Positions 1 to 64,000 of a stretch of DNA of 64,000 nucleotides are shown in pieces; position 1 is the first letter of the stretch, and each line of letters begins with the position of its first letter. Origin of the DNA: Minisyncoccota bacterium. GTDB lineage: Bacteria > Patescibacteriota > Minisyncoccia > Minisyncoccales > GCA-002788555. The notes under the pieces are model-generated. The model saw only the letters and a program-made list of their open reading frames with translations, did no database searches and had not been told where the DNA came from. The stretch lies in the NCBI GenBank assembly GCA_028716825.1, contig JAQUPA010000001.1:13071-77070 (forward strand), in the 5' to 3' direction. The position numbers and the translations under genes were made by a program.

Positions 1-609
1 TAATATCAGCGCCACTTTTTATCATTTTCCTTGCATCGCTAAAGGTACGAATCGCTCCTGCAGCTTTTATCAAAAGACCAGGAGCTGATTTTTTCATTAT
101 CTTTATGTGTTTTGCTTTCTCCTCCAGCTCAGAATTACCTAACGGATCTTTTTCTGTTGCGGTTTTAACACAAATAGCGCCTGCTTTTTTCACTATTTTT
201 GATGCTATTTCTATCTCCTGGTTTGTTAAATATCCACTTCCTATAATCACTTTTGTAGGAGCAATTTTACAAATTTCTTTCAAGTCTTTTAAAACTTTTC
301 CGTATTTTTCGTATTTTAAATCAACCAAATTCATAACAATATCCACTTCGTCTGTTCCGTCTTTTTTTGCCTTTTTTACCATCTTTATTCTTTCTTTGTG
401 ACTGGAAAGACCAATTGGCGGATCAATTAAAGTAACCACTTTTATTCCTCCCCCTTTTAATTCTTCTTTTGTTGTTTTTGTCCAAGCTAATCTGACACAA
501 AGGCCTCTAAATTTATATTTTATACATTCTTTGCAACTTTTTTTTATATCTTTTTTTGTCGCATTCTCTTTAATATTTGTATGATCAATATATTTCGCAA
601 TATTCATAG
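1..609 (-). CDS. deoC: deoxyribose-phosphate aldolase, C-terminus cut by window edge
   Basis: Reverse-strand translation begins MNIAKYIDHTNIKENATKKDIKKSC... and carries the DeoC C-terminal motif KAAGAIRTFSDARKMIKSGADI (equivalent to KASGGIRT..A..MI.AGA.RIG). The start codon is the complement of 607-609. The + strand ORF 105-401 is its shadow. Confidence 0.85.
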
Positions 610-623
610 ATAGTCTTTTATAG

Positions 624-1742
624 CTAAACTGTTTTTGGCATTAAAATATAAAAATAAGTATTATCTCCAACTGGCCTTATTATAATAGGAGAGGTCGCGT
701 CATTAACACCCACTAAAACTTCACTTGAATTCATAATAGAAAGTCCATCGATAAAATATTTCCAATTGAGATTAATTTCCATTTCTTCTCCTTTAATTTT
801 CCCCTTAAGTTGCGATTGGGATTCTCCAATATTAGAAGAAGAAGCTAAAATAGACAACTTGCTGCTTTTGGGATGAAATTTGAGTTTAATGTCTTGAATT
901 TTACTTGAAAAAAGACCTGCTATTTTAATTTTATTATAAATCTCGTCTTTTTTAAAAATAGATTCTGTTTTAATTTTCTTTGGTATGATTTCTTTATACT
1001 CAGGAAAACTTCCTTCTATTAATCTTGACACAATATTAATTTGTGGATCTTTTTTATTTTTTGGATTAAAATTAAAGCTTATTTGTGATTTATCAACAAT
1101 AATACCAACATCACCCTCATATTCTGAAAATATATATCCAATTTCTATTGTTGTTTTTTGAGGAATAATTACTGAAAAATCTTTAATTTTCCCCGAAAGA
1201 TTAATAGTTTTTTCAGCCAAACGTATACTATCTGTTCCACAAATTATTAATTTATCCTTTTTAAAATTCACTAAAATTCCTGAAATTTCAGTTCTTGTAT
1301 CTAAAGGAGAAACAATATTAGAAACTTTAGAAAAACCAGAGATTAAATCTTTACTTTTTATATTAGTAATGGTTTTTTCTTTAATTTCAGGTAAAACCGG
1401 AAAATCTTTCGGATCTTGGCCTAAAATTTTAGCATTATAATCACCGCACTTTAAATTTACAATAAAATTATCGGTATTAATTTCTACATCTTGTTTTGGT
1501 AGGGAGTTTACAAATTCAGAAAAGATTTTTCCAGGAATTGATATTTTTCCTTTTTCTTTAGAATTTACCGGAATAGTTATCAAAATACCAATTTCAAGAT
1601 TAGTTGAGAAAAATTGTAAATTACCATTTTCAAGAGTTAGTAAAATATTATTTAAAACTGGTAATGTTAAATTTACTCCACAAACTCTAGATGAAATAGA
1701 AACAATTTTTTTAAGTTCTTCAGATGATATTTTAAATTTCAT
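624..1742 (-). CDS. dnaN: DNA polymerase III beta subunit (sliding clamp)
   Basis: 372 aa with a three-domain beta-clamp-like sequence. Sits immediately downstream of dnaA in the canonical dnaA-dnaN order. Confidence 0.85.
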   Translation of the reverse strand: MKFKISSEELKKIVSISSRVCGVNLTLPVLNNILLTLENGNLQFFSTNLEIGILITIPVNSKEKGKISIPGKIFSEFVNSLPKQDVEINTDNFIVNLKCGDYNAKILGQDPKDFPVLPEIKEKTITNIKSKDLISGFSKVSNIVSPLDTRTEISGILVNFKKDKLIICGTDSIRLAEKTINLSGKIKDFSVIIPQKTTIEIGYIFSEYEGDVGIIVDKSQISFNFNPKNKKDPQINIVSRLIEGSFPEYKEIIPKKIKTESIFKKDEIYNKIKIAGLFSSKIQDIKLKFHPKSSKLSILASSSNIGESQSQLKGKIKGEEMEINLNWKYFIDGLSIMNSSEVLVGVNDATSPIIIRPVGDNTYFYILMPKTV

Positions 1743-1912
1743 ATTTTTTATTATTATATTATATTTATTAAATTATTATTACTATTATTATAGTTGGGGA
1801 AAAGTGATAAAACTTATTTTTTTCTTTTAATTTAAACGACTTTTTTTATTTTTTTAAATAAGGATTATTTGTGGAAAAACTACTGAAAAATATTAATTAC
1901 TTTGGGAAAAAA
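1743..1912. promoter_or_regulatory. dnaA-dnaN intergenic region: extreme AT-rich tract (candidate DNA-unwinding element) plus DnaA-box-like TGTGGAAAA
   Basis: Roughly 60 nt of almost pure A/T at 1743-1800, then GTTGGGGAAAAG, TTTGTGGAAAAACT and TTGGGAAAAAA motifs. This resembles a bipartite oriC split between upstream of dnaA and the dnaA-dnaN spacer. Confidence 0.45.
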
Positions 1913-3265
1913 TTAAGTACTATATATCCTTTCTTTTAAAACCTCTATATCTTTGATAAATTCCCCATCTTTTTTAATCTTATCCTCAATTTTTTCACAG
2001 GCGTAGCCAACGGTTGTGTGATCTTTATTTCCTATTTTAACGCCAATTGATGGTAATGATAAATTTATTTCTTCTCTTAAAAGATACATTATTGTTTGTC
2101 TTGGTAATACAACTTCTTTTTTCCTGGTTTTTGATAAGATTTCCCTTTGGGAAATATTATAGAAATCACAAACAGTCTGGATAATTTTATCCGCTGATAA
2201 TTTTTTTCTTGGCTCTAAAATAATATTTTCAAGAGCATTTTTAACCTTTTCAAAACTTCTTTCTTGTTCAAAAATTATCAAAGCCTTAGTTAAAGCCCCT
2301 TCCAATTCCCTTATGTTCTTTTTAATATTTTTGGCTATAAATTCTAAAATTTCCTGAGGTAAAATTCCTCCTCTTTCTTCAATTTTTTCTTCAAGGATAG
2401 CCAATCTTTCTTCATAATCAGGGAAACTTATATCTACTATCATTCCGCCTTCAAATCTTGACCTTAATCTTTCTTCAATATTTTCTATAGAATGAGGAGG
2501 CCTATCGGAAGATAAAATAATTTGTTTATCATTTTCTTTAACGTTATTAAAAACCCTAAAAAACACTTCTTGGGTTCTTTCTTTACCAGCTAAAAATTCA
2601 ATATCATCCACAATAAGAACATCGAAATTACTATACATATCAACAACCTTTTCTATGCCTTGGTTCCTTATCGCATTTATGATTTGGCTTGTAAAATTCG
2701 GGCAAGGAATATACTTTACTTTTTTCTTTTTTCTTTCATTGATAGTTTCATTCCCTATTGCTTCTAAAATATGAGTTTTGCCAAGCCCTACCCCGCTGTA
2801 AATAAATAAAGGATTTATAGATCCTGCTTTTTTTAAAATAGACAAGGCGCAGGCATGGGCTAATTGGTTAAATTGGCCGACAATAAAATTTTGGAAAGTA
2901 TATTTTGGGTTAAGACCCGAGATTCTGTTTTGATAAAATTCTATTTGGGGTTGTGAAATATCATCAATAAGAGTTTGAGTTTTATTATTTTTAGATCTTC
3001 GGAGGTCTAAGTGCCCCGAAGATTTTGATATAACATATTTAATGTTTTGTATGTCGGGAGAAAAATTTTGGAAAGTTTTAAGTAAGTCTTTTTCAAATTT
3101 ATTATGAAGCCATTCTTTGACAAAAATATTTGGGACAGCAATAGTAACTTGATTATCTTTTTGTTGTTTTATATCAACATCCCGAAACCAGGTTATTAAG
3201 TTGGTTTTTGAAAATTTTCGTTCAAGCGAATTAATAACAGAGTGCCACAAGTGTTGGTTGTCCAT
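1913..3265 (-). CDS. dnaA: chromosomal replication initiator DnaA
   Basis: 450 aa. Walker A GVGLGKTHIL, an AAA+ core and a C-terminal DNA-binding domain (VGYACEKI). Divergent from rpmH. Confidence 0.95.
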   Translation of the reverse strand: MDNQHLWHSVINSLERKFSKTNLITWFRDVDIKQQKDNQVTIAVPNIFVKEWLHNKFEKDLLKTFQNFSPDIQNIKYVISKSSGHLDLRRSKNNKTQTLIDDISQPQIEFYQNRISGLNPKYTFQNFIVGQFNQLAHACALSILKKAGSINPLFIYSGVGLGKTHILEAIGNETINERKKKKVKYIPCPNFTSQIINAIRNQGIEKVVDMYSNFDVLIVDDIEFLAGKERTQEVFFRVFNNVKENDKQIILSSDRPPHSIENIEERLRSRFEGGMIVDISFPDYEERLAILEEKIEERGGILPQEILEFIAKNIKKNIRELEGALTKALIIFEQERSFEKVKNALENIILEPRKKLSADKIIQTVCDFYNISQREILSKTRKKEVVLPRQTIMYLLREEINLSLPSIGVKIGNKDHTTVGYACEKIEDKIKKDGEFIKDIEVLKERIYST

Positions 3266-3517
3266 GGCTTTTTGTGTTTAAATTTAATTAAAGAAAATCG
3301 AGAGTTAATTTTAATTTTTCCCCAAAAATTAGTCAAGGTAAAAAGATGGGGAAAACTTGTGGAAATTGGGGATATTTTATTTAATCTAAAATTATAAAGA
3401 AGAAGAAACAAATTGCAAGTTTTGTATTTATAATTTTGACATTTACAAGAGAAAAAGATATACTAAAAAAGTTAAAATTCAAAAAAAAGATAAAATAAAA
3501 ACATTTAAATCGTTCTT
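3266..3517. promoter_or_regulatory. dnaA upstream region / candidate oriC half carrying the dnaA and rpmH promoters
   Basis: AT-rich. Contains the inverted repeat TTTTCCCCA...TGGGGAAAA (3318-3356) and CTTGTGGAAAT (a DnaA-box-like 9-mer). Lies between the divergent dnaA and rpmH genes. Confidence 0.4.
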
Positions 3518-3652
3518 ATGAGCATAACTTATCAACCCAAAAATAAAAAAAGAAAAAAGACGCACGGTTTTAGAAAGAGATCAAAAACAAAGCCAGGCAA
3601 GAAAGTTTTAAAAAGAAGACGAGCAAAAAAAAGAAAAAAATTAACTCATTAA
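3518..3652 (+). CDS. rpmH: 50S ribosomal protein L34
   Basis: Translates to [44 protein letters not shown], which matches the L34 consensus (KRT.QPS...R..THGFR.R). It is absent from the ORF track because it is under 60 aa. Confidence 0.9.
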
Positions 3653-3653
3653 A

Positions 3654-3992
3654 ATGCTCCCTTCTAAGAATCGTCTAAATAAAAAAGAAGTTGAAACCAT
3701 ATTTAAAAAAGGGGAAAGTTTTAAATCAGATTTTTTGCTTTTAAAGATTTCCAAGAGCAAAAAACAATCCCCTCTTCGCTTTTCGGTTATAGTGCCAATT
3801 AAAGTATCAAAGAAAAGCACAGAAAGAAACAAAATAAAACGTCGGATAAGAGAAAGCTTAAGAAAAAAAATTAAAAACACTAAAGAAGTAGATGGAATTA
3901 TAATGGCTTTTCCAGAGATATTAGGTAAGCCTTACCAAGAAATCGATGAAGAACTAGACAAGTTGTTAAAAGCCAGTAATCTTTTGTTATGA
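3654..3992 (+). CDS. rnpA: ribonuclease P protein component
   Basis: 112 aa, basic, beginning LPSKNRLNKKEVETIFKKGESF, directly after rpmH (the conserved rpmH-rnpA-yidC order). Confidence 0.85.
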   Translation: MLPSKNRLNKKEVETIFKKGESFKSDFLLLKISKSKKQSPLRFSVIVPIKVSKKSTERNKIKRRIRESLRKKIKNTKEVDGIIMAFPEILGKPYQEIDEELDKLLKASNLLL

Positions 3993-4046
3993 GACAAACA
4001 GATGATTAAATAAGGAATAATTTTAATTTATAATTTTTAGATAACT

Positions 4047-4811
4047 TTGAATATGAACCCTCTAACTTTTATTTTTCAGAAAGTTCTCTATCAGCCATTT
4101 TTGAATATATTGGTTGTTTTTTACAACCTTCCAATGATTGATTTTGGGCTGGCTATAATTTTATTAACGATTTTAGTAAAGGCAGCGACTTGGAGACTTG
4201 ATACACATGCTATTTTAAAGCAAAGGGAGGCTCAAATAAAAGGAGCAGAAGTTCAGGAAGAGATGAAAGAACTTCAGGAAAAATACAAAGATGATCCGAT
4301 GAAACAAAGCGAAGAGATTAGAAAACTTTGGAAAGAAAAGAAGTTTAATCCTTTCTCAAGTTTCGCACCGATGATAGTACAAATAGTTATTTTGATTGCT
4401 CTTTTCCAGATTTTAAGAACAAATATTGGCCCTGAGCAGTTAAAGTTACTTTATCCATTTGTAAAAAACCCAGGAGAGATTAATCCTATGTTTTTGGGAA
4501 TTATAAACTTAGCAAAGGCAAGCCCTGTTTTGGCCGTATTAACCGGCGTTGTGCAGTTTATTTATTCAAAGCTTACTTTTTCCATGCAAAAAAAATATAA
4601 GCCAAAAACAAAGAAGAAAGATAAGAAAAAGAAAGAAGGCACTTTCCAAAAAGTAATGCAGAATCAAATGATTTATTTTTTGCCAATATTTACTGTGATT
4701 ATTTGTCTTACCTTGCCTGCGGCGTTACCTCTTTATTGGTCTTTATCTACTGCGGTTGGTATTTTACAAACAAAAATTGTTTATCGCAAAATAGAAGCCG
4801 AAAACAAATAA
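4047..4811 (+). CDS. yidC: membrane protein insertase YidC (short Gram-positive/CPR form)
   Basis: 254 aa with several TM helices, a charged coiled region and a Lys-rich tail. Position after rnpA. Confidence 0.85.
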   Translation: MNMNPLTFIFQKVLYQPFLNILVVFYNLPMIDFGLAIILLTILVKAATWRLDTHAILKQREAQIKGAEVQEEMKELQEKYKDDPMKQSEEIRKLWKEKKFNPFSSFAPMIVQIVILIALFQILRTNIGPEQLKLLYPFVKNPGEINPMFLGIINLAKASPVLAVLTGVVQFIYSKLTFSMQKKYKPKTKKKDKKKKEGTFQKVMQNQMIYFLPIFTVIICLTLPAALPLYWSLSTAVGILQTKIVYRKIEAENK

Positions 4812-4937
4812 CTCTTGATTTTTTTTGTATATATTGTATACTATTTATAGTTTGAGTATTTTGTTTGCTCTTTAAAAAATAAAATCCTTTTGGATTTTAA
4901 TTATAAATATATACGATCCTATGGGGAGGTGTCGAAG

Positions 4938-5288
4938 ATGAAGATGTTTGTTTTGATCTTCGTTTGCGTCCTGATAGCTGTAGCAGCTATATTCGTGGCA
5001 GGCTGTGGGACGAAAACCTACTACGACAAGGGAGGGAAAGAAGTTCCTCCGCCGGTAAAGCCCACTGAAGACGACATACTAAAGGCCATTGACAAGTATG
5101 CCGAGAAGTCAGGTGACTCCTATCAAGTGGTGGACATAAGCGTAGAATGGGGAGACTATTCTCATCAATACACCGCTTACGTGACGGTAGATGCGTGGAT
5201 TCCAGAAGAAGGAGTTTTCCGCACACAAACAATGATCATAGATTACAATGGCCAGTACTGGTATGTAGAAGGATGTGGCAATATATAA
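4938..5288 (+). CDS. small lipoprotein (hypothetical); gene is high-GC relative to neighbours
   Basis: Signal peptide plus lipobox (IFVAGCG). RBS GGGGAGGTG lies before ATG 4938. Local GC is about 50% against about 30% for the flanks. Confidence 0.6.
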   Translation: MKMFVLIFVCVLIAVAAIFVAGCGTKTYYDKGGKEVPPPVKPTEDDILKAIDKYAEKSGDSYQVVDISVEWGDYSHQYTAYVTVDAWIPEEGVFRTQTMIIDYNGQYWYVEGCGNI

Positions 5289-5298
5289 GGAGGTGTAT

Positions 5299-5328
5299 GA
5301 GGCGACGAAAGTCGCCTCATTGCTTTTT
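5299..5328 (+). terminator. rho-independent terminator
   Basis: Perfect hairpin GAGGCGACGAAAGTCGCCTC followed by ATTGCTTTTT. Confidence 0.8.
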
Positions 5329-5352
5329 AATAAAGAAGTAGGTATTAAAAAT

Positions 5353-6348
5353 TTAAAAGGCGTTCATAATAACTCCCACTTCTTCTTCCCATTTTGAATT
5401 TCCATTTTTACATTCATAAGTTATTTGGCCACCATCAGAGAGAGTTACTGGTGGATTTTCTCCGAGGTCCCGTTCATAACCACACCACCTTAATCTAAAT
5501 TCTTTTATGCCAGTTAATCTCTTATACATTTCAGTTCCAGCGTTTTTTGTACACGCCCTTATTCCTTCTTCCCAGGAGCCATATCTTTTGCAAGGGAGAC
5601 AGGCTATGCCACAAGGATTATTTGTTCCATAAAGCCCATTGCCCGACTGTAGATTTTGAAGGCCCATACTAGTTTCAGCGTTAGCAATGCCAAGCATAAA
5701 AGTTGGGTTAACGCCGTATTCTTTGCCCGTTTCAACATAGACATTCCCCTTTCCTATTAATGGGCTTTTAGGAAAGTTTGTTTTTAGATAATTTTCAATT
5801 TCCTCAGTCGTGGCTGCATTTGTGTCCCAAATATCAGAAGAGTTCCCACTACTGCTTGAGGGGCTTCCAGAAGAAGGATAATATTTAGACATATATTCTT
5901 CCACCATTTCTTTTAAAGAAGGCCCTTCGTAAACATACTCTTTAACGTTTAGGTCTTTTAATGTTAAAAGATTTGGGTTAATTAGCGCTAAAATTGAAGC
6001 TGAAAACAATATAATTATAAGCCCTAAGATCGCATTTAATACTTGCTCCCTTCCCTTTTCTAGCTTTGTAGGATTTCCAGAAGATGTCATTAATCGAAGC
6101 CCTCCGATTATTAACATTAACATTGCTAAGGCTCCTGCGCTAACTACGGCAAATCTATAAATATAGACAATATAATCAGGAAGAGTAGTTGTTGGGGCCT
6201 TGCCAAAAGCTTCTGGGTACTCAACTTCTGGCTCTATTTGAGCATAGGTTGTTTTAGGAGAGGCTAATTCCAAGAAAGATATAATCGCGATTAAAATCAA
6301 AAAAAAGGTAAAAGTTTTAGTAACTTTTTTGTATATAGATTTTCGCAT
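5353..6348 (-). CDS. VirB2/TrbC-type pilin module fused to a peptidoglycan-hydrolase-like (glucosaminidase/lysozyme-like) domain
   Basis: Signal peptide, then two closely spaced TM helices (YRFAVVSAGALAMLMLIIGGLRL...ILGLIIILFSASILALINPNL), the VirB2/TrbC topology. A Ser-rich linker follows. The C-terminal domain contains GVNPTFMLGIANAETSMG (resembles the glucosaminidase motif) and 6 Cys. Confidence 0.55.
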   Translation of the reverse strand: MRKSIYKKVTKTFTFFLILIAIISFLELASPKTTYAQIEPEVEYPEAFGKAPTTTLPDYIVYIYRFAVVSAGALAMLMLIIGGLRLMTSSGNPTKLEKGREQVLNAILGLIIILFSASILALINPNLLTLKDLNVKEYVYEGPSLKEMVEEYMSKYYPSSGSPSSSSGNSSDIWDTNAATTEEIENYLKTNFPKSPLIGKGNVYVETGKEYGVNPTFMLGIANAETSMGLQNLQSGNGLYGTNNPCGIACLPCKRYGSWEEGIRACTKNAGTEMYKRLTGIKEFRLRWCGYERDLGENPPVTLSDGGQITYECKNGNSKWEEEVGVIMNAF

Positions 6349-6352
6349 TATT

Positions 6353-7540
6353 TTATTTAATACAGGTACATCTTGGCATTATGTCAAGGTGGTCTGGTGC
6401 CGTATAGTAGCCTTTTTCGTATGCATACTCTGCTTCGCAAGCAGAAGTATACCCAAATTTATATCCCTCTAATCTTTTGCAATAATCCATGCAAAAATCA
6501 TGGTTTCCGCTTCTGCATTCAGGAATATTTTCTAAATTATTCTGTCCTTTAAAATAAGCAGCTGTGGTGCCGTCATTCTTACATAGACAAAAAGCAGGGT
6601 TTTTGCCCGAAGCGCTTAATTGAAAAGTTTGCACTGAGCTGAACGAATCTTCATGGGCCTGATAGCAGCTGCAAGCGACTGGATCTCCTCCATCTACATG
6701 ATTAAGTTTGGTACATTCAGAAGGAAGCCCACCTAATGCTCTGTCTTTTGGCGCTATTACTCCGTATACATTTTTATTATCTTTATGGTATTTTTGACAG
6801 AGACCCATGCAAAAGTTACCACAACTATTTGAAAGTCCTCCTTCCCTACCCTGACACTCACAGGTTTCTAAAGGTAGTCCTTCTGTACATTTAAAGTTTT
6901 TAAATTCGTCTGCATCAGGAGGACTACAGAGTGCACGAGTTAATAATTTTGCATATGCGCCTGAACTATTAACAGGAAGATCAAAAGAATTCCCCATACT
7001 TCCTAATTTTCCGAGCATTATTGAATTTGCGATAGCAATACCATTCGCAGTATAGATAAAATTCCCAGCCATTAAATCTTTTTTTATTTTATCTTCTTCG
7101 CCAGCATTACTTAATGTAGGTTCTTTTATGACTACATCTTTCAATCTTACAAGATCCGGGTTGATTGTTCTTAGGACAATATAAATACTAAAAAGAGCAA
7201 GTAGGCCTATAATTGAACGTGTTATTTTATCTCTTGCCGCAGCCTTGAGCTGGGGATTGGCAGCTGCGCCTGACCATTCTATACCGCCGATTATTATCAT
7301 AATTACTGCTAAAAAAGCGCCAACCCAAAAAGAAAATTGATAAACATACTTTATATATTCTGGTAGATTTGGTTCAGGCGGATTCCATGGATAAGTTACC
7401 TCCCAGCCTCCCCAATCTGCTGCAAAAGATAAATTAAAAATAAAAAACAGTGCAAAAACAAAAAGAATAGATAAGGCAAAAATGATTTTATTTCTCTTTT
7501 TCATATTTTTTATTTTATCCCCTATTTTGTTGGAACGCAA
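6353..7540 (-). CDS. VirB2/TrbC-type pilin module fused to a Cys-rich extracytoplasmic domain (paralog of 5353-6348)
   Basis: Same N-terminal architecture (signal peptide, then YQFSFWVGAFLAVIMIIIGGIEW...IIGLLALFSIYIVLRTINPDL). The ~200 aa C-terminal domain has 18 Cys, including CEC, CSC, CLC and CTC pairs. Confidence 0.55.
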   Translation of the reverse strand: MRSNKIGDKIKNMKKRNKIIFALSILFVFALFFIFNLSFAADWGGWEVTYPWNPPEPNLPEYIKYVYQFSFWVGAFLAVIMIIIGGIEWSGAAANPQLKAAARDKITRSIIGLLALFSIYIVLRTINPDLVRLKDVVIKEPTLSNAGEEDKIKKDLMAGNFIYTANGIAIANSIMLGKLGSMGNSFDLPVNSSGAYAKLLTRALCSPPDADEFKNFKCTEGLPLETCECQGREGGLSNSCGNFCMGLCQKYHKDNKNVYGVIAPKDRALGGLPSECTKLNHVDGGDPVACSCYQAHEDSFSSVQTFQLSASGKNPAFCLCKNDGTTAAYFKGQNNLENIPECRSGNHDFCMDYCKRLEGYKFGYTSACEAEYAYEKGYYTAPDHLDIMPRCTCIK

Positions 7541-8172
7541 GAAGCATTGCCTTTATCTCCTTGGTACCAAATAATTTTTGTGCTTTTTATGTCAACATTA
7601 TTTGTTTCTAAATAATTAAGGGCTCTTTTTTTGGCCTGTTTGCAGTCTTTTGAATTAATTATAATTGCAAAAGCGTTTTTATCTTCTAAGAAAGTTAAGT
7701 CAAAATATTGGCTAAAAAAAGGGATTTTATTTTCCATTTTAAGCATTAAAGCAGAATCTTGTTTTAAGGAAGCTTCTGTTTCTTTTCCTGTTTTAAAATT
7801 AATAACAAACGGTAGCCCCTTGAGGGGCGGATTTTTTTGGTTTTTTGTATTTAGAGTTATCTTGTAATTCTTGTTTTCCTCAAGAAAATTTATTGGTTCT
7901 ATTTTTAATGTTTTGTTTTCAATAGATGTTTTAAATTCAAAGACAGGAGATGTTTCTATTACAATTCCCTTCATGCTTTTTATTTGCGAATTAAAATATA
8001 TAAAAACATTTTTATCTATCGGGGCATCGTTGCTGTTATTTGAGGGAGAGCTGTATAATATAGAAGTTTTTGTTTCTTTTGTGAAGGAAGTTCCGCCTAG
8101 CAACCAGAACATCACCACAAAAAATAATATAATAGTAAAAATTCCTAAAAAAATTAATAATTTTGTTTTCAT
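7522..8172 (-). CDS. secreted/membrane-anchored hypothetical protein (T4SS island)
   Basis: N-terminal TM/signal, no recognisable domain. Its 3' end overlaps the next gene's start, suggesting translational coupling. Confidence 0.5.
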   Translation of the reverse strand: MKTKLLIFLGIFTIILFFVVMFWLLGGTSFTKETKTSILYSSPSNNSNDAPIDKNVFIYFNSQIKSMKGIVIETSPVFEFKTSIENKTLKIEPINFLEENKNYKITLNTKNQKNPPLKGLPFVINFKTGKETEASLKQDSALMLKMENKIPFFSQYFDLTFLEDKNAFAIIINSKDCKQAKKRALNYLETNNVDIKSTKIIWYQGDKGNASCVPTK

Positions 8173-8867
8173 CTTTCTTTTTCGTTTTTAATAATAAAAT
8201 TTGCGGCTTCCAGAATTGTATTTTCCGGAGCATTAGAACTTATTAAATAATAATAAGTTTTTTCATCTCTTTTTGCGTAGCCAAGATAAATAGTGTACGA
8301 ATATTCTATATCTCTAGTAGACTCATCTATTTGGTTATACTTAAATAAAATCGCCTTTTTACCATTTATAAGGGTTTTTTCCTCTAGTTGATTCTTGGGT
8401 AGATAAAAATTATTTTCTAAAAAATAAGGCTTAATTATTGTGCCTTCTATTAAAATAGTTTTTTTGTCTTTATTAAGAACAATAAGCCCATGATCTGAAT
8501 ATGATTTTCCTCCTTTCTTTATAAACTTTGTATTTTTTTCTGATAAGCTTTCGTTATTAACATCGTAATAAATTTCTATTTTTTCAGGAGTTTTTTCTCC
8601 TCGCCATAAATTAACCTTAAAAAGTTTATATTCTTTCGGCAGTTTTATAGGATATTTTATAGGCAGATCTGTTAAATTTTGTGCTTTTTTAAAAATATTT
8701 ATATATTTTTCTTCTGAATTTAATGGATCAAGTCCGTCTTTAAATGATTGAGTAAAAATTAAACCTTCTGGCGCTTTTTCTTTTTTATAGAAAAAAGAAA
8801 AAGACAAGATACTTAATATTATTAAAATTAATCCTGTGATAATAAAAATCTTCTTTTTTATTTGCAT
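8169..8867 (-). CDS. secreted/membrane-anchored hypothetical protein (T4SS island)
   Basis: N-terminal TM helix. Overlapping start/stop with neighbours. Confidence 0.5.
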   Translation of the reverse strand: MQIKKKIFIITGLILIILSILSFSFFYKKEKAPEGLIFTQSFKDGLDPLNSEEKYINIFKKAQNLTDLPIKYPIKLPKEYKLFKVNLWRGEKTPEKIEIYYDVNNESLSEKNTKFIKKGGKSYSDHGLIVLNKDKKTILIEGTIIKPYFLENNFYLPKNQLEEKTLINGKKAILFKYNQIDESTRDIEYSYTIYLGYAKRDEKTYYYLISSNAPENTILEAANFIIKNEKER

Positions 8868-9388
8868 GTTTTACAATTAGAAACATTAGCAGGGCTATTT
8901 TCTTCAATGCTTATGTTTTTTGGGTCTTCTGGTTGCCACTCTATGTCTAATTTTTTATAGTCAACCCCTTTTGACTTTATCCATTCCAATGCTTCTATTT
9001 TATACTGAGCATAATCTTCTTTATAGTTTTCAAATTGGTCAGCGTCGTTTAAATAGGCGTGGAGTTTTATTTTATATGATGCTTTATTTTTGCCACTGAG
9101 ATAATATTTAATTTCAAAATGGTCATTATAATACGGTAAGTATTTAGTTAATGGATTTTTGCTATAAAAATTTTCTAATTGCTTGTCTGCTTTTTTATAA
9201 TTTACTTCTGATTCTGTGTTTTCTTCGGGGTTTGTGGTTTTCTCGTTTGTGTCTCCCGTGCTTTGTTTTTTTTCTCCAATACCCCCTTGATTTATAAAGA
9301 ATATAGCGAAAAGTGCAATGATTATAATTAATGCAAGAATTGCAAATAAGAAAGAGATTGTTTGTTTACGTGTATTAAATATGCTCAT
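8858..9388 (-). CDS. membrane-anchored hypothetical protein (T4SS island)
   Basis: N-terminal TM helix and a charged extracellular region. Overlaps the upstream gene. Confidence 0.5.
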   Translation of the reverse strand: MSIFNTRKQTISFLFAILALIIIIALFAIFFINQGGIGEKKQSTGDTNEKTTNPEENTESEVNYKKADKQLENFYSKNPLTKYLPYYNDHFEIKYYLSGKNKASYKIKLHAYLNDADQFENYKEDYAQYKIEALEWIKSKGVDYKKLDIEWQPEDPKNISIEENSPANVSNCKTCK

Positions 9389-9400
9389 GTTTTAATTCTT

Positions 9401-10594
9401 TTATTTCATTATTCCTGGCACCGATGGCTCTTGGGTAGAAAAATGCATTCCGTCGCAGAAGGTATTAAAGTCTCCCATCCCACATTGTTCCTTACAGAGC
9501 CCCCAAATTGGCCAGCCATGTTTTTCAAAAACCGTAGCTACTTCAGGAGTAACTTTATATGGTCCATTACCACAATCACCAAAATTATAATTTTCATTTA
9601 TATCACAAGCAATCCCAAAGCGATGAGCTGATATCGAAGATGAGTTGCCGGAACTAGCGCCTTGTGCTTCTCTGAAACAACCGAGGGTAACGATAGGGTA
9701 TTTCATCTTGGTAAGTTCTGAGAAAATTGATTTTAAACTACCAACAACCAATTTATGTGCTGTTATTTTTCTTTTTACTTCTGAAGTGCCATTCCAAACC
9801 GTAACCTCAAAAGTTTCTAAATATTTATTTACGGCGTTACCATTTCCTCCGTACGCACCAGAGCTTAACATTTCTTTTAGACTAGCATCTAGAGCAGCTT
9901 TATCAACGCTTTCTCCTGACACACAATCGTCATTTTTTAATAATTTATAAATTGTCATTGCGCCAATATTTGAATCAGCGTGAGTCATCCCACTGTCTAT
10001 GCAGCCGTTCCAAGTCATATTTTGGTGTTGTCCATCTAAAAGGTTTACCACATAAGGAGATTTGTCGTACGGAGTATTTTTTGGTTGTCCGGGGCAAGAA
10101 TTCCCGTTTTTATCTAGCCCATCTCTGTACATGTATCCTCTATTGTAAGCTAAAAATGCATATCCAATAGCATCATCGTTGGGGTTTTCATTCAACTCCA
10201 TTTTATATACTGATTTTGCTTTGTTTTTAAGAAAATTAGCAGCTGCTAAGGTTGCTTCTTCTAACGTGGTGTATACAGTGCCATTGTCGGGGTTTTTAGT
10301 TCCTAATTTTTCACCAGAGACTGGAGATTTTTCAGGACTGCAGCCTCCTTCTCTAAAATGAACCGCTGCTAACATTTGCCAAGGAATTCCTACTTGTTTT
10401 GCAGCTTCTTGATATATTGGTTTATTTTGTTCGATTTTTGCTTTAATATCAGAACTTATTTCTGCACCCGCTATTACTGTTTCAACACAATTTGCGTCTC
10501 CGCAATAATCTTGAGCAGAAGCCTTAATAAAAATTAGGATTGTTAGCATAGTAACAAAAAAAGTTAATAACTTAATTTTTGTTTTTCTCATCAT
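9401..10594 (-). CDS. secreted cell-wall hydrolase with a C-terminal M15 (VanY-like) peptidase domain
   Basis: Signal peptide. The C-terminus has SAHRFGIACDIN and HGWPIWG...DGMHFS, matching peptidase M15 zinc-ligand motifs (SxHxxGxAxD ... WGG...D.MHFE). The N-terminal region with GIPWQMLAAVHFREGG may be a second lytic domain. Confidence 0.6.
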   Translation of the reverse strand: MMRKTKIKLLTFFVTMLTILIFIKASAQDYCGDANCVETVIAGAEISSDIKAKIEQNKPIYQEAAKQVGIPWQMLAAVHFREGGCSPEKSPVSGEKLGTKNPDNGTVYTTLEEATLAAANFLKNKAKSVYKMELNENPNDDAIGYAFLAYNRGYMYRDGLDKNGNSCPGQPKNTPYDKSPYVVNLLDGQHQNMTWNGCIDSGMTHADSNIGAMTIYKLLKNDDCVSGESVDKAALDASLKEMLSSGAYGGNGNAVNKYLETFEVTVWNGTSEVKRKITAHKLVVGSLKSIFSELTKMKYPIVTLGCFREAQGASSGNSSSISAHRFGIACDINENYNFGDCGNGPYKVTPEVATVFEKHGWPIWGLCKEQCGMGDFNTFCDGMHFSTQEPSVPGIMK

Positions 10595-11685
10595 TTATTT
10601 AAAAGCGATCTTAAGAAGGTATGAGGTTCTAAAAGTTGGGTGGGTTTTTGGACGTCATTTCCATACCATTGTGTAGAATTGGTTGTTCCAGCTGTATAAA
10701 GCTCAAAATGGCACATCGCACTTCCTCCAGAGGTGTTTGCTATTATATTTCCAATGTGTTGGCCTGATTGTATTTCTTGCCCCATACTAACTAACGGAGT
10801 GATTTCTGTATAGTGCGCAACATAGTCTCCGTGGTTAATCATCACACTGTCAGTCCCTGCAAAAAAATTTTTTATTATCAAGACGACTTTTCCTTCTTTT
10901 ATGGCATAAACCCTACAAGCTTCGGGGGCAGAGGAGGGGTTTGTAATTATTGATCTTGGACAAGTGCCTCGGGGCACGGTTATATCTAAGCCCGCATGCC
11001 TTCTGCCGCCACTTCTTTGTGCTCCGAACATGCCTCCATCTGGGCAGCTGGCTCCCGAATTTTGAGAACTGCCTGGAGTATAGCAGGGAGGAGAGTTTAT
11101 TCTGTTAATTGCTTCTTGAGATGGATTTTTAACTGGGAATCCGTTTCCGCTTAAGTCAGTAGTTGCCCCGTTTGGAGTAGCACAGACTTCTGGCTTCATC
11201 ATTTCTCCAAAGCCCATTATAAACAGAGGAGCCATAATCATAGTGGCTGCGATTACCAAATAAAGTGTTCTTCTTTCTTTAAGAACAGAGATTACGTTTA
11301 TTGTCCACATTGGCAGGAGACCTCCTATAAAAGGTATTTGTTCTAAGATGAAAGAAACTATTATTTGTTTTAAGTAGGCTTTTGATTTTCCTAAGACGCC
11401 GCTTACCCTTTGTCCCTCGTCTTTTACCTTCTCTGCAGATTTTTTAACACTAGCAGGTCCTTTTGTTGGTGTAGCCCCATGACGTTTTAACCAAGTTCCA
11501 ATAACTATTGCAGCAATAAGATCTATAAAAACGCTTACGAAGGGTATTGATGCGCTTACAATTAGCTCAAAAAGATTCGCAAAAATATCTGCAAGGTCGC
11601 AGATTATTGCGAAAGTTAACATTATAAGAAAAATCGGGCTCAGAGAACTTACTTTATTTTCTTCTTGTTCCATAAAAGAAATCAA
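10591..11685 (-). CDS. membrane-anchored M23 (LytM-type) metallopeptidase
   Basis: Multi-TM N-terminus. M23 motifs RRHAGLDI, INHGDYVAHY and CHFELY (HxxxD, HxH). Confidence 0.7.
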   Translation of the reverse strand: MISFMEQEENKVSSLSPIFLIMLTFAIICDLADIFANLFELIVSASIPFVSVFIDLIAAIVIGTWLKRHGATPTKGPASVKKSAEKVKDEGQRVSGVLGKSKAYLKQIIVSFILEQIPFIGGLLPMWTINVISVLKERRTLYLVIAATMIMAPLFIMGFGEMMKPEVCATPNGATTDLSGNGFPVKNPSQEAINRINSPPCYTPGSSQNSGASCPDGGMFGAQRSGGRRHAGLDITVPRGTCPRSIITNPSSAPEACRVYAIKEGKVVLIIKNFFAGTDSVMINHGDYVAHYTEITPLVSMGQEIQSGQHIGNIIANTSGGSAMCHFELYTAGTTNSTQWYGNDVQKPTQLLEPHTFLRSLLNK

Positions 11686-11688
11686 GCT

Positions 11689-13524
11689 TTATTTATTTTC
11701 TGTTTTCCTTTCAACCCCTTCGATCCCTTCTTCTAACTCCTCTTTGGCTTTTCTTATCGCCAAAATTTGTTCTGGATTTGTAGTGATAATTTGGTCTTCT
11801 CCAAAAGAGGCAACTACTTTTATGGCGGCATGTTTTGCGCCTGCGAAAAAGAGTCCTTCGCCAACTCTTGCCTGCAAAAGTAAATATCTTTCTTCTTTTG
11901 TTAAATTAAAAGTTTGACTTACCGTGTCTATGGTCGCTGGTGATTGTTTTAAGAGCATTTGGAGAGAAGAGTTCGAGATAATTGATTTTCCATATTCAGA
12001 TATCATAAAATCATTAACGTCTTGGGTGATTGTTGAAACACCAAGATAATATTTTCTTGCACGCTTTGCTATTCCAAAAAGGAAAGAAGCAGCTTCTTCG
12101 TGTTTCATCATAACCCAAGCTTCATCCACAATAAGATATCTTTTTTTGAGTTCTGATCTTATGATGTTCCATATATAGTGCAAAATTAAATACATTGCGA
12201 CTGGTCTTAATTCTTCCTCAAGGTCTCTTATTGAAAAGACTACCATTTTACTTCCTTCTAATTCTACGCTTGTGTGCCGGTTTAAAAATCCAGAGTAAGC
12301 GCCTGTAGTGTATTTTTCAAGACGTTTTGCGATAGACTCCCCTCCCTCCATTCCTTCAAGGACTTTTTGCAAGTCAGATAAAAGCGGAGGAGTTTGATTA
12401 TAAAAGTCAGAATCAGCAGTAATATCTCTTGCAGAATAAGTAAGATTTATTGCTTGGTCTATAATTGCATCTTCCTCTGGAGTTAGGCCTCCGAGCATTA
12501 AACGCAAGAGTCCCACAAGGTTTATTATATTTGAACGGAAAGTTCCTTCTTTTGGTTCTCCCTCAACAGCAGGAGGCAGATCAAAAGGATTTATGTGGTG
12601 GCTTGAGCTCAAAGAAATATTAAAATAAGATCCTCCTACTGTTTCTGCAAGGTATTTATATTCGTTTTCAGGGTCAATTACGATAACATCGATATCTTGA
12701 ATTAAAGAGCGGAAGATTTCTAATTTTTGGAAATAGCTTTTTCCGCTACCGCTTTTTGCAAAAGTTACCATATTTGCATTTTCGAGAGAAAATCTGTCAA
12801 AGATAATAAGAGAATTATTATGACGGTTTATCCCATAAAGTATGCCTCTGTCTGAAGTGAGCTCAAACGAAACAAAAGGAAAAACGGTAGATAGAGGCGA
12901 GGTGTTCATTGAGGTATTTGTGTTTAACTGGTCCATTGAAAGGGGCGAGACAGAATAAAAACCCTCTTTTTGGCGGAAAACAGCAGATTTTGTGTAAATA
13001 AGACTTGATTCAAAAATTTGAGTTATACTTTTTTCTATTTTTTCAAGCTGGCTTTTCTTGTCCGCATATATTGAAAAATATACTCCAACTTTAAACATTT
13101 TTTCTTCAGCCCTTGTCAATTTGTCCCTCAGTTCTTCAATGTTTTGTTGAGCAGCTTGTAGCCCTGGGTCTCTAATTAATCCCTTCTCTTCTCTTTCCAT
13201 AATTAGTGCTTCAACTTCTGTAAGTTTTTTCTGTAGTTGTCTTATAATCTTTTCTGTTGATACGGGATAGACAAAAATTGAAATATCAATTATTTCGTCC
13301 AAATTTATGATTGGGGAAAGCCAGCCCGTGGCAACTGTTTGAGGGAATGTTAAAACAAAAAAAGTTTTTGCGATTTTTTCCCCTATTTTTATATAATTTT
13401 GGAAAACCCCAACAGCTGATGGCGCTATAATGTCGTAAATATTGATAAGCCGTTCTTCTTTTTCTACTTGAAGTTCTTTTTTTGTCTCTGGATTTTCTTC
13501 TTCTTGTTTTTTTGTTGGGAACAT
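11689..13524 (-). CDS. virB4: type IV secretion/conjugation ATPase VirB4/TrbE/PrgJ-like
   Basis: 611 aa. Walker A FAKSGSGKSYF, Walker B LIVDEAWVMM. Size and layout are typical of VirB4. Confidence 0.85.
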   Translation of the reverse strand: MFPTKKQEEENPETKKELQVEKEERLINIYDIIAPSAVGVFQNYIKIGEKIAKTFFVLTFPQTVATGWLSPIINLDEIIDISIFVYPVSTEKIIRQLQKKLTEVEALIMEREEKGLIRDPGLQAAQQNIEELRDKLTRAEEKMFKVGVYFSIYADKKSQLEKIEKSITQIFESSLIYTKSAVFRQKEGFYSVSPLSMDQLNTNTSMNTSPLSTVFPFVSFELTSDRGILYGINRHNNSLIIFDRFSLENANMVTFAKSGSGKSYFQKLEIFRSLIQDIDVIVIDPENEYKYLAETVGGSYFNISLSSSHHINPFDLPPAVEGEPKEGTFRSNIINLVGLLRLMLGGLTPEEDAIIDQAINLTYSARDITADSDFYNQTPPLLSDLQKVLEGMEGGESIAKRLEKYTTGAYSGFLNRHTSVELEGSKMVVFSIRDLEEELRPVAMYLILHYIWNIIRSELKKRYLIVDEAWVMMKHEEAASFLFGIAKRARKYYLGVSTITQDVNDFMISEYGKSIISNSSLQMLLKQSPATIDTVSQTFNLTKEERYLLLQARVGEGLFFAGAKHAAIKVVASFGEDQIITTNPEQILAIRKAKEELEEGIEGVERKTENK

Positions 13525-13531
13525 AAAAATA

Positions 13532-14125
13532 TTAGTCTATTTTCGGGAAAATTGGCATTGTTTCTTTGTCGGTTTTGTCGGGATTATAAAAACCCCAAAG
13601 TAGTTCTACAATTTCATCGCTTCCGAGCAAGAGAGCGCTTACGCCTGTCCCACGAAGACCATTTATTACATATTGAGACCTTAAGTTAATTTGACTTTTC
13701 CATCTTTTAAATTCTTTGTCTGACATTTCTTTTACTGGCGGGTAAAAAGGCACAACAATATAGAAATTTTTTGATATTAAATTTGCCATTGAAGAGAGCG
13801 ATCTTATAAATTCACGATATTCATTTGCTTGGATTTTTAAAAGCTCATTTTCTTGTTTTGCTTCAACTTCTTCCAATTGTTTTAAGTAGGGTTTTAAGTT
13901 TAATTTTCTTGATTGAATAAGTATTTGAATTTCAAAATCAAGAGAATTTAGGAAGCTCTGAAATTGATAAATAACAGCTTCTTTTTCTTCGTCAGACATT
14001 AAGTCAAAATTAATGGATGAGGCCATTAAAATATTTCTCCAGCCGCCTTGTTTTAAGATGACGACATCTTCTTTTATTTTTTTTATTGTCACAAAGTCCT
14101 GGGTTGTTGCTTTTGCTCCAATCAT
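13532..14125 (-). CDS. hypothetical T4SS-associated protein
   Basis: 197 aa with no clear motif. Its position between the VirB3-like gene and VirB4 suggests a system component. Confidence 0.4.
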   Translation of the reverse strand: MIGAKATTQDFVTIKKIKEDVVILKQGGWRNILMASSINFDLMSDEEKEAVIYQFQSFLNSLDFEIQILIQSRKLNLKPYLKQLEEVEAKQENELLKIQANEYREFIRSLSSMANLISKNFYIVVPFYPPVKEMSDKEFKRWKSQINLRSQYVINGLRGTGVSALLLGSDEIVELLWGFYNPDKTDKETMPIFPKID

Positions 14126-14136
14126 AATATTTAAAA

Positions 14137-14598
14137 TTATTCTTTATTTTTAATAATATTGTTCTCGGGCCGAAATTCTTCTTCTGTTTCGTTCTTTTTC
14201 GCTTCTAACATCCAAGCCATTTTCTTTAATTTACTTTCTTCTGCCCTTCTTTGGGGTACGGTTTCTTCTTTTTTTTCTATAACTTTTTCAACCTCTTTTA
14301 AGGATACCATTTCTTGGCCTTTTTTAAACCAAATATATTCTTTTGGGTTTAAAAAATAAGAAATACCGTATGAGAATATTGAAACTAAATCTTGCCCTTG
14401 ATATTTAAACAGGGCAAAGGCTGCTCCTCCTCCGATAAGCAGAATACCCAAAAGGAAAGAAATAAAAATATTTTTAAAAATCAAATATAAAACTATAACA
14501 AAAATTAATGGACCAGCCATTAAGAAAAATTGTCTCAGAGAAAGAGGTCCTATAATTTTTGATTCTGATTCTATAAATTGGGGAACGTAATATTGCAT
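14137..14598 (-). CDS. VirB3/PrgI-like small membrane protein (putative)
   Basis: 153 aa with two adjacent TM helices near the N-terminus, located just upstream of VirB4 as in Gram-positive T4SS loci. Confidence 0.45.
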   Translation of the reverse strand: MQYYVPQFIESESKIIGPLSLRQFFLMAGPLIFVIVLYLIFKNIFISFLLGILLIGGGAAFALFKYQGQDLVSIFSYGISYFLNPKEYIWFKKGQEMVSLKEVEKVIEKKEETVPQRRAEESKLKKMAWMLEAKKNETEEEFRPENNIIKNKE

Positions 14599-15183
14599 TT
14601 ATTCTTTTTTGATTTTTTTACCAAGCGTTTCTCCCTCTGTTTTTGCTGATTCTAGTTCTTCCGAAAGTCCTTTTAAAATCTCGTTAATTTCATCTCGATC
14701 AGTTTTTTTCCTTACTTGTATTTTTTTTTCTTTTTTAACCTCCGGTGTATTTTCTATTTGGGAAGTTTTTTCTTCGGTAGATATCTTTAATGACGGGAAT
14801 TCTGTTTTTGCTCTCTCTTCGGCTTTTCCAATGATTGTGTCAATTGTGTCTTCCCCTGGTATTGTGGGTTCCCCTTCTGTTTTTGGATAAAGCATATCAA
14901 GACCCTCTTTGTAGTTTGAGAAAATCTGCGTTTCCATTTCTTTTGCAATATCTCGGCTTAACTCCTCGCTAAAACCAAATTCTTTTTTAATTTCTCCTGC
15001 CACTTTATTTTGCGACAAACTTCCATTTAGAACTTTTTCAAATATTGTATCGAGCTTATCTATGCCTTCGTCGCCTTCGCCCTTAATTTGGAACCGTCTT
15101 GCTATGTCGCAAACTTTCTCAAAATTTTTTCTATCTTTAAGAGCATTTTCTATGTTCTCTGGCAATTGATTTTCATCATCCAT
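14599..15183 (-). CDS. acidic/Lys-rich hypothetical protein
   Basis: 194 aa, highly charged, no TM helix. Confidence 0.4.
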   Translation of the reverse strand: MDDENQLPENIENALKDRKNFEKVCDIARRFQIKGEGDEGIDKLDTIFEKVLNGSLSQNKVAGEIKKEFGFSEELSRDIAKEMETQIFSNYKEGLDMLYPKTEGEPTIPGEDTIDTIIGKAEERAKTEFPSLKISTEEKTSQIENTPEVKKEKKIQVRKKTDRDEINEILKGLSEELESAKTEGETLGKKIKKE

Positions 15184-15228
15184 ATTTTTAATGAGTATTT
15201 TGGTAAAAAATTAAAAGTTTATGGGCTG

Positions 15229-17496
15229 CTATGACGTAAGGTCGATACCAGACTTTCTTATTAGTTGCGCATTTGGTCGTCCTGTTCCTCCTTTTGCTCT
15301 TGGTCCGCCAAGTTTTTCAATTAATTCATTTGCCTGGGAAGGATTTTGAACAATGTTTTGTATATTTGCTTTAACCGTGGTTATATATCCTGTTGGGTCA
15401 GCTGCTCGGTCTGGTGCTCCTTCTGTTAATCGAGCATGAATAGCTTTTCCTTTTTCTGGGCTTGAAAGTATTGTGCTTAAATCTTTTATATCAGAGGACC
15501 TTATTGTGGCTTCTACAACAAGCCTATCTTTTATGCCGCCTGCGCCATTATTTAAACTATCATCCCAGTAACTCTTTTTGGATGCACTAGTTTTTTCGTG
15601 GCGCGTCATTTTGCTAAATAGTAAATCAAGATTTTCTCTTCTGTTTAATCCTCGTGATGGGTTTGTTGAAACAATATGAGGGTTTGCTATCTCGGTTTTT
15701 TCTAGTAACTTTTTATATTTCGGATTTTTCTCTAGCTTTCCTTTTAATTTACCCCAGGCTCCTTGATCAATGTCTATGCCTTGCTTTTGGGCGGCTTCAA
15801 GGATTGCCCAAGCTCTTGCTTCTCTTCTTTTGCCAATTGTTGAATATCCTCCTATTTCTTTTCCGGCAAGTTCTGTTGCTGCTGCCCCAAGTCTCTTTTC
15901 ATCAAGGTTTGCGTACCTTGGCTGCCATTTTTTGTGATGTTTTTCTACTTCTTCAGGGCGATGTCCAGTAAGTGCCCCTGGTTTTATAGGCGTCCATTTA
16001 CTATCCTCGAGCTTGCTCGCCCAATTATATAAACTTGTTCCTGGTTTGCCAAAAACGCCTTTCCCTTTTTCGGCTCCTTTCAAGGCAGTATATCCAATAG
16101 CAGCTCCTGTGCCTACAGCTGTTAATTTGCCAAGTTTTTTGACTCCACCGATAACTTTAGCACCAACCGTGCCGCCACTTTTTACTGCTGCAAAAAGGCC
16201 AATTACCATTACGATAACAGGAAAACCTACCGTGACCAATAAAGCAATAATATTTCCAAGAAGTTCGTCTCCCACGATCGAAGCCATATCTATTGAACTT
16301 GAAACTTCTAACATTTGAGTTGCAAGGTATAAAAAGAAAGAAGCAGCAACTCCGATAAAGGACCACTGGATAACATATTGCCACCATTTTTTAAAATAGT
16401 CCCTTGTTGCAGGAAGAATGTAAGCGGCAAATGCAAGCGGCGCTAAAATTACAAGTAGCCAAATTGCAAGGTTTCTTACTAAAAAGAGAGCTGTCATTGT
16501 CATTAAAGTCCCTATTGCCATTACCATTGCAACAGCTGCTCCTATAAGATAAATTGTTGGTGCTAAGATTCCCGGATTAGGTTGATTACTTGCCCCTGCA
16601 CATTCAGCTAATATTTTATTTGCCTCGTCTTCGCTATATTTTTCACTCAAACTTTCGAGAATTGCCCAACCAGTTTCTTCTGCGTTTGGAGCTTTATCTT
16701 TTATGCATGCTTCGAAATCTGACCACTCACCTCCTAAGTTTCCACGAGGACCAGAAAGTTCTCCGCATGAGCCGTATCTCTCCTCGCATTGAGCTTTTCC
16801 AAGTACTGCCCAAGTTAAATACTGAGAAAACGTTGCTGCTGGCATTACACCACTAAATCCTGCTGAAGCAGTGGAAATAAATAAGCTTATATAATCGTTA
16901 TCTGCGTCTACTAATTTTTCAAAGCCAATGCCCCGGACAAAATAATAAACAATAATATTTCCAGCATCTACAATAAGCCCTACAAAAACAGGCGCAAAGT
17001 TGACAAGTAAAGCCATAATAATTAATACCGGGAGTAATTTTTTAATGCCATAAGCCTCAATTCCTAAAATTGTAGCAATTGCAATAGTAACAAAAGCCAA
17101 AATGAAGATCATGTTTGCCAGGGGCATAGTAACGTCTAGTCCAGCTTTAATGAAAGGATTATCTGCTTTTGTGAGAGAGAATCCCCCGATTTTATTTGTT
17201 GCTGACCATATTAGAGTATCTGTAAGTGCTTTAATAAAAATTCCTGCTAAAGAGGATATAAAGAAAGCCATAAGAGCAATTGGTCCTACGACAAGCAGGA
17301 ATAACAAAAGAAGTATAGATTTTGGGATAAATTGGTCAGCACCGAAAAGAGCAAACGCAAAACGGAAAGGAATTATTAGGCCTATTAAAATTAAAAAGAG
17401 CGAAATAAATACTACTTTTTTGTTTTTAGGATTCTTGCAAAAAGACCAAGAACGATAATAGAGATTTTTTATTTTTTGTTTCAGAGGCTCCTCCAT
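15229..17496 (-). CDS. polytopic membrane protein, VirB6/TrbL-like
   Basis: 755 aa with at least 8 TM helices in two blocks, an extracytoplasmic Cys-containing loop and a long charged C-terminal tail. This architecture resembles VirB6/TrbL. Confidence 0.55.
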   Translation of the reverse strand: MEEPLKQKIKNLYYRSWSFCKNPKNKKVVFISLFLILIGLIIPFRFAFALFGADQFIPKSILLLLFLLVVGPIALMAFFISSLAGIFIKALTDTLIWSATNKIGGFSLTKADNPFIKAGLDVTMPLANMIFILAFVTIAIATILGIEAYGIKKLLPVLIIMALLVNFAPVFVGLIVDAGNIIVYYFVRGIGFEKLVDADNDYISLFISTASAGFSGVMPAATFSQYLTWAVLGKAQCEERYGSCGELSGPRGNLGGEWSDFEACIKDKAPNAEETGWAILESLSEKYSEDEANKILAECAGASNQPNPGILAPTIYLIGAAVAMVMAIGTLMTMTALFLVRNLAIWLLVILAPLAFAAYILPATRDYFKKWWQYVIQWSFIGVAASFFLYLATQMLEVSSSIDMASIVGDELLGNIIALLVTVGFPVIVMVIGLFAAVKSGGTVGAKVIGGVKKLGKLTAVGTGAAIGYTALKGAEKGKGVFGKPGTSLYNWASKLEDSKWTPIKPGALTGHRPEEVEKHHKKWQPRYANLDEKRLGAAATELAGKEIGGYSTIGKRREARAWAILEAAQKQGIDIDQGAWGKLKGKLEKNPKYKKLLEKTEIANPHIVSTNPSRGLNRRENLDLLFSKMTRHEKTSASKKSYWDDSLNNGAGGIKDRLVVEATIRSSDIKDLSTILSSPEKGKAIHARLTEGAPDRAADPTGYITTVKANIQNIVQNPSQANELIEKLGGPRAKGGTGRPNAQLIRKSGIDLTS

Positions 17497-17530
17497 AAAA
17501 AAAGGAAATTATTTTCTTATTTTATTCGTT

Positions 17531-18352
17531 TTATTTCTTTTTTGCAAGGGTTTTGTAAATTTTAGTCCATTCGTCTATCGACAAACTTTGGGCCCTTCTT
17601 GAAAGATCAAGACAATGTTTCACGTGAAACATTTCTTTTTTACTTAAAACTTTCTGGAAATTATTTTTAAGCTGTTTTCGGGGCGAAGAAAACCCTGCTT
17701 TTACAATTTTAAAGAATTGATTAGCATTCATTATTTCATTTTTAGCTTTAATTAGAGGGCTTATTTTCAAAATAGCGCTATCAACTTTTGGTTTTGGCCA
17801 AAAACTATCTTTTTTAACTATTTTTACTATCTTGGGCGTTGCATAAATCTGAACTGCCACAGAAAGAAGAGACATATTTGGCGGTTTTTGACATATTCTT
17901 TTTGCAACCTCTTTTTGGACCATAAATACCATTAAAAAAGGAGGATTTTCCATTTCTAAGAATTTTCTAATTACAGGAGAAGTAATATAATAGGGCAAAT
18001 TTGCTACTACTTTATATTTTGTTCCAAAATTTTCTATTTTAGATTTGAGAATATCCTCCGGTATTATTTTTACGTTTTTAATATTTTTTATATCAAATTC
18101 TTGATTTAAAATTCGAGCCAATTCTTTATCTTTTTCAAAGGCGATTACTTTTTTTACCCTTTTTGCCAATTCTTTTGTAAGGGTTCCAAGTCCTGACCCT
18201 ACTTCAAGAATAAAATCTTCTTTTTTAAGATCTGCAGTCTCTATAACTTGATTTAATATTCCTTTTTCAATTAAAAAATTCTGTCCAAAATATTTTTTCG
18301 GCTTTAAATTATTTTTTTCAAGAGTTTCTTTAATCTTTTTTTTTAAACTCAT
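17531..18352 (-). CDS. rsmA: 16S rRNA (adenine1518/1519-N6)-dimethyltransferase
   Basis: FGQNFL motif and the SAM-binding segment LEVGSGLGTLT. Confidence 0.9.
   Translation of the reverse strand: MSLKKKIKETLEKNNLKPKKYFGQNFLIEKGILNQVIETADLKKEDFILEVGSGLGTLTKELAKRVKKVIAFEKDKELARILNQEFDIKNIKNVKIIPEDILKSKIENFGTKYKVVANLPYYITSPVIRKFLEMENPPFLMVFMVQKEVAKRICQKPPNMSLLSVAVQIYATPKIVKIVKKDSFWPKPKVDSAILKISPLIKAKNEIMNANQFFKIVKAGFSSPRKQLKNNFQKVLSKKEMFHVKHCLDLSRRAQSLSIDEWTKIYKTLAKKK
17614..17633. repeat. 20-bp perfect palindrome AATGTTTCACGTGAAACATT (inside rsmA)
   Basis: Read directly from the sequence. Encodes MFHVKH in rsmA. Confidence 0.9.
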
Positions 18353-18392
18353 TACTTGTTGTGCTATTTGTTATTAGTTTTATGCCATTAGT

Positions 18393-18956
18393 TTATTTGG
18401 CGCGCTCAACGTATTCCCCCTTTTGGGTATTTACAACCACAATGTCCCCTTTTTTTATGAAAAACGGCGTTTTTATCTCAGCGCCAGTTTCGAGAATTAC
18501 TGGTTTTGTACCTCCCTGGGCTGTATCTCCCTTAAAAGAAGATGGAGCTTCTTTGACTTCCAGGTTTATTTTTATTGGTAGTGTTATATCAAGGACCTCA
18601 TTATTAAATTCAATTGTTTCAACCATTATATTTGGCTTTAAAAATCTTTTTTTATCCCCTATTTTCTCTTCCGGAAGAAAAAATCGCTTTGAAGGATTTT
18701 TAGGATTAGAGAAGAAATATTGTCCTCTATGGTTATAAATATATTTAAATGTTTCACGTGAAACATCCGCTTCTTCAAAGTTATCCCCGGGCTTAAAATT
18801 TCTTTTAAGAAAGGCTCCTGTTTTTAAATTTTTAATTTTTGTTTGTAAGATCGCTCCACCCCTTCCAAGGTGTAAGTGTTTTGCCTCAATTACTTCAAAC
18901 GGTTGCTTTCCTAAAATAAAAATTACACCAGGTTTTAGTTCTCCTATATTCAGCAT
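18393..18956 (-). CDS. efp: elongation factor P
   Basis: 187 aa with three OB-like domains, including LHLGRGGAILQTKIKNLKTG. Confidence 0.85.
   Translation of the reverse strand: MLNIGELKPGVIFILGKQPFEVIEAKHLHLGRGGAILQTKIKNLKTGAFLKRNFKPGDNFEEADVSRETFKYIYNHRGQYFFSNPKNPSKRFFLPEEKIGDKKRFLKPNIMVETIEFNNEVLDITLPIKINLEVKEAPSSFKGDTAQGGTKPVILETGAEIKTPFFIKKGDIVVVNTQKGEYVERAK
18749..18766. repeat. 18-bp perfect palindrome ATGTTTCACGTGAAACAT (inside efp)
   Basis: Read directly from the sequence. It falls in a different reading frame from the rsmA copy. Confidence 0.9.
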
Positions 18957-18959
18957 AAG

Positions 18960-20420
18960 TTATTTAATCCAAAATTTATTTTTGTCTTCTTGATCAACTT
19001 CAATTTTTTTCTCTTTCACTCTTTTTTCTTTAGCTTTTAGTTCTTTTTCATTAAGTTTTGCTAATTCTTTTGTTCGTTTTTTTAAGAATTCTTTTTTATT
19101 TTTCTTTGGATCGTCAAGCACTTCGGACAAAAGGGCATTTAAAACCAATCCTACTCTTGGTCCTGATTTTGTTTTAAGAATTTTCATTATTTCATTTCCG
19201 TTTATTTTTAACATTTGAACAGAAATTGGGTCTCGTGAGACCTTGGATACCATATATTCAAAATGACGCAACCTATATGGCCTTGCTTTTGGAACGCCAG
19301 AGCCTTTTCTATCAGTAATTCTTAACTGTACAAGTTCTTCCATGTTTTCCTTGCCTACTTTTTTGAGTAGTCTTCTTACGGAGGATTCTGTCACAACCTC
19401 GGGGTCGTAAAAAAACATATGATTTCTTATTAAAGTGCCTACCTTTTCTACGGTTTTTTTGGGGAACCTTAGTCTTTCTAAAATTCCCATTGCAATTTTT
19501 GCTCCAACAATATCATGGTTATAAAAAGTTGCATCCGGCCCCTCCCCGCTTTTTGTCTGGGGCTTTGCAATATCATGGAAAAGAGCTGCCAGCCTTACAT
19601 TTAAATTGTAATTGTATTTTACAGCATACTTTAGAGATAAAAGTGCGTGCTGGAAAATTGTATATATGTGATGGCGGTTCTGGGAAACTCCAAAACCTTT
19701 TTCAAGCTCAGGAATAATATATTTTAAAAGATTTGTTTTATGTAGGAGCATAAGGCCATCATAAGCATATTCAGACATTATAATTTTTTCAAATTCTTCT
19801 TTTATTCTTTCTTTTGATATTGCTTGTAACCATGGGGCGTTCTTTTTAATAGCGCTTAAGGTTTTTTGTTCTATTTTCCAATCAACACCAAGGGTTGTTG
19901 CAAACCTTACGGCGCGCAATAACCTTAATGCGTCTTCTGAAAATCTTTTTTTTGGCTCCCCCACTGCTTTTATAATTTTGTTTTTAAGGTCTTTCCGCCC
20001 TAAAAAAGGATCAGTAATTGTTATTTCTTTTTTCTTGCCATCTGTTAGCTTGAGCGCGATTGCATTTACCGTAAAATCACGTCTTGCAAGGTCTTCTTCT
20101 ATTGTTTTTGCCCAATTTACTTTATCTGGGTGTCTTTTGTCGGTATATTTTTCCTCGTTTCTATAAGTCGTAATTTCAACCTCAAAAATGTCTTTTTTAT
20201 TTGTAGGAATTTTTACGGTAACTGTTCCGAATTTATTTTTATAAAAGCTGTCTGGAAACACCTTTTGAATTTCTTTTGGGTTTGCGTTTGTTGCAACGTC
20301 CCAGTCTTTTGGGATAGCTTTCCTTAAAACGTCTCTAACACAGCCACCTACAATATAAGCTTCAAAATTAGCTTTCTTTAGGTTTTTTATTACTAATTTT
20401 ACTTCTTTTGGGATTTCCAT
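18960..20420 (-). CDS. cca: CCA-adding tRNA nucleotidyltransferase with HD domain
   Basis: GGCVRD motif and an HD domain (LAALFHDIAKP). Confidence 0.85.
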   Translation of the reverse strand: MEIPKEVKLVIKNLKKANFEAYIVGGCVRDVLRKAIPKDWDVATNANPKEIQKVFPDSFYKNKFGTVTVKIPTNKKDIFEVEITTYRNEEKYTDKRHPDKVNWAKTIEEDLARRDFTVNAIALKLTDGKKKEITITDPFLGRKDLKNKIIKAVGEPKKRFSEDALRLLRAVRFATTLGVDWKIEQKTLSAIKKNAPWLQAISKERIKEEFEKIIMSEYAYDGLMLLHKTNLLKYIIPELEKGFGVSQNRHHIYTIFQHALLSLKYAVKYNYNLNVRLAALFHDIAKPQTKSGEGPDATFYNHDIVGAKIAMGILERLRFPKKTVEKVGTLIRNHMFFYDPEVVTESSVRRLLKKVGKENMEELVQLRITDRKGSGVPKARPYRLRHFEYMVSKVSRDPISVQMLKINGNEIMKILKTKSGPRVGLVLNALLSEVLDDPKKNKKEFLKKRTKELAKLNEKELKAKEKRVKEKKIEVDQEDKNKFWIK

Positions 20421-20489
20421 AATTGTGAATTTTGAATAACGAATAATGAATTGCGCTTATTTTATTCTATCTTTTTGATGTTTAATTTT

Positions 20490-20538
20490 CAAATGTTTCA
20501 CGTGAAACATTTGATAGTATTGTTTCACGTGAAACAAT
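20490..20538. promoter_or_regulatory. two tandem perfect palindromes (24 bp CAAATGTTTCACGTGAAACATTTG and 20 bp ATTGTTTCACGTGAAACAAT) upstream of cca, candidate operator
   Basis: Read directly from the sequence, 70-120 nt upstream of the cca start. They share the core TGTTTCACGTGAAACA. Confidence 0.6.
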
Positions 20539-20610
20539 CTTTGACTATTTTTTTAATTTTATTTAAAATTTTATCAGTGATGGTAGAATTTTGCGTTGTT
20601 GTTTATTTTT

Positions 20611-20682
20611 GCCCTCTTGGTATAATGGATAACACGCGACGCTTCGGACGTCGAGTTGGGGGTTCGAATCCCTCAGAGGGCA
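20611..20682 (+). tRNA. tRNA-Arg (anticodon TCG), CCA not encoded
   Basis: Acceptor GCCCTCT/AGAGGGC, D-arm GGTATAATGGATAA, anticodon stem CGACG/CGTCG with loop CTTCGGA, T-arm GGGGGTTCGAATCCCTC. Confidence 0.8.
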
Positions 20683-20699
20683 CGAGATAGCTAAAAATA

Positions 20700-20880
20700 G
20701 ATTAAAGGATGCGGGTTTCCCGAAATTGTCTGCGAGTGAAGGGAGTAATTACAATTTCGAGGATCCCGTTATCTCGAAATTTCCCCAAATAGATTTATTT
20801 ACAGACAAACGGGATCGCGAAAATCTAACTTCGCTCTACTTCAGAGATTTTCGGGACAAATCCTGCCGGGCGCATAAAAA
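20700..20880 (+). ncRNA. GC-enriched structured leader or small RNA between tRNA-Arg and the pilin gene (three consecutive stem-loops)
   Basis: Three pairings: CCCGAAATTGT/ACAATTTCGAGG, GATCCCGTT/AACGGGATC and CGAAAATCT/AGATTTTCG. GC is well above the local background. Confidence 0.35.
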
Positions 20881-20888
20881 TTAAAAAT

Positions 20889-21290
20889 ATGAAAAAAAAT
20901 TATAAATTATTTCTTTTAATATTTATTTTTATTATTTCTCCATTTATTATTCAGGCAGCTGGCTTGGTGCCTTGTGGTGGAGATGGTGAGCCTAGCTGTG
21001 GTCTTTGTCATCTCTTTGTAATGATAAGAAGCGTAATTGTATTCTTAACTGGAATTGCTGCTGTTGTGCTTGCAATAATGCTTATTGTTGGGGGAATTAT
21101 GTTTGTTACAGCACATGGGAATCCTGAATGGGTGACAAAAGCAAGAAAGACCATTACAGGAGCGATAATTGGTTTTCTGATAGTTATTATGTCTTGGATT
21201 ATTGTAAATTCGGTCATAACGTTTGCTACTGGCAGTGAGAATATATTTCAAAACATGGGTCCTTGGCATAAAATCCAATGTAATCCTTAA
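20889..21290 (+). CDS. stand-alone VirB2/TrbC-type pilin
   Basis: 133 aa. Signal peptide, then two TM helices (VIVFLTGIAAVVLAIMLIVGGIMFV and GAIIGFLIVIMSWIIVNSVITF). Same module as the N-termini of 5353-6348 and 6353-7540. Confidence 0.55.
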   Translation: MKKNYKLFLLIFIFIISPFIIQAAGLVPCGGDGEPSCGLCHLFVMIRSVIVFLTGIAAVVLAIMLIVGGIMFVTAHGNPEWVTKARKTITGAIIGFLIVIMSWIIVNSVITFATGSENIFQNMGPWHKIQCNP

Positions 21291-21432
21291 GCCATTTAAA
21301 CTCTTCAAGATTTAGATTGTTTTTAGCGAATTTAATTTTTTAACGAATCTTTTTTATTAAACCAGGATGGTAATATTTTGATTTGAGTATTTGACCCTTG
21401 AAAAAAATAATTAAATTTTATATAAACAAGAT

Positions 21433-21461
21433 ACAGACAATATTTATTGTCTGTTTTTTTA
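21433..21461 (+). terminator. rho-independent terminator
   Basis: ACAGACAATATTTATTGTCTGT hairpin followed by a T7 run. Confidence 0.7.
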
Positions 21462-21556
21462 ACCAAGGATTGTATCCATCCCGATTTTCTTTAAATTTAT
21501 GGTTTAGAAAATCGTGAATCCTCGAGTTCTTAATAAAATTAAAATTTTAACGAATT

Positions 21557-21630
21557 CGGGATAGCTCAACTGGCACCTGCCCGCCAACGTCCTGATCCGT
21601 AGGTGATGGCAGGCGGGGGATAGGAGTCAG
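21557..21630 (+). other. tRNA-like / GC-rich hairpin element of unknown identity
   Basis: Starts with the tRNA-like 5' part GGGATAGCTCAACTGG, but no D-stem partner or T-arm can be found. Contains a strong hairpin CCTGCCCGCC...GGTGATGGCAGG. GGGATAG is repeated at both ends. Confidence 0.3.
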
Positions 21631-21637
21631 TTTAAAT

Positions 21638-21710
21638 TGCCCCGTTAGCTCAATTGGTAGAGCAGATCCCTCTTAAGGATAAGGTTGAGCGTTCGAGTCG
21701 CTCACGGGGC
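21638..21710 (+). tRNA. tRNA-Lys (anticodon CTT), CCA not encoded
   Basis: Acceptor GCCCCGT/ACGGGGC, D-arm GCTCAATTGGTAGAGC, anticodon loop CTCTTAA, T-arm GAGCGTTCGAGTCGCTC. Confidence 0.85.
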
Positions 21711-21768
21711 ATAAATTTGACGGGATAAAAGTCTTGCCGGATGCAATAAAATTAATATTATTAAAAAT

Positions 21769-23073
21769 ATGGAAGAAATAGATTTAAAAACATTGTCGCT
21801 TGCGATAATGCAAATAGCAGAAGAAAAAGGCATTGCCAAAGACAAAGTAATTGAAGTTATAGAGACTGCCCTTGCTGCTGCCTATAAAAAAGAGTATGGC
21901 AAGAAAGAGGAAAAATATCATGCTAAGTTTGATAAGGACAGCGGAAAGGTGAATTTTTGTTTAGTAAAGAAAGTAGTTGATGATGATATGATTTTAGATG
22001 AAGATGAGGTTGAAGAAGAGGAAGAAGAAAAAACAGAAGAAAACGAAGAAAGAGAGCAAGATTTTGAAGAAGGGGAAGGAGAGAGGAAGGTTAAGTTCAA
22101 TGAATTTCGTCATATCAAAATAGAAGAAGCCGTAAAGACAAAAAAAGATGTAAAGCCGGGGGACGAAATAGAATTTCCTTTAAAAAAACCAGAAAGATTT
22201 GGCAGAATTGCAGCACAGACAGCAAAGCAAGTGCTTTTGCAGCGGATTAGAGAAGCGGAAAGGGAAGCGATATACTCTGAGTTTGATCAGAAAAAAGATG
22301 AAGTTATTTCTGGTATAATACAAAGAAAAGAAGGAGATCAGGTTTTTGTTGACGTCGGAAAGACTATCGCTTTTTTGCCCAGAGAAGAACAAATTCCGGG
22401 AGAGTTTTATAAAGTTGGAGCAAGAATGCGTTTTTATTGTATCGCTGTCAAAGAAACCCCAAGGGGCCCTGAAATTGCGATTTCACGATCGCACCCTAAA
22501 TTCTTATCAAAACTTTTTAAAATTGAAGTGCCTGAAATTACTTCTGATATAGTTGAAATTAAGGCCGTTGCAAGAGAAGCGGGTTCTCGTTCTAAAATTG
22601 CAGTTGCTGCAAGTGAGGAAGGCGTTGATCCAGTTGGAAGCTGCGTTGGTCAGCGCGGCACGAGAGTTAACGCTGTCATGCAGGAGCTTGGGAGGGAAAA
22701 AATTGATATTATTCCTTGGGATGAGAGACCTGAAAAGTTTATTGAAAATGCTTTATCTCCAGCAAAAATTATTAGCGTAAAAGTAAAAGGAAATAAGGCA
22801 GAGGTAAGAGTTCCAGAGGATCAAATATCTTTGGCTATTGGCAGAGACGGTCAAAACGTGAGGCTTGCAAGCGATCTTACTGGTTGGAAGATAGATGTGA
22901 AAACTATTGAAAAGGGCGAGGAAGAAGAAAAAGAAGAAAAAGAAGAAAAAAGAGACGAAGAAGAGAAAAAGGCAAAGAAAAATGTAGAAAAAGAAGATAA
23001 AAAAACAACCAAAAATTCAGCAAAAAATAAAAAGGCCAAAAAAGAAGAAAAAACTAAAGAAAATAAAAAATAA
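21769..23073 (+). CDS. nusA: transcription termination/antitermination factor NusA
   Basis: N-terminal domain, S1 and two KH domains (GSCVGQRGTRVNAV). Has an acidic insertion and a Lys/Glu-rich C-terminal tail. Confidence 0.85.
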   Translation: MEEIDLKTLSLAIMQIAEEKGIAKDKVIEVIETALAAAYKKEYGKKEEKYHAKFDKDSGKVNFCLVKKVVDDDMILDEDEVEEEEEEKTEENEEREQDFEEGEGERKVKFNEFRHIKIEEAVKTKKDVKPGDEIEFPLKKPERFGRIAAQTAKQVLLQRIREAEREAIYSEFDQKKDEVISGIIQRKEGDQVFVDVGKTIAFLPREEQIPGEFYKVGARMRFYCIAVKETPRGPEIAISRSHPKFLSKLFKIEVPEITSDIVEIKAVAREAGSRSKIAVAASEEGVDPVGSCVGQRGTRVNAVMQELGREKIDIIPWDERPEKFIENALSPAKIISVKVKGNKAEVRVPEDQISLAIGRDGQNVRLASDLTGWKIDVKTIEKGEEEEKEEKEEKRDEEEKKAKKNVEKEDKKTTKNSAKNKKAKKEEKTKENKK

Positions 23074-23081
23074 CTACGCAT

Positions 23082-23582
23082 TTGAATGCGAAAAACATGG
23101 AAATAAAAGTTCTCGTAGAAATTCCAAAAGGTTCAAGGCAAAAATATGAATATGATGAAGAGCTTGGAGCAATAAAGTTAGATAGAACTCTTTATTCTGC
23201 GATGTATTTTCCATTTGAATATGGTTCAATTAAAGAAACTTTAGGGGAAGATGGGGATCCTTTAGATGTTGTTTTGATTTCTAGTTTTCCTACTTTTCCA
23301 GGGTGTATTGTCGAGTCAGAAGTTATAGGTTATTTAGAAATGGAGGATGAGGCAGGTATTGATACAAAAATTATTGCAGTGCCAAAAGAGAAAATCGACC
23401 CAAGAATCACAACAAGGAAGATCGAAGATGTCCCAGAGCATACAAAGAAAGAAATTAAAGAATTCTTTGAAAATTATAAAAATTTAGAACCAGAAAAATG
23501 GGTTAAATTGAAAGATTTTAAGTCAAAAGAAGGGGCCGAAAAGATGATTGAAGAGGCTCAGAAAAGATATAAGGGGAAATAA
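23082..23582 (+). CDS. ppa: inorganic pyrophosphatase (family I)
   Basis: KYEYDEELG...DGDPLDVVLIS, the family I PPase signature region. Confidence 0.85.
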   Translation: MNAKNMEIKVLVEIPKGSRQKYEYDEELGAIKLDRTLYSAMYFPFEYGSIKETLGEDGDPLDVVLISSFPTFPGCIVESEVIGYLEMEDEAGIDTKIIAVPKEKIDPRITTRKIEDVPEHTKKEIKEFFENYKNLEPEKWVKLKDFKSKEGAEKMIEEAQKRYKGK

Positions 23583-23707
23583 AAAAAGAAGGCTTGACAA
23601 TTAGTTTTAAAAATAATAAAATAGAAAAGTAGAAAAAATGCAAAAGAATATGAGAATAAAGTTAGTTTTTAAAAGAAGCGGCTAGAAGACCAAGTTTTTT
23701 GGTTGAA

Positions 23708-23731
23708 GGCGCCGCTTCTGCGGCGTTTTTT
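23708..23731 (+). terminator. rho-independent terminator
   Basis: GGCGCCGCTTCTGCGGCG hairpin followed by TTTTTT. Confidence 0.65.
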
Positions 23732-23849
23732 AATTGAGAAGATTGACAGGAAAGAACTTTAAAAATTGAATTTACCCTATTAAATCCCGCAAAGCGGGAG
23801 CGACAAAGTCGCTATTCAATAGGGTAAGATAAGAATTTCTTTGGTGCGA

Positions 23850-26836
<2,987 letters not shown>

Positions 26837-26847
26837 AAGAAGTTCTT

Positions 26848-26913
26848 ATTTCGAGCGAAGCGAGAAAATGCTTCAGCTCCATTTCGAGCGAAGCGAGAAA
26901 ATGCTTCAGCTCC
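26848..26913 (+). repeat. perfect tandem duplication (2 x 33 bp ATTTCGAGCGAAGCGAGAAAATGCTTCAGCTCC) in the 23S-5S spacer
   Basis: Read directly from the sequence. Confidence 0.9.
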
Positions 26914-26944
26914 ATTTAACAAGGTAAATTTTGAGCTCATTATC

Positions 26945-27051
26945 TTGGTGATAATACTGGGCGGGCAATACCTCTTTCCATCCCGAACAGAGAAGTTAAG
27001 TCGTCCAAGGCCGATGATATTGCTTTTGCGAGAAAGTAGGTCGTCGCCAAG
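26945..27051 (+). rRNA. rrf: 5S ribosomal RNA
   Basis: CTTGGTGATAATACTGGGCGGG...CCATCCCGAACAGAGAAGTTAAG...GTCGTCGCCAAG, flanked by the processing-stem inverted repeat GAGCTCATTATC / GATAATGAGCTC. Confidence 0.85.
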
Positions 27052-27073
27052 ATAATGAGCTCAAAGAAGAAAA

Positions 27074-27099
27074 CGCCTTTCAAAAAGGCGATTTTTTTT
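27074..27099 (+). terminator. rRNA operon terminator
   Basis: CGCCTTTCAAAAAGGCG hairpin followed by ATTTTTTTT. Confidence 0.75.
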
Positions 27100-27122
27100 A
27101 TAAACTATAAGTTGTATCTTAT

Positions 27123-28850
27123 ATGAAGGACTACAAAGTAAAAACACAATTTAAAGAAATCCTAGAGCCAGAAGAGATATTACTCGATACCAAAGAAAGA
27201 AAAAATAAAGAAAAAGGTAAACTAGAGTTGCCGATACAAAATGGCGTTTTTTTTGTTGTTTTTTCTGTTTTTATATTGCTATTTTTATTATTACTTTTTA
27301 GGACCGTTTATTTTGTATCTGCAAAAGGAGAAGAGATGAGCGAGGCGGCAGTGGAAAATTATTTAAGGAAAGTTTACACAGAAGCACCAAGGGGCATTAT
27401 ATATTCTAAAGACAAAAAAGTGCTTGTTAAGAATGCTAAAGATGAAGAGGCAAAAAGTACAGAAAAAAAGAAAGAAAAAAAATATTATAGAAATTATATA
27501 GATAGTTTTTATTTCTCTTTTATTCTTGGTTATGAGAGAGAAGCAACAGAAGAAGATCTAAAAGGAGATACTGATTATTATGAACCAGGTGATTGGGTTG
27601 GGAAAGATGGAGTTGAAAAAGAGTATGAAAAATATCTACGGGGCAAAAAAGGCGTTAGAGAAAAAGTGGTGAACGCCAAAGGGAAAATTGTCTCAGACAA
27701 GGTCAAAAAAGAGCCAGAGATAGGGGATAGTCTTGTTTTAAACATAGATGCTGGACTTCAGAAAAAAATTTACAGAGAATTAAAGAGAAAATCTTCTGGC
27801 AATGATGCTGTAGGTATTGCCCTAAATCCTCAAAATGGAGCGGTTCTCGCGCTTGTTTCAATACCTTCAAATGACAATAATGTATTTTCAAAAAAATCAT
27901 TATCCGCAAGTTATCTTCGCAATCTTCAAAAGAGGGGGAGTATTTATAATATAAATAAAGCCATAAGCGGAAGATTTCCTTCGGGCTCAATTATAAAACC
28001 ATTAATTGCTTCCGCCGCCTTAGAGGAAGAAGTTGTATCTTCTCAGACAACAATTAACTGTACTGGCGAAGTTATAATTCCAAACCCTTGGTATCCAGAA
28101 AAACCCACAATAAAAAAAGACAACAAAACTCATGGTTTGACGGATTTAGAAAAAGCCATTGCAGAATCTTGTAATGTTTTTTTCTTCACAGTTGGAGGAG
28201 GTTATCAAGATATTAAGGGGCTTGGAATGTCAAAGATTAAAAAATATTTAGATTTATTTTATATAGAAGACGAATTGGGGATTGATTTACCGGGTGAAAT
28301 TGCTGGGTTTGTGCCTTCTAAAGATTGGTTTGAAAAAAAAATGAAAAAACAAATGCGCAGGAATTGGTCAATTTCTGATGTTTATGACGCTTCAATTGGC
28401 CAGGGATTTTTTTCCTCCCCTCCGCTTCATATGGCAGTTGCACTATCTGCAATTGCAAATGGTGGTAAAATTTATCAACCCCAAGTTGCAGATAAAATTG
28501 AAACTTCCAAAGGAAAAGTTTTAAAAGACATAAAGCCAAAAATTTTACAAAAAGACTTTATAAGTAAAGAAAATATCAAAATAGTGAAAGATGCAATGAA
28601 GTCTTGTGTTACCTCTTCTTCCGGTTCTTGCCGTCAGTTAAATTCTCTACCAGTATCTTCGGCTGGCAAAACGGGTACTGCAGAATCAGATAGGGGAGAC
28701 TTAACGCATGCTTGGTTTGTGTCTTTTGCTCCATATGAAAAACCTGAAATTTTCCTTTTAATTTTTGTTGAATACGGCGGCGGAGGCTCTGATGTTGCAG
28801 AACCTATCGCGAGAGAGGTTTTGGAATGGTATTTTAAAGATAAGAAATAA
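27123..28850 (+). CDS. penicillin-binding protein 2 / FtsI-type transpeptidase
   Basis: N-terminal TM helix. SxxK (SGSIIK), SxN (ESCN) and KTG (AGKTGTAE) motifs. Confidence 0.85.
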   Translation: MKDYKVKTQFKEILEPEEILLDTKERKNKEKGKLELPIQNGVFFVVFSVFILLFLLLLFRTVYFVSAKGEEMSEAAVENYLRKVYTEAPRGIIYSKDKKVLVKNAKDEEAKSTEKKKEKKYYRNYIDSFYFSFILGYEREATEEDLKGDTDYYEPGDWVGKDGVEKEYEKYLRGKKGVREKVVNAKGKIVSDKVKKEPEIGDSLVLNIDAGLQKKIYRELKRKSSGNDAVGIALNPQNGAVLALVSIPSNDNNVFSKKSLSASYLRNLQKRGSIYNINKAISGRFPSGSIIKPLIASAALEEEVVSSQTTINCTGEVIIPNPWYPEKPTIKKDNKTHGLTDLEKAIAESCNVFFFTVGGGYQDIKGLGMSKIKKYLDLFYIEDELGIDLPGEIAGFVPSKDWFEKKMKKQMRRNWSISDVYDASIGQGFFSSPPLHMAVALSAIANGGKIYQPQVADKIETSKGKVLKDIKPKILQKDFISKENIKIVKDAMKSCVTSSSGSCRQLNSLPVSSAGKTGTAESDRGDLTHAWFVSFAPYEKPEIFLLIFVEYGGGGSDVAEPIAREVLEWYFKDKK

Positions 28851-28913
28851 TAATTAAATATAAATAATGTTAAGACTTCTCTTATGAGAAGTCTTAATTT
28901 AACCTTTAAACCA

Positions 28914-28943
28914 TTGACAAAAATATATATGATATGTTATAAT
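28914..28943 (+). promoter_or_regulatory. sigma70-type promoter (TTGACA, 18 nt, TATAAT)
   Basis: TTGACA at 28914-28919 and TATAAT at 28938-28943. Confidence 0.6.
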
Positions 28944-28949
28944 ATAGAT

Positions 28950-29430
28950 GGAAAGGATAAAGATAGCACATTAAGATAAAAAGTGAGGGGAAAGGTTAGA
29001 TTGCGATCTCTTCGGACCAAATGCTTACAAAAGGTTAGCTCACAAAAGCTTTCCGGGTGGCAAAGGTCTGAGGAGGTCGCAACCACTTTTTCTCTCATTC
29101 GAAACATTGAGGCTATTTCCCCTGGGTCTTCGGACCTACATGGATGGCCACGGAGAGGACGAATTCTTTCGTCCTCTCCCACCTATTTGAATTTGTTAAT
29201 AATATTAGTAACTTCAAATAGGTGAACGAAAGGAGGTGAAAATTGGATAATAAAAAACAAGCAACAAAAGGACGCAAAATTTATCTTTCGGCTTCATGTG
29301 AGGTATGTACTTCCCTCGAGGAAGCAAAGGCTCTCACAGAGGGCCGAAAGTAAACATACAAGGCGAGGCTATGGTAGTATTACCTAGCCTCCCTATCTCT
29401 GAATTTTTCACTTTAAAGTTGAAAATTCAG
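28950..29430 (+). ncRNA. candidate structured non-coding RNA(s) of unknown identity, GC-rich relative to the genome
   Basis: Nested long-range helices, including a 16-bp helix with 3 G-U pairs (29003-29018 with 29065-29080). UUCG-loop hairpin GGTC-TTCG-GACC. 10-bp hairpin GGAGAGGACG/CGTCCTCTCC at 29152-29179. A downstream second structured half contains an AGGAGGTG-TTG mini-ORF of 36 codons. Confidence 0.4.
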
Positions 29431-29538
29431 AAATAGGTAATGTTGTTGACAAAGTTATCTTTATTTCGTATAATAGTAAATGTAAAAGAATATTTAATAA
29501 AGTATTCAAAAAAGGTCAAAATAAAAAAAACCAAAAAA

Positions 29539-30852
29539 ATGAAAAATATTAAGAATTTTTTAATTCAGAAAGCAAAAATATTGTTTTTGGGAGCATGCGT
29601 ATTTCAGCTTGCTTTTTTGCCAATTGGTCTTGCACCAAAAACAGCTCTTGCTGCCAGTTCCAACGATGTAATATATGGTGGAACATACTCTCTTTCTGAT
29701 TTAGCTGCAAAAATTAACTCAGGAAGCGATGGTAGACATGGTGATATTGGTGTTATTTTCAAGACTCTTGGAATTTATCCAAATGAATTCAACGGAAACA
29801 TTGATGGCGCAAATCGTCAAACTGTTGATGGTTGGGTTTATAAAGATGGGAGAGTCGTTTTGGCGAATGGCACAGTTGTTGCTTCCGGAAATGTTATTTC
29901 TGCAGGAAGAAGTAATCTTTCAGGATCTACACCAGATGTTTTTGGATTGCCAATCTATTGGAGACATCCCTCTGTGAGTTTTAATTCCTCAAGACTATCT
30001 GCTTTTATTCATATTGTAAATGGTAGGTTTTCTTGGGCGGTAGTTAAGTCTTGTGGAAATCCAATCAAGGTTTGGGGTTCACCTTCTGCTACTTTACATA
30101 AAGAAATAAGAAACGTTACAAGAAATAGCGGTTGGTCAACAGGCACTGTTGAAGGAAGAAGGGGAGATACAGTTGAGTATAGGCTTACTTATGACGTTGG
30201 TGACGAATCCTTAAATAATGTCTGGCTTTATGATGCTTTGCTAGCAAATACTGCTGATGGCAAAAAAAGCTACAGAGAATATTTATCTAACCCATGGGGG
30301 CTTGAACCATCGCAATATTTTCTTTGGTACCCAAGTGGAGTAGATATTGCAGGATATAAAGTTTCAAGAATGCTTGCTTGGTATGCTCCAGGAAGAGCTC
30401 CAAGAGCGCATGGTATTGCAACTTTTAGAGCAAAAGTAGAAAGTAATACACCAAAAGATACTTATATCTGTAATGACGCGGCTTTAAGAGCAGATAGGTT
30501 AGGAGTTCGTTTTAGTAACAAAGTTTGTGTTAAAATTATTGTTCCTTCGGGACCAACTCCAACACCAACTCCTACTCCAACACCAACACCAACGCCAACT
30601 CCTACTCCGACACCTACTTCTACTCCAACTCCAACTCCAACTCCAACACCTGAAGGTGAGGTCCTTGGAGCGTATGTTGAGAAGGAACTTCCAAAAATTC
30701 CAATCACAGGTGCTTCTTCGGCAGTAGCTCTAACATTTGTTTCTTCCGCATTGGGTTATGGAGCAGTTGCAAGAAAGAAACTCAAAGAAAAACTTTTGGG
30801 TTCAAAACTCCAGAACGCAATGGATATTGCAAGAAGGAAGAAAGGACTCTAA
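29539..30852 (+). CDS. cell-surface protein with signal peptide, (PT)n linker and sortase-type C-terminal sorting signal
   Basis: Signal peptide MKNIKNFLIQKAKILFLGACVFQLAFLP. A 30-residue PTPTPT... repeat at 30553-30650. C-terminus KIPITGASS, then a hydrophobic segment and an RKKLKEK tail (LPxTG-like). Confidence 0.65.
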   Translation: MKNIKNFLIQKAKILFLGACVFQLAFLPIGLAPKTALAASSNDVIYGGTYSLSDLAAKINSGSDGRHGDIGVIFKTLGIYPNEFNGNIDGANRQTVDGWVYKDGRVVLANGTVVASGNVISAGRSNLSGSTPDVFGLPIYWRHPSVSFNSSRLSAFIHIVNGRFSWAVVKSCGNPIKVWGSPSATLHKEIRNVTRNSGWSTGTVEGRRGDTVEYRLTYDVGDESLNNVWLYDALLANTADGKKSYREYLSNPWGLEPSQYFLWYPSGVDIAGYKVSRMLAWYAPGRAPRAHGIATFRAKVESNTPKDTYICNDAALRADRLGVRFSNKVCVKIIVPSGPTPTPTPTPTPTPTPTPTPTPTSTPTPTPTPTPEGEVLGAYVEKELPKIPITGASSAVALTFVSSALGYGAVARKKLKEKLLGSKLQNAMDIARRKKGL

Positions 30853-30882
30853 AAGTTAATAGCTATTTTAGCTAATTTAAAA

Positions 30883-30910
30883 CAGCCCCGCGTCGCGGGG
30901 CTGTTTTTGT
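30883..30910 (+). terminator. rho-independent terminator
   Basis: CAGCCCCGCGTCGCGGGGCTG hairpin followed by TTTTT. Confidence 0.8.
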
Positions 30911-30922
30911 TCATAAAAACCC

Positions 30923-30950
30923 TTGACAACAATTTTTATTTCCTTAAAAT
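30923..30950 (+). promoter_or_regulatory. groESL promoter (TTGACA, 16 nt, TAAAAT)
   Basis: TTGACA at 30923-30928 and TAAAAT at 30945-30950. Confidence 0.6.
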
Positions 30951-30956
30951 ACTAGA

Positions 30957-30983
30957 TTAGCAGTCAAAGGTCGAGAGTGCTAA
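30957..30983 (+). promoter_or_regulatory. CIRCE element (HrcA operator)
   Basis: TTAGCAGTC-N9-GAGTGCTAA against the consensus TTAGCACTC-N9-GAGTGCTAA, directly upstream of groES. Confidence 0.85.
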
Positions 30984-31003
30984 TTTAATGAATAAAAATA
31001 ATT

Positions 31004-32931
<1,928 letters not shown>

Positions 32932-33007
32932 AGTTTGGCTAAGAAAAGAAAAAAAGCTATAATTTAAAAGGGTAATCTTAGGGTTACCCTTTTAAAGTAG
33001 AAAAATT

Positions 33008-33988
33008 ATGAAAAAAACAAAAAAAGAATCCTCTGAATTGAGATTTGATATTGTTTCTGAGGATTGGATAGTTATTGCAACCGGCAGAGCAAAAAGACCA
33101 GAGAGTTTTCAAAAAGAAAGACGTAAAGAAAATTGGGAGAAAGGCGAATGTCCATTTTGTAATTTAAAAAGTCAATTATCACCAGTTTATGAATCACAAA
33201 ATATTACTGTAATTCCTAATTTATATCCTGCTTTTTCTGAAGAAAGTAAATTAGACGAGAGAGAAGTTGGACCCTACAAAAGAATGAATGGGGTGGGGTA
33301 CCACGAAGTTATTATTACAAAAGACCACAAAAAGCAGATGGCAGAATTTTCTATTAAAGAGACAAGAGAAGTGATTGATTGTTATCATAAAAGATATGTT
33401 GACTTAATGGACAAGAAATTTGTTAGCTATATTTCTATTTTTCATAATCATGGTAAAGAGGCGGGCGCTTCCATATCTCATCCTCATTCCCAGCTCATCG
33501 CAATTCCAATAATTGACCCCGATATCAAAAGATCTCTTAAGGGTTCAAAAAGATATTGGGAAAAGTACGGCCAGTGTCCCCACTGTACAATGATGAGATG
33601 GGACATTAAAGATAAACAAAGAATTATTTTTGAAAACAAAGATTTTGTTGTTCTCTGCCCTTACGCTTCCACCATAGCATTTGAGATGAGAATCTATCCT
33701 AAAAAACACGAAGCTTACTTTGAAAGGTTTGAAGAAGAAGAAAAGACAAATTTCGCAGAAGCTTTAAATATTGCTTTAAAATCTTTATTTAAAGGGCTCC
33801 AAGATCCTTCTTATAATTTCTTTTTACATACAGCTCCTTGTGATGGAAAGGATTATAGTCACTATCATTGGCACTTTGAAATTTTACCAAAAACAGATAT
33901 CCCAGCTGGTTTTGAGTTGGGAACCGGAATTGAGATTTGTACGATTGAGCCGGAAAGAGCAGCTGAGCATTTAAGGAAATTTATCTAA
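33008..33988 (+). CDS. galactose-1-phosphate uridylyltransferase-family (GalT-like HIT) nucleotidyltransferase
   Basis: CPFC zinc motif and the active-site HPHSQL (equivalent to HPHGQ). Confidence 0.7.
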   Translation: MKKTKKESSELRFDIVSEDWIVIATGRAKRPESFQKERRKENWEKGECPFCNLKSQLSPVYESQNITVIPNLYPAFSEESKLDEREVGPYKRMNGVGYHEVIITKDHKKQMAEFSIKETREVIDCYHKRYVDLMDKKFVSYISIFHNHGKEAGASISHPHSQLIAIPIIDPDIKRSLKGSKRYWEKYGQCPHCTMMRWDIKDKQRIIFENKDFVVLCPYASTIAFEMRIYPKKHEAYFERFEEEEKTNFAEALNIALKSLFKGLQDPSYNFFLHTAPCDGKDYSHYHWHFEILPKTDIPAGFELGTGIEICTIEPERAAEHLRKFI

Positions 33989-33989
33989 A

Positions 33990-35879
33990 TTAAATATTTT
34001 TGTAGGTAGGGTCTGTTTTTAATTCGTAGTATTTTCTTATAATTCTTCTTGCTCCAACAGCAGACCAGAGCTGAACTTTACTCATTCTGTAGTAGGCTTC
34101 TGGTTGTTCGTTAAAAAATTTCGGTGTTCCCCTTTCGTCAAAATGAACCTCGGGGACTGCTTTTAGTTCCGCAAATGTTTTTATTGTGTCTTCACAAATA
34201 TTTAGGAGAGTTTTTTTGATCAATTTTTGTAAATCTTTTGGCCAGTTTTCAGTAAGAGCTTTTTTAAGATGACGACTTAGTCCTAAAACACAGAAAGCGG
34301 TTTGCTTTGTCCATATTACAAGCCCGTGGTATTCTTGAGTTGTATATCCATATTTGTTATTTTTTGCAATAACCATAGGTCCAGAAGGTGTGTAAAAATA
34401 TTCTTTTGAAAGCAATCTTTCGCAGAAACTTCTTATTTCTTTTTGTGTACCGTCAAGATAAGTATAAAGATAAGCTTCATCCAGATTATTAATTTTCATT
34501 TTATCAAAACTAACACCTCCTTTTTTCTTTTTTGTGCCATATAAACAAAGCGCATAACCTATTCTATCTCTTTTATTTTTATTTATAAATTTATAATCAA
34601 TTTTTTTGTCCGTCCATTTTTTAATCAGCCTATCTATTTCTTTTGCCCTTTTTTGTAATCCCAATTTTGATTGGAATTTTTTAATCGTTAAAAGTGCTGC
34701 AGGATAGAAAACACAATTTACATCAAAAGGAGCAATAATAGGGTCAATTTTCTTGAAGGCCCAATGAGAATCTCTCCAATTACCGAAAGGATAATATTCT
34801 TCTTCGTTTTTTCTTAATTTTTCTGGTATTTTTTTAAAAGTTATAAGGTCCTTATTTTTTGCCTCATCTAGGATATATTTCGCAACTTTTCTTATTTTTT
34901 TATTGTTATTTTCTTTAGCAAGGAATGTTTCTGGTAAGTAATTTAATCCGATTATATAATTTGGTTCGATATCTATCATCCTTCTGTCATAAATATCTTT
35001 TCCGGCGATTTCATGCTCATATTTATATTCGCCAATTAGTTCTTCGTGCCAACCTTCGCCTTTTTTATTCACGTGAGAGATTGATTTTTCATACATATAG
35101 TTTATAACCTCAGGCCTTAGGTCGTGAGTTCCAAGTACTGCGCTTTCCATCCAATCTCTTGGGAAAATAGTTCCAAACCGGTCTCCAGACGTTTTCCCCC
35201 ATGTTATTAAGTGTTTTATTTCGATTTCTGTTCTTTCCATTATTCCTTTAACAGTTTTTTTATGTTTTCCAAAGAATTCATAATTGAAATCTTTAGCAGA
35301 GTAGAGAAAAAACTTCCTAAAAATTTTGTAGTTTATTTCATTTGTTTTTGCCTGGATAACAAAAGGTATTTCTTTCCCTTCCGTTTTTAGCTCAAACCCC
35401 AAAAGGGGAGAGGTTATTTTTTTTATTTTGATTTTTTTTGGGAATAAAAAATCTACTTGATAACAATATTCTCCGTAAGTTCTTTTGAAGATTATCTTTG
35501 TTAGTTTTTTACTAGAGGTTTTTTTTATGATTCTTGGGTAAGCCTTGCTAAAAAATTTATATCTTAGTTGTAGAAAATTTCCTGTCTTTTCTACTAGTTT
35601 TCTTAATGTTCTAATATCATCCATTATGGGATAGTAAAGATTGATTTTGCCTGCGAGAAAACTTCCTTGAATTTCAAGGTGTTGATTTATATTTTCTACT
35701 TTTTTTATTTTTATTTTATGGAGGGGTATATCGACTAAACCACAATATAAATGATTATTTGGGCCGATAATTCTAAACTGATCTAGTTCGTCAAAATCAA
35801 CATAATAGCCATTTGCTATCCAGAGATTTTTTTCAATTTTTACGCTATTTTTTTTCTGCGTAGTATTTATTCTGTCCAT
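33990..35879 (-). CDS. large hypothetical protein, possibly six-hairpin glycosidase-like (amylo-alpha-1,6-glucosidase-type C-terminal domain)
   Basis: 629 aa. FGTIFPRDWMESA and GYTTQEYHGLVIWTKQTAF are reminiscent of GDE_C-like (alpha/alpha)6 domains. Weak call. Confidence 0.35.
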   Translation of the reverse strand: MDRINTTQKKNSVKIEKNLWIANGYYVDFDELDQFRIIGPNNHLYCGLVDIPLHKIKIKKVENINQHLEIQGSFLAGKINLYYPIMDDIRTLRKLVEKTGNFLQLRYKFFSKAYPRIIKKTSSKKLTKIIFKRTYGEYCYQVDFLFPKKIKIKKITSPLLGFELKTEGKEIPFVIQAKTNEINYKIFRKFFLYSAKDFNYEFFGKHKKTVKGIMERTEIEIKHLITWGKTSGDRFGTIFPRDWMESAVLGTHDLRPEVINYMYEKSISHVNKKGEGWHEELIGEYKYEHEIAGKDIYDRRMIDIEPNYIIGLNYLPETFLAKENNNKKIRKVAKYILDEAKNKDLITFKKIPEKLRKNEEEYYPFGNWRDSHWAFKKIDPIIAPFDVNCVFYPAALLTIKKFQSKLGLQKRAKEIDRLIKKWTDKKIDYKFINKNKRDRIGYALCLYGTKKKKGGVSFDKMKINNLDEAYLYTYLDGTQKEIRSFCERLLSKEYFYTPSGPMVIAKNNKYGYTTQEYHGLVIWTKQTAFCVLGLSRHLKKALTENWPKDLQKLIKKTLLNICEDTIKTFAELKAVPEVHFDERGTPKFFNEQPEAYYRMSKVQLWSAVGARRIIRKYYELKTDPTYKNI

Positions 35880-36003
35880 ATCCCTTTAGTATTTAAAATT
35901 TCCTTAATTATTTTTTTTGAATATCTCAATTGCTTTTTCTGTTCGGGCGTTATTTTTTCTTCTTCTCCGGGTATTTGAGGAATTTTTTCAACATTATTCA
36001 TTT

Positions 36004-37089
36004 TTATTTTTTAGCCACTCTATAATATATTTTTTCATATTCATCTATCATCTTTTCTACGCCAAATTTGTTTTCAACCCACTTTCTGCAATCACTTCTT
36101 TTAATTTGACCAATTTTTTCCACAGCATCTACTGCTTGTTTTAAATTATTTACTATAAATCCTGTTTTTTTATCCTTGATAATTTCTGGCACAGAACCAT
36201 GTCCGAATGCTATAACTGGTGTTCCACATGCCATCGCTTCTGTCATTACAAGCCCGAAAGGCTCTTCCCACTGAATAGGAAATAGAAAACATTTTGCTTT
36301 CTTGTAAAGTTGCGGCATTTTTTTATAAGGGACAACTCCGATATATTGAATATTTTTGTATTTTAGATTCGGCTTTATTTCTTTTTTAAAATATTCCTCG
36401 TCAGTTATTTGTCCAGCAATCTTTAGGGGTACTTTTGTTATTTTTGCTATTTTACAAGCGACATGAATTCCCTTTTCTTTAGTTAATCTTCCTGCTGTGA
36501 GAAAAAAATCCCCGTCCTTTTTATTGAATTTATATTTTGTCATTTCTATGCCGTTATAAACTGTTCCAGCATATCTAAGGTTCGGAGCAGCTTTTCTTTG
36601 TGCTTTTGAAATAGAGACAAAAAATAGTTGAGGGTATTTTTTATAATATTGGAATATAAATTTTCTAAAAGGATCGTCTAAGGGATCGTGTATAGTGATA
36701 ACAGTTGGTATTTTAATAAGGGGAGCAAGGTGGAAAGCTCGGCGATAAGGGTGGACATGAATTAAGTCAAACATTCCTTTTTGGGCCATTTGATACATTT
36801 TTCCAACTAAAATATTTTCATACATTCCCACCATGCTACTATGAGTTACATTGCTTTTTGAAAACTTTTTCGTATTTTTATATAGAGATTTTTTTTCTTC
36901 CGAAATAAGTTTTGCTTTTGTTTTAGAATCAGAAGATCCAAAAAGATAAACTTTATGACCCCTTTTTACCATTCCTTCTGCGATCCACGACGTTAACCAG
37001 AGAGGAGCATAAATAGATTCTCCTGGTGGGGGAGTTGAATATTCGTTGCTGCAAAACATTGCTATTTTGAGTTTCCTTTTTTTTACCAT
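36004..37089 (-). CDS. glycosyltransferase family 4
   Basis: EPFGLVMTEAMACGTPVIA motif (the GT4 E-x7-E region). Confidence 0.8.
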   Translation of the reverse strand: MVKKRKLKIAMFCSNEYSTPPPGESIYAPLWLTSWIAEGMVKRGHKVYLFGSSDSKTKAKLISEEKKSLYKNTKKFSKSNVTHSSMVGMYENILVGKMYQMAQKGMFDLIHVHPYRRAFHLAPLIKIPTVITIHDPLDDPFRKFIFQYYKKYPQLFFVSISKAQRKAAPNLRYAGTVYNGIEMTKYKFNKKDGDFFLTAGRLTKEKGIHVACKIAKITKVPLKIAGQITDEEYFKKEIKPNLKYKNIQYIGVVPYKKMPQLYKKAKCFLFPIQWEEPFGLVMTEAMACGTPVIAFGHGSVPEIIKDKKTGFIVNNLKQAVDAVEKIGQIKRSDCRKWVENKFGVEKMIDEYEKIYYRVAKK

Positions 37090-37101
37090 AATTTTTTAAA
37101 A

Positions 37102-38148
37102 TTATTTTTTAGGTTTTATTATTTTTCTGTAGATTTTTTCATATCCATCTACCATTTTCTCAACAGTAAATTTTTCCTCAACCCACTTTCTACAATTTTC
37201 TCTTTTTATTGTATCAATTTTTTTTACTGCTTTCACTGCTTCTTTTACGTTTTTTACTACAAAACCAGTCTTTCCATTTTTTACAACTTCTCTTGCAGAG
37301 CCACGGTCAAAAACGATTACTGGCGTTCCACAAGCCATAGCCTCTGGCATTACAAGACCAAAAGGCTCTTCCCAGTTTATAGGTAGGATTAAAGCTTTTG
37401 CATTTTTTAAAAGTTTAACTTTTTCTGTATGGGCGATTTCTCCAATGAACTTTATTTTTCTTCCGTCAATCAATGGTTTTACTCCTTTTTTAAAGTATGG
37501 TTCATCAACAACATCTATTTTTGATGCCATCTTCATGGGAAGATTTGCTCCTTTCGCGATTTTTATCGCTTCAATCGCTCCCTTTTCTTCTGACATTCTG
37601 CCGAGAAAAGCTAAATAATTCCCGCCCTTTTTTGAGAAATCAAATTTTTTAACTTCAATGCCATTATAAACCGTGGCCACAAAGTTTAATTCTGGTAAAA
37701 ATTTTCTTTGAGCATTGCTTATTGAGACATAATTTAAGTGCTTTAATTCTTTATATGCAGGTTTTCTAGGTTTGTCGTTAATTGGTCCATGTAGAGTGCT
37801 TACGGTTGGTGTGTTAAGTAGTTCTGCTACACAAATGAACCTCCAATTAAGATGGCTATGAATAATGTCGGGTTTTAATTCTTTTATTTTTTTTATTGCT
37901 TTGTTTATGCCAACCCATTTCATTGTTTCTCTAAATCTTGAATCTCTGCTTAAAGGATATTTTCTCATGGCTTTCGGTAATACCGGTACTAGTTTAGCGC
38001 TTGTTTTAGAATCTCCCGACGCAAAAAGATAAACTTCGTGCCCTCTATTTATAAGTTCTTCTGTTATGCTATAGACAACACGTTCAACGCCTCCATATTT
38101 TTTTGCAGGAACGGGTTCTTCAAAGGCAGAAATTTGAACTATTTTCAT
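37102..38148 (-). CDS. glycosyltransferase family 4 (paralog)
   Basis: EPFGLVMPEAMACGTPVIV. About 45% identity to the neighbour. Confidence 0.8.
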   Translation of the reverse strand: MKIVQISAFEEPVPAKKYGGVERVVYSITEELINRGHEVYLFASGDSKTSAKLVPVLPKAMRKYPLSRDSRFRETMKWVGINKAIKKIKELKPDIIHSHLNWRFICVAELLNTPTVSTLHGPINDKPRKPAYKELKHLNYVSISNAQRKFLPELNFVATVYNGIEVKKFDFSKKGGNYLAFLGRMSEEKGAIEAIKIAKGANLPMKMASKIDVVDEPYFKKGVKPLIDGRKIKFIGEIAHTEKVKLLKNAKALILPINWEEPFGLVMPEAMACGTPVIVFDRGSAREVVKNGKTGFVVKNVKEAVKAVKKIDTIKRENCRKWVEEKFTVEKMVDGYEKIYRKIIKPKK

Positions 38149-38154
38149 TGAATT

Positions 38155-39441
38155 TTATATATACTTTTTATATTCGTCGCTAATTTTTTTTGCGATAAAA
38201 GGCCAAGAGTGATTTTTTGATACGTATTTATAGCCATTTTTAATGAGTTTTTCTTGGAGTCTTTTTGAAGAATATAGCATTTGGACTTTGTTTTTTATGT
38301 CAACGGGACTACGTGCTTTAAATAAAAGGCCTGTTTTTTTATGAGAAATTATTTCTTTTAATCCGCCAACGGCAGATACAATAACAGGTATTTTTGTTGC
38401 CATTCCTTCGAGTGCTACAAGACCGAACGGTTCATAGTAAGAGGGGACAATCAAAGCATCTGCGGCAGAATAAAAATTTCTTAATCTTCTGTGATTTATC
38501 ATACCGGTAAATTTAATGAGATTTTCAACTTTTTCTTTTTTTGCTTTCTCGAGTAATCTTTCATATTCTTTAAAATCTAAAACATTTTTTTCTTTGCCAT
38601 GTATTTTCCCTCCAACAATAACAATTTTAATATTTGGAATTTTCTTTTTTAGAAGTTTGGTTGCGGTTATTAAAGATCCAATTCCTTTACGCCACTCAAG
38701 TCGGCCAACGTACAAAAGTACAAAGTTTTTTTGGTCTATTCGTAAGCTCTCTCTCGCTTTTTCTTTTGAAAGTGGCTTAAATTTCTGAAGATTTACGCCC
38801 CCAGGGATAACTTTTACTTTTCCTGGAATGGAATCATAGATTTTAACCAGCGATTCTTTTTCGCTTTTTGCAAGACTTACGACTGCGTCAGCTCTCTCTA
38901 CCGTTTCTTTTTCTACGTCAAATCTTTTCTGAAAATAATCAGTTTCGTTTTTGTTCGTTAAATATTTCTTTTTTGTGGCTTGCCTGATTTTTCCTAAAGA
39001 ATGAAAGTTTTCAATAAGCGGTTTTGAAAATTGGCATTTTGCTTTTAACGCCATCCATGCTCCATCCCAGTAATGCCCATGGAAAACATCGTAGTTATCT
39101 TTAACTTCAATGAATTTCAAGAAATTTAAATAAACTTCTGGCAATATATTAAAAAGTTCGGTTTTTTGGACATAACTTTTCTTACCGCCTCTTAACCTAA
39201 CCACTCTTGCGTTTTTGTTGATTTGAGAAATATGTTTTTTATTTGTGGAGTCCCAACGAGTAAAGACATCTACTTTATGTCCTAATTTGCCGAGTTCTTC
39301 GGCTAAAGATCTTACGTAGATGTTTTGTCCTCCAGTTTCTTGAGAACCAAGATGTGCGAGGGGGTCGGAGTGTATGCTGAACATCGCTATTTTCAGAACG
39401 TTTTCCTTCCCGTTTTTAGTATTTTTTCCCATTTTAAGCAA
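38155..39441 (-). CDS. glycosyltransferase family 4, MshA/sucrose-phosphate-synthase-like
   Basis: GGQNIYV near the N-terminus and EPFGLVALEGMA near the C-terminus. Confidence 0.7.
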   Translation of the reverse strand: MLKMGKNTKNGKENVLKIAMFSIHSDPLAHLGSQETGGQNIYVRSLAEELGKLGHKVDVFTRWDSTNKKHISQINKNARVVRLRGGKKSYVQKTELFNILPEVYLNFLKFIEVKDNYDVFHGHYWDGAWMALKAKCQFSKPLIENFHSLGKIRQATKKKYLTNKNETDYFQKRFDVEKETVERADAVVSLAKSEKESLVKIYDSIPGKVKVIPGGVNLQKFKPLSKEKARESLRIDQKNFVLLYVGRLEWRKGIGSLITATKLLKKKIPNIKIVIVGGKIHGKEKNVLDFKEYERLLEKAKKEKVENLIKFTGMINHRRLRNFYSAADALIVPSYYEPFGLVALEGMATKIPVIVSAVGGLKEIISHKKTGLLFKARSPVDIKNKVQMLYSSKRLQEKLIKNGYKYVSKNHSWPFIAKKISDEYKKYI

Positions 39442-39602
39442 ATAAAAGAGAAATCCCTGGAAACATCCCAGAAATTAATCCAATCATCTATTTTATGTTA
39501 AATATTGGAAATTTTCAAGAATAAGCTTTTTGCTTGATTTTGAGCAATCATTGAAAAAAAACAAGAAATATGTTAAAAGGAAAAGGTAATTTTATAAAAA
39601 AC

Positions 39603-39788
39603 ATGAGGAAATGTGAAATTTGCGGGAAAACATATACTGTAAAAACCGTTCGAAAGAAATTAAGAGGTAAATATAATCCCACAAGCAAACAAAGGAAGTA
39701 TCCAAATTTACAATGGGTGCGTTTGCCATCTGGCAAGCGCGTCAAAGCTTGCACAAAGTGTATCAAGACCCTTTCAAAAACGAAATAG
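39603..39788 (+). CDS. rpmB: 50S ribosomal protein L28
   Basis: MRKCEICGK...NPTSKQRKYPNLQWVRL...ACTKCIKTL matches the L28 core (N.TKRRF.PNLQ). ATG 39603 is preferred over the upstream ATG 39570. Confidence 0.75.
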   Translation: MRKCEICGKTYTVKTVRKKLRGKYNPTSKQRKYPNLQWVRLPSGKRVKACTKCIKTLSKTK

Positions 39789-39802
39789 TTTCAATCAGAA
39801 GC

Positions 39803-39874
39803 CGGGGCATAGTATAATGGTTATTATGCAGGGCTGGGGGTCTTGTGACCTGGGTTCGATTCCCAGTGCCCCGA
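39803..39874 (+). tRNA. tRNA (probably Pro, anticodon GGG; anticodon arm weak)
   Basis: Acceptor CGGGGCA/TGCCCCG (7/7 paired), T-arm CTGGGTTCGATTCCCAG, D-loop AATGGTTA. The anticodon stem needs G-U pairs around the loop CTGGGGG. No CCA encoded. Confidence 0.55.
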
Positions 39875-39906
39875 AACAAAGGTCTTTTTAAAAACTTATA
39901 AGAACC

Positions 39907-40299
39907 ATGGAAGGACCATTTTCAAATTTAGACCAACCACCAAATGGACAAGAAAATAATGAAAAGAATTTAGAAGACCAGTTAAAGAAAACAAGCGAAG
40001 TATTAGAAAAAGCTGAGCAGCCAATGATTAATAGAAAACGTATGAATATTATAGGAGAACAAATACGTAAACTTGGCTTTTCAGATCAAAAGCAAAAAGA
40101 GATGATGCCGGTCTTGATAAAAAATGAAGAAATTATAAAGATGTGCGATGAAATTTTAGAATTAGAATCCAAAACTACTCCACAAGTAAATGCAGAAACC
40201 GATTTGACGACAAAGGAAGAGATAGAAATTAAAGAGGGACAGTTAAGATCAAAAATTGAGGAAGGATCTTTTGACGCTGAAGAAGAAAAAGCGGCTTAA
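39907..40299 (+). CDS. acidic hypothetical protein
   Basis: 130 aa, Glu/Lys-rich. A terminator-like hairpin follows at 40322-40349. Confidence 0.45.
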   Translation: MEGPFSNLDQPPNGQENNEKNLEDQLKKTSEVLEKAEQPMINRKRMNIIGEQIRKLGFSDQKQKEMMPVLIKNEEIIKMCDEILELESKTTPQVNAETDLTTKEEIEIKEGQLRSKIEEGSFDAEEEKAA

Positions 40300-40356
40300 T
40301 TGTTTAATAAATAAATTCGTAAAAGCGGGGCTTTACACTCCGCTTTTATATTAAAC

Positions 40357-40384
40357 TTGAAAAATAAAGAATTTATTGTATAAT
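40357..40384 (+). promoter_or_regulatory. sigma70-type promoter (TTGAAA, 16 nt, TATAAT)
   Basis: TTGAAA at 40357-40362 and TATAAT at 40379-40384. Confidence 0.5.
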
Positions 40385-40432
40385 AAAAGGGTTAGTCTAG
40401 TATATAACATAAAGAGTTTAGGAGGTGCGAAG

Positions 40433-40693
40433 GTGGATAAAAATAGAGCTAACCAATTGCGAAAAGCTGTGGATTCAGCGCTTAATGAAGTGCTGGAAGC
40501 AAAGACTGAGATAGATGAAGCCAAGGAAGAATGGCGAGAAATTGTATCTAGTCATTCAGTAAACAAAGCTGAGAAGATCATCGCAGAAAGGAATATTTTC
40601 CAAAGGGCTAAAGAAGCCCGGAGAAGACGAGACGAGGCCTGGAAAAAGTATTATAACTTATCCGATGAGTTAACCAGAATATTAAGGTCTTAA
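40433..40693 (+). CDS. small helical hypothetical protein (island gene A)
   Basis: GTG start 5 nt after TAGGAGGTG. GC about 45%. 86 aa, coiled-coil-like. Confidence 0.5.
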   Translation: MDKNRANQLRKAVDSALNEVLEAKTEIDEAKEEWREIVSSHSVNKAEKIIAERNIFQRAKEARRRRDEAWKKYYNLSDELTRILRS

Positions 40694-40712
40694 GGAACAG
40701 GGGGGGATAAGA

Positions 40713-40964
40713 TTGAATTTCGCAGATTCGTTGGATGAGAGGCTTTTTTGGAACGAAGAAGAGCGAAAGAGTGTCTTGCGAGAGATAGAACAACTTTCCA
40801 AAAAAGCAGACGAAACTTCTTCCGCCCGTCGCAAGAAAAAGATACTCACAAATATAGATGAGATGTGGAAGAAGAATTTCGATCTGTTCGACGAGTGGCT
40901 AAACATAGTTTCATGCCAAGCCGAAGAATTAGATAATGACGTAGAGCATCGAGAAAGGAGGTGA
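40713..40964 (+). CDS. small hypothetical protein (island gene B)
   Basis: TTG start after a GGGGGGG run. Its stop overlaps the RBS of gene C. Confidence 0.45.
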   Translation: MNFADSLDERLFWNEEERKSVLREIEQLSKKADETSSARRKKKILTNIDEMWKKNFDLFDEWLNIVSCQAEELDNDVEHRERR

Positions 40965-40969
40965 AAGAG

Positions 40970-41269
40970 ATGAAGCTTTCCATAGGACCTTTAAGTGTTT
41001 GGGTTTACAAAAAGATCTCTGCAGGGGGCAGAAGCGTGGTAACTGCGGAGCTCGAAAAAGATGACGGAACCGTTGTCATAGTTTCTCCCGATCTTTCAGG
41101 GCAGAAGGCCAACATAAGAGAGCTCTGCATTATACCAAATTTTCCTTCCTTCGAGGTCGCCTTCGAGGACGGTAATGTCTTACGTATATTCATCCAGGAT
41201 GACGAGATCATGGTCGTGGATTTACGTAGAGAGGTTACCAGAATTCCTTTTTACAAGAAGGAAACCTAG
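40970..41269 (+). CDS. small hypothetical protein (island gene C)
   Basis: ATG 5 nt after AAAGGAGGTG. 99 aa. Followed by a hairpin and T-run terminator at 41303-41329. Confidence 0.5.
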   Translation: MKLSIGPLSVWVYKKISAGGRSVVTAELEKDDGTVVIVSPDLSGQKANIRELCIIPNFPSFEVAFEDGNVLRIFIQDDEIMVVDLRREVTRIPFYKKET

Positions 41270-41476
41270 GTCAAGTAAGAAAAGATAAAGGAGGTGGTTC
41301 ATGCGGTCTGAAATACGGCCGCTTTTTTATTTCTGTTTTCAAATATATCTTAGCATCTTATTGACTTTTCAGGAAAATCATTTTATAAAATAAAGTAAGC
41401 ATTTTTAAATTAGTTCCTTAAAATTAAGGGATTTTTATATGTTTTGTAAGGTTGTTCGGAGAAGGGAAAAGAGAAG

Positions 41477-42118
41477 GTGGTGAAAATGAAAAAGTTTTGG
41501 ATTTATTTTGCAATTATAATGTCCGTCCTTTTGATAGGGGGTATTATAATAACTGCTGTTCTTGGCATTCTTGATGATATCTATGCTTGGGCTTGGGTGG
41601 GCCTTGTTATGTTGCTAATAGCAGTATTATTTATAGCGGCATACGGCGAATATATTATATCAGCCATCGGCCTTGTCGATTTGTACTTCTTCTTTGCAAT
41701 GATTTTCAACTTCCAATGGAAATACTTTCTGTATTTCTTAGCAACAAGTGCTATTCTTGTTCTTGTAGCTATTATATACGTATTTCTTAAAGAAATTGGA
41801 TTGGTTGATTTTGAAGAATTCTTTAGTTCCTCTGAAGGAAAAAGTTCTTCAGGGGGTTCTTCAGGGGGTTCTTCAGGAGATTCCTTTATAGGAAGCTCAA
41901 AGAGCAGGAAAGAAAAGGAATATTGCAGAAAGTGTGGAAGCTTTAACCATAGTACCTTTGCACATGGTAGTCATGCAGAAAAGTCTCCAAGCGAATGCAG
42001 GGAATGTGGAAGTCAATACCACATAACTTTGGATCACAAAGAGTGTGGAGTTTGTGAGAGTACAGAGCATGATACTTCAGAACATATACCATTCAGCGGT
42101 AAATTAGAAGGAGATTGA
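41477..42118 (+). CDS. membrane protein with C-terminal triple Cys/His repeat (zinc-ribbon-like)
   Basis: Four to five TM helices, an SSGGSSGGSSG linker, then three repeats CRKCGSFNHSTFAH / CRECGSQYHITLDH / CGVCESTEHDTSEH. ATG 41486 is the likelier start. Confidence 0.55.
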   Translation: MVKMKKFWIYFAIIMSVLLIGGIIITAVLGILDDIYAWAWVGLVMLLIAVLFIAAYGEYIISAIGLVDLYFFFAMIFNFQWKYFLYFLATSAILVLVAIIYVFLKEIGLVDFEEFFSSSEGKSSSGGSSGGSSGDSFIGSSKSRKEKEYCRKCGSFNHSTFAHGSHAEKSPSECRECGSQYHITLDHKECGVCESTEHDTSEHIPFSGKLEGD

Positions 42119-42150
42119 GTCCCTTATGGGCCAAGAGACAATATTAAAAC

Positions 42151-42186
42151 GCGGGAAGTCTAAGGATTTCCCGCCTGTTTTATTTT
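42151..42186 (+). terminator. rho-independent terminator
   Basis: GCGGGAAGTCTAAGGATTTCCCGC hairpin followed by CTGTTTTATTTT. Confidence 0.7.
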
Positions 42187-42246
42187 CAAATATAAAAACA
42201 AGATTATTTATTCCTGAAAGATTTTCGAGATTTGATTTTTTCCGCC

Positions 42247-42275
42247 TTGTAAAGGGAAGTTTTTTATGTTATACT
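42247..42275 (+). promoter_or_regulatory. sigma70-type promoter (TTGTAA, 17 nt, TATACT with extended TG)
   Basis: TTGTAA at 42247-42252 and TATACT at 42270-42275. Confidence 0.5.
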
Positions 42276-42362
42276 GTCTTTGGTTTGAGTTAACTCTCGT
42301 GTTTCTTATTTAAAGTTATCTTTAAATTTTGTACTCCGAGGGGATCAAACGGGGTCGATTAG

Positions 42363-42414
42363 TCCTTTGAAACAGCGGTTTTTTACCGCTCCTGCTTGGC
42401 AGGGTTTCAAAGGA
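42363..42414 (+). promoter_or_regulatory. three-way-junction RNA structure in the 5' UTR of the RRM protein gene
   Basis: P1 TCCTTTGAAAC/GTTTCAAAGGA (11 bp) encloses P2 AGCGG-TTTTTT-ACCGCT and P3 CCTGC-TTG-GCAGG. Confidence 0.5.
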
Positions 42415-42456
42415 TAAATGCCTGTTATTAAACAGGATAAAATTTAGAGAAAACGT

Positions 42457-42723
42457 ATGGAAGAAGCAAAAAACAAGCTCTACGTTGGAAACTTGGCATA
42501 TGAAATCAACGATGAAAAGCTGAAAGAAATTTTTTCAGCTGCCGGTGAAGTAACAGAAGCCGTTGTTATCATGGACAAGATTTCCGGACGTTCAAAGGGT
42601 TTTGGCTTTGTTACAATGAAAGATGACGCTGCAGCTGAAAAAGCTATTGAGCAGCTAAACGAAACAGACCTCGAAGGAAGGAAAATCATTGTTAACGTTG
42701 CAAGACCAATGCGCGAAAGATAA
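42457..42723 (+). CDS. RRM-domain RNA-binding protein
   Basis: RNP-2 LYVGNL and RNP-1 KGFGFVTM. Confidence 0.85.
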   Translation: MEEAKNKLYVGNLAYEINDEKLKEIFSAAGEVTEAVVIMDKISGRSKGFGFVTMKDDAAAEKAIEQLNETDLEGRKIIVNVARPMRER

Positions 42724-42744
42724 AATTGATTATCTTAGCAGAAA

Positions 42745-42772
42745 AAGCGGATCTTATTGATCCGCTTTTTTA
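42745..42772 (+). terminator. rho-independent terminator
   Basis: AAGCGGATCTTATTGATCCGCTT hairpin followed by TTTTT. Confidence 0.8.
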
Positions 42773-43025
42773 TTGTTTTTCTATAACTTGGTTGAAGGAG
42801 AAGAGTAATGGGAGGAAGAGGGTCGGCTTTAAAAGACCGTTTTCCCCGAAAGTGTTCCTGTAAACGGAATTACACTTCCGAGAGCTCTCTATTTTATCAA
42901 TTGAGTTTATTCTTGAATAAAATCGGAATTTATTGTATACATCAGAATTAACCTATTTAGCACATAGTGCCAAAAGAGGTTTAAAATATATAAAAAAAGG
43001 AGGAAGTTGAGTTAAAGGAGGGGAG

Positions 43026-43817
43026 GTGATTTGCTTGTCATTTAACGATAACCACAAACTGGAGCTTGAAAACGATGAGGACTTGGTAAAGCTGGCTCAG
43101 CAAGGAAACGAAGAAGCCCAGCGAGTCTTGTTAGAGCGTTATAAATACATAGCAAGCACGAAAGCAAGTTTGTATTTTCTTCCCGGAGGAGATCAAGACG
43201 ATTTATTCCAGGAAGGGATGATTGGCCTTTTTAAGGCAATTCGCGGTTATCAAGAGGGGCGCGATTCTTCTTTTAAGAGCTTTGCTTTTTTGTGCGTTTC
43301 TCGAAGTATAGTCACAGCACTAATACTAGCAAATCGCCGGAAGCACAAAGCTCTTGATGGTTATTCCTCTTTAGATAAATACGTTAGCCCAGATGGGGAA
43401 GAAGGCAATAACCATTTGCCGGCCAGCTACTTGGAAGATCCAGAAGAGATTTTTATCAACAATATAGAAAGAGAGGAGATGGAGGTCTTCTTACGAGAGA
43501 AGTTGTCACCCTTTGAATTTGCGGTAGTTCAGCTATTTATTCAAGGATTTTCTTACAGGGAAATAGCCAAAAAGCTGGGCATATCCGAAAAGCAGGTTGA
43601 CAATGCTCTCTGTAGAGCGAGGGTTAAGACCAAGCGGTATGCAGAATACATGGACACAAAGGATAAAAAAAAGGAGGTGTTAAAGGTGCCAATTAGCGGA
43701 TACACCATCTTTATGAAAGAGCAGTACAGAAAAGGACTAACAATGGATCAAGCTCTTGAGGCCTATAGAGAGCTATCACCGGAGAAGAAGGAAGTGTTGT
43801 CAAACGAAGCAAAGTAG
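43026..43817 (+). CDS. sigma-70 family sigma factor, SigH (Spo0H)-like, with a ~60 aa C-terminal extension
   Basis: Region 2 DLFQEGMIGLFKAIRGY...SFKSFAFLCVSRSIVTAL and region 4 SYREIAKKLGISEKQVDNALCRARVK, co-linear with Bacillus SigH. GTG 43026 or TTG 43035 start after AGGAGGGGAGGTG. Confidence 0.75.
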   Translation: MICLSFNDNHKLELENDEDLVKLAQQGNEEAQRVLLERYKYIASTKASLYFLPGGDQDDLFQEGMIGLFKAIRGYQEGRDSSFKSFAFLCVSRSIVTALILANRRKHKALDGYSSLDKYVSPDGEEGNNHLPASYLEDPEEIFINNIEREEMEVFLREKLSPFEFAVVQLFIQGFSYREIAKKLGISEKQVDNALCRARVKTKRYAEYMDTKDKKKEVLKVPISGYTIFMKEQYRKGLTMDQALEAYRELSPEKKEVLSNEAK

Positions 43818-43871
43818 ATAAGGGACTCTAATAAGGTTTTTCCTGAAGCTGAAAGAGGAGGTTCAGAACCG

Positions 43872-43988
43872 GTGATACCAGCGTCTCTGGAGGGAGTCTT
43901 CAAATCATTGAAGGTTTTCCTCGAAGAGGAGCTCGAGAGTACCAGGCGCAAGGAGGCAATCCTTACAGGATTGATCGACCTACTTTAG
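43872..43988 (+). CDS. possible 38-aa small ORF
   Basis: GAGGAGG sits 10 nt before GTG. Followed by the terminator at 44012-44039 (GCGGG-A-GTC-GCAA-GAC-C-CCCGC then TTTTT). Weak. Confidence 0.2.
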   Translation: MIPASLEGVFKSLKVFLEEELESTRRKEAILTGLIDLL

Positions 43989-44286
43989 ACATACACAATC
44001 GCAACATGTGGGCGGGAGTCGCAAGACCCCCGCTTTTTCTATTTAAATTAGCAGTCTAAACACTTGACTGCTAAATTTATTTTTTTATAATTAAGTATAT
44101 TTAGTAATTAAACAATTAAAAAATCCTGCATGTAATCTTGATTGCTGGATTTTTAAGAAACCGTTTTTTCTTTAAGTTATCTCTTTTTAAAAGACAACCC
44201 TTAAACAACCTACGCTTTCCGAAAACCAGCAATAAAACGGCTGGTTTTTTTACAAAAGGCCGAATTTTTAAACTATTTCAAAATTT

Positions 44287-44517
44287 ATGATCAAGAAAAA
44301 TTTTCACAGCGTTCCTCAGGGTGATGCTTGGGCAATAAAAAAAGAGGGTGTTGATAGGCCGGTTTCAAAACACAGAACACAGGCCATTGCAGAAGAAAAA
44401 ACTCGTGTTCTTGCTAGAAGGGTTGAAGTAGAAGCAATCTATCATAACAAACAGGGGATTATTAAAGGCAGAGATAGTTATGGAAATGATCCATGTCCAC
44501 CAAAAGACAAAAATTAA
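44287..44517 (+). CDS. DUF2188-family small protein
   Basis: HSVPQGDAWAIKKEG...RDSYGNDPCPPKDK matches the DUF2188 pattern (HVVP..GW.VK.EG ... DSYGNDP.PP). Confidence 0.6.
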   Translation: MIKKNFHSVPQGDAWAIKKEGVDRPVSKHRTQAIAEEKTRVLARRVEVEAIYHNKQGIIKGRDSYGNDPCPPKDKN

Positions 44518-44550
44518 AGGTCACAATATAAACTAACTAAAAATCAAAAT

Positions 44551-44730
44551 ATGGATTTTAATAAGTTTCTTAGTGAAATAAGAAAGAAAGATGGGGAAGA
44601 AACTGCTCGGAGAGCAAATACTCTTGTTAATTTTGAAACCTTAAAAGAGTTGCTTATCCGGAAAGAAATTATTTCAGAAGGAGAATTTAGAAAAGTCAGA
44701 GAAGAAGTTTGTGAAAGGTATAAAAAGTAG
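44551..44730 (+). CDS. 59-aa hypothetical protein (preferred over the antisense ORF 44544-44792)
   Basis: Co-directional with its neighbours. Charged helical peptide MDFNKFLSEIRKKDGEETARRAN... Confidence 0.3.
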   Translation: MDFNKFLSEIRKKDGEETARRANTLVNFETLKELLIRKEIISEGEFRKVREEVCERYKK

Positions 44731-44757
44731 ACAAGATCAAGGATAAAAAACTTAGGC

Positions 44758-45441
44758 ATGAAATGTTTATTTATTGATGAGACAGAATGCAAACAAAGAG
44801 ATCCTAATTTTTTCGGAGTCGGTGGACTTTTTGTTGACTCCTTTTTCTATAAAACCCTAAAAAGATCTTTTAAATCTTGTTTTGAGAGTTTGGGGTGGGA
44901 TGAGAAAAAGGAGCTTAAAGGAAGCTATCTATTTTCTTCACGGAAAGGAGATAAAAATGTGCCGGTGGATAAAAGAATTAAGCTTGTAAGGGAAATTGTT
45001 GATTGTACAAGAGCGAAACAGCGATCACGAATTAATTTTTATTTTACAAGCAACGGGAAAAAGAGAAGTGAAAAAAATTATTTATTCTTATTAAAGAAAA
45101 TAATTAAATCACTTAAAAATTATCCTGATAAAAACGATAAAAATTTAGTAATTATAACAATACATCAGTGTTCTGAATTTAAAGAAAAGAATATCAAAAA
45201 AATAATTAATGAAAATTTGAAGGCAAGACTAGTTTTATTTGAAAAACCCTTTATAATCCACTCAGAAAACGAAGCATGCGGTATGATTATTGTCGATATT
45301 TTAAACTACCTAAAAATGTGGATTGTCCTTAATCCCGAGGAGAAAAGTCAATTAAAATTATTTCCGAGTGTTAACCAAAAAAAATTAGCACAAGTTACAG
45401 AAATATTAGCAACAATTAAAAACATCAAAGATGTAAAATAG
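44758..45441 (+). CDS. hypothetical protein with a DUF3800-like N-terminus
   Basis: N-terminal MKCLFIDETE (the hhhDESG-like start typical of DUF3800). 227 aa. Confidence 0.4.
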   Translation: MKCLFIDETECKQRDPNFFGVGGLFVDSFFYKTLKRSFKSCFESLGWDEKKELKGSYLFSSRKGDKNVPVDKRIKLVREIVDCTRAKQRSRINFYFTSNGKKRSEKNYLFLLKKIIKSLKNYPDKNDKNLVIITIHQCSEFKEKNIKKIINENLKARLVLFEKPFIIHSENEACGMIIVDILNYLKMWIVLNPEEKSQLKLFPSVNQKKLAQVTEILATIKNIKDVK

Positions 45442-45467
45442 GAAATCTAATTTATAAATAAAAATTT

Positions 45468-46091
45468 ATGTCAAAAAATAAAGTAGATAATCCAATAGTA
45501 AAAGTAGACTACGAAGAAGCTAAAAAACTTGCAGATTTAGGTGCTATTGTTCAAGATTTAAGTTTTGTAATGAAAACGTGTTCGCGTCTTGAGAGACTAT
45601 TAAAAGAAAAATCCAAAGACAGTTTGTTAATCGAAAATATGTGGACTGCTGTATTAATAAGATATGCTAGATGTTTCGCAGACGGGAAAAGATTTGGTTT
45701 GTCAGAATCAATATTTGACAATTTAAATGGTGAGCCACATAAAGCGCACAAATTTTATCTTGATTTGAGAGACAAACATATTGCTCATTCTGTAAATCCA
45801 TTTGAGCAAGTGGCGGTAGGACTAATATTGTCTCCGCAGAACATTGAAAGTAAGAAGATAATTAAGGTTGTAACAATGACTATGAGGCATATGATAACAG
45901 ACATTGAGGGAGTTCATCAGCTTGGATGTTTAGCAAAGGTTTTATTAGAGGAAGCATGCAACATAGCCAAGCAATACGAAAAAGAGATATTAAAGAAAGC
46001 TAAAAGTATTCCTATTGATGGTTTATACAATTATCCCAGACTTCGTATGATTGCGCCTGGGCCTGAATCGGCAGATAAACCAAGGTCATAG
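45468..46091 (+). CDS. hypothetical protein
   Basis: 207 aa, no recognisable motif. Adjacent to the DUF3800-like gene. Confidence 0.4.
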   Translation: MSKNKVDNPIVKVDYEEAKKLADLGAIVQDLSFVMKTCSRLERLLKEKSKDSLLIENMWTAVLIRYARCFADGKRFGLSESIFDNLNGEPHKAHKFYLDLRDKHIAHSVNPFEQVAVGLILSPQNIESKKIIKVVTMTMRHMITDIEGVHQLGCLAKVLLEEACNIAKQYEKEILKKAKSIPIDGLYNYPRLRMIAPGPESADKPRS

Positions 46092-46134
46092 TGCAAAAAA
46101 CTAGAAAATTTATTTAATTAAGGAGTAAAAATTT

Positions 46135-46539
46135 ATGAATCAAGATGATTATAATGCAAGAAAAAGAAAAGAAGAATTATTTCATTTATTTAAAGAATCG
46201 GTATTAGGTCGTTTGAATTTCTCAATAATTGTTAGTACATTGTCAGCAACCTTGCTTATAGTTGCAACTTTTAACAAAGAGTTAATTCCGGTTAATGATT
46301 TTACAAAAACTCTTCTTACAATTTTATTATTGCTTATACCGAGTGGATTATTTCTATATCTTTATGAATTAAATCAGACTGGTGTTGATTCAGCAAAAGC
46401 CTTGAAAAAAGAAATTAATGAAGATTTGAAGCAAAGAAAAAAGAATATATTTCTTTGGTTTAGCGTCTATTTTCCGTGGATCGGCCTTGCCATTATATCG
46501 TTTGTTATTTTCTCAATAATTTGGATAATTTGGCGATAG
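46135..46539 (+). CDS. small membrane protein (3 TM helices)
   Basis: Hydrophobicity pattern. RBS AAGGAG before the ATG. Confidence 0.45.
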   Translation: MNQDDYNARKRKEELFHLFKESVLGRLNFSIIVSTLSATLLIVATFNKELIPVNDFTKTLLTILLLLIPSGLFLYLYELNQTGVDSAKALKKEINEDLKQRKKNIFLWFSVYFPWIGLAIISFVIFSIIWIIWR

Positions 46540-46686
46540 GTAAAGGCAAGGATTGCTGAAAATTGAAAAAATAAAATTAGACAGCCAATTTACAAATTTT
46601 TGTTTAAATATTTCCGCGATTTTGTTAGAATGAGTGGGTTAGGAGAATGATGAATCATGAATCACGAATAAAGCGAAAATAAATCT

Positions 46687-46917
46687 ATGAGAAGACAAAA
46701 AATTGGTATTATAATGATTGTTATAGGAGTATTGGGATATATTTATAATCCTTTAATGGATGCCGGGAGTAACTGTGTTCTTGATGGTGGTTGTGGTTTT
46801 GGTTCGGCTATGCCAAGAATACCTTATTTTTTAATTCCGATTTTCTTGATTATTTTAATCATCGGGATTATTCTTGCCGTCATTAAAGAGAAAAACCATG
46901 GCAAAAATGAAAACTAA
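46687..46917 (+). CDS. small membrane protein (2 TM helices) with a GGCGFG motif
   Basis: Hydrophobicity pattern. Confidence 0.4.
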   Translation: MRRQKIGIIMIVIGVLGYIYNPLMDAGSNCVLDGGCGFGSAMPRIPYFLIPIFLIILIIGIILAVIKEKNHGKNEN

Positions 46918-47302
46918 ACTCATTGCGCCGTGCGGGATGAATTGCAATATTTGTATGGCATATTTGCGAGAAAAAAATAAATGCCTTGGCTGTAGATATA
47001 TTACCCCAAAAAATTCTATTTCCCGCGTAAAGTGCAGGATTAAAAATTGCAAAAAGCTTAAAGAGACAAGCTCTGGCTTTTGTTTTTTGTGCAAAGATTT
47101 TCCCTGCAAGAGAATAAAGCATTTGGATAAAAGATACAGAACAAAATACAATATGAGCGAGATTGAAAACCTTTTATATATTAAAAAATTTGGAGTAAGA
47201 AAATTTATACAAAAAGAAAAGAAAAAATGGACCTGCAAAAAATGCGGTGGTACAATCTGTTGTCATAGAGGAGTATGCTTTAGCTGTGGTTCTAAGAAAT
47301 AA
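46898..47302 (+). CDS. Cys-rich DUF3795-like protein
   Basis: MAKMKTKLIAPCGMNCNICMAYLREKNKCLGCR...CRIKNC...CFLCKDFPCKR...CKKCGGTICCHRGVCFSCG. The CG.NC..C.AY...C.GC pattern is typical of DUF3795. Confidence 0.5.
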   Translation: MAKMKTKLIAPCGMNCNICMAYLREKNKCLGCRYITPKNSISRVKCRIKNCKKLKETSSGFCFLCKDFPCKRIKHLDKRYRTKYNMSEIENLLYIKKFGVRKFIQKEKKKWTCKKCGGTICCHRGVCFSCGSKK

Positions 47303-47407
47303 CTTTTTTAATACGAATTTTTATTTGACAATCTTAGGTTTTTTTGTTAATAATATATATAGCGATTTTGGGAAATTCCCAAAATCTTTTTATTTAAGGA
47401 GGCAAAG

Positions 47408-47641
47408 ATGGATAGGTATTTCTATACTTTCCGTTACCAGACAATTCCCAGCTGTAAAGATTTTCACCTGTCTGATATTTCTGTCAGAAGTATAAGGGCG
47501 GAAAACGAAGAAGCAGCAATCCAAAGGGCCAAGAAAATGGTCAAGGCCCAGGAAAGAAAGCTGAATAGCGGGTGTAAAATCTTTGAGTGCGATCTTATAC
47601 TGGTCGCCAAAGAGGTCTGGAGAAATCCAGATAATATCTAA
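47408..47641 (+). CDS. small hypothetical protein (high-GC)
   Basis: RBS AAGGAGG before the ATG. Followed by a terminator at 47667-47686 (CCCT-GCAA-AGGG then TTTTTT). Confidence 0.45.
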   Translation: MDRYFYTFRYQTIPSCKDFHLSDISVRSIRAENEEAAIQRAKKMVKAQERKLNSGCKIFECDLILVAKEVWRNPDNI

Positions 47642-47848
47642 TAAGGAGGTGAGCTCATCATTGAAAAACCCTGCAAAGGGTTTTTTCAATATAAATTACT
47701 TTTCTTTATTTTATAGAAAGAAATTGACAGAAGATTATTTTGTGCTATATTCTAAAATCCAAACAATGTTCTTTGATTTTGGTCTTTAAGTGGACCTTTA
47801 TATATTTCCCGTAAAGCCGTAGAAGAATAAGATATTTAGGAGGTTAAA

Positions 47849-49225
47849 ATGAGATCAAGAGACATTTTTGACAGTCTTTCGCCGATTGACTATCGATACT
47901 GGGACGAGGAAGTGGCGAGGTATCTCTCCGAGAATGGGTTCACCACTTACAAACTTCTAGTAGAGCTTGCGCTTGCAAAGGTGCTTCATCGTCAAGGTAT
48001 CTGCTCAAAAGCCGCTGTCCAAGAAATCGAGTCGGCTTGTAGTAAGGTGAGGACCGCTGAGGTGTATGACGAAGAAGATCGAATTCGTCACGACATCCGT
48101 GCCCTCGTAAACTGTATCCGCGCCAAGGTGAGCGAGAAAACGAAGCCATACGTTCATATGACGGCAACCTCGTATGACATCGTTGATTCAGCAAACGCTG
48201 TTCGTTACCAGGAGGTCGTTAAGGACGTACTTCTTCCAACACTCATGAACTTGGAAGAGGTTCTCATCGCGATTGCACTTCGCGAAGCCGAGACAGTACA
48301 GGTTGGTAGGACGCACGGCCAGCATGCAGTTCCGATTACTTTCGGATTCGCGATCGCCGGCTATGTGAGTCGCCTGGGCGGGTCAATTGAGAAGTTGAAA
48401 AAGCTTTCTTCTGAGCTTCCTGGGAAGTTCTCGGGAGCAGTCGGAGCATATAATGCTTCGTCGCTTTTCTTCGATGACCCCGAGGACTTTGAGGCCAAAG
48501 TGCTCGCCGAGTTAGACCTTAAGCCAGCTGGGCACTCAACGCAGATTGTGCCACCCGAACCTCTGACTCGGCTTTTCTGCGAAGTTACGATCGCGGCAGG
48601 AGTACTGGCCAACTTGGCCGATGATATGCGGCATCTCCAGCGGACGGAGATCGGAGAGGTGGGTGAGGAGTTTGAAGCGGCGCAGGTTGGATCTTCCACC
48701 ATGCCGCAGAAACGCAATCCCATCAACTTCGAGAACGTTAAGAGCTTATGGGAGATTGTTATGCCCCGCATCGTGACGGTGTTTATGGATCAGATCAGTG
48801 AGCATCAGCGCGACCTTACCAACTCTGCGTCTGCACGGACTTATGGCGAGGTTATCACCTACGTGGTTTCAATGGCAAAGCGCCTGACGCGCACGATGAA
48901 AAAGCTTACAGTTGATCGTGCTAACCTGGAGCGAAACCTTGCCATACAGGAAGGGTTGGTGGTTGCAGAGCCTCTCTATATCATCCTTGCAGCGTTGGGA
49001 CATCCTGATGCCCATGAGAAAGTGAGGATACTCACACTGCAGGCTCAAAGCGAGAAACGGCCGCTCCAAGAGGTTTTTGCCGATGACACAGAGATGAAAG
49101 TGTATCTTGAGAAGATGACGCCATATCAACGGCAGATCCTTTCAGATCCGTCTCTCTACATCGGCATTGCTGCAAAGAAAGCAAGAGATGTCGCAGAACA
49201 TTGGAAGCAAAGGTTAGGAGGTTGA
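47849..49225 (+). CDS. purB: adenylosuccinate lyase
   Basis: 458 aa, fumarate-lyase superfamily (GSSTMPQKRNP). GC about 52%, far above the background. RBS TAGGAGG. Confidence 0.85.
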   Translation: MRSRDIFDSLSPIDYRYWDEEVARYLSENGFTTYKLLVELALAKVLHRQGICSKAAVQEIESACSKVRTAEVYDEEDRIRHDIRALVNCIRAKVSEKTKPYVHMTATSYDIVDSANAVRYQEVVKDVLLPTLMNLEEVLIAIALREAETVQVGRTHGQHAVPITFGFAIAGYVSRLGGSIEKLKKLSSELPGKFSGAVGAYNASSLFFDDPEDFEAKVLAELDLKPAGHSTQIVPPEPLTRLFCEVTIAAGVLANLADDMRHLQRTEIGEVGEEFEAAQVGSSTMPQKRNPINFENVKSLWEIVMPRIVTVFMDQISEHQRDLTNSASARTYGEVITYVVSMAKRLTRTMKKLTVDRANLERNLAIQEGLVVAEPLYIILAALGHPDAHEKVRILTLQAQSEKRPLQEVFADDTEMKVYLEKMTPYQRQILSDPSLYIGIAAKKARDVAEHWKQRLGG

Positions 49226-49247
49226 ACTTCGAGGTATTTATGCCCGT

Positions 49248-49280
49248 GGGCGCTACTGTCAATTCAGTGGCGCCCTTTTC
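49248..49280. terminator. hairpin terminator between the convergent purB and porB genes
   Basis: GGGCGCTACTG...CAGTGGCGCCC followed by TTTTC. Confidence 0.6.
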
Positions 49281-49307
49281 ATTTAAGAAAATTTCTCTTT
49301 ATGAGTT

Positions 49308-50276
49308 TTATTTTTTTTCTTCAAGCTTTAATAGTCTCTTCCATTCTTTATTTACGATTTTTTGGAGTTCTTCTATTTTTTCAGGATAATCTTTCAAGTG
49401 AGCAAATCTTTTTTGCTGGTTTATAAATTCTTTAATTGGTTTTTCTTTTGCTGGTTTTATATTTACTATATATTTTCCATTTTCAACTTCATATAAAGGC
49501 CAGAAGTTTGTTTCTGTTGCAAGTTTTGAAATTTCAAGCGTTTTTGCGGGTGGGAATCCCCAGATTGTTGTGCAGGGGGCAAGTATAATTAATGCTGTTG
49601 GCCCTTTGGTCTCAATTGCTTTTTTTGCTTTTTTCTTTAAATCCTCAAGGTCATGGATTGCGGCCTGCGCAACATAAGGGCTTCTGTGTGCGACCAAGAT
49701 TTCTGTTAAATTTTTTCTTTGTTCTTCTTTGCCCTTTTTTACTTTTCCGGCTGGCGTTGTAGTTGTGTCAGCCCCCAGGGGGGTGGCCCCTGATCTTTGC
49801 CCGCCAGTATTTTGGTACCCTTCGTTATCATAAACTACCAAGGTAAAATCATGGCCCCGTTCAAATGCTCCCGAGATTGCCTGAAAGCCAATATCATATG
49901 CGCCCCCATCCCCGGCAAAAGCAACAAACTTTATTTTCTCTTCAAAGCCATTTTTCTTTCTGTATTTAAAAGCACTTTCAACACCTGCAATAGTTGAGGC
50001 AACATTTTCAAAGGCGTTATGTATGCAGGGGATATTCCAGGCATTATATGGATATATGGTTGAGGTAACTTCAAGGCACCCTGTTGCGACGCCAGCGACA
50101 ATGGGTTTTTCTGTTTGGGATAAAACATTATTTACAATTAAAGGGATTGCGCATCCCGCACAAGTTCTTCCTCCTGGTGAATATTTTGGATTATTCTTTT
50201 TTACTTCAGCCATGTTATTAGTTATTTGTTTTATGCTATTAGTTTTTTTACTTGATCCATTTGATTTTGTTATCAA
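49308..50276 (-). CDS. porB: 2-oxoacid:ferredoxin oxidoreductase beta subunit (TPP-binding)
   Basis: GDGG TPP motif (FAGDGGAYDIGF) and Cys ligands for the 4Fe-4S cluster. Confidence 0.8.
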   Translation of the reverse strand: MITKSNGSSKKTNSIKQITNNMAEVKKNNPKYSPGGRTCAGCAIPLIVNNVLSQTEKPIVAGVATGCLEVTSTIYPYNAWNIPCIHNAFENVASTIAGVESAFKYRKKNGFEEKIKFVAFAGDGGAYDIGFQAISGAFERGHDFTLVVYDNEGYQNTGGQRSGATPLGADTTTTPAGKVKKGKEEQRKNLTEILVAHRSPYVAQAAIHDLEDLKKKAKKAIETKGPTALIILAPCTTIWGFPPAKTLEISKLATETNFWPLYEVENGKYIVNIKPAKEKPIKEFINQQKRFAHLKDYPEKIEELQKIVNKEWKRLLKLEEKK

Positions 50277-51393
50277 CCTTCCCTTCTTTTAATTCTTTAA
50301 AAACTTTTTTAATATCTTTATCGTAAATATTTCTTCCTCCAAGACCAAAGACATATTTTTGCATTGGGATTTTATTTCCAAGTGCTTGTTTTATCTCTGC
50401 ATAAAGCGGGGGATTAGCTCCAAAAGAAAGGGACCTATCAAGAACTGCTATTGCTTTCTTGCCAGTTAAAGCTTTTTTTATTTCTTCGTATGGGAAAGGC
50501 CTGAAAATACGTGGTTTTAAAAGTCCTACTTTTTCTCCCTTTTTTCTTAATTTATCTATTTGTGCTTTTGCAGTTCCTGCAGTGGAGGACATTACAACAA
50601 TTGCATATTCTGCATCATCAAGCTGGTATTTTTCAAAATAATTATAGCTATTTCCCGTTATCTTTTTTAACTCTTCTCCTTCTTTTACTAAAATTTCTCT
50701 TGCATTTTCCATTGCTTCTTCCTGTGAAATTTTGAATTCAAAATATGAATCTGGCATTGAAAAAGGACCTACTAATGTTGGATTTTTAATATCAAGCAGA
50801 TTATAAGGCGGTTTATAACTTCCAAGAAAGTTTTTTATTACGCTATCTTCAAATAATTTTACCCTTTCTATTTGGTGAGTTGTTATAAAGCCGTCAATCA
50901 TTACCATGGCTGGCAATAAAACATTTTCATTTTTTGCAACTTTAAACGCCAAAATTAAATTTTCGTAAAATTCCTGAGCGCTTTCTGCATATATTTGAAT
51001 CCACCCAGAATCTCTTACCATCATTGTATCTGAATGATCGCAGTGAATGTTAATTGGAGCGGATAAGGCCCTGTTTGCAACTGGCATTAGGATTGGTAGG
51101 CGAAGACCCGAGGCGACATAAACAATTTCTGACATTAAAGCAAGACCTTGAGAAGAGGTTGCTGTCGCAGTTTTTACTCCCGCTGCCGCTGCACCCACTG
51201 CCGCTGACATTGCAGAGTGCTCGGATTCTACATTAATAAGCTCAGCGTCTGAATCTCCGTTTGCTACTATTTTTGCAAAGCCTTCTGCAATCGGAGATTG
51301 GGGAGTTATGGGATATACTGGAAAAACTTCAATTCCAATTTGACGCAAAGCCTCAGCACCAGCTTGTGCTCCAGATAAAGGTTTAATATTCAT
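50248..51393 (-). CDS. porA: 2-oxoacid:ferredoxin oxidoreductase alpha subunit
   Basis: 381 aa with a transketolase-like fold. Overlaps porB. Confidence 0.8.
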   Translation of the reverse strand: MNIKPLSGAQAGAEALRQIGIEVFPVYPITPQSPIAEGFAKIVANGDSDAELINVESEHSAMSAAVGAAAAGVKTATATSSQGLALMSEIVYVASGLRLPILMPVANRALSAPINIHCDHSDTMMVRDSGWIQIYAESAQEFYENLILAFKVAKNENVLLPAMVMIDGFITTHQIERVKLFEDSVIKNFLGSYKPPYNLLDIKNPTLVGPFSMPDSYFEFKISQEEAMENAREILVKEGEELKKITGNSYNYFEKYQLDDAEYAIVVMSSTAGTAKAQIDKLRKKGEKVGLLKPRIFRPFPYEEIKKALTGKKAIAVLDRSLSFGANPPLYAEIKQALGNKIPMQKYVFGLGGRNIYDKDIKKVFKELKEGKVDNKIKWIK

Positions 51394-51447
51394 AAATATG
51401 TTAAATGTTAAATCCTATAACTTAAAACTAAATCTTAAATGTTAAAT
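51394..51447. repeat. AT-rich repeat (AAATGTTAAATC units) flanking the four-helix-bundle gene, left arm
   Basis: TGTTAAATCCTATAACTTAAAACTAAATCTTAAATGTTAAATC is about 85% identical to 60880-60923. Confidence 0.6.
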
Positions 51448-51810
51448 CTATTTTTTGCCTCTTATAGTTATTAAGCTCGAGGCGATCATCTTGCTAATTT
51501 CGTTTGATTCTTTTATTAATGGTTCTAATTTTTTCTCAGTTATTAATTTACCATCTCTTAGAAGACAAAGCCAGTAAATTGTCTCGTTACAGCTTCTTAG
51601 AGCAATTTCGTAAAATCTTGAAAAATCTTTCTTAGAGCTTGCAGATTTTGCTTCAATTAAATTTGCTCCTATTGATGTAGCACTCCTCAATAATTGATCT
51701 GTAAAAATTAAATAAACTTTGTTTTTGGGAAAATCTTTTACAAAATTGATAATATCCAATGAAAATTTGTATGATCGGTAACGAATATTATTAGATTTCG
51801 GATTTGACAT
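51448..51810 (-). CDS. four-helix-bundle protein (23S rRNA intervening-sequence protein family)
   Basis: FPKNKVYLIFTDQLLRSATSIGANLIEAKSASSKKDFSRFYEIALRSCNETIYWLCLL matches the family pattern (FPK.E.Y.L..Q..RAA.SI..NIAEG..R.S.K.F..F..IA.GS..E). Confidence 0.75.
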   Translation of the reverse strand: MSNPKSNNIRYRSYKFSLDIINFVKDFPKNKVYLIFTDQLLRSATSIGANLIEAKSASSKKDFSRFYEIALRSCNETIYWLCLLRDGKLITEKKLEPLIKESNEISKMIASSLITIRGKK

Positions 51811-51842
51811 GTGGATATTGGATATAGGATTTGAGTTCTGAG
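51811..51842. repeat. AT-rich repeat, right arm (GGATATTGGATATAGGATTTGAG)
   Basis: Inverted orientation relative to the left arm. Confidence 0.45.
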
Positions 51843-52100
51843 TTATTCTTCAATCATTTTAATTGCTCCAGCGGGACATTTTTCAGAGCAAATTCCGCAG
51901 CCCTTGCAAAAGTCAGGATTAAATTTTATCTCATTTTTTTCTTTATCCAAAGAAAGGGAATTTTCAGGACAGGATTTTACGCATTGTTGGCAACGGATGC
52001 ATTTTTCATTGTCTATTTCCGGTCTTTGCGATTTCCAGGAACCTGTTTTGAATTTTTTGCTTGTGCCTGCTGGCAAAATTGGTAAATTTGGTTTTTCCAT
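51843..52100 (-). CDS. porD: 2-oxoacid:ferredoxin oxidoreductase delta subunit (2x[4Fe-4S] ferredoxin)
   Basis: CIRCQQCVKSCP and CKGCGICSEKCP. Confidence 0.8.
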   Translation of the reverse strand: MEKPNLPILPAGTSKKFKTGSWKSQRPEIDNEKCIRCQQCVKSCPENSLSLDKEKNEIKFNPDFCKGCGICSEKCPAGAIKMIEE

Positions 52101-52103
52101 ATT

Positions 52104-52493
52104 TTATTTTACAGCTTTAAAGATTTTTTTTCGATCTAAAAGCAGAAAGGTAATGGGAATAAGATATATAACTAAAAAAGATAGTAAGATAATTTTTATA
52201 GCTATAGAATTTTTTAAATAGTCTTTTAATATATAGAAGAAGTTCAATAAAAGAAATAACCCTATTGTTAGAACATAAAATAATGTTCCATACCACGCTA
52301 TTTTTTTCTTTTTTAATAAGAAAATACCACAAATTAAAGATATAATAAAATAAATAAGGCCCGCGATTATTGTTAATTCTCCTTTTAAAATTAAGGCAAG
52401 GAAAAAAAATCCATATATTATAGTTATCCACGCGGCAATTTTTGTTTTTATCGGTAAAGGATTTTCAGATTTTTTTATTTTTTGTTTTTCCAT
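52104..52493 (-). CDS. small polytopic membrane protein
   Basis: 129 aa with four hydrophobic helices. Confidence 0.45.
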   Translation of the reverse strand: MEKQKIKKSENPLPIKTKIAAWITIIYGFFFLALILKGELTIIAGLIYFIISLICGIFLLKKKKIAWYGTLFYVLTIGLFLLLNFFYILKDYLKNSIAIKIILLSFLVIYLIPITFLLLDRKKIFKAVK

Positions 52494-52547
52494 TTTTTAG
52501 ATTTCTTTACCCCGTTAAATCCCGCGGAGCGGGAACTGCTAAAACAA

Positions 52548-53162
52548 TTATTTAATGGGGTGAATTTGGTTATAACCCTTCTCAAGGGCTTTTATATTTT
52601 TTTCTAATATATCTTCTGGCAGAAATGAAAATTTTTCTTTAACTTCTTCTTTTATTGTATCAAGATCCAAAACATTTGTTGCCTTTAATATAGATCCAAG
52701 CATAGGAACGTTTGGAAGGTTTTTTTGGAAAAGGTCAAAAGAAATTTTTGTCGCGTCCACAACAAAAATTTTATATTTTCCGAAATTTTCTTTGATTTTT
52801 TCCTCTGGCATTGAAGAATTAAAAACTAAAATACCTTTTTCTTTGAGTCCATCTGTAAAATTAACAAGCCCAATTAAGGTATCGTCCAAAACTACAACAA
52901 CATCAGGATCTATTATTGGCTGGTTGCTTTTTATTTCCTCATTAGATATTTTTGTATAGTATTGGACAGGAGCGCCGGTTCTCTCGGGGCCGAATTCAGG
53001 GAAACTTTTTGCATATTTATCTGATCTTATTGCCCCGGTAGCTAAAATCTCAGCTGCGGTTTTACCACCCTGTCCTCCTCTTCCATGTATTCTTATTTGG
53101 AGCATAAATATAATTCTGATATAATGATTTATAATTTTAATATTTAAAAAGTCGCAAGTCAA
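52548..53162 (-). CDS. porG: 2-oxoacid:ferredoxin oxidoreductase gamma subunit
   Basis: HGRGGQGGKTAAEILA, as at the POR gamma N-terminus. Confidence 0.8.
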   Translation of the reverse strand: MTCDFLNIKIINHYIRIIFMLQIRIHGRGGQGGKTAAEILATGAIRSDKYAKSFPEFGPERTGAPVQYYTKISNEEIKSNQPIIDPDVVVVLDDTLIGLVNFTDGLKEKGILVFNSSMPEEKIKENFGKYKIFVVDATKISFDLFQKNLPNVPMLGSILKATNVLDLDTIKEEVKEKFSFLPEDILEKNIKALEKGYNQIHPIK

Positions 53163-53192
53163 ACCTTAATTTTAAATAATAAACAAAAAAAT

Positions 53193-55139
53193 ATGTTAAC
53201 AAAGAAGGGCGGTCTCTATTTTCCAAGTTCTGATTTTAAAAAAAGAGCGATTATCAAAAACAAAGAAATTTATAAAAAGTCATTAAAAAATCCGATTAAA
53301 TTTTGGGAAGAAGCAGCAAATGAAATTTTATGGCAGAAAAAATGGAATAAAACTTTCTCGCACAAGCCCCCTTATTTTAGCTGGTTCTCGGGCGGGAAAT
53401 TAAACATTACAGAAAATGCACTGGATAGAAATCTTGCAGAAAGAAGAAATAAGGTTGCATTAATCTGGGAGCCCGAGCCCTTTGAAGAAACACCAAGAAT
53501 TCTTACTTATTATGAACTTTATAGGGCGGTAAACAGGTGCGCCAATGCCTTAAGAAAAATGGGGGTTAAGAAGGGAGATAGGGTTGGAATTTATTTGCCA
53601 ATGATACCCGAGGTTTTAATTTCAATGCTTGCTTGCGCAAGAATTGGAGCTGTACACACAGTTGTTTTTTCGGCTTTTTCCTCCCAGGCCTTACAGGTGA
53701 GATTACAAGACACAGGAGCGAAGTTATTAATTACCGCTGATGGATATTATAGATCAGGCCAAGTTATAGATTTAAAAAAGAATGCTGATGAAGGAATTAA
53801 AAAAACAAAAGTTAAAAAAGTAATAGTAGTAAAAAGAGCAGGCAATAATGTTTCTATAAAGAAAGGAAAAGATTATTGGTGGAAGGATCTTATGAAAGGG
53901 GAGAGTGACTATTGCGAACCGGTTCAAATGGATAGCGAGGATTTGCAGTTTATTCTTTATACTTCAGGTTCAACCGGTAAGCCAAAAGGAATAGTTCATA
54001 CTTGCGGTGGCTTTACCGTTCAGGCTTATCTTACTTCAAAATTGATTTTTGACCTAAGGGATGATGATATTTTTTGGTCAACAGCAGACATTGGCTGGAT
54101 TACAGGGCATACATATTCATGCTATGGACCGTTATTAAATGGTGCAACTTTTGTTTTATTTGAAGGTTTGCCCAACTGGCCTTATCCAGAAAGGTGGTGT
54201 GATGTGATTGAAGAGCATGGAGTTACAACTTTCTATACTGCTCCTACCGCAATAAGAATGTTTCAGAAACAAATAAAAAAGATAAAACAAAAATTACAAA
54301 CTCTGCAAATTATAGTTTCAGTAGGTGAACCAATTAACGAAAAGGCATGGAATTGGTATTTTGAAGAAGTTGGCAAGAAGAATTGTCCTTTACTTGATAC
54401 TTGGTGGCAGACAGAGACAGGTGGAATTTTAGTAACTTCTTTACCGGGCATTGGACCCTTCAAGCCCACCTTTACAGGACTTCCATTGCCAGGCGTTAAA
54501 ATTGATATTTTAGACGATAAAGGAAAATCTTTACCCAAAAACAAAGAGGGTAATCTTGTTATCTTACCGCCCTTTACACCAGGTATGTTGCGAGGAGTTT
54601 ATAAGAATCACAAAAAATATGTTGAAACTTATTGGGCAGAGTATGGAGATAAAATTTACTTTACAAGCGATGGAGCGTATCGTGACAAAGATGGTCTTGT
54701 GAGAATTGTTGGCAGAGTGGATGATGTTATTAAGGTTGCAGGACATAGAGTCTCAACCGGAGAGATAGAAAATGCGATTACAAAAAACAAACACTTTATT
54801 GAATGTGCGGTTGTGGGTATGCCAGACGAGATTAAAGGTGAGGTTCCTGTAGCATTTGTTGTTTTATCCTCCAAGGGCGGACCAGCCTTGGGCTGGAAAG
54901 ATATAAAGGTGAGTGAAGAACTTAAAAAGGAAGTTACGGGCGAGGTAATGAAAAGTATTGGTCCTATCTCGCTGCCCAAAGAAATTTATTTTGTTCCTGA
55001 TTTGCCAAAAACAAGGAGCGGTAAAATAATGAGAAGAATTCTAAAGAGATTTTTTACAGGCGAGGAACTTGGAGATCTTTCAACTCTTGCAAATCCAGAA
55101 ATTGTTGCCACCATTAAAAAAATTGTCGGGATTAAATAA
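53193..55139 (+). CDS. acs: acetyl-CoA synthetase (AMP-forming)
   Basis: YTSGSTGKPKG, and 648 aa in length. Confidence 0.9.
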   Translation: MLTKKGGLYFPSSDFKKRAIIKNKEIYKKSLKNPIKFWEEAANEILWQKKWNKTFSHKPPYFSWFSGGKLNITENALDRNLAERRNKVALIWEPEPFEETPRILTYYELYRAVNRCANALRKMGVKKGDRVGIYLPMIPEVLISMLACARIGAVHTVVFSAFSSQALQVRLQDTGAKLLITADGYYRSGQVIDLKKNADEGIKKTKVKKVIVVKRAGNNVSIKKGKDYWWKDLMKGESDYCEPVQMDSEDLQFILYTSGSTGKPKGIVHTCGGFTVQAYLTSKLIFDLRDDDIFWSTADIGWITGHTYSCYGPLLNGATFVLFEGLPNWPYPERWCDVIEEHGVTTFYTAPTAIRMFQKQIKKIKQKLQTLQIIVSVGEPINEKAWNWYFEEVGKKNCPLLDTWWQTETGGILVTSLPGIGPFKPTFTGLPLPGVKIDILDDKGKSLPKNKEGNLVILPPFTPGMLRGVYKNHKKYVETYWAEYGDKIYFTSDGAYRDKDGLVRIVGRVDDVIKVAGHRVSTGEIENAITKNKHFIECAVVGMPDEIKGEVPVAFVVLSSKGGPALGWKDIKVSEELKKEVTGEVMKSIGPISLPKEIYFVPDLPKTRSGKIMRRILKRFFTGEELGDLSTLANPEIVATIKKIVGIK

Positions 55140-55143
55140 TTTT

Positions 55144-55692
55144 ATGATTTTCCCTCCAGAGTTTTTAGTTTTTCTTTTAGCGATGGCGCCAATTTCGGAA
55201 CTTAGAGGAGCTATTCCAACTGGCGTTGCAATTTTTGGTCTTTCTTTTTGGAAAGTTTTTTGCATTGCTTTTTTTGGAAATTTAATTCCCGTTGCCTTGA
55301 TCTTATTATTTTTAGAACCTGTTTCTAAATTTTTGCGAAAGAATTCAAAGTTTTTTGATAGATTTTTCAATTGGCTTTTTGAAAAAACTAGAAAAAAAGT
55401 TTCCCCCAAAATTAAAAATTACGAGAAGTTAGGGCTTACTTTGTTTGTCGCAATACCACTTCCAATAACTGGTGGTTGGACAGGAGCGGTCGCTGCTTTT
55501 TTATTAGGGTTACCTTTTAAAGTCGCTTTTCCTTTGATTACAATTGGCGTTTTTATAGCAGGTGTTATTGTTTCTATATTAACTTTGTCAGGCGTTGCTA
55601 TTGGAGAAGTTTTTGGATGGGTTACTTTTGTTCTAGCTATTTTGGTTATCTTATTTTTTTATTTTTTGTATAAGTTAATAACAAAGAAATAG
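55144..55692 (+). CDS. polytopic membrane protein (COG2426-like)
   Basis: ATG 55144 is preferred. Four to five TM helices. Confidence 0.5.
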   Translation: MIFPPEFLVFLLAMAPISELRGAIPTGVAIFGLSFWKVFCIAFFGNLIPVALILLFLEPVSKFLRKNSKFFDRFFNWLFEKTRKKVSPKIKNYEKLGLTLFVAIPLPITGGWTGAVAAFLLGLPFKVAFPLITIGVFIAGVIVSILTLSGVAIGEVFGWVTFVLAILVILFFYFLYKLITKK

Positions 55693-55697
55693 TAAAA

Positions 55698-56825
55698 ATG
55701 AAAATTTGTTTTGTTTCTGCTCATCCAATGACATATCCCGGGGGCGTTCAAAATCATATTTTAGCTTTAAAAAAAGAATATGAAAAAAGAGGGCATGAAG
55801 TAAAAATAATTTATGCCAAAGATAAATCATCTAAGAATGGAAAGAAAGACGAAATTTTATTTGGTAGGTCAGTTTATCTTCCTGGTAATGCTTCAAAAGC
55901 GAATCTAAGCTTAGAGTTTAACACCAGAAATATTAAAAAAAACTTAGAAAAAGAGGATTTTGATGTTTTACATTTTCAAAACTTTGGGATTTTTTTGCCT
56001 TGGCAGGTATTAAGGGCTTCAAGAAAAATAAAAGGAAAAAGGGCTTTGAACGTTTTAACTTTGCATGCTTTTTGGGATGCTTCAAGAATGCTCAAGATAT
56101 TATCAGGATTTTTTAGTAGTTATTTTTTGCCAAAGTTTGACGCGTTAATTACTGTATCTGAGCCAGTTTCAAAGCAAATAAGGTATAATGGTATATCTGA
56201 AATTATACCAAACGGCATCGACCTTAAAAATTTTTCTCCAGAGGGCGAGAAAATAAAAAAATTCTGCGATGATAAAATAAACATTCTTTTTGTTGGCAGA
56301 ATTGAAGAGAGGAAGGGATTGATTTATCTTTTAAAAGCTTTTGAAATTTTGAAAGCAAAATATAAAGACATAAGATTAATAGTTGTGGGTGATGGTTTTG
56401 ATAGGAAAAAAATGGAGAGATTTGCAGAGTATAGAAAAATTCAGGATGTTTTTTTTGAGGGCGAGGCTACAAACGAAGAGTTACCAAGATATTACAGGAC
56501 AGCTGATATTTGTTGTTTTCCTGCGATATTCGGAGAAGCTTTTGGAATAGTTTTACTTGAGGCTATGGCCTCAGGAAAACCGGTAGTGGCTTTTTCCAAT
56601 GCGGGCTATAAAGAAGTTTTAGTTGCAAAAGGAAAGGATTTTCTTGTAGAACCAAAGAATATTAAAGGATTATCAGAAAAGTTAGAGAGATTAATTCAGA
56701 ATAAAGAATTAAGAGAAAGCCTTGGTAATTGGGGTAGAATAGAGGCGGAGAAATATTCCTGGCTCAAGATTGCCTCTAAATCTTTAAATTTTTATGATAA
56801 GGTGATAAAATCAAAATCACAATAA
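55698..56825 (+). CDS. glycosyltransferase family 4
   Basis: EAFGIVLLEAMASGKPVVA. Confidence 0.8.
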   Translation: MKICFVSAHPMTYPGGVQNHILALKKEYEKRGHEVKIIYAKDKSSKNGKKDEILFGRSVYLPGNASKANLSLEFNTRNIKKNLEKEDFDVLHFQNFGIFLPWQVLRASRKIKGKRALNVLTLHAFWDASRMLKILSGFFSSYFLPKFDALITVSEPVSKQIRYNGISEIIPNGIDLKNFSPEGEKIKKFCDDKINILFVGRIEERKGLIYLLKAFEILKAKYKDIRLIVVGDGFDRKKMERFAEYRKIQDVFFEGEATNEELPRYYRTADICCFPAIFGEAFGIVLLEAMASGKPVVAFSNAGYKEVLVAKGKDFLVEPKNIKGLSEKLERLIQNKELRESLGNWGRIEAEKYSWLKIASKSLNFYDKVIKSKSQ

Positions 56826-56832
56826 AATTTTT

Positions 56833-58626
56833 ATGGATAATATTACAAAAAAAGAGTTAAGGAAGATGATATTTTTTTCCCAGGAAAGAATTGAAAAAAA
56901 CAAAGAAAAAATTAACAAGATTAATGTTTTTCCCGTACCGGATCAGGACACGGGTGGCAACTTAGCAAAGACGCTTGGAGGAATTAAAGAATCAATTGAA
57001 AATAAAAAATTTAAAGATTTAGATGAACTTGCAAATGCCGCACTTGATGGTGCGCTTGAGGCAGCTCAAGGGAATGCCGGTGTAATTTATACCGGATTTT
57101 TGGCCGGATTTTTGCCGGCTTTTCAGAACAGAAATCCAATCAATGCTGAAAAATTATCAACAGCCATGAGAGAAGGAGCCATTAAAGCGAGGCAGTCAAT
57201 TCAAGATCCAAAAGACGGCACAATTCTTGATGTAATTGACGCTGCCGCAGAGACCATTGAAAAAGAATCAAAGAAAGATAAAGACATAGTATCTCTTTTT
57301 AAGAAGGCAACAAAAATGGCAAATGAAGCTTTACTTGCGACCCGTGATAAAATGGAAGTTTTTAAAAAAGCAAATGTAGTTGATGCAGGTGGACTTGGAT
57401 ATCTTATAATACTTGAAAGCTATGTTGATGCTCTTGAGGGTAGCGAGCTTAGAGAAGAAGAAGAGAGATCGTCCGAAAAAGTAAGAAAGTTTGTACAAAC
57501 AATCTCTTTTAGGTACGAAGTTGTTTTTTTAATTAAGAACCAGAGAATAAAAAGAGAAGAATTAGCAAATAGGCTTGAAAAAATTGGTGATTCCATTGAA
57601 ATTTTGGAAGTACAAGACAAAACAAAAGTTCATGTTCATACTGATGATCCGGATGAAGTAAAGAAAATAGCAAGGGATGCGGGAGAAATTCAGAACTTAA
57701 GAACAGAAGACATAGCAAAGGAAGTTGCAGGAGAGATTTCCGTAAAAGAAAGTTCGATTGGTATTGTTGTTGAAGAAACTTCTGATATGCCACAAAAGAT
57801 AATTGATAAATACAGGCTTGGTTTTGTAAATCACATTATAGATTGGCCAGAGGGAGAAAAATTATCTGGAGATAATATTTATCAAAAAATGAGAGAAGCT
57901 GACAAAAAAGGAATTAAGTCTCTTCCAAAAACATCTCAGGCTTCTCCTAAAAAATTTCGGGATATTTTTCAGAAGGAGTTTAAAAAATTGCCAAAAAACG
58001 CAGAAATTATTTCGATTTCACTATCCTCAAAGCTCTCGGGCGCATTTAATTCTGCTAATCAAGCAAAACAAATAATGCCAAATCCCGCAAAGGTTTTCAT
58101 TTTTGATTCTTTAAATGTTAGTGCGGGGCTTGCTCTTTTTATTTTAAGAGCGATAGAGCTAAACGGAGAAAAAAGAGATTGTGGCGAAATTATAAAGAAA
58201 CTAAAAAATTTAATTCCCAATATTTATTTGTATGGCGTTGTTGAAGATCCGAAATGGTTAGAATCTGGCGGGAGAATGAGTCATTCTCAGGCTGTTTGGG
58301 TAAAAAGAATGCAAAAAATAGGTATTCGTCCTTTAATCACGGTGAAGAAAGGAAAGATTGAAAAAGGAGGAATTTGTTTTGGAGTTAAGGATTTATCAAC
58401 AGCTGTTTTTAAGAAAATAAAAAGAACCTCAAGAAAAGCAAGAAGTTCGGGTAAGAAGATAAGAGTAATCATTAATCACTGCGATAACAAAGAAGAGGCA
58501 GAAAAGTTGAGGAAGAAACTAAAAGAGATTAAAGCAGAAGTTCCGTATATAAATTTGGTAAGTCCTGTTATCGGGGTTCATGTAGGACCGGGTACTTTAA
58601 TTGCTGCATGGACAATCATTAATTAA
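56833..58626 (+). CDS. DAK2-domain fatty-acid kinase subunit (FakA-like) with a C-terminal DegV-like domain
   Basis: DAK2 motif VFPVPDQDTGGNL. C-terminal SSKLSGAFNSANQAK. Confidence 0.7.
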   Translation: MDNITKKELRKMIFFSQERIEKNKEKINKINVFPVPDQDTGGNLAKTLGGIKESIENKKFKDLDELANAALDGALEAAQGNAGVIYTGFLAGFLPAFQNRNPINAEKLSTAMREGAIKARQSIQDPKDGTILDVIDAAAETIEKESKKDKDIVSLFKKATKMANEALLATRDKMEVFKKANVVDAGGLGYLIILESYVDALEGSELREEEERSSEKVRKFVQTISFRYEVVFLIKNQRIKREELANRLEKIGDSIEILEVQDKTKVHVHTDDPDEVKKIARDAGEIQNLRTEDIAKEVAGEISVKESSIGIVVEETSDMPQKIIDKYRLGFVNHIIDWPEGEKLSGDNIYQKMREADKKGIKSLPKTSQASPKKFRDIFQKEFKKLPKNAEIISISLSSKLSGAFNSANQAKQIMPNPAKVFIFDSLNVSAGLALFILRAIELNGEKRDCGEIIKKLKNLIPNIYLYGVVEDPKWLESGGRMSHSQAVWVKRMQKIGIRPLITVKKGKIEKGGICFGVKDLSTAVFKKIKRTSRKARSSGKKIRVIINHCDNKEEAEKLRKKLKEIKAEVPYINLVSPVIGVHVGPGTLIAAWTIIN

Positions 58627-58631
58627 AAATT

Positions 58632-59333
58632 ATGAAAAGCAAAATAAATCACATTGTAATTATCCCAGACGGCAACAGAAGGTGGGCAAGGAGGAGAGGT
58701 ATTTCGCCGCAAAGAGGTCACAGGAGAGGCATTAAAACGTTAGAGAAAATTTTAGAGAAAGCCAGAGATATGGGCATTAAATATTTTACTTTCTGGACCG
58801 CTTCCTGGGATAATTTAACTAAGAGGTCGGAGAAAGAAATTGATTATTTATTTAATGTTTTGGAAGAGCAATTTAGAAGAGTGCTTGATGATGAAAGGAC
58901 TTTTCAAAATAAAGTAAGGGTTAATGTTTTTGGCAGATGGATAGACATTACCCCAGGGAAAACTCAAGCAGTAATAAAAGAACTTATAGCAAAAACCCGT
59001 ACCTTCAACAAACATGTTCTAACTTTCCTCCTAGCTTACAATGGAACAGATGAAATGATAAACTGCGTAGAAGAGATATCAAAGAAAGGTATAAAAAAAA
59101 TAAACAAAGATACAATAAAAAACCATCTTTGGACAAAAGATCTTCCACCGGTAGATCTTGTAATACGCACAGGATGTGAAGAAGATCCACACATGTCAGC
59201 AGGATTTATGATGTGGGATACAGCATACTCCCAGCTTTACTTTACAAAAACCCTTTTTCCTGCATTCACCCCAAAAGAGTTTGAGAAAATCATAAAGAAC
59301 TTCTCAAAAAGAGAAAGGAGGATGGGGAAGTAG
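58632..59333 (+). CDS. uppS: undecaprenyl-diphosphate synthase
   Basis: HIVIIPDGNRRWA. Confidence 0.9.
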   Translation: MKSKINHIVIIPDGNRRWARRRGISPQRGHRRGIKTLEKILEKARDMGIKYFTFWTASWDNLTKRSEKEIDYLFNVLEEQFRRVLDDERTFQNKVRVNVFGRWIDITPGKTQAVIKELIAKTRTFNKHVLTFLLAYNGTDEMINCVEEISKKGIKKINKDTIKNHLWTKDLPPVDLVIRTGCEEDPHMSAGFMMWDTAYSQLYFTKTLFPAFTPKEFEKIIKNFSKRERRMGK

Positions 59334-59358
59334 AGAGAGTTAATAACAAACAAAAAAC

Positions 59359-59988
59359 ATGATTGAAATAATTTATTTATTTATAATTTTTTTATTATCG
59401 TATTTTATCGGTTCTTTCCCGACGGCTTATTTTGTGACAAAGAAATTTACAGACAAGGATATAAGAAAAGAGGGAACTGGTAATGTTGGGGCTATGAACA
59501 CTTCCAGAGCTACAGGGAAGTTTTATTTATTCTTTTTAGTTCTTCTGGGAGATGTTTTAAAAGGAGCATTGCCTGTATATATTGTTAAAAATTTAAATCT
59601 TGGCGATTATTCTATTTTAGCAATCACTTTTTGTGGTTTTGGTGTTGTTTTGGGTCACTGTTATTCTGCTTATTTTAAAATCAAAGATGGAAGTTTCGCG
59701 GGCGGGAAAGCAATTGCTTCAATGAGCGGGATTTTGGGTGTTTTGAATTTTTATTATTTATTTTTACCCTGGGTTTCTGTTTGTATTCTCTATATAATTT
59801 TTTCGGGCTATTTATTTTTGGGTCAGTTTATGGCTAATTTATTTTTACCAATTATAAGCTATATTTTAGTTCCTCAATATTTTTGGTTATGTTTTTTGTC
59901 TGCGATTCCGATTTTCTTTAAGCAAAAATCAAGATTTATCCCAATGTTAAAAGGGAGAGAACCTAAATGGTATTGGAAAAAAAGATAA
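59359..59988 (+). CDS. plsY: glycerol-3-phosphate acyltransferase PlsY
   Basis: GTGNVGAMN motif. Polytopic. Confidence 0.8.
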   Translation: MIEIIYLFIIFLLSYFIGSFPTAYFVTKKFTDKDIRKEGTGNVGAMNTSRATGKFYLFFLVLLGDVLKGALPVYIVKNLNLGDYSILAITFCGFGVVLGHCYSAYFKIKDGSFAGGKAIASMSGILGVLNFYYLFLPWVSVCILYIIFSGYLFLGQFMANLFLPIISYILVPQYFWLCFLSAIPIFFKQKSRFIPMLKGREPKWYWKKR

Positions 59989-60869
59989 AAAAAGAATTAA
60001 GAAATAAAAAATCCCAAAACAAAATTGGAGTTGTTGCAGATGATGTTTGTTCTTTACCAGAAGAATTTTTGAAAAAAAACAGAATAGAGATCGTAAAAAT
60101 GAGATTGTTTTTTGAAGAACTTAAAAAACAACCCGAAAAGGATATATATCAAATAATGAAAGAAACGAAAGCTTATCCTAAAACTTCAGCACCCTCGCCT
60201 GGGCAGTTTCTTAAGTCTTATAATAAAGCCCTTAAGATAAATGAGAAAATTGTTGTAATTACAATAAGCTCTAAGCTTTCCGGCGCTTTTAATACCGCGA
60301 ATCAAGCAAAAAAATTAATATCCATTCCTTCTAAAATTAATATAGTAGATTCATTTTCAGCCGTTGCCGCAGAGGGGCTTCTTGTTATAAAAGCAATTAA
60401 TCTAATTAAAGAAAAAAAAGATTTAAAGAAAATTAAAAATGAATTAGAGACTGTAAAAAAAAGAATAAAAATGTTTGCTTTTCTTGAAACAACTTATTGG
60501 GTAGAAAAGATAGGAAGAATTTCTAAAAAAAGAGCTTTCGGATTTAAATTTTTGAAATTATTTGGAGTGATGCCGATTATCGGCATAAAAAGAGAAGAGG
60601 TAGGTCTTGTGGGATTTAATTTCTGGACTACAAAAAATTATAAAGCAGTTTTTCATCAATTAAAAAAAGAAACTAAAAGGGCAAAAAAGCAATCAAAAAG
60701 ATTGATAGTTGGAATAAATTATACAGATAATAAGGACACAGCTTTTTGGTTAAAAGAAAAAATAGAAAGAAAACTTCAGGCAAGAGTCATTTTTGTGAGT
60801 ATGGTACCTTTAATTGTCGGCGCAAATTCTGGTCCCGGAACATTAATTGCAGCAAGTTATATAGAATAA
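59967..60869 (+). CDS. DegV-family fatty-acid-binding protein (FakB-like)
   Basis: SSKLSGAFNTANQAKK. Confidence 0.75.
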   Translation: MVLEKKIKKELRNKKSQNKIGVVADDVCSLPEEFLKKNRIEIVKMRLFFEELKKQPEKDIYQIMKETKAYPKTSAPSPGQFLKSYNKALKINEKIVVITISSKLSGAFNTANQAKKLISIPSKINIVDSFSAVAAEGLLVIKAINLIKEKKDLKKIKNELETVKKRIKMFAFLETTYWVEKIGRISKKRAFGFKFLKLFGVMPIIGIKREEVGLVGFNFWTTKNYKAVFHQLKKETKRAKKQSKRLIVGINYTDNKDTAFWLKEKIERKLQARVIFVSMVPLIVGANSGPGTLIAASYIE

Positions 60870-60870
60870 T

Positions 60871-60990
60871 AATCTCAAATGTTATATCCTATAACTCAAA
60901 ACCATATCCGAAATGTTAAATGTAACAATTGTAAAAAGATTTAAGATTTAACATTTGGATTTAAGATAAAGGATTTAAGTTTTAAGATAT
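60871..60990. repeat. cargo-less copy of the same inverted-repeat element
   Basis: AAATGTTATATCCTATAACTCAAAACCATATCCGAAATGTTAAATG ... GATTTAACATTTGGATTTAAGATAAAGGATTTAAGTTTTAAG. The inverted arms lie adjacent to each other with no ORF between them. Confidence 0.55.
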
Positions 60991-60995
60991 TTTTT

Positions 60996-62516
60996 ATGGC
61001 TATAAAATTATTTTCATCAGCGATAATTGGACTGGAGGCTATTCCAATTGAAGTTGAAGTTGATTTTTCTCCCGGTCTCCATAGTTTTTCTATTGTTGGC
61101 TTAGGAGATAAAGCAGTTGAGGAATCAAAAGAAAGAGTGTCTTCAGCTGTTAAAAATACAGGCGCAAAACCACCTCAGCATCATAATAGGAGAATTACTG
61201 TAAACTTGGCCCCTGCTGATATAAAAAAACAAGGGCCAGGATATGATCTTGCAATTGCAGTTGGTTTTCTTCTGGCCTCTGGTCAAATGAAAAATATTGA
61301 TGTATCTGATAAATTATTTATCGGTGAACTTTCTTTGGACGGCACTTTGCGTAAAACAAATGGCATTTTACCCATTGCTTCTTTGGCAAAAGAAAAATTA
61401 AAAACACTGGTCTTACCAAAGGAAAATGAAAAAGAAGCAGAGTTGGTTGAAGGGCTTAAAATTTTGTCAGTAAATAATTTGGACGAACTTTTAAAAACTT
61501 TAGAAAAAGAAGAAAAAGAATATATAAAAATAGGGAATGGCGCAGAAGAAATTAATCCTGTTTTAAAAACCGACATAGATTTTGCTTATATTAAAGGGCA
61601 GGATCGTGCAAAAAGAGCTTTTGAGATTGCAGCGGCTGGAGGGCATAATATCTTTTTGTCAGGGCCTCCAGGAGGAGGGAAAACTCTTTTATCTCGCGCC
61701 CTACCGTCGATTCTTCCTCGTTTAGACAAAAACGAAATTTTAGAGATAACAAAAATTTATAGCGTTGCAGGACTTTTATCTTCAAAACAACCAATCTTAG
61801 AAGAAAGACCCTTTAGGGCTCCACACCATTCTTCGTCAACAGCGGCTTTAATCGGCGGTGGCTCGAAGATTAAGCCGGGGGAAATTACTTTAGCCCATCG
61901 TGGAGTTTTGTTTTTAGATGAATTCCCAGAATTTCATAGAGACGTGATTGAAGCTTTGCGCCAGCCCATGGAAGATGGAATTGTTCAGGTGTCTCGTGCT
62001 ACAGAAACTCTTTTATTCCCTGCAAATTTTACTTTAGTTGCAGCCTCAAACCCTTGTCCTTGCGGATTTTTAAATGATTCGCAAAAAGAATGTAATTGTA
62101 CTTCTTCTCAAATATTACGATACCAGCGAAAGTTGTCAGGGCCAATTTTAGATAGGATTGATATTAAAATTGAAGTTCCACGAATTGGTTTTGATAAATT
62201 GTCTTCAGGAAAAGTTGCAGAAGAGAGCAAAAAAATAAGAGAAAGAGTTGAACTCGCCAGAGAAATTCAACAAAAAAGAGGTTTTATAAATAGTGATATT
62301 AGTATCCCAAAAATAAAAGAATATTGTAAAATAGATAATGCCTCAGAAGATCTTTTAAGAATGGCGATGCAAAAATTAAATTTATCGCCAAGAAGTTATC
62401 ATAAAGTGTTGAAAGTTTCTCGTACTATTGCAGACCTTGATGGTAAAGATAATATCGCAAAAGAACATCTTGCAGAGGCAATTAGTTATCAGGATAAAAA
62501 AGAAAATTATGTATGA
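60996..62516 (+). CDS. Mg-chelatase-like AAA+ ATPase YifB/ComM
   Basis: GPPGGGKT Walker A. 506 aa. Confidence 0.85.
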   Translation: MAIKLFSSAIIGLEAIPIEVEVDFSPGLHSFSIVGLGDKAVEESKERVSSAVKNTGAKPPQHHNRRITVNLAPADIKKQGPGYDLAIAVGFLLASGQMKNIDVSDKLFIGELSLDGTLRKTNGILPIASLAKEKLKTLVLPKENEKEAELVEGLKILSVNNLDELLKTLEKEEKEYIKIGNGAEEINPVLKTDIDFAYIKGQDRAKRAFEIAAAGGHNIFLSGPPGGGKTLLSRALPSILPRLDKNEILEITKIYSVAGLLSSKQPILEERPFRAPHHSSSTAALIGGGSKIKPGEITLAHRGVLFLDEFPEFHRDVIEALRQPMEDGIVQVSRATETLLFPANFTLVAASNPCPCGFLNDSQKECNCTSSQILRYQRKLSGPILDRIDIKIEVPRIGFDKLSSGKVAEESKKIRERVELAREIQQKRGFINSDISIPKIKEYCKIDNASEDLLRMAMQKLNLSPRSYHKVLKVSRTIADLDGKDNIAKEHLAEAISYQDKKENYV

Positions 62517-63435
62517 TGTAATTATTATCGGTGGCGGACCTGCTGGCGTTGCAGCAGGAATATATTGCGCAAGAAAAAACTTGAAAGTAATTTTGTTAAC
62601 AAAAGATCTTGAGGGTCAAATTTTTGACTCACCCAAAGTTGAAAATTATCCGGGCTTTAAAGAAATTTCCGGCATTAATCTTTCCGCAAAATTAAAAGAA
62701 CATTTATTAAATTTTTCTTCGAATATTGAAATTAAAGAAGGGTTTTTTGTAAAGAAAATAGAGAGGATAGAAGATAATAATTTCCAAATTGCAACAGAAG
62801 ACGGAAAAAAGTTTATTTCAAAAGTTATTATTATTGCTAGTGGTGCAAGCCCTAGAAAGTTAGATGTTCCGGGCGCTAAAGAATTTGAAGGGAAAGGAGT
62901 TTCTTTCTGTGAAACTTGCGATGGACCTTTTTTAAAAGAGAAGGATGTTGTTGTTGTTGGAAGCGGAAATGCAGGCCTTGAAGCCGCAGAAGAACTTGCG
63001 AGCTATACAAATAAAGTTTGTGTTTTGGAAATTAAAAACAAATTAGTTGGAGATGAATTTTTAGCAAAAAGATTAGAAAAAAAAGGAAATGTAGAAATTA
63101 TTTTTAATGTTGAATTAAAAAAGATAAAAGGAGAGAATTTTGTTGAAAAAATTATATATTTTGATAAAAAGGAAGGGCAAGAGAAACAATTAAATGTTTC
63201 TGGAATATTTGTGAAAGTAGGACAGTTCCCAAATAGTGATTTCGCAGAAGACTCTTTAGAGATAAATGAGCGGAAAGAAATCATAATAAATCCAAAGACA
63301 TTAGAGACCTCAGAAGAAGGAATCTTTGCAGCGGGGGATGTTACTGATATTTCTTATAAACAATATATTATAGCAGCGGGTGAGGGAGCGAAAGCCGCTT
63401 TATCAGCTTATAATTATTTAAAAAATAAAAAGTAA
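62509..63435 (+). CDS. trxB: thioredoxin-disulfide reductase
   Basis: GGGPAGVAAG FAD motif and CETCDG redox motif. Start at ATG 62509. Confidence 0.8.
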   Translation: MYDVIIIGGGPAGVAAGIYCARKNLKVILLTKDLEGQIFDSPKVENYPGFKEISGINLSAKLKEHLLNFSSNIEIKEGFFVKKIERIEDNNFQIATEDGKKFISKVIIIASGASPRKLDVPGAKEFEGKGVSFCETCDGPFLKEKDVVVVGSGNAGLEAAEELASYTNKVCVLEIKNKLVGDEFLAKRLEKKGNVEIIFNVELKKIKGENFVEKIIYFDKKEGQEKQLNVSGIFVKVGQFPNSDFAEDSLEINERKEIIINPKTLETSEEGIFAAGDVTDISYKQYIIAAGEGAKAALSAYNYLKNKK

Positions 63436-63436
63436 A

Positions 63437-64000
63437 ATGATGAATTTTTCACAACTTATATCTGAGGTTTTAAAATATATTGAAAAAATTCCAATGTTGA
63501 AGATTGGATTTATTATTGTTGGAGGCATTATTGCTTATATTTTAATAAAGACTTTTGGCGAAATCTGGATAATGAAAATGATGAAAAGAAAATATAGGAA
63601 AAGAGATAAAGAAGCTCTTCAAAAAAGAACACAAACACTACATCAGACATTAACCACTGCTTTAAAAATCGTTATTATCTTTACTGGGTTTTTATTGATT
63701 TTAGATGAAATCGGTATTAATCTTGCTCCTTTTGTTGCGGGTGCTGGAATTGTGGGTCTTGCTGTTGGATTTGGTTCGCAGAGCTTGGTAAAAGATTTTG
63801 TCTCTGGTACTTTTATTTTAGTAGAAGATCAATTTAGGAAGGGGGATAAAGTTAAGATAGGAGGTTTCGAGGGCAAGGTTGAGAATTTCACTTTACGGAG
63901 AACTTTGCTAAGAGACGATAAAGACAATTTGCATTATATTCCGAATAACCAAATAAATTTTGTATCAAACCTAACAAAAGGGAAAGAAGGGAAAACCAAA
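63437..64000 (+). CDS. mechanosensitive channel MscS family (3' end outside window)
   Basis: GIVGLAVGFGSQSLVKDFVSG. Confidence 0.75.
   Translation, partial: MMNFSQLISEVLKYIEKIPMLKIGFIIVGGIIAYILIKTFGEIWIMKMMKRKYRKRDKEALQKRTQTLHQTLTTALKIVIIFTGFLLILDEIGINLAPFVAGAGIVGLAVGFGSQSLVKDFVSGTFILVEDQFRKGDKVKIGGFEGKVENFTLRRTLLRDDKDNLHYIPNNQINFVSNLTKGKEGKTK

Follow-up and report, generated by a model that had tools for sequence, protein, structure and literature searches.

The closest described relatives of the element analyzed here are the intervening sequences (IVSs) of 23S rRNA that contain an open reading frame (ORF). In Coxiella, tandem heptamers (GACAGAT) of variable copy number precede the ATG of the S23p gene, and the IVS is closed by a 28-bp terminal stem that RNase III cuts in the middle (PMC4990558). 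ORFs of the 23S_rRNA_IVP type have also been found in rRNA insertions of CPR bacteria (PMC11270868), and no accessory domain is more common in DGR loci than theirs, PF05635 (PMC10053308). The ORF-type IVSs have been called selfish or possibly mobile in the literature, and their origin, as well as the function of S23p, has been a question since the early 1990s. A question of equal standing is the meaning of the heptanucleotide arrays of cyanobacteria. These repeats, known as short tandemly repeated repetitive (STRR) sequences, were reportedly described as dispersed heptanucleotide repeats by Mazel and colleagues in 1990 and by Elhai and colleagues in 2008.

The window, that is, the whole stretch of DNA analyzed here, comprises 64,000 nucleotides (64 kb) of a Minisyncoccota bacterium (assembly GCA_028716825.1). 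An intact and conserved 363-nt ORF was found on its minus strand (51448-51810), between porD (51843-52100, minus) on the 5' side and porA (50248-51393, minus) on the 3' side. The original prediction had assigned this gene to the four-helix-bundle (4HB) or 23S-IVS protein family, and profile searches confirmed the assignment: the encoded 120-aa protein matched PF05635 (23S_rRNA_IVP) over residues 8-110 with an E-value of 2e-28 and 99.2 bits (cut-off 33.8), and TIGR02436 (four helix bundle protein) with an E-value of 4e-30 and 104.3 bits (cut-off 24), the whole domain being matched. Its PDB relatives by profile are 2RLD (E 1e-23) and 2GSC (E 5e-4), and a basic pI of 9.8 is predicted. The gene is present in a single copy in the window and is under strong purifying selection, with a dN/dS of 0.048 against the homologue at locus L001 (homologous loci are designated by L numbers hereafter). 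The por genes had been described as otherwise contiguous, and this was not the case, as a membrane-type ORF of 129 aa without Pfam match lies between porG and porD (52104-52493). Other ORFs near the cassette are acetyl-CoA-synthetase-like and adenylosuccinate-lyase-like. A search with PADLOC gave no match, and no relatives were detected in the viral contigs scanned. A toxin-antitoxin role was considered but set aside, since there is no partner gene.

The 4HB gene and its flanks occupy the entire spacer between porD and porA, in the same orientation as the operon. Directly after the porD stop lies a 5' arm (51811-51842, minus) of degenerate A/C-rich heptamers (CTCAGAA, CTCAAAT, CCTATAT, CCAATAT, CCAC), whose register continues through the first eight codons of the ORF (51787-51810, minus; ATG TCA AAT CCG AAA TCT AAT AAT), in such a way that the 5' arm and the coding sequence overlap. 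On the other side, a 3' arm (51394-51447, minus) of G/T-rich heptamers (ATTTAAC, ATTTAAG, ATTTAGT, TTTAAGT, TATAGGA, TTTAACA, TTTAACA) stops 5 nt before the ATG of porA. In gene orientation the units read CTCAGAA CTCAAAT CCTATAT CCAATAT CCACATG TCAAATC, followed by the gene and by ATTTAAC ATTTAAG ATTTAGT; heptamers are thus found directly upstream of the start codon, as in the Coxiella IVS. 4HB homologues have an N-terminal MSNxKS and repeated extensions of the type SNxKSQ. Of the degenerate inverted repeats claimed for this gene, the 5' arm is short and weak, its best inverted match to the 3' arm being 16 nt at 81%. Similarly, the listed repeat units (ATATCC among them) do correspond to degenerate repeats, but these are better described as 7-nt arrays. 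An integron attC cassette was also considered and rejected: there is no integrase, and arms are present on both sides of the gene.

Judging from sequence, S23p/PF05635 is a distant relative of the Avd proteins of DGRs, so that the gene could be an orphan Avd and its repeats the remnants of a template/variable repeat pair. In line with this, weak matches to NF033474 (24.6 bits) and phrog_3206 (E 3e-5) were detected, and PF05635 is a frequent companion of DGRs, as mentioned above (PMC10053308). However, the NF033474 score is far under its cut-off of 80, no reverse transcriptase accompanies the por genes and unrelated ORFs around the gene, and the flanks consist of 7-nt arrays. We consider this reading highly improbable, and effectively refuted for the window locus.

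A gene-less repeat pair had been predicted between fakB and yifB, and it was indeed found as a palindrome (60870-60995) whose neighbours are the DegV (fakB) and Mg-chelatase/YifB-type genes. Taken from 60865 to 60995, the palindrome is imperfect: two 57-nt arms of 72% complementarity enclose a loop of 17 nt. The 5' arm (60870-60921, plus) starts right after the fakB stop and includes ATATCCGAAATGTTAAATG, a remnant that resembles the ORF start when compared with L002 and with the start of the window gene; the motif ATCCGAAAT of the ORF start is also present in this copy. The loop (60922-60938, plus; TAACAATTGTAAAAAGA) takes the site held by the ORF in gene-bearing copies, contains GTAAAAAG, similar to the final codons of the ORF, and has been conserved in L165, whose hairpin is orthologous. 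The 3' arm (60939-60995, plus; GATTTAA, GATTTAA, CATTTGG, ATTTAAG and further units) ends at the ATG of yifB (60996), and about 27 of its 31 terminal bases, as counted on the alignment, coincide with the 3' end of the L001 element. The fakB-yifB spacer is filled by an internally deleted, gene-less version of the cassette.

Alignment of the two loci by BLAST bore out their proposed similarity. The 54-nt spacer 51394-51447, which holds the 3' arm, matched one fakB-yifB arm at 87% over 45 nt (E 6e-7) and the other, in reverse, at 84% over 56 nt (E 2e-6), and no further matches to it with E<0.1 were found in the 64-kb window. When the window was scanned for chains of TTT[GA]N cores at heptamer spacing, chains of 6 units were found at these two loci only, and one further chain reached 4 units; second-order Markov shuffles give around 1.7 chains of at least 4 units per window. 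A lag-7 autocorrelation flagged nothing on the window, because the arrays there have 6- and 8-nt slips. Regarding structure, the duplex between the two arms of the gene-bearing cassette had a z of -1.9 against shuffles, the full element (arms plus gene) folded no better than shuffles (z = +0.5), and the gene-less hairpin folded with -20.9 kcal/mol (z = -1.8). In addition, promoter and terminator scans of both window loci gave no excess over shuffles, and an Rfam scan of the window at gathering thresholds detected rRNA and tRNAs only, with nothing at either repeat locus. The inverted-repeat frame of the window alone is not statistically compelling, and becomes so only through the homologous loci. 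That both loci are no element at all, just two AT-rich spacers alike by chance, is what the 35% G+C content of the genome and the stems of non-significant stability would suggest; it is nevertheless already refuted, and we give it next to no weight, as the match within the window reaches E-values around 1e-6 with no other spacer matching, six-unit chains are confined to the two loci, and the frame recurs in unrelated contexts and phyla.

Homologues of the 4HB protein with 47-91% identity showed the same frame at more than 80 unrelated loci from several phyla. Among 83 homologous genes with full flanks, an upstream chain of A/C type with at least 3 units was detected in 67 and a downstream chain of G/T type with at least 3 units in 76; both chains reached at least 4 units in 43 of the 83, and the opposite polarity was seen in a single case. 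The motif TCAAA was enriched 15-16-fold in both arms, and the commonest spacing between cores was 7 nt (431 cases; spacings of 6 and 8 nt had 86 and 43, respectively). The association holds in the other direction too: 105 of the 134 heptamer arrays detected in 874 kb of loci lie at most 160 nt from a 4HB gene. The median arm is 50 nt long with 77% complementarity, and the energy of the arm-arm duplex had a z below -3 against shuffles in 40 of 81 loci. Most 4HB genes (65 of 79) run in the same direction as both neighbours, and in no case do both neighbours run the other way. L001 and L086, at the homologous position, have a 5' arm of the same type as the window and 3' arms that can be aligned with that of the window. 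No match to 23S rRNA was found among the 4HB loci fetched. Across phyla, the gene family is characterised by this architecture of 7-nt arrays around a 4HB gene. In the part of the literature covered by our search, we found no description of an inverted heptamer frame around PF05635 members outside rRNA.

In this set, which is centred on Patescibacteria, a 3' arm paired with its own 5' arm scored only slightly above one taken from another locus (means of 49 versus 40), and was the best partner in 6 of 81 cases, in such a way that arm complementarity here mostly reflects a shared consensus heptamer. Because of this weak locus specificity, the claim that both arms covary rests on loci with differing heptamers, for which 12 plasmid loci were used, mostly from cultured cyanobacteria (10), together with Bernardetia, Treponema and Ca. 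Chlorohelix. The best period was 7 on both sides in all 12, with heptamers that vary by locus (AAAATTC, AGGTCGG, AATTCGC, AAGTCGC, ACCAGTT, AGATTTT and others), and in 7 of the 12 the dominant downstream heptamer was exactly the reverse complement of its upstream counterpart. In the Treponema copy the arrays are direct rather than inverted, and the Bernardetia copy is ambiguous. What stays constant is the 7-nt period, together with inverted complementarity, and the heptamer itself is free to vary in sequence.

At both sites of the window, close relatives differ in what is inserted. Orthologous por operons were checked for the insertion, as the original prediction had proposed, and porD directly adjoins porA without any insert in 77 of 80 of them. 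L085 and L086 have flanks that are 99.8% and 99.1% identical, and between these L085 carries an unrelated ORF where L086 carries the 4HB cassette; at the same junction, L084 has a 4HB gene of 50% identity with different heptamers. The fakB-yifB hairpin, in turn, is absent from the closest relative found (L164, DegV 87% identical), present in L165 (DegV 75%) and replaced in L171 (63%). Mobility of the cassette is probable.

These observations bear on whether the locus could be a self-contained regulatory unit, with arrays acting as operators or RNA-binding sites through which the 4HB protein controls itself or its neighbours, spread by ordinary horizontal transfer, and with gene-less copies as decayed remnants or retained hairpins. 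The consensus heptamer common to the Patescibacteria loci suggests sequence recognition, and the protein is basic and related to the pentameric, nucleic-acid-binding Avd. The hairpins of the window and L165 are 86.7% identical, against 78% for the flanking genes (60% at third codon positions), which suggests constraint on the hairpin; a consensus fold of these two orthologous hairpins gave -8 kcal/mol and 1 compensatory pair, too little to count. The family is moreover repeatedly wedged in operons such as those of cas, DISARM and restriction-modification systems (PMC3936711). On the other hand, the operons that host it are functionally unrelated. The heptamer is free across phyla while complementarity and period are kept, so that a structure fits better than a fixed protein site, unless protein and site co-evolve. 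Finally, as the junction differs between near-identical strains, and one junction can hold different cassette types, the data point to a selfish, exchangeable unit and not to a regulator tied to por. We regard the regulatory reading as improbable.

Gene-less copies were also detected alongside 4HB genes in fragments of around 6 kb, two at L016, three at L009 and two at L037; the palindromic unit thus exists with and without the gene, as originally claimed, and gene-less copies of the homologous loci occur in the same genomes. Several such copies per genome is a trait of MITEs, the window itself having one per 64 kb. Those of L008 and L016 retain the first 25-40 nt of the ORF, and the two of L016 share one internal junction, located at the microhomology AAATTTRA; identical deletion junctions could arise repeatedly and independently at one microhomology. 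Separately, one gene-less palindrome of L084 appears to be nested within another.

The element had been proposed to be MITE-like, and in the strict sense this is not supported: no target-site duplication was found, no transposase is encoded in the element or beside it, and the arms are no conventional terminal inverted repeat. A DNA-level non-autonomous element, either a true MITE or REP-like, might nevertheless depend on a transposase or recombinase located elsewhere in the genome and carry the 4HB gene as a passenger. The palindromic frame, the gene-less copies, the patchy distribution, the unrelated contexts and the apparent nesting at L084 would all agree with this, and the closest homologue (L001) has a Y1 transposase gene at a distance of 4 kb. 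Mismatches between arms showed no excess of G.U over A.C (156 versus 136, p = 0.27), as expected of DNA-level complementarity, although this test is uninformative rather than negative, since it means only that an RNA structure of the sense strand is no better supported than a palindrome at the DNA level. Against such an element, no target-site duplication was visible at any boundary examined (the copies of L016, those of L037, and fakB-yifB versus L164, with no clean empty site), the elements encode no recombinase, and neither in the window nor at most loci is a transposase located within or beside them; the 4HB protein, encoded by the sole gene inside the full-length unit, matched no transposase family. 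The ends of transposons do not usually consist of tandem 7-nt arrays whose copy number varies, and a passenger is unlikely to belong to the same family across many phyla, to start within the arm and to show a dN/dS of 0.05. We thus consider a MITE or REP-like origin unlikely. The related claim that the 4HB gene is cargo is right in that the gene lies within a palindromic unit, but its passenger status is uncertain: strong purifying selection, together with the heptameric first codons, means that the ORF may be the element's own gene.

Our preferred reading, to which we assign a probability of around 0.6, is that the locus is an IVS-type palindromic cassette outside rRNA, composed of a 7-nt array, an S23p/PF05635 gene and a reverse-complementary array. 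The cassette would be transcribed within the por mRNA, where the two arrays would pair as a long stem around the ORF. By analogy with the rRNA IVSs of Coxiella, Leptospira and Salmonella, this stem may be a substrate of RNase III, whose cleavage would excise the cassette and split the operon transcript at that point. The 4HB protein, probably a pentameric nucleic-acid binder, would act on the repeat arrays or on their RNA, and the unit would spread as a selfish cassette, one possible route being exchange between resident palindromes via their repeat arrays. Deletion between short direct repeats would then produce the gene-less derivatives, which would survive as intergenic hairpins. A broader proposal, which we put forward tentatively and consider less likely than not, is that PF05635 genes framed by inverted period-7 arrays form one widespread and as yet unrecognised class of selfish cassettes. 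The ORF-type rRNA IVSs, the 4HB genes wedged in metabolic operons and in those of cas, DISARM and restriction-modification systems, and at least part of the STRR-type repeats of cyanobacteria would then be the same element. Its protein, an Avd-like pentamer, might drive the maintenance or spread of the element by reading or producing the 7-nt register, serving as a protein ruler on the arrays or else as a cofactor in reiterative copying.

If gene and inverted period-7 arrays are one exchangeable unit, at home in ordinary operon spacers too, the rRNA IVS is one particular instance of a more general element, the "association" of PF05635 with cas or defence operons has to be re-read as insertions, and the 120-aa protein with its 7-nt array offers a concrete pair that can be tested. 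For annotation, the heptamer frame provides a simple signature for both cassettes and gene-less relics, and the latter may serve as RNA-processing or stabilising hairpins in operons of the streamlined Patescibacteria genomes.

Compared with known systems, the cassette resembles the ORF-type 23S IVSs of Leptospira and Coxiella in its PF05635/S23p protein, in the heptamers just before the start codon and in its patchy distribution. The ORF of such IVSs is placed within terminal inverted repeats; arms are present in the window copy too, but their pairing is weak there, and it is in the homologues that the feature is clear. The fit with the occurrence of the family in rRNA IVSs, suggested in the original prediction, is thus supported by the heptamers before the ATG of S23p and by the RNase III-cut stem of Coxiella (PMC4990558). 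Those IVSs differ in lying in helix 9, 25 or 45 of 23S rRNA, whereas the window element lies in a spacer of a protein operon, and the 23S gene of the window (23845-26835, 2991 nt) has no large insert. Excision by RNase III is demonstrated for the rRNA IVS and, for the window cassette, would follow by analogy alone. Gene-less derivatives in ordinary spacers are absent from the published description of rRNA IVSs, within the literature searched. The cassette also resembles MITEs, REP/BIME and REPtrons, which are likewise short intergenic palindromes with many gene-less copies, located in spacers between co-oriented genes. As in the REPtron, where a RAYT gene lies between inverted REPs, there is a gene-bearing version with these repeats placed in inverted orientation on either side. 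RAYT is a Y1 HUH enzyme, whereas the gene framed here is PF05635 and not a transposase. Terminal inverted repeats are shared with MITEs, with imperfect arms, but the window arms are tandem 7-nt arrays of variable number and not a single structured repeat, which is atypical for a MITE, and a cognate autonomous element encoding a transposase was not found.

With the Avd proteins of DGRs the 4HB protein shares a homologous four-helix-bundle fold, and bAvd is a basic, nucleic-acid-binding pentamer. Unlike DGRs, the window locus has neither a reverse transcriptase nor a template/variable repeat pair, and we know of no heptamer-array frame around DGR Avd genes. The STRRs of heterocystous cyanobacteria, to our knowledge never linked to the PF05635 gene family, are alike in being tandem heptanucleotide arrays in intergenic regions, and the arrays found beside 4HB genes on plasmids of Nostoc, Aulosira, Dolichospermum and Planktothrix, which we take to be of the STRR kind, provide a lead connecting both.

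The por genes lie on the minus strand of the window, which has a base composition of 35% G+C, in the order porG (52548-53162), porD (51843-52100), porA (50248-51393) and porB (49308-50276), and the gene for the four-helix-bundle (4HB) protein, of 120 aa, is found between porD and porA on the same strand (51448-51810). Its product matches PF05635 (23S_rRNA_IVP, E 2e-28) and also TIGR02436 (four helix bundle protein), a clear membership, so that the assignment to the 23S-IVS family in the original prediction was right. The por genes had been described as otherwise contiguous, which is not the case: a membrane-type ORF of 129 aa (52104-52493, minus strand), which contains a number of hydrophobic segments and matches no Pfam family, separates porG from porD and is a second non-por insert of the operon. 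No heptamer arrays frame this ORF, immediately upstream of it (in 52521-52541) there is a G+C-rich inverted repeat (cccgc..gcggg), and in the close relatives L084-L086 the porG-porD spacers measure only ~150-235 nt.

The structural-genomics entries 2RLD and 2GSC, with five chains deposited in each, are relatives of the 120-aa protein, and 2GSC is a homopentamer according to the literature (PMC4990558). The pI of the protein is 9.8. When the window gene was compared with that of locus L001, its closest homologue, a dN/dS of 0.048 was obtained, with synonymous sites near saturation, and 22 alignment columns were invariant among 39 homologues. These values show that purifying selection acts on the protein, so that the gene encodes a working protein and not a decaying passenger.

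The 32 nt from the porD stop to the ORF start read, in gene orientation, CTCAGAA CTCAAAT CCTATAT CCAATAT CCAC, and the first codons of the ORF (ATG TCA AAT CCG AAA TCT AAT AAT) continue the 7-nt register of this array. After the ORF stop comes the downstream array (51394-51447; ATTTAAC ATTTAAG ATTTAGT TTTAAGT TATAGGA TTTAACA TTTAACA), and the porA ATG stands 5 nt further. A gene-less imperfect palindrome, with 57-nt arms that are 72% complementary and a 17-nt loop, occupies the whole spacer between fakB (the DegV gene) and yifB (a YifB/ComM-type gene), at 60865-60995. The downstream array matches its arms with 87% identity over 45 nt (E 6e-7) and, in reverse, 84% over 56 nt (E 2e-6), which bears out the prediction of a related repeat pair without gene at this place; within the 64-kb window it had no other match at E<0.1. 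A scan of the window for chains of 6 core units (cores spaced 6-8 nt) found only these two loci; one further chain had 4 units, and Markov shuffles gave ~1.7 chains of at least 4 units per window. Inverted repeats had also been proposed around the 4HB gene itself. Of these, the downstream array stands by its match to both fakB-yifB arms, but the upstream arm is weak, having little length and degenerate units. The duplex between the arms has a z of -1.9, folding of the full element does not surpass that of shuffles and the gene-less hairpin reaches only z = -1.8, in such a way that, judged from the window alone, an inverted frame around the gene is not compelling. No signal above chance was detected in promoter and terminator scans at either locus, and the Rfam scan of the window gave no match at either. 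As an example of the cassette the window copy is weak and degenerate, and what makes it of interest is the pattern across the family to which it led.

The closest homologues are found in unrelated contexts, the 91% identical one following the gene of a 2733-aa protein and the 73% identical one between secF and a sigma-factor gene, and both carry a (CTCAAAT/CTCAAAA)n array that extends to the ATG and, past the stop, (GATTTGA/CATTTAA)n. About 4 kb downstream of the former, a Y1 (IS200/IS605-type) transposase gene is present (L001:10088-10801), with no heptamer arrays flagged around it. Another 80 loci were fetched from genomes that represent species of Patescibacteria, Dehalococcoidia, Chitinophagaceae, WOR-3 and others, and we read all their flanks. 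Among the 83 genes with complete flanks, an upstream A/C-type chain of at least 3 units was present in 67 and a downstream G/T-type chain of at least 3 units in 76; both chains reached at least 4 units in 43, and the opposite polarity was seen once. TCAAA was enriched 15-16 times in both arms, and the commonest core spacing was 7 nt (431 cases, against 86 for 6 nt and 43 for 8 nt). The DNA fetched (874 kb) contained 134 arrays of at least 5 units, and 105 of them were located within 160 nt of one of 87 4HB genes. Pairing between flanks was better than in shuffles (z<-3) in 40 of 81 loci, and the median arm at the DNA level was 50 nt long and 77% complementary. Many homologues carry N-terminal extensions ('ISNVKSQ' and similar) that are translations of the upstream array, since 21 nt make three heptamers. 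The gene was co-oriented with both neighbours in 65 of 79 cases and opposed to both in none. These flanks argue, with high confidence, for a cassette architecture that extends across phyla. Perfect G+C-rich hairpins were also seen at L015:2930-3000 (cctgcccgc...gcaggcggg) and L171:960-1030 (ccccgccctct...agagggcgggg), where they lie within the AT-rich heptamer arms or replace them, and the genomes concerned may thus have a second family of small repeats.

In this Patescibacteria-centred set a consensus heptamer is common to the arms, and for this reason the own 3' arm is only slightly superior as a partner to that of another locus (49 versus 40, own best in 6/81); covariation between arms was dropped for this set on these values. 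Plasmids contributed 31 records, mostly from cultured cyanobacteria, and 12 of these loci were read. Here, 7 was the best period on both sides in all 12, and the heptamers were locus-specific (AAAATTC, AGGTCGG, AATTCGC, AAGTCGC, ACCAGTT, AGATTTT, AATTCGT, AATCGTA). In 7 of these loci the main downstream unit was an exact reverse complement of its upstream counterpart, and in 3 more it had 1-2 mismatches to it, showing that the 7-nt period and the inverted complementarity are conserved and the heptamer sequence is free. Unit numbers are unequal between arms, with few units on one side and ~12 on the other in L180 and L181 (manual count). In the Treponema saccharophilum plasmid pTS1 (L175, ~1370-1970) the CCGCTCT arrays around the 4HB gene are direct, not inverted, with a complementary G/A-rich array further upstream, and a Bernardetia plasmid copy is ambiguous. 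The plasmid arrays may resemble the cyanobacterial STRR repeats. Plasmid 4HB genes again lie between co-oriented genes, in agreement with an older study (PMC3936711) that placed members of the family in cas loci, among them a site between cmr3 and cmr2. Defence-type operons on plasmids of Planktothrix, Dolichospermum, Ca. Chlorohelix and Gloeocapsa (L176, L173, L182, L183) hold 4HB genes with clean arrays (drmD-4HB-MmeI, helicase-4HB-DNA methylase, DUF1156-4HB-Swt1 HEPN), which may reflect an insertion preference or merely plasmid gene content.

Many of the 29 arrays away from any 4HB gene are ORF-less palindromes, and the genomes in which these lie possess the gene as well. In L008 and L016, the gene-less copies retain 25-40 nt from the start of the ORF, with the 3' arm fused directly to them. 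Within ~2 kb of L016, one gene-bearing copy is accompanied by two gene-less ones, and the latter share an internal junction at the short direct repeat AAATTTRA, found near both ORF ends; this points either to the copying of a derivative that already had the deletion or to a deletion at the same microhomology on two occasions. The window gene-less copy fits this pattern: it contains ...CTCAAAACCATATCCGAAATGTTAAATG..., whose ATCCGAAAT motif recurs at the start of the window 4HB gene, its loop ends in GTAAAAAG, resembling the last codons of the ORF, and ~27 of the 31 terminal bases of its 3' arm are identical to the L001 element. In the porG-porD spacer of L084 (2055-2288), a GCAAAAT-type gene-less palindrome, the class that also frames the 4HB gene of that locus, looks to be inside the loop of a CTCAAAT-type one.

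Orthologous por operons without the insertion were found in number: in metagenomes, porD adjoins porA directly in 77 of 80, and only the three closest relatives (porA 82-83% identical) have an insert. That of L086 is of the same cassette type as in the window, with one extra T in a T run relative to L001 (L086:2740-2770) that splits the 4HB frame and may reflect either a pseudogene or an error in sequencing. L084 holds a 4HB gene just 50% identical, with different heptamers (GCAAAAT / CATTTTG), and L085 (2422-2997) an unrelated cysteine-rich ORF of 179 aa (CxxC pairs), with no arrays and no Pfam match. Upstream, L085 and L086 share 99.8% identity over 2.4 kb, and downstream 99.1% over 0.95 kb, identity being lost at the porD stop and regained within the first codons of porA. 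Near-identical flanks enclose different inserts, which amounts to a recent exchange between porD and porA. As for fakB-yifB, the nearest relative that was found, L164 (DegV 87% identical), lacks the hairpin, and its spacer of 27 nt still ends in TTTTAAGTA, resembling the last unit of the arm; the orthologous hairpin is present in the more distant L165 (75%), and the spacer of L171 (63%) is a different one. The hairpins of the window and of L165 share 86.7% identity, against 78% for the flanking genes and only 60% for the third codon positions of these, so that the hairpin must be either under constraint or of more recent origin than the DNA around it. Both window loci are thereby polymorphic for insertion, and we have moderate confidence in the mobility of the cassette.

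The explanation that we favour, with a probability of roughly 60%, is an IVS-type cassette outside rRNA, in which an inferred mechanism is layered on the architecture. The cassette would be co-transcribed with the por operon, the arrays would pair with each other around the ORF, RNase III might cleave the stem as in rRNA IVSs (low to moderate confidence), the basic, probably pentameric 4HB protein would act on the arrays, and the unit would spread as a selfish cassette, leaving gene-less hairpins. Two observations count against the RNA part: the window stems are weak, and arm mismatches show no bias between G.U (156) and A.C (136). A DNA-level element moved in trans, or resident palindromes that exchange by way of their repeat arrays, is also possible. 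As ideas for the 7-nt period of the cassette, we consider a protein ruler, reiterative copying or register-free homology.

The element of the original prediction is real and its reading was largely correct, but a MITE in the strict sense is not supported: the only gene of the full-length unit matches no transposase family, and no target-site duplication was seen at the L016 and L037 copies or, in comparison with L164, at the fakB-yifB site. Because of this, because it lies in the por operon and not in rRNA, the location that defines an rRNA IVS in the strict sense, and because the protein scores far below the cut-off of the DGR Avd model, which discards an Avd identity, we class it as an IVS-type cassette outside rRNA. 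The 23S rRNA gene of the window (23845-26835) is complete, 2991 nt against a model length of 2925 (~66 extra bases), has no large insert or intervening sequence and is followed by the 5S rRNA gene (26944-27052). The PF05635 gene family and the rRNA IVS are already known. In a literature search of incomplete coverage, with key older work missing, we found no description of inverted, free-sequence period-7 frames at non-rRNA members, nor of gene-less derivatives and strain-polymorphic junctions of the 4HB cassette. The 23S IVS of Coxiella burnetii has been described as selfish, with a terminal stem of 28 bp that RNase III cuts at mid-stem. Immediately upstream of the ATG of the gene for S23p, its PF05635 protein, stand two or three GACAGAT heptamers in tandem and one degenerate heptamer, and the first cleavage site is at the start of the first of them (PMC4990558). 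In CPR bacteria, 23S_rRNA_IVP ORFs occur within rRNA insertions too (PMC11270868). Given these matching features, the por-operon unit has the anatomy of an ORF-type IVS, but, unlike it, is placed at a non-rRNA site.
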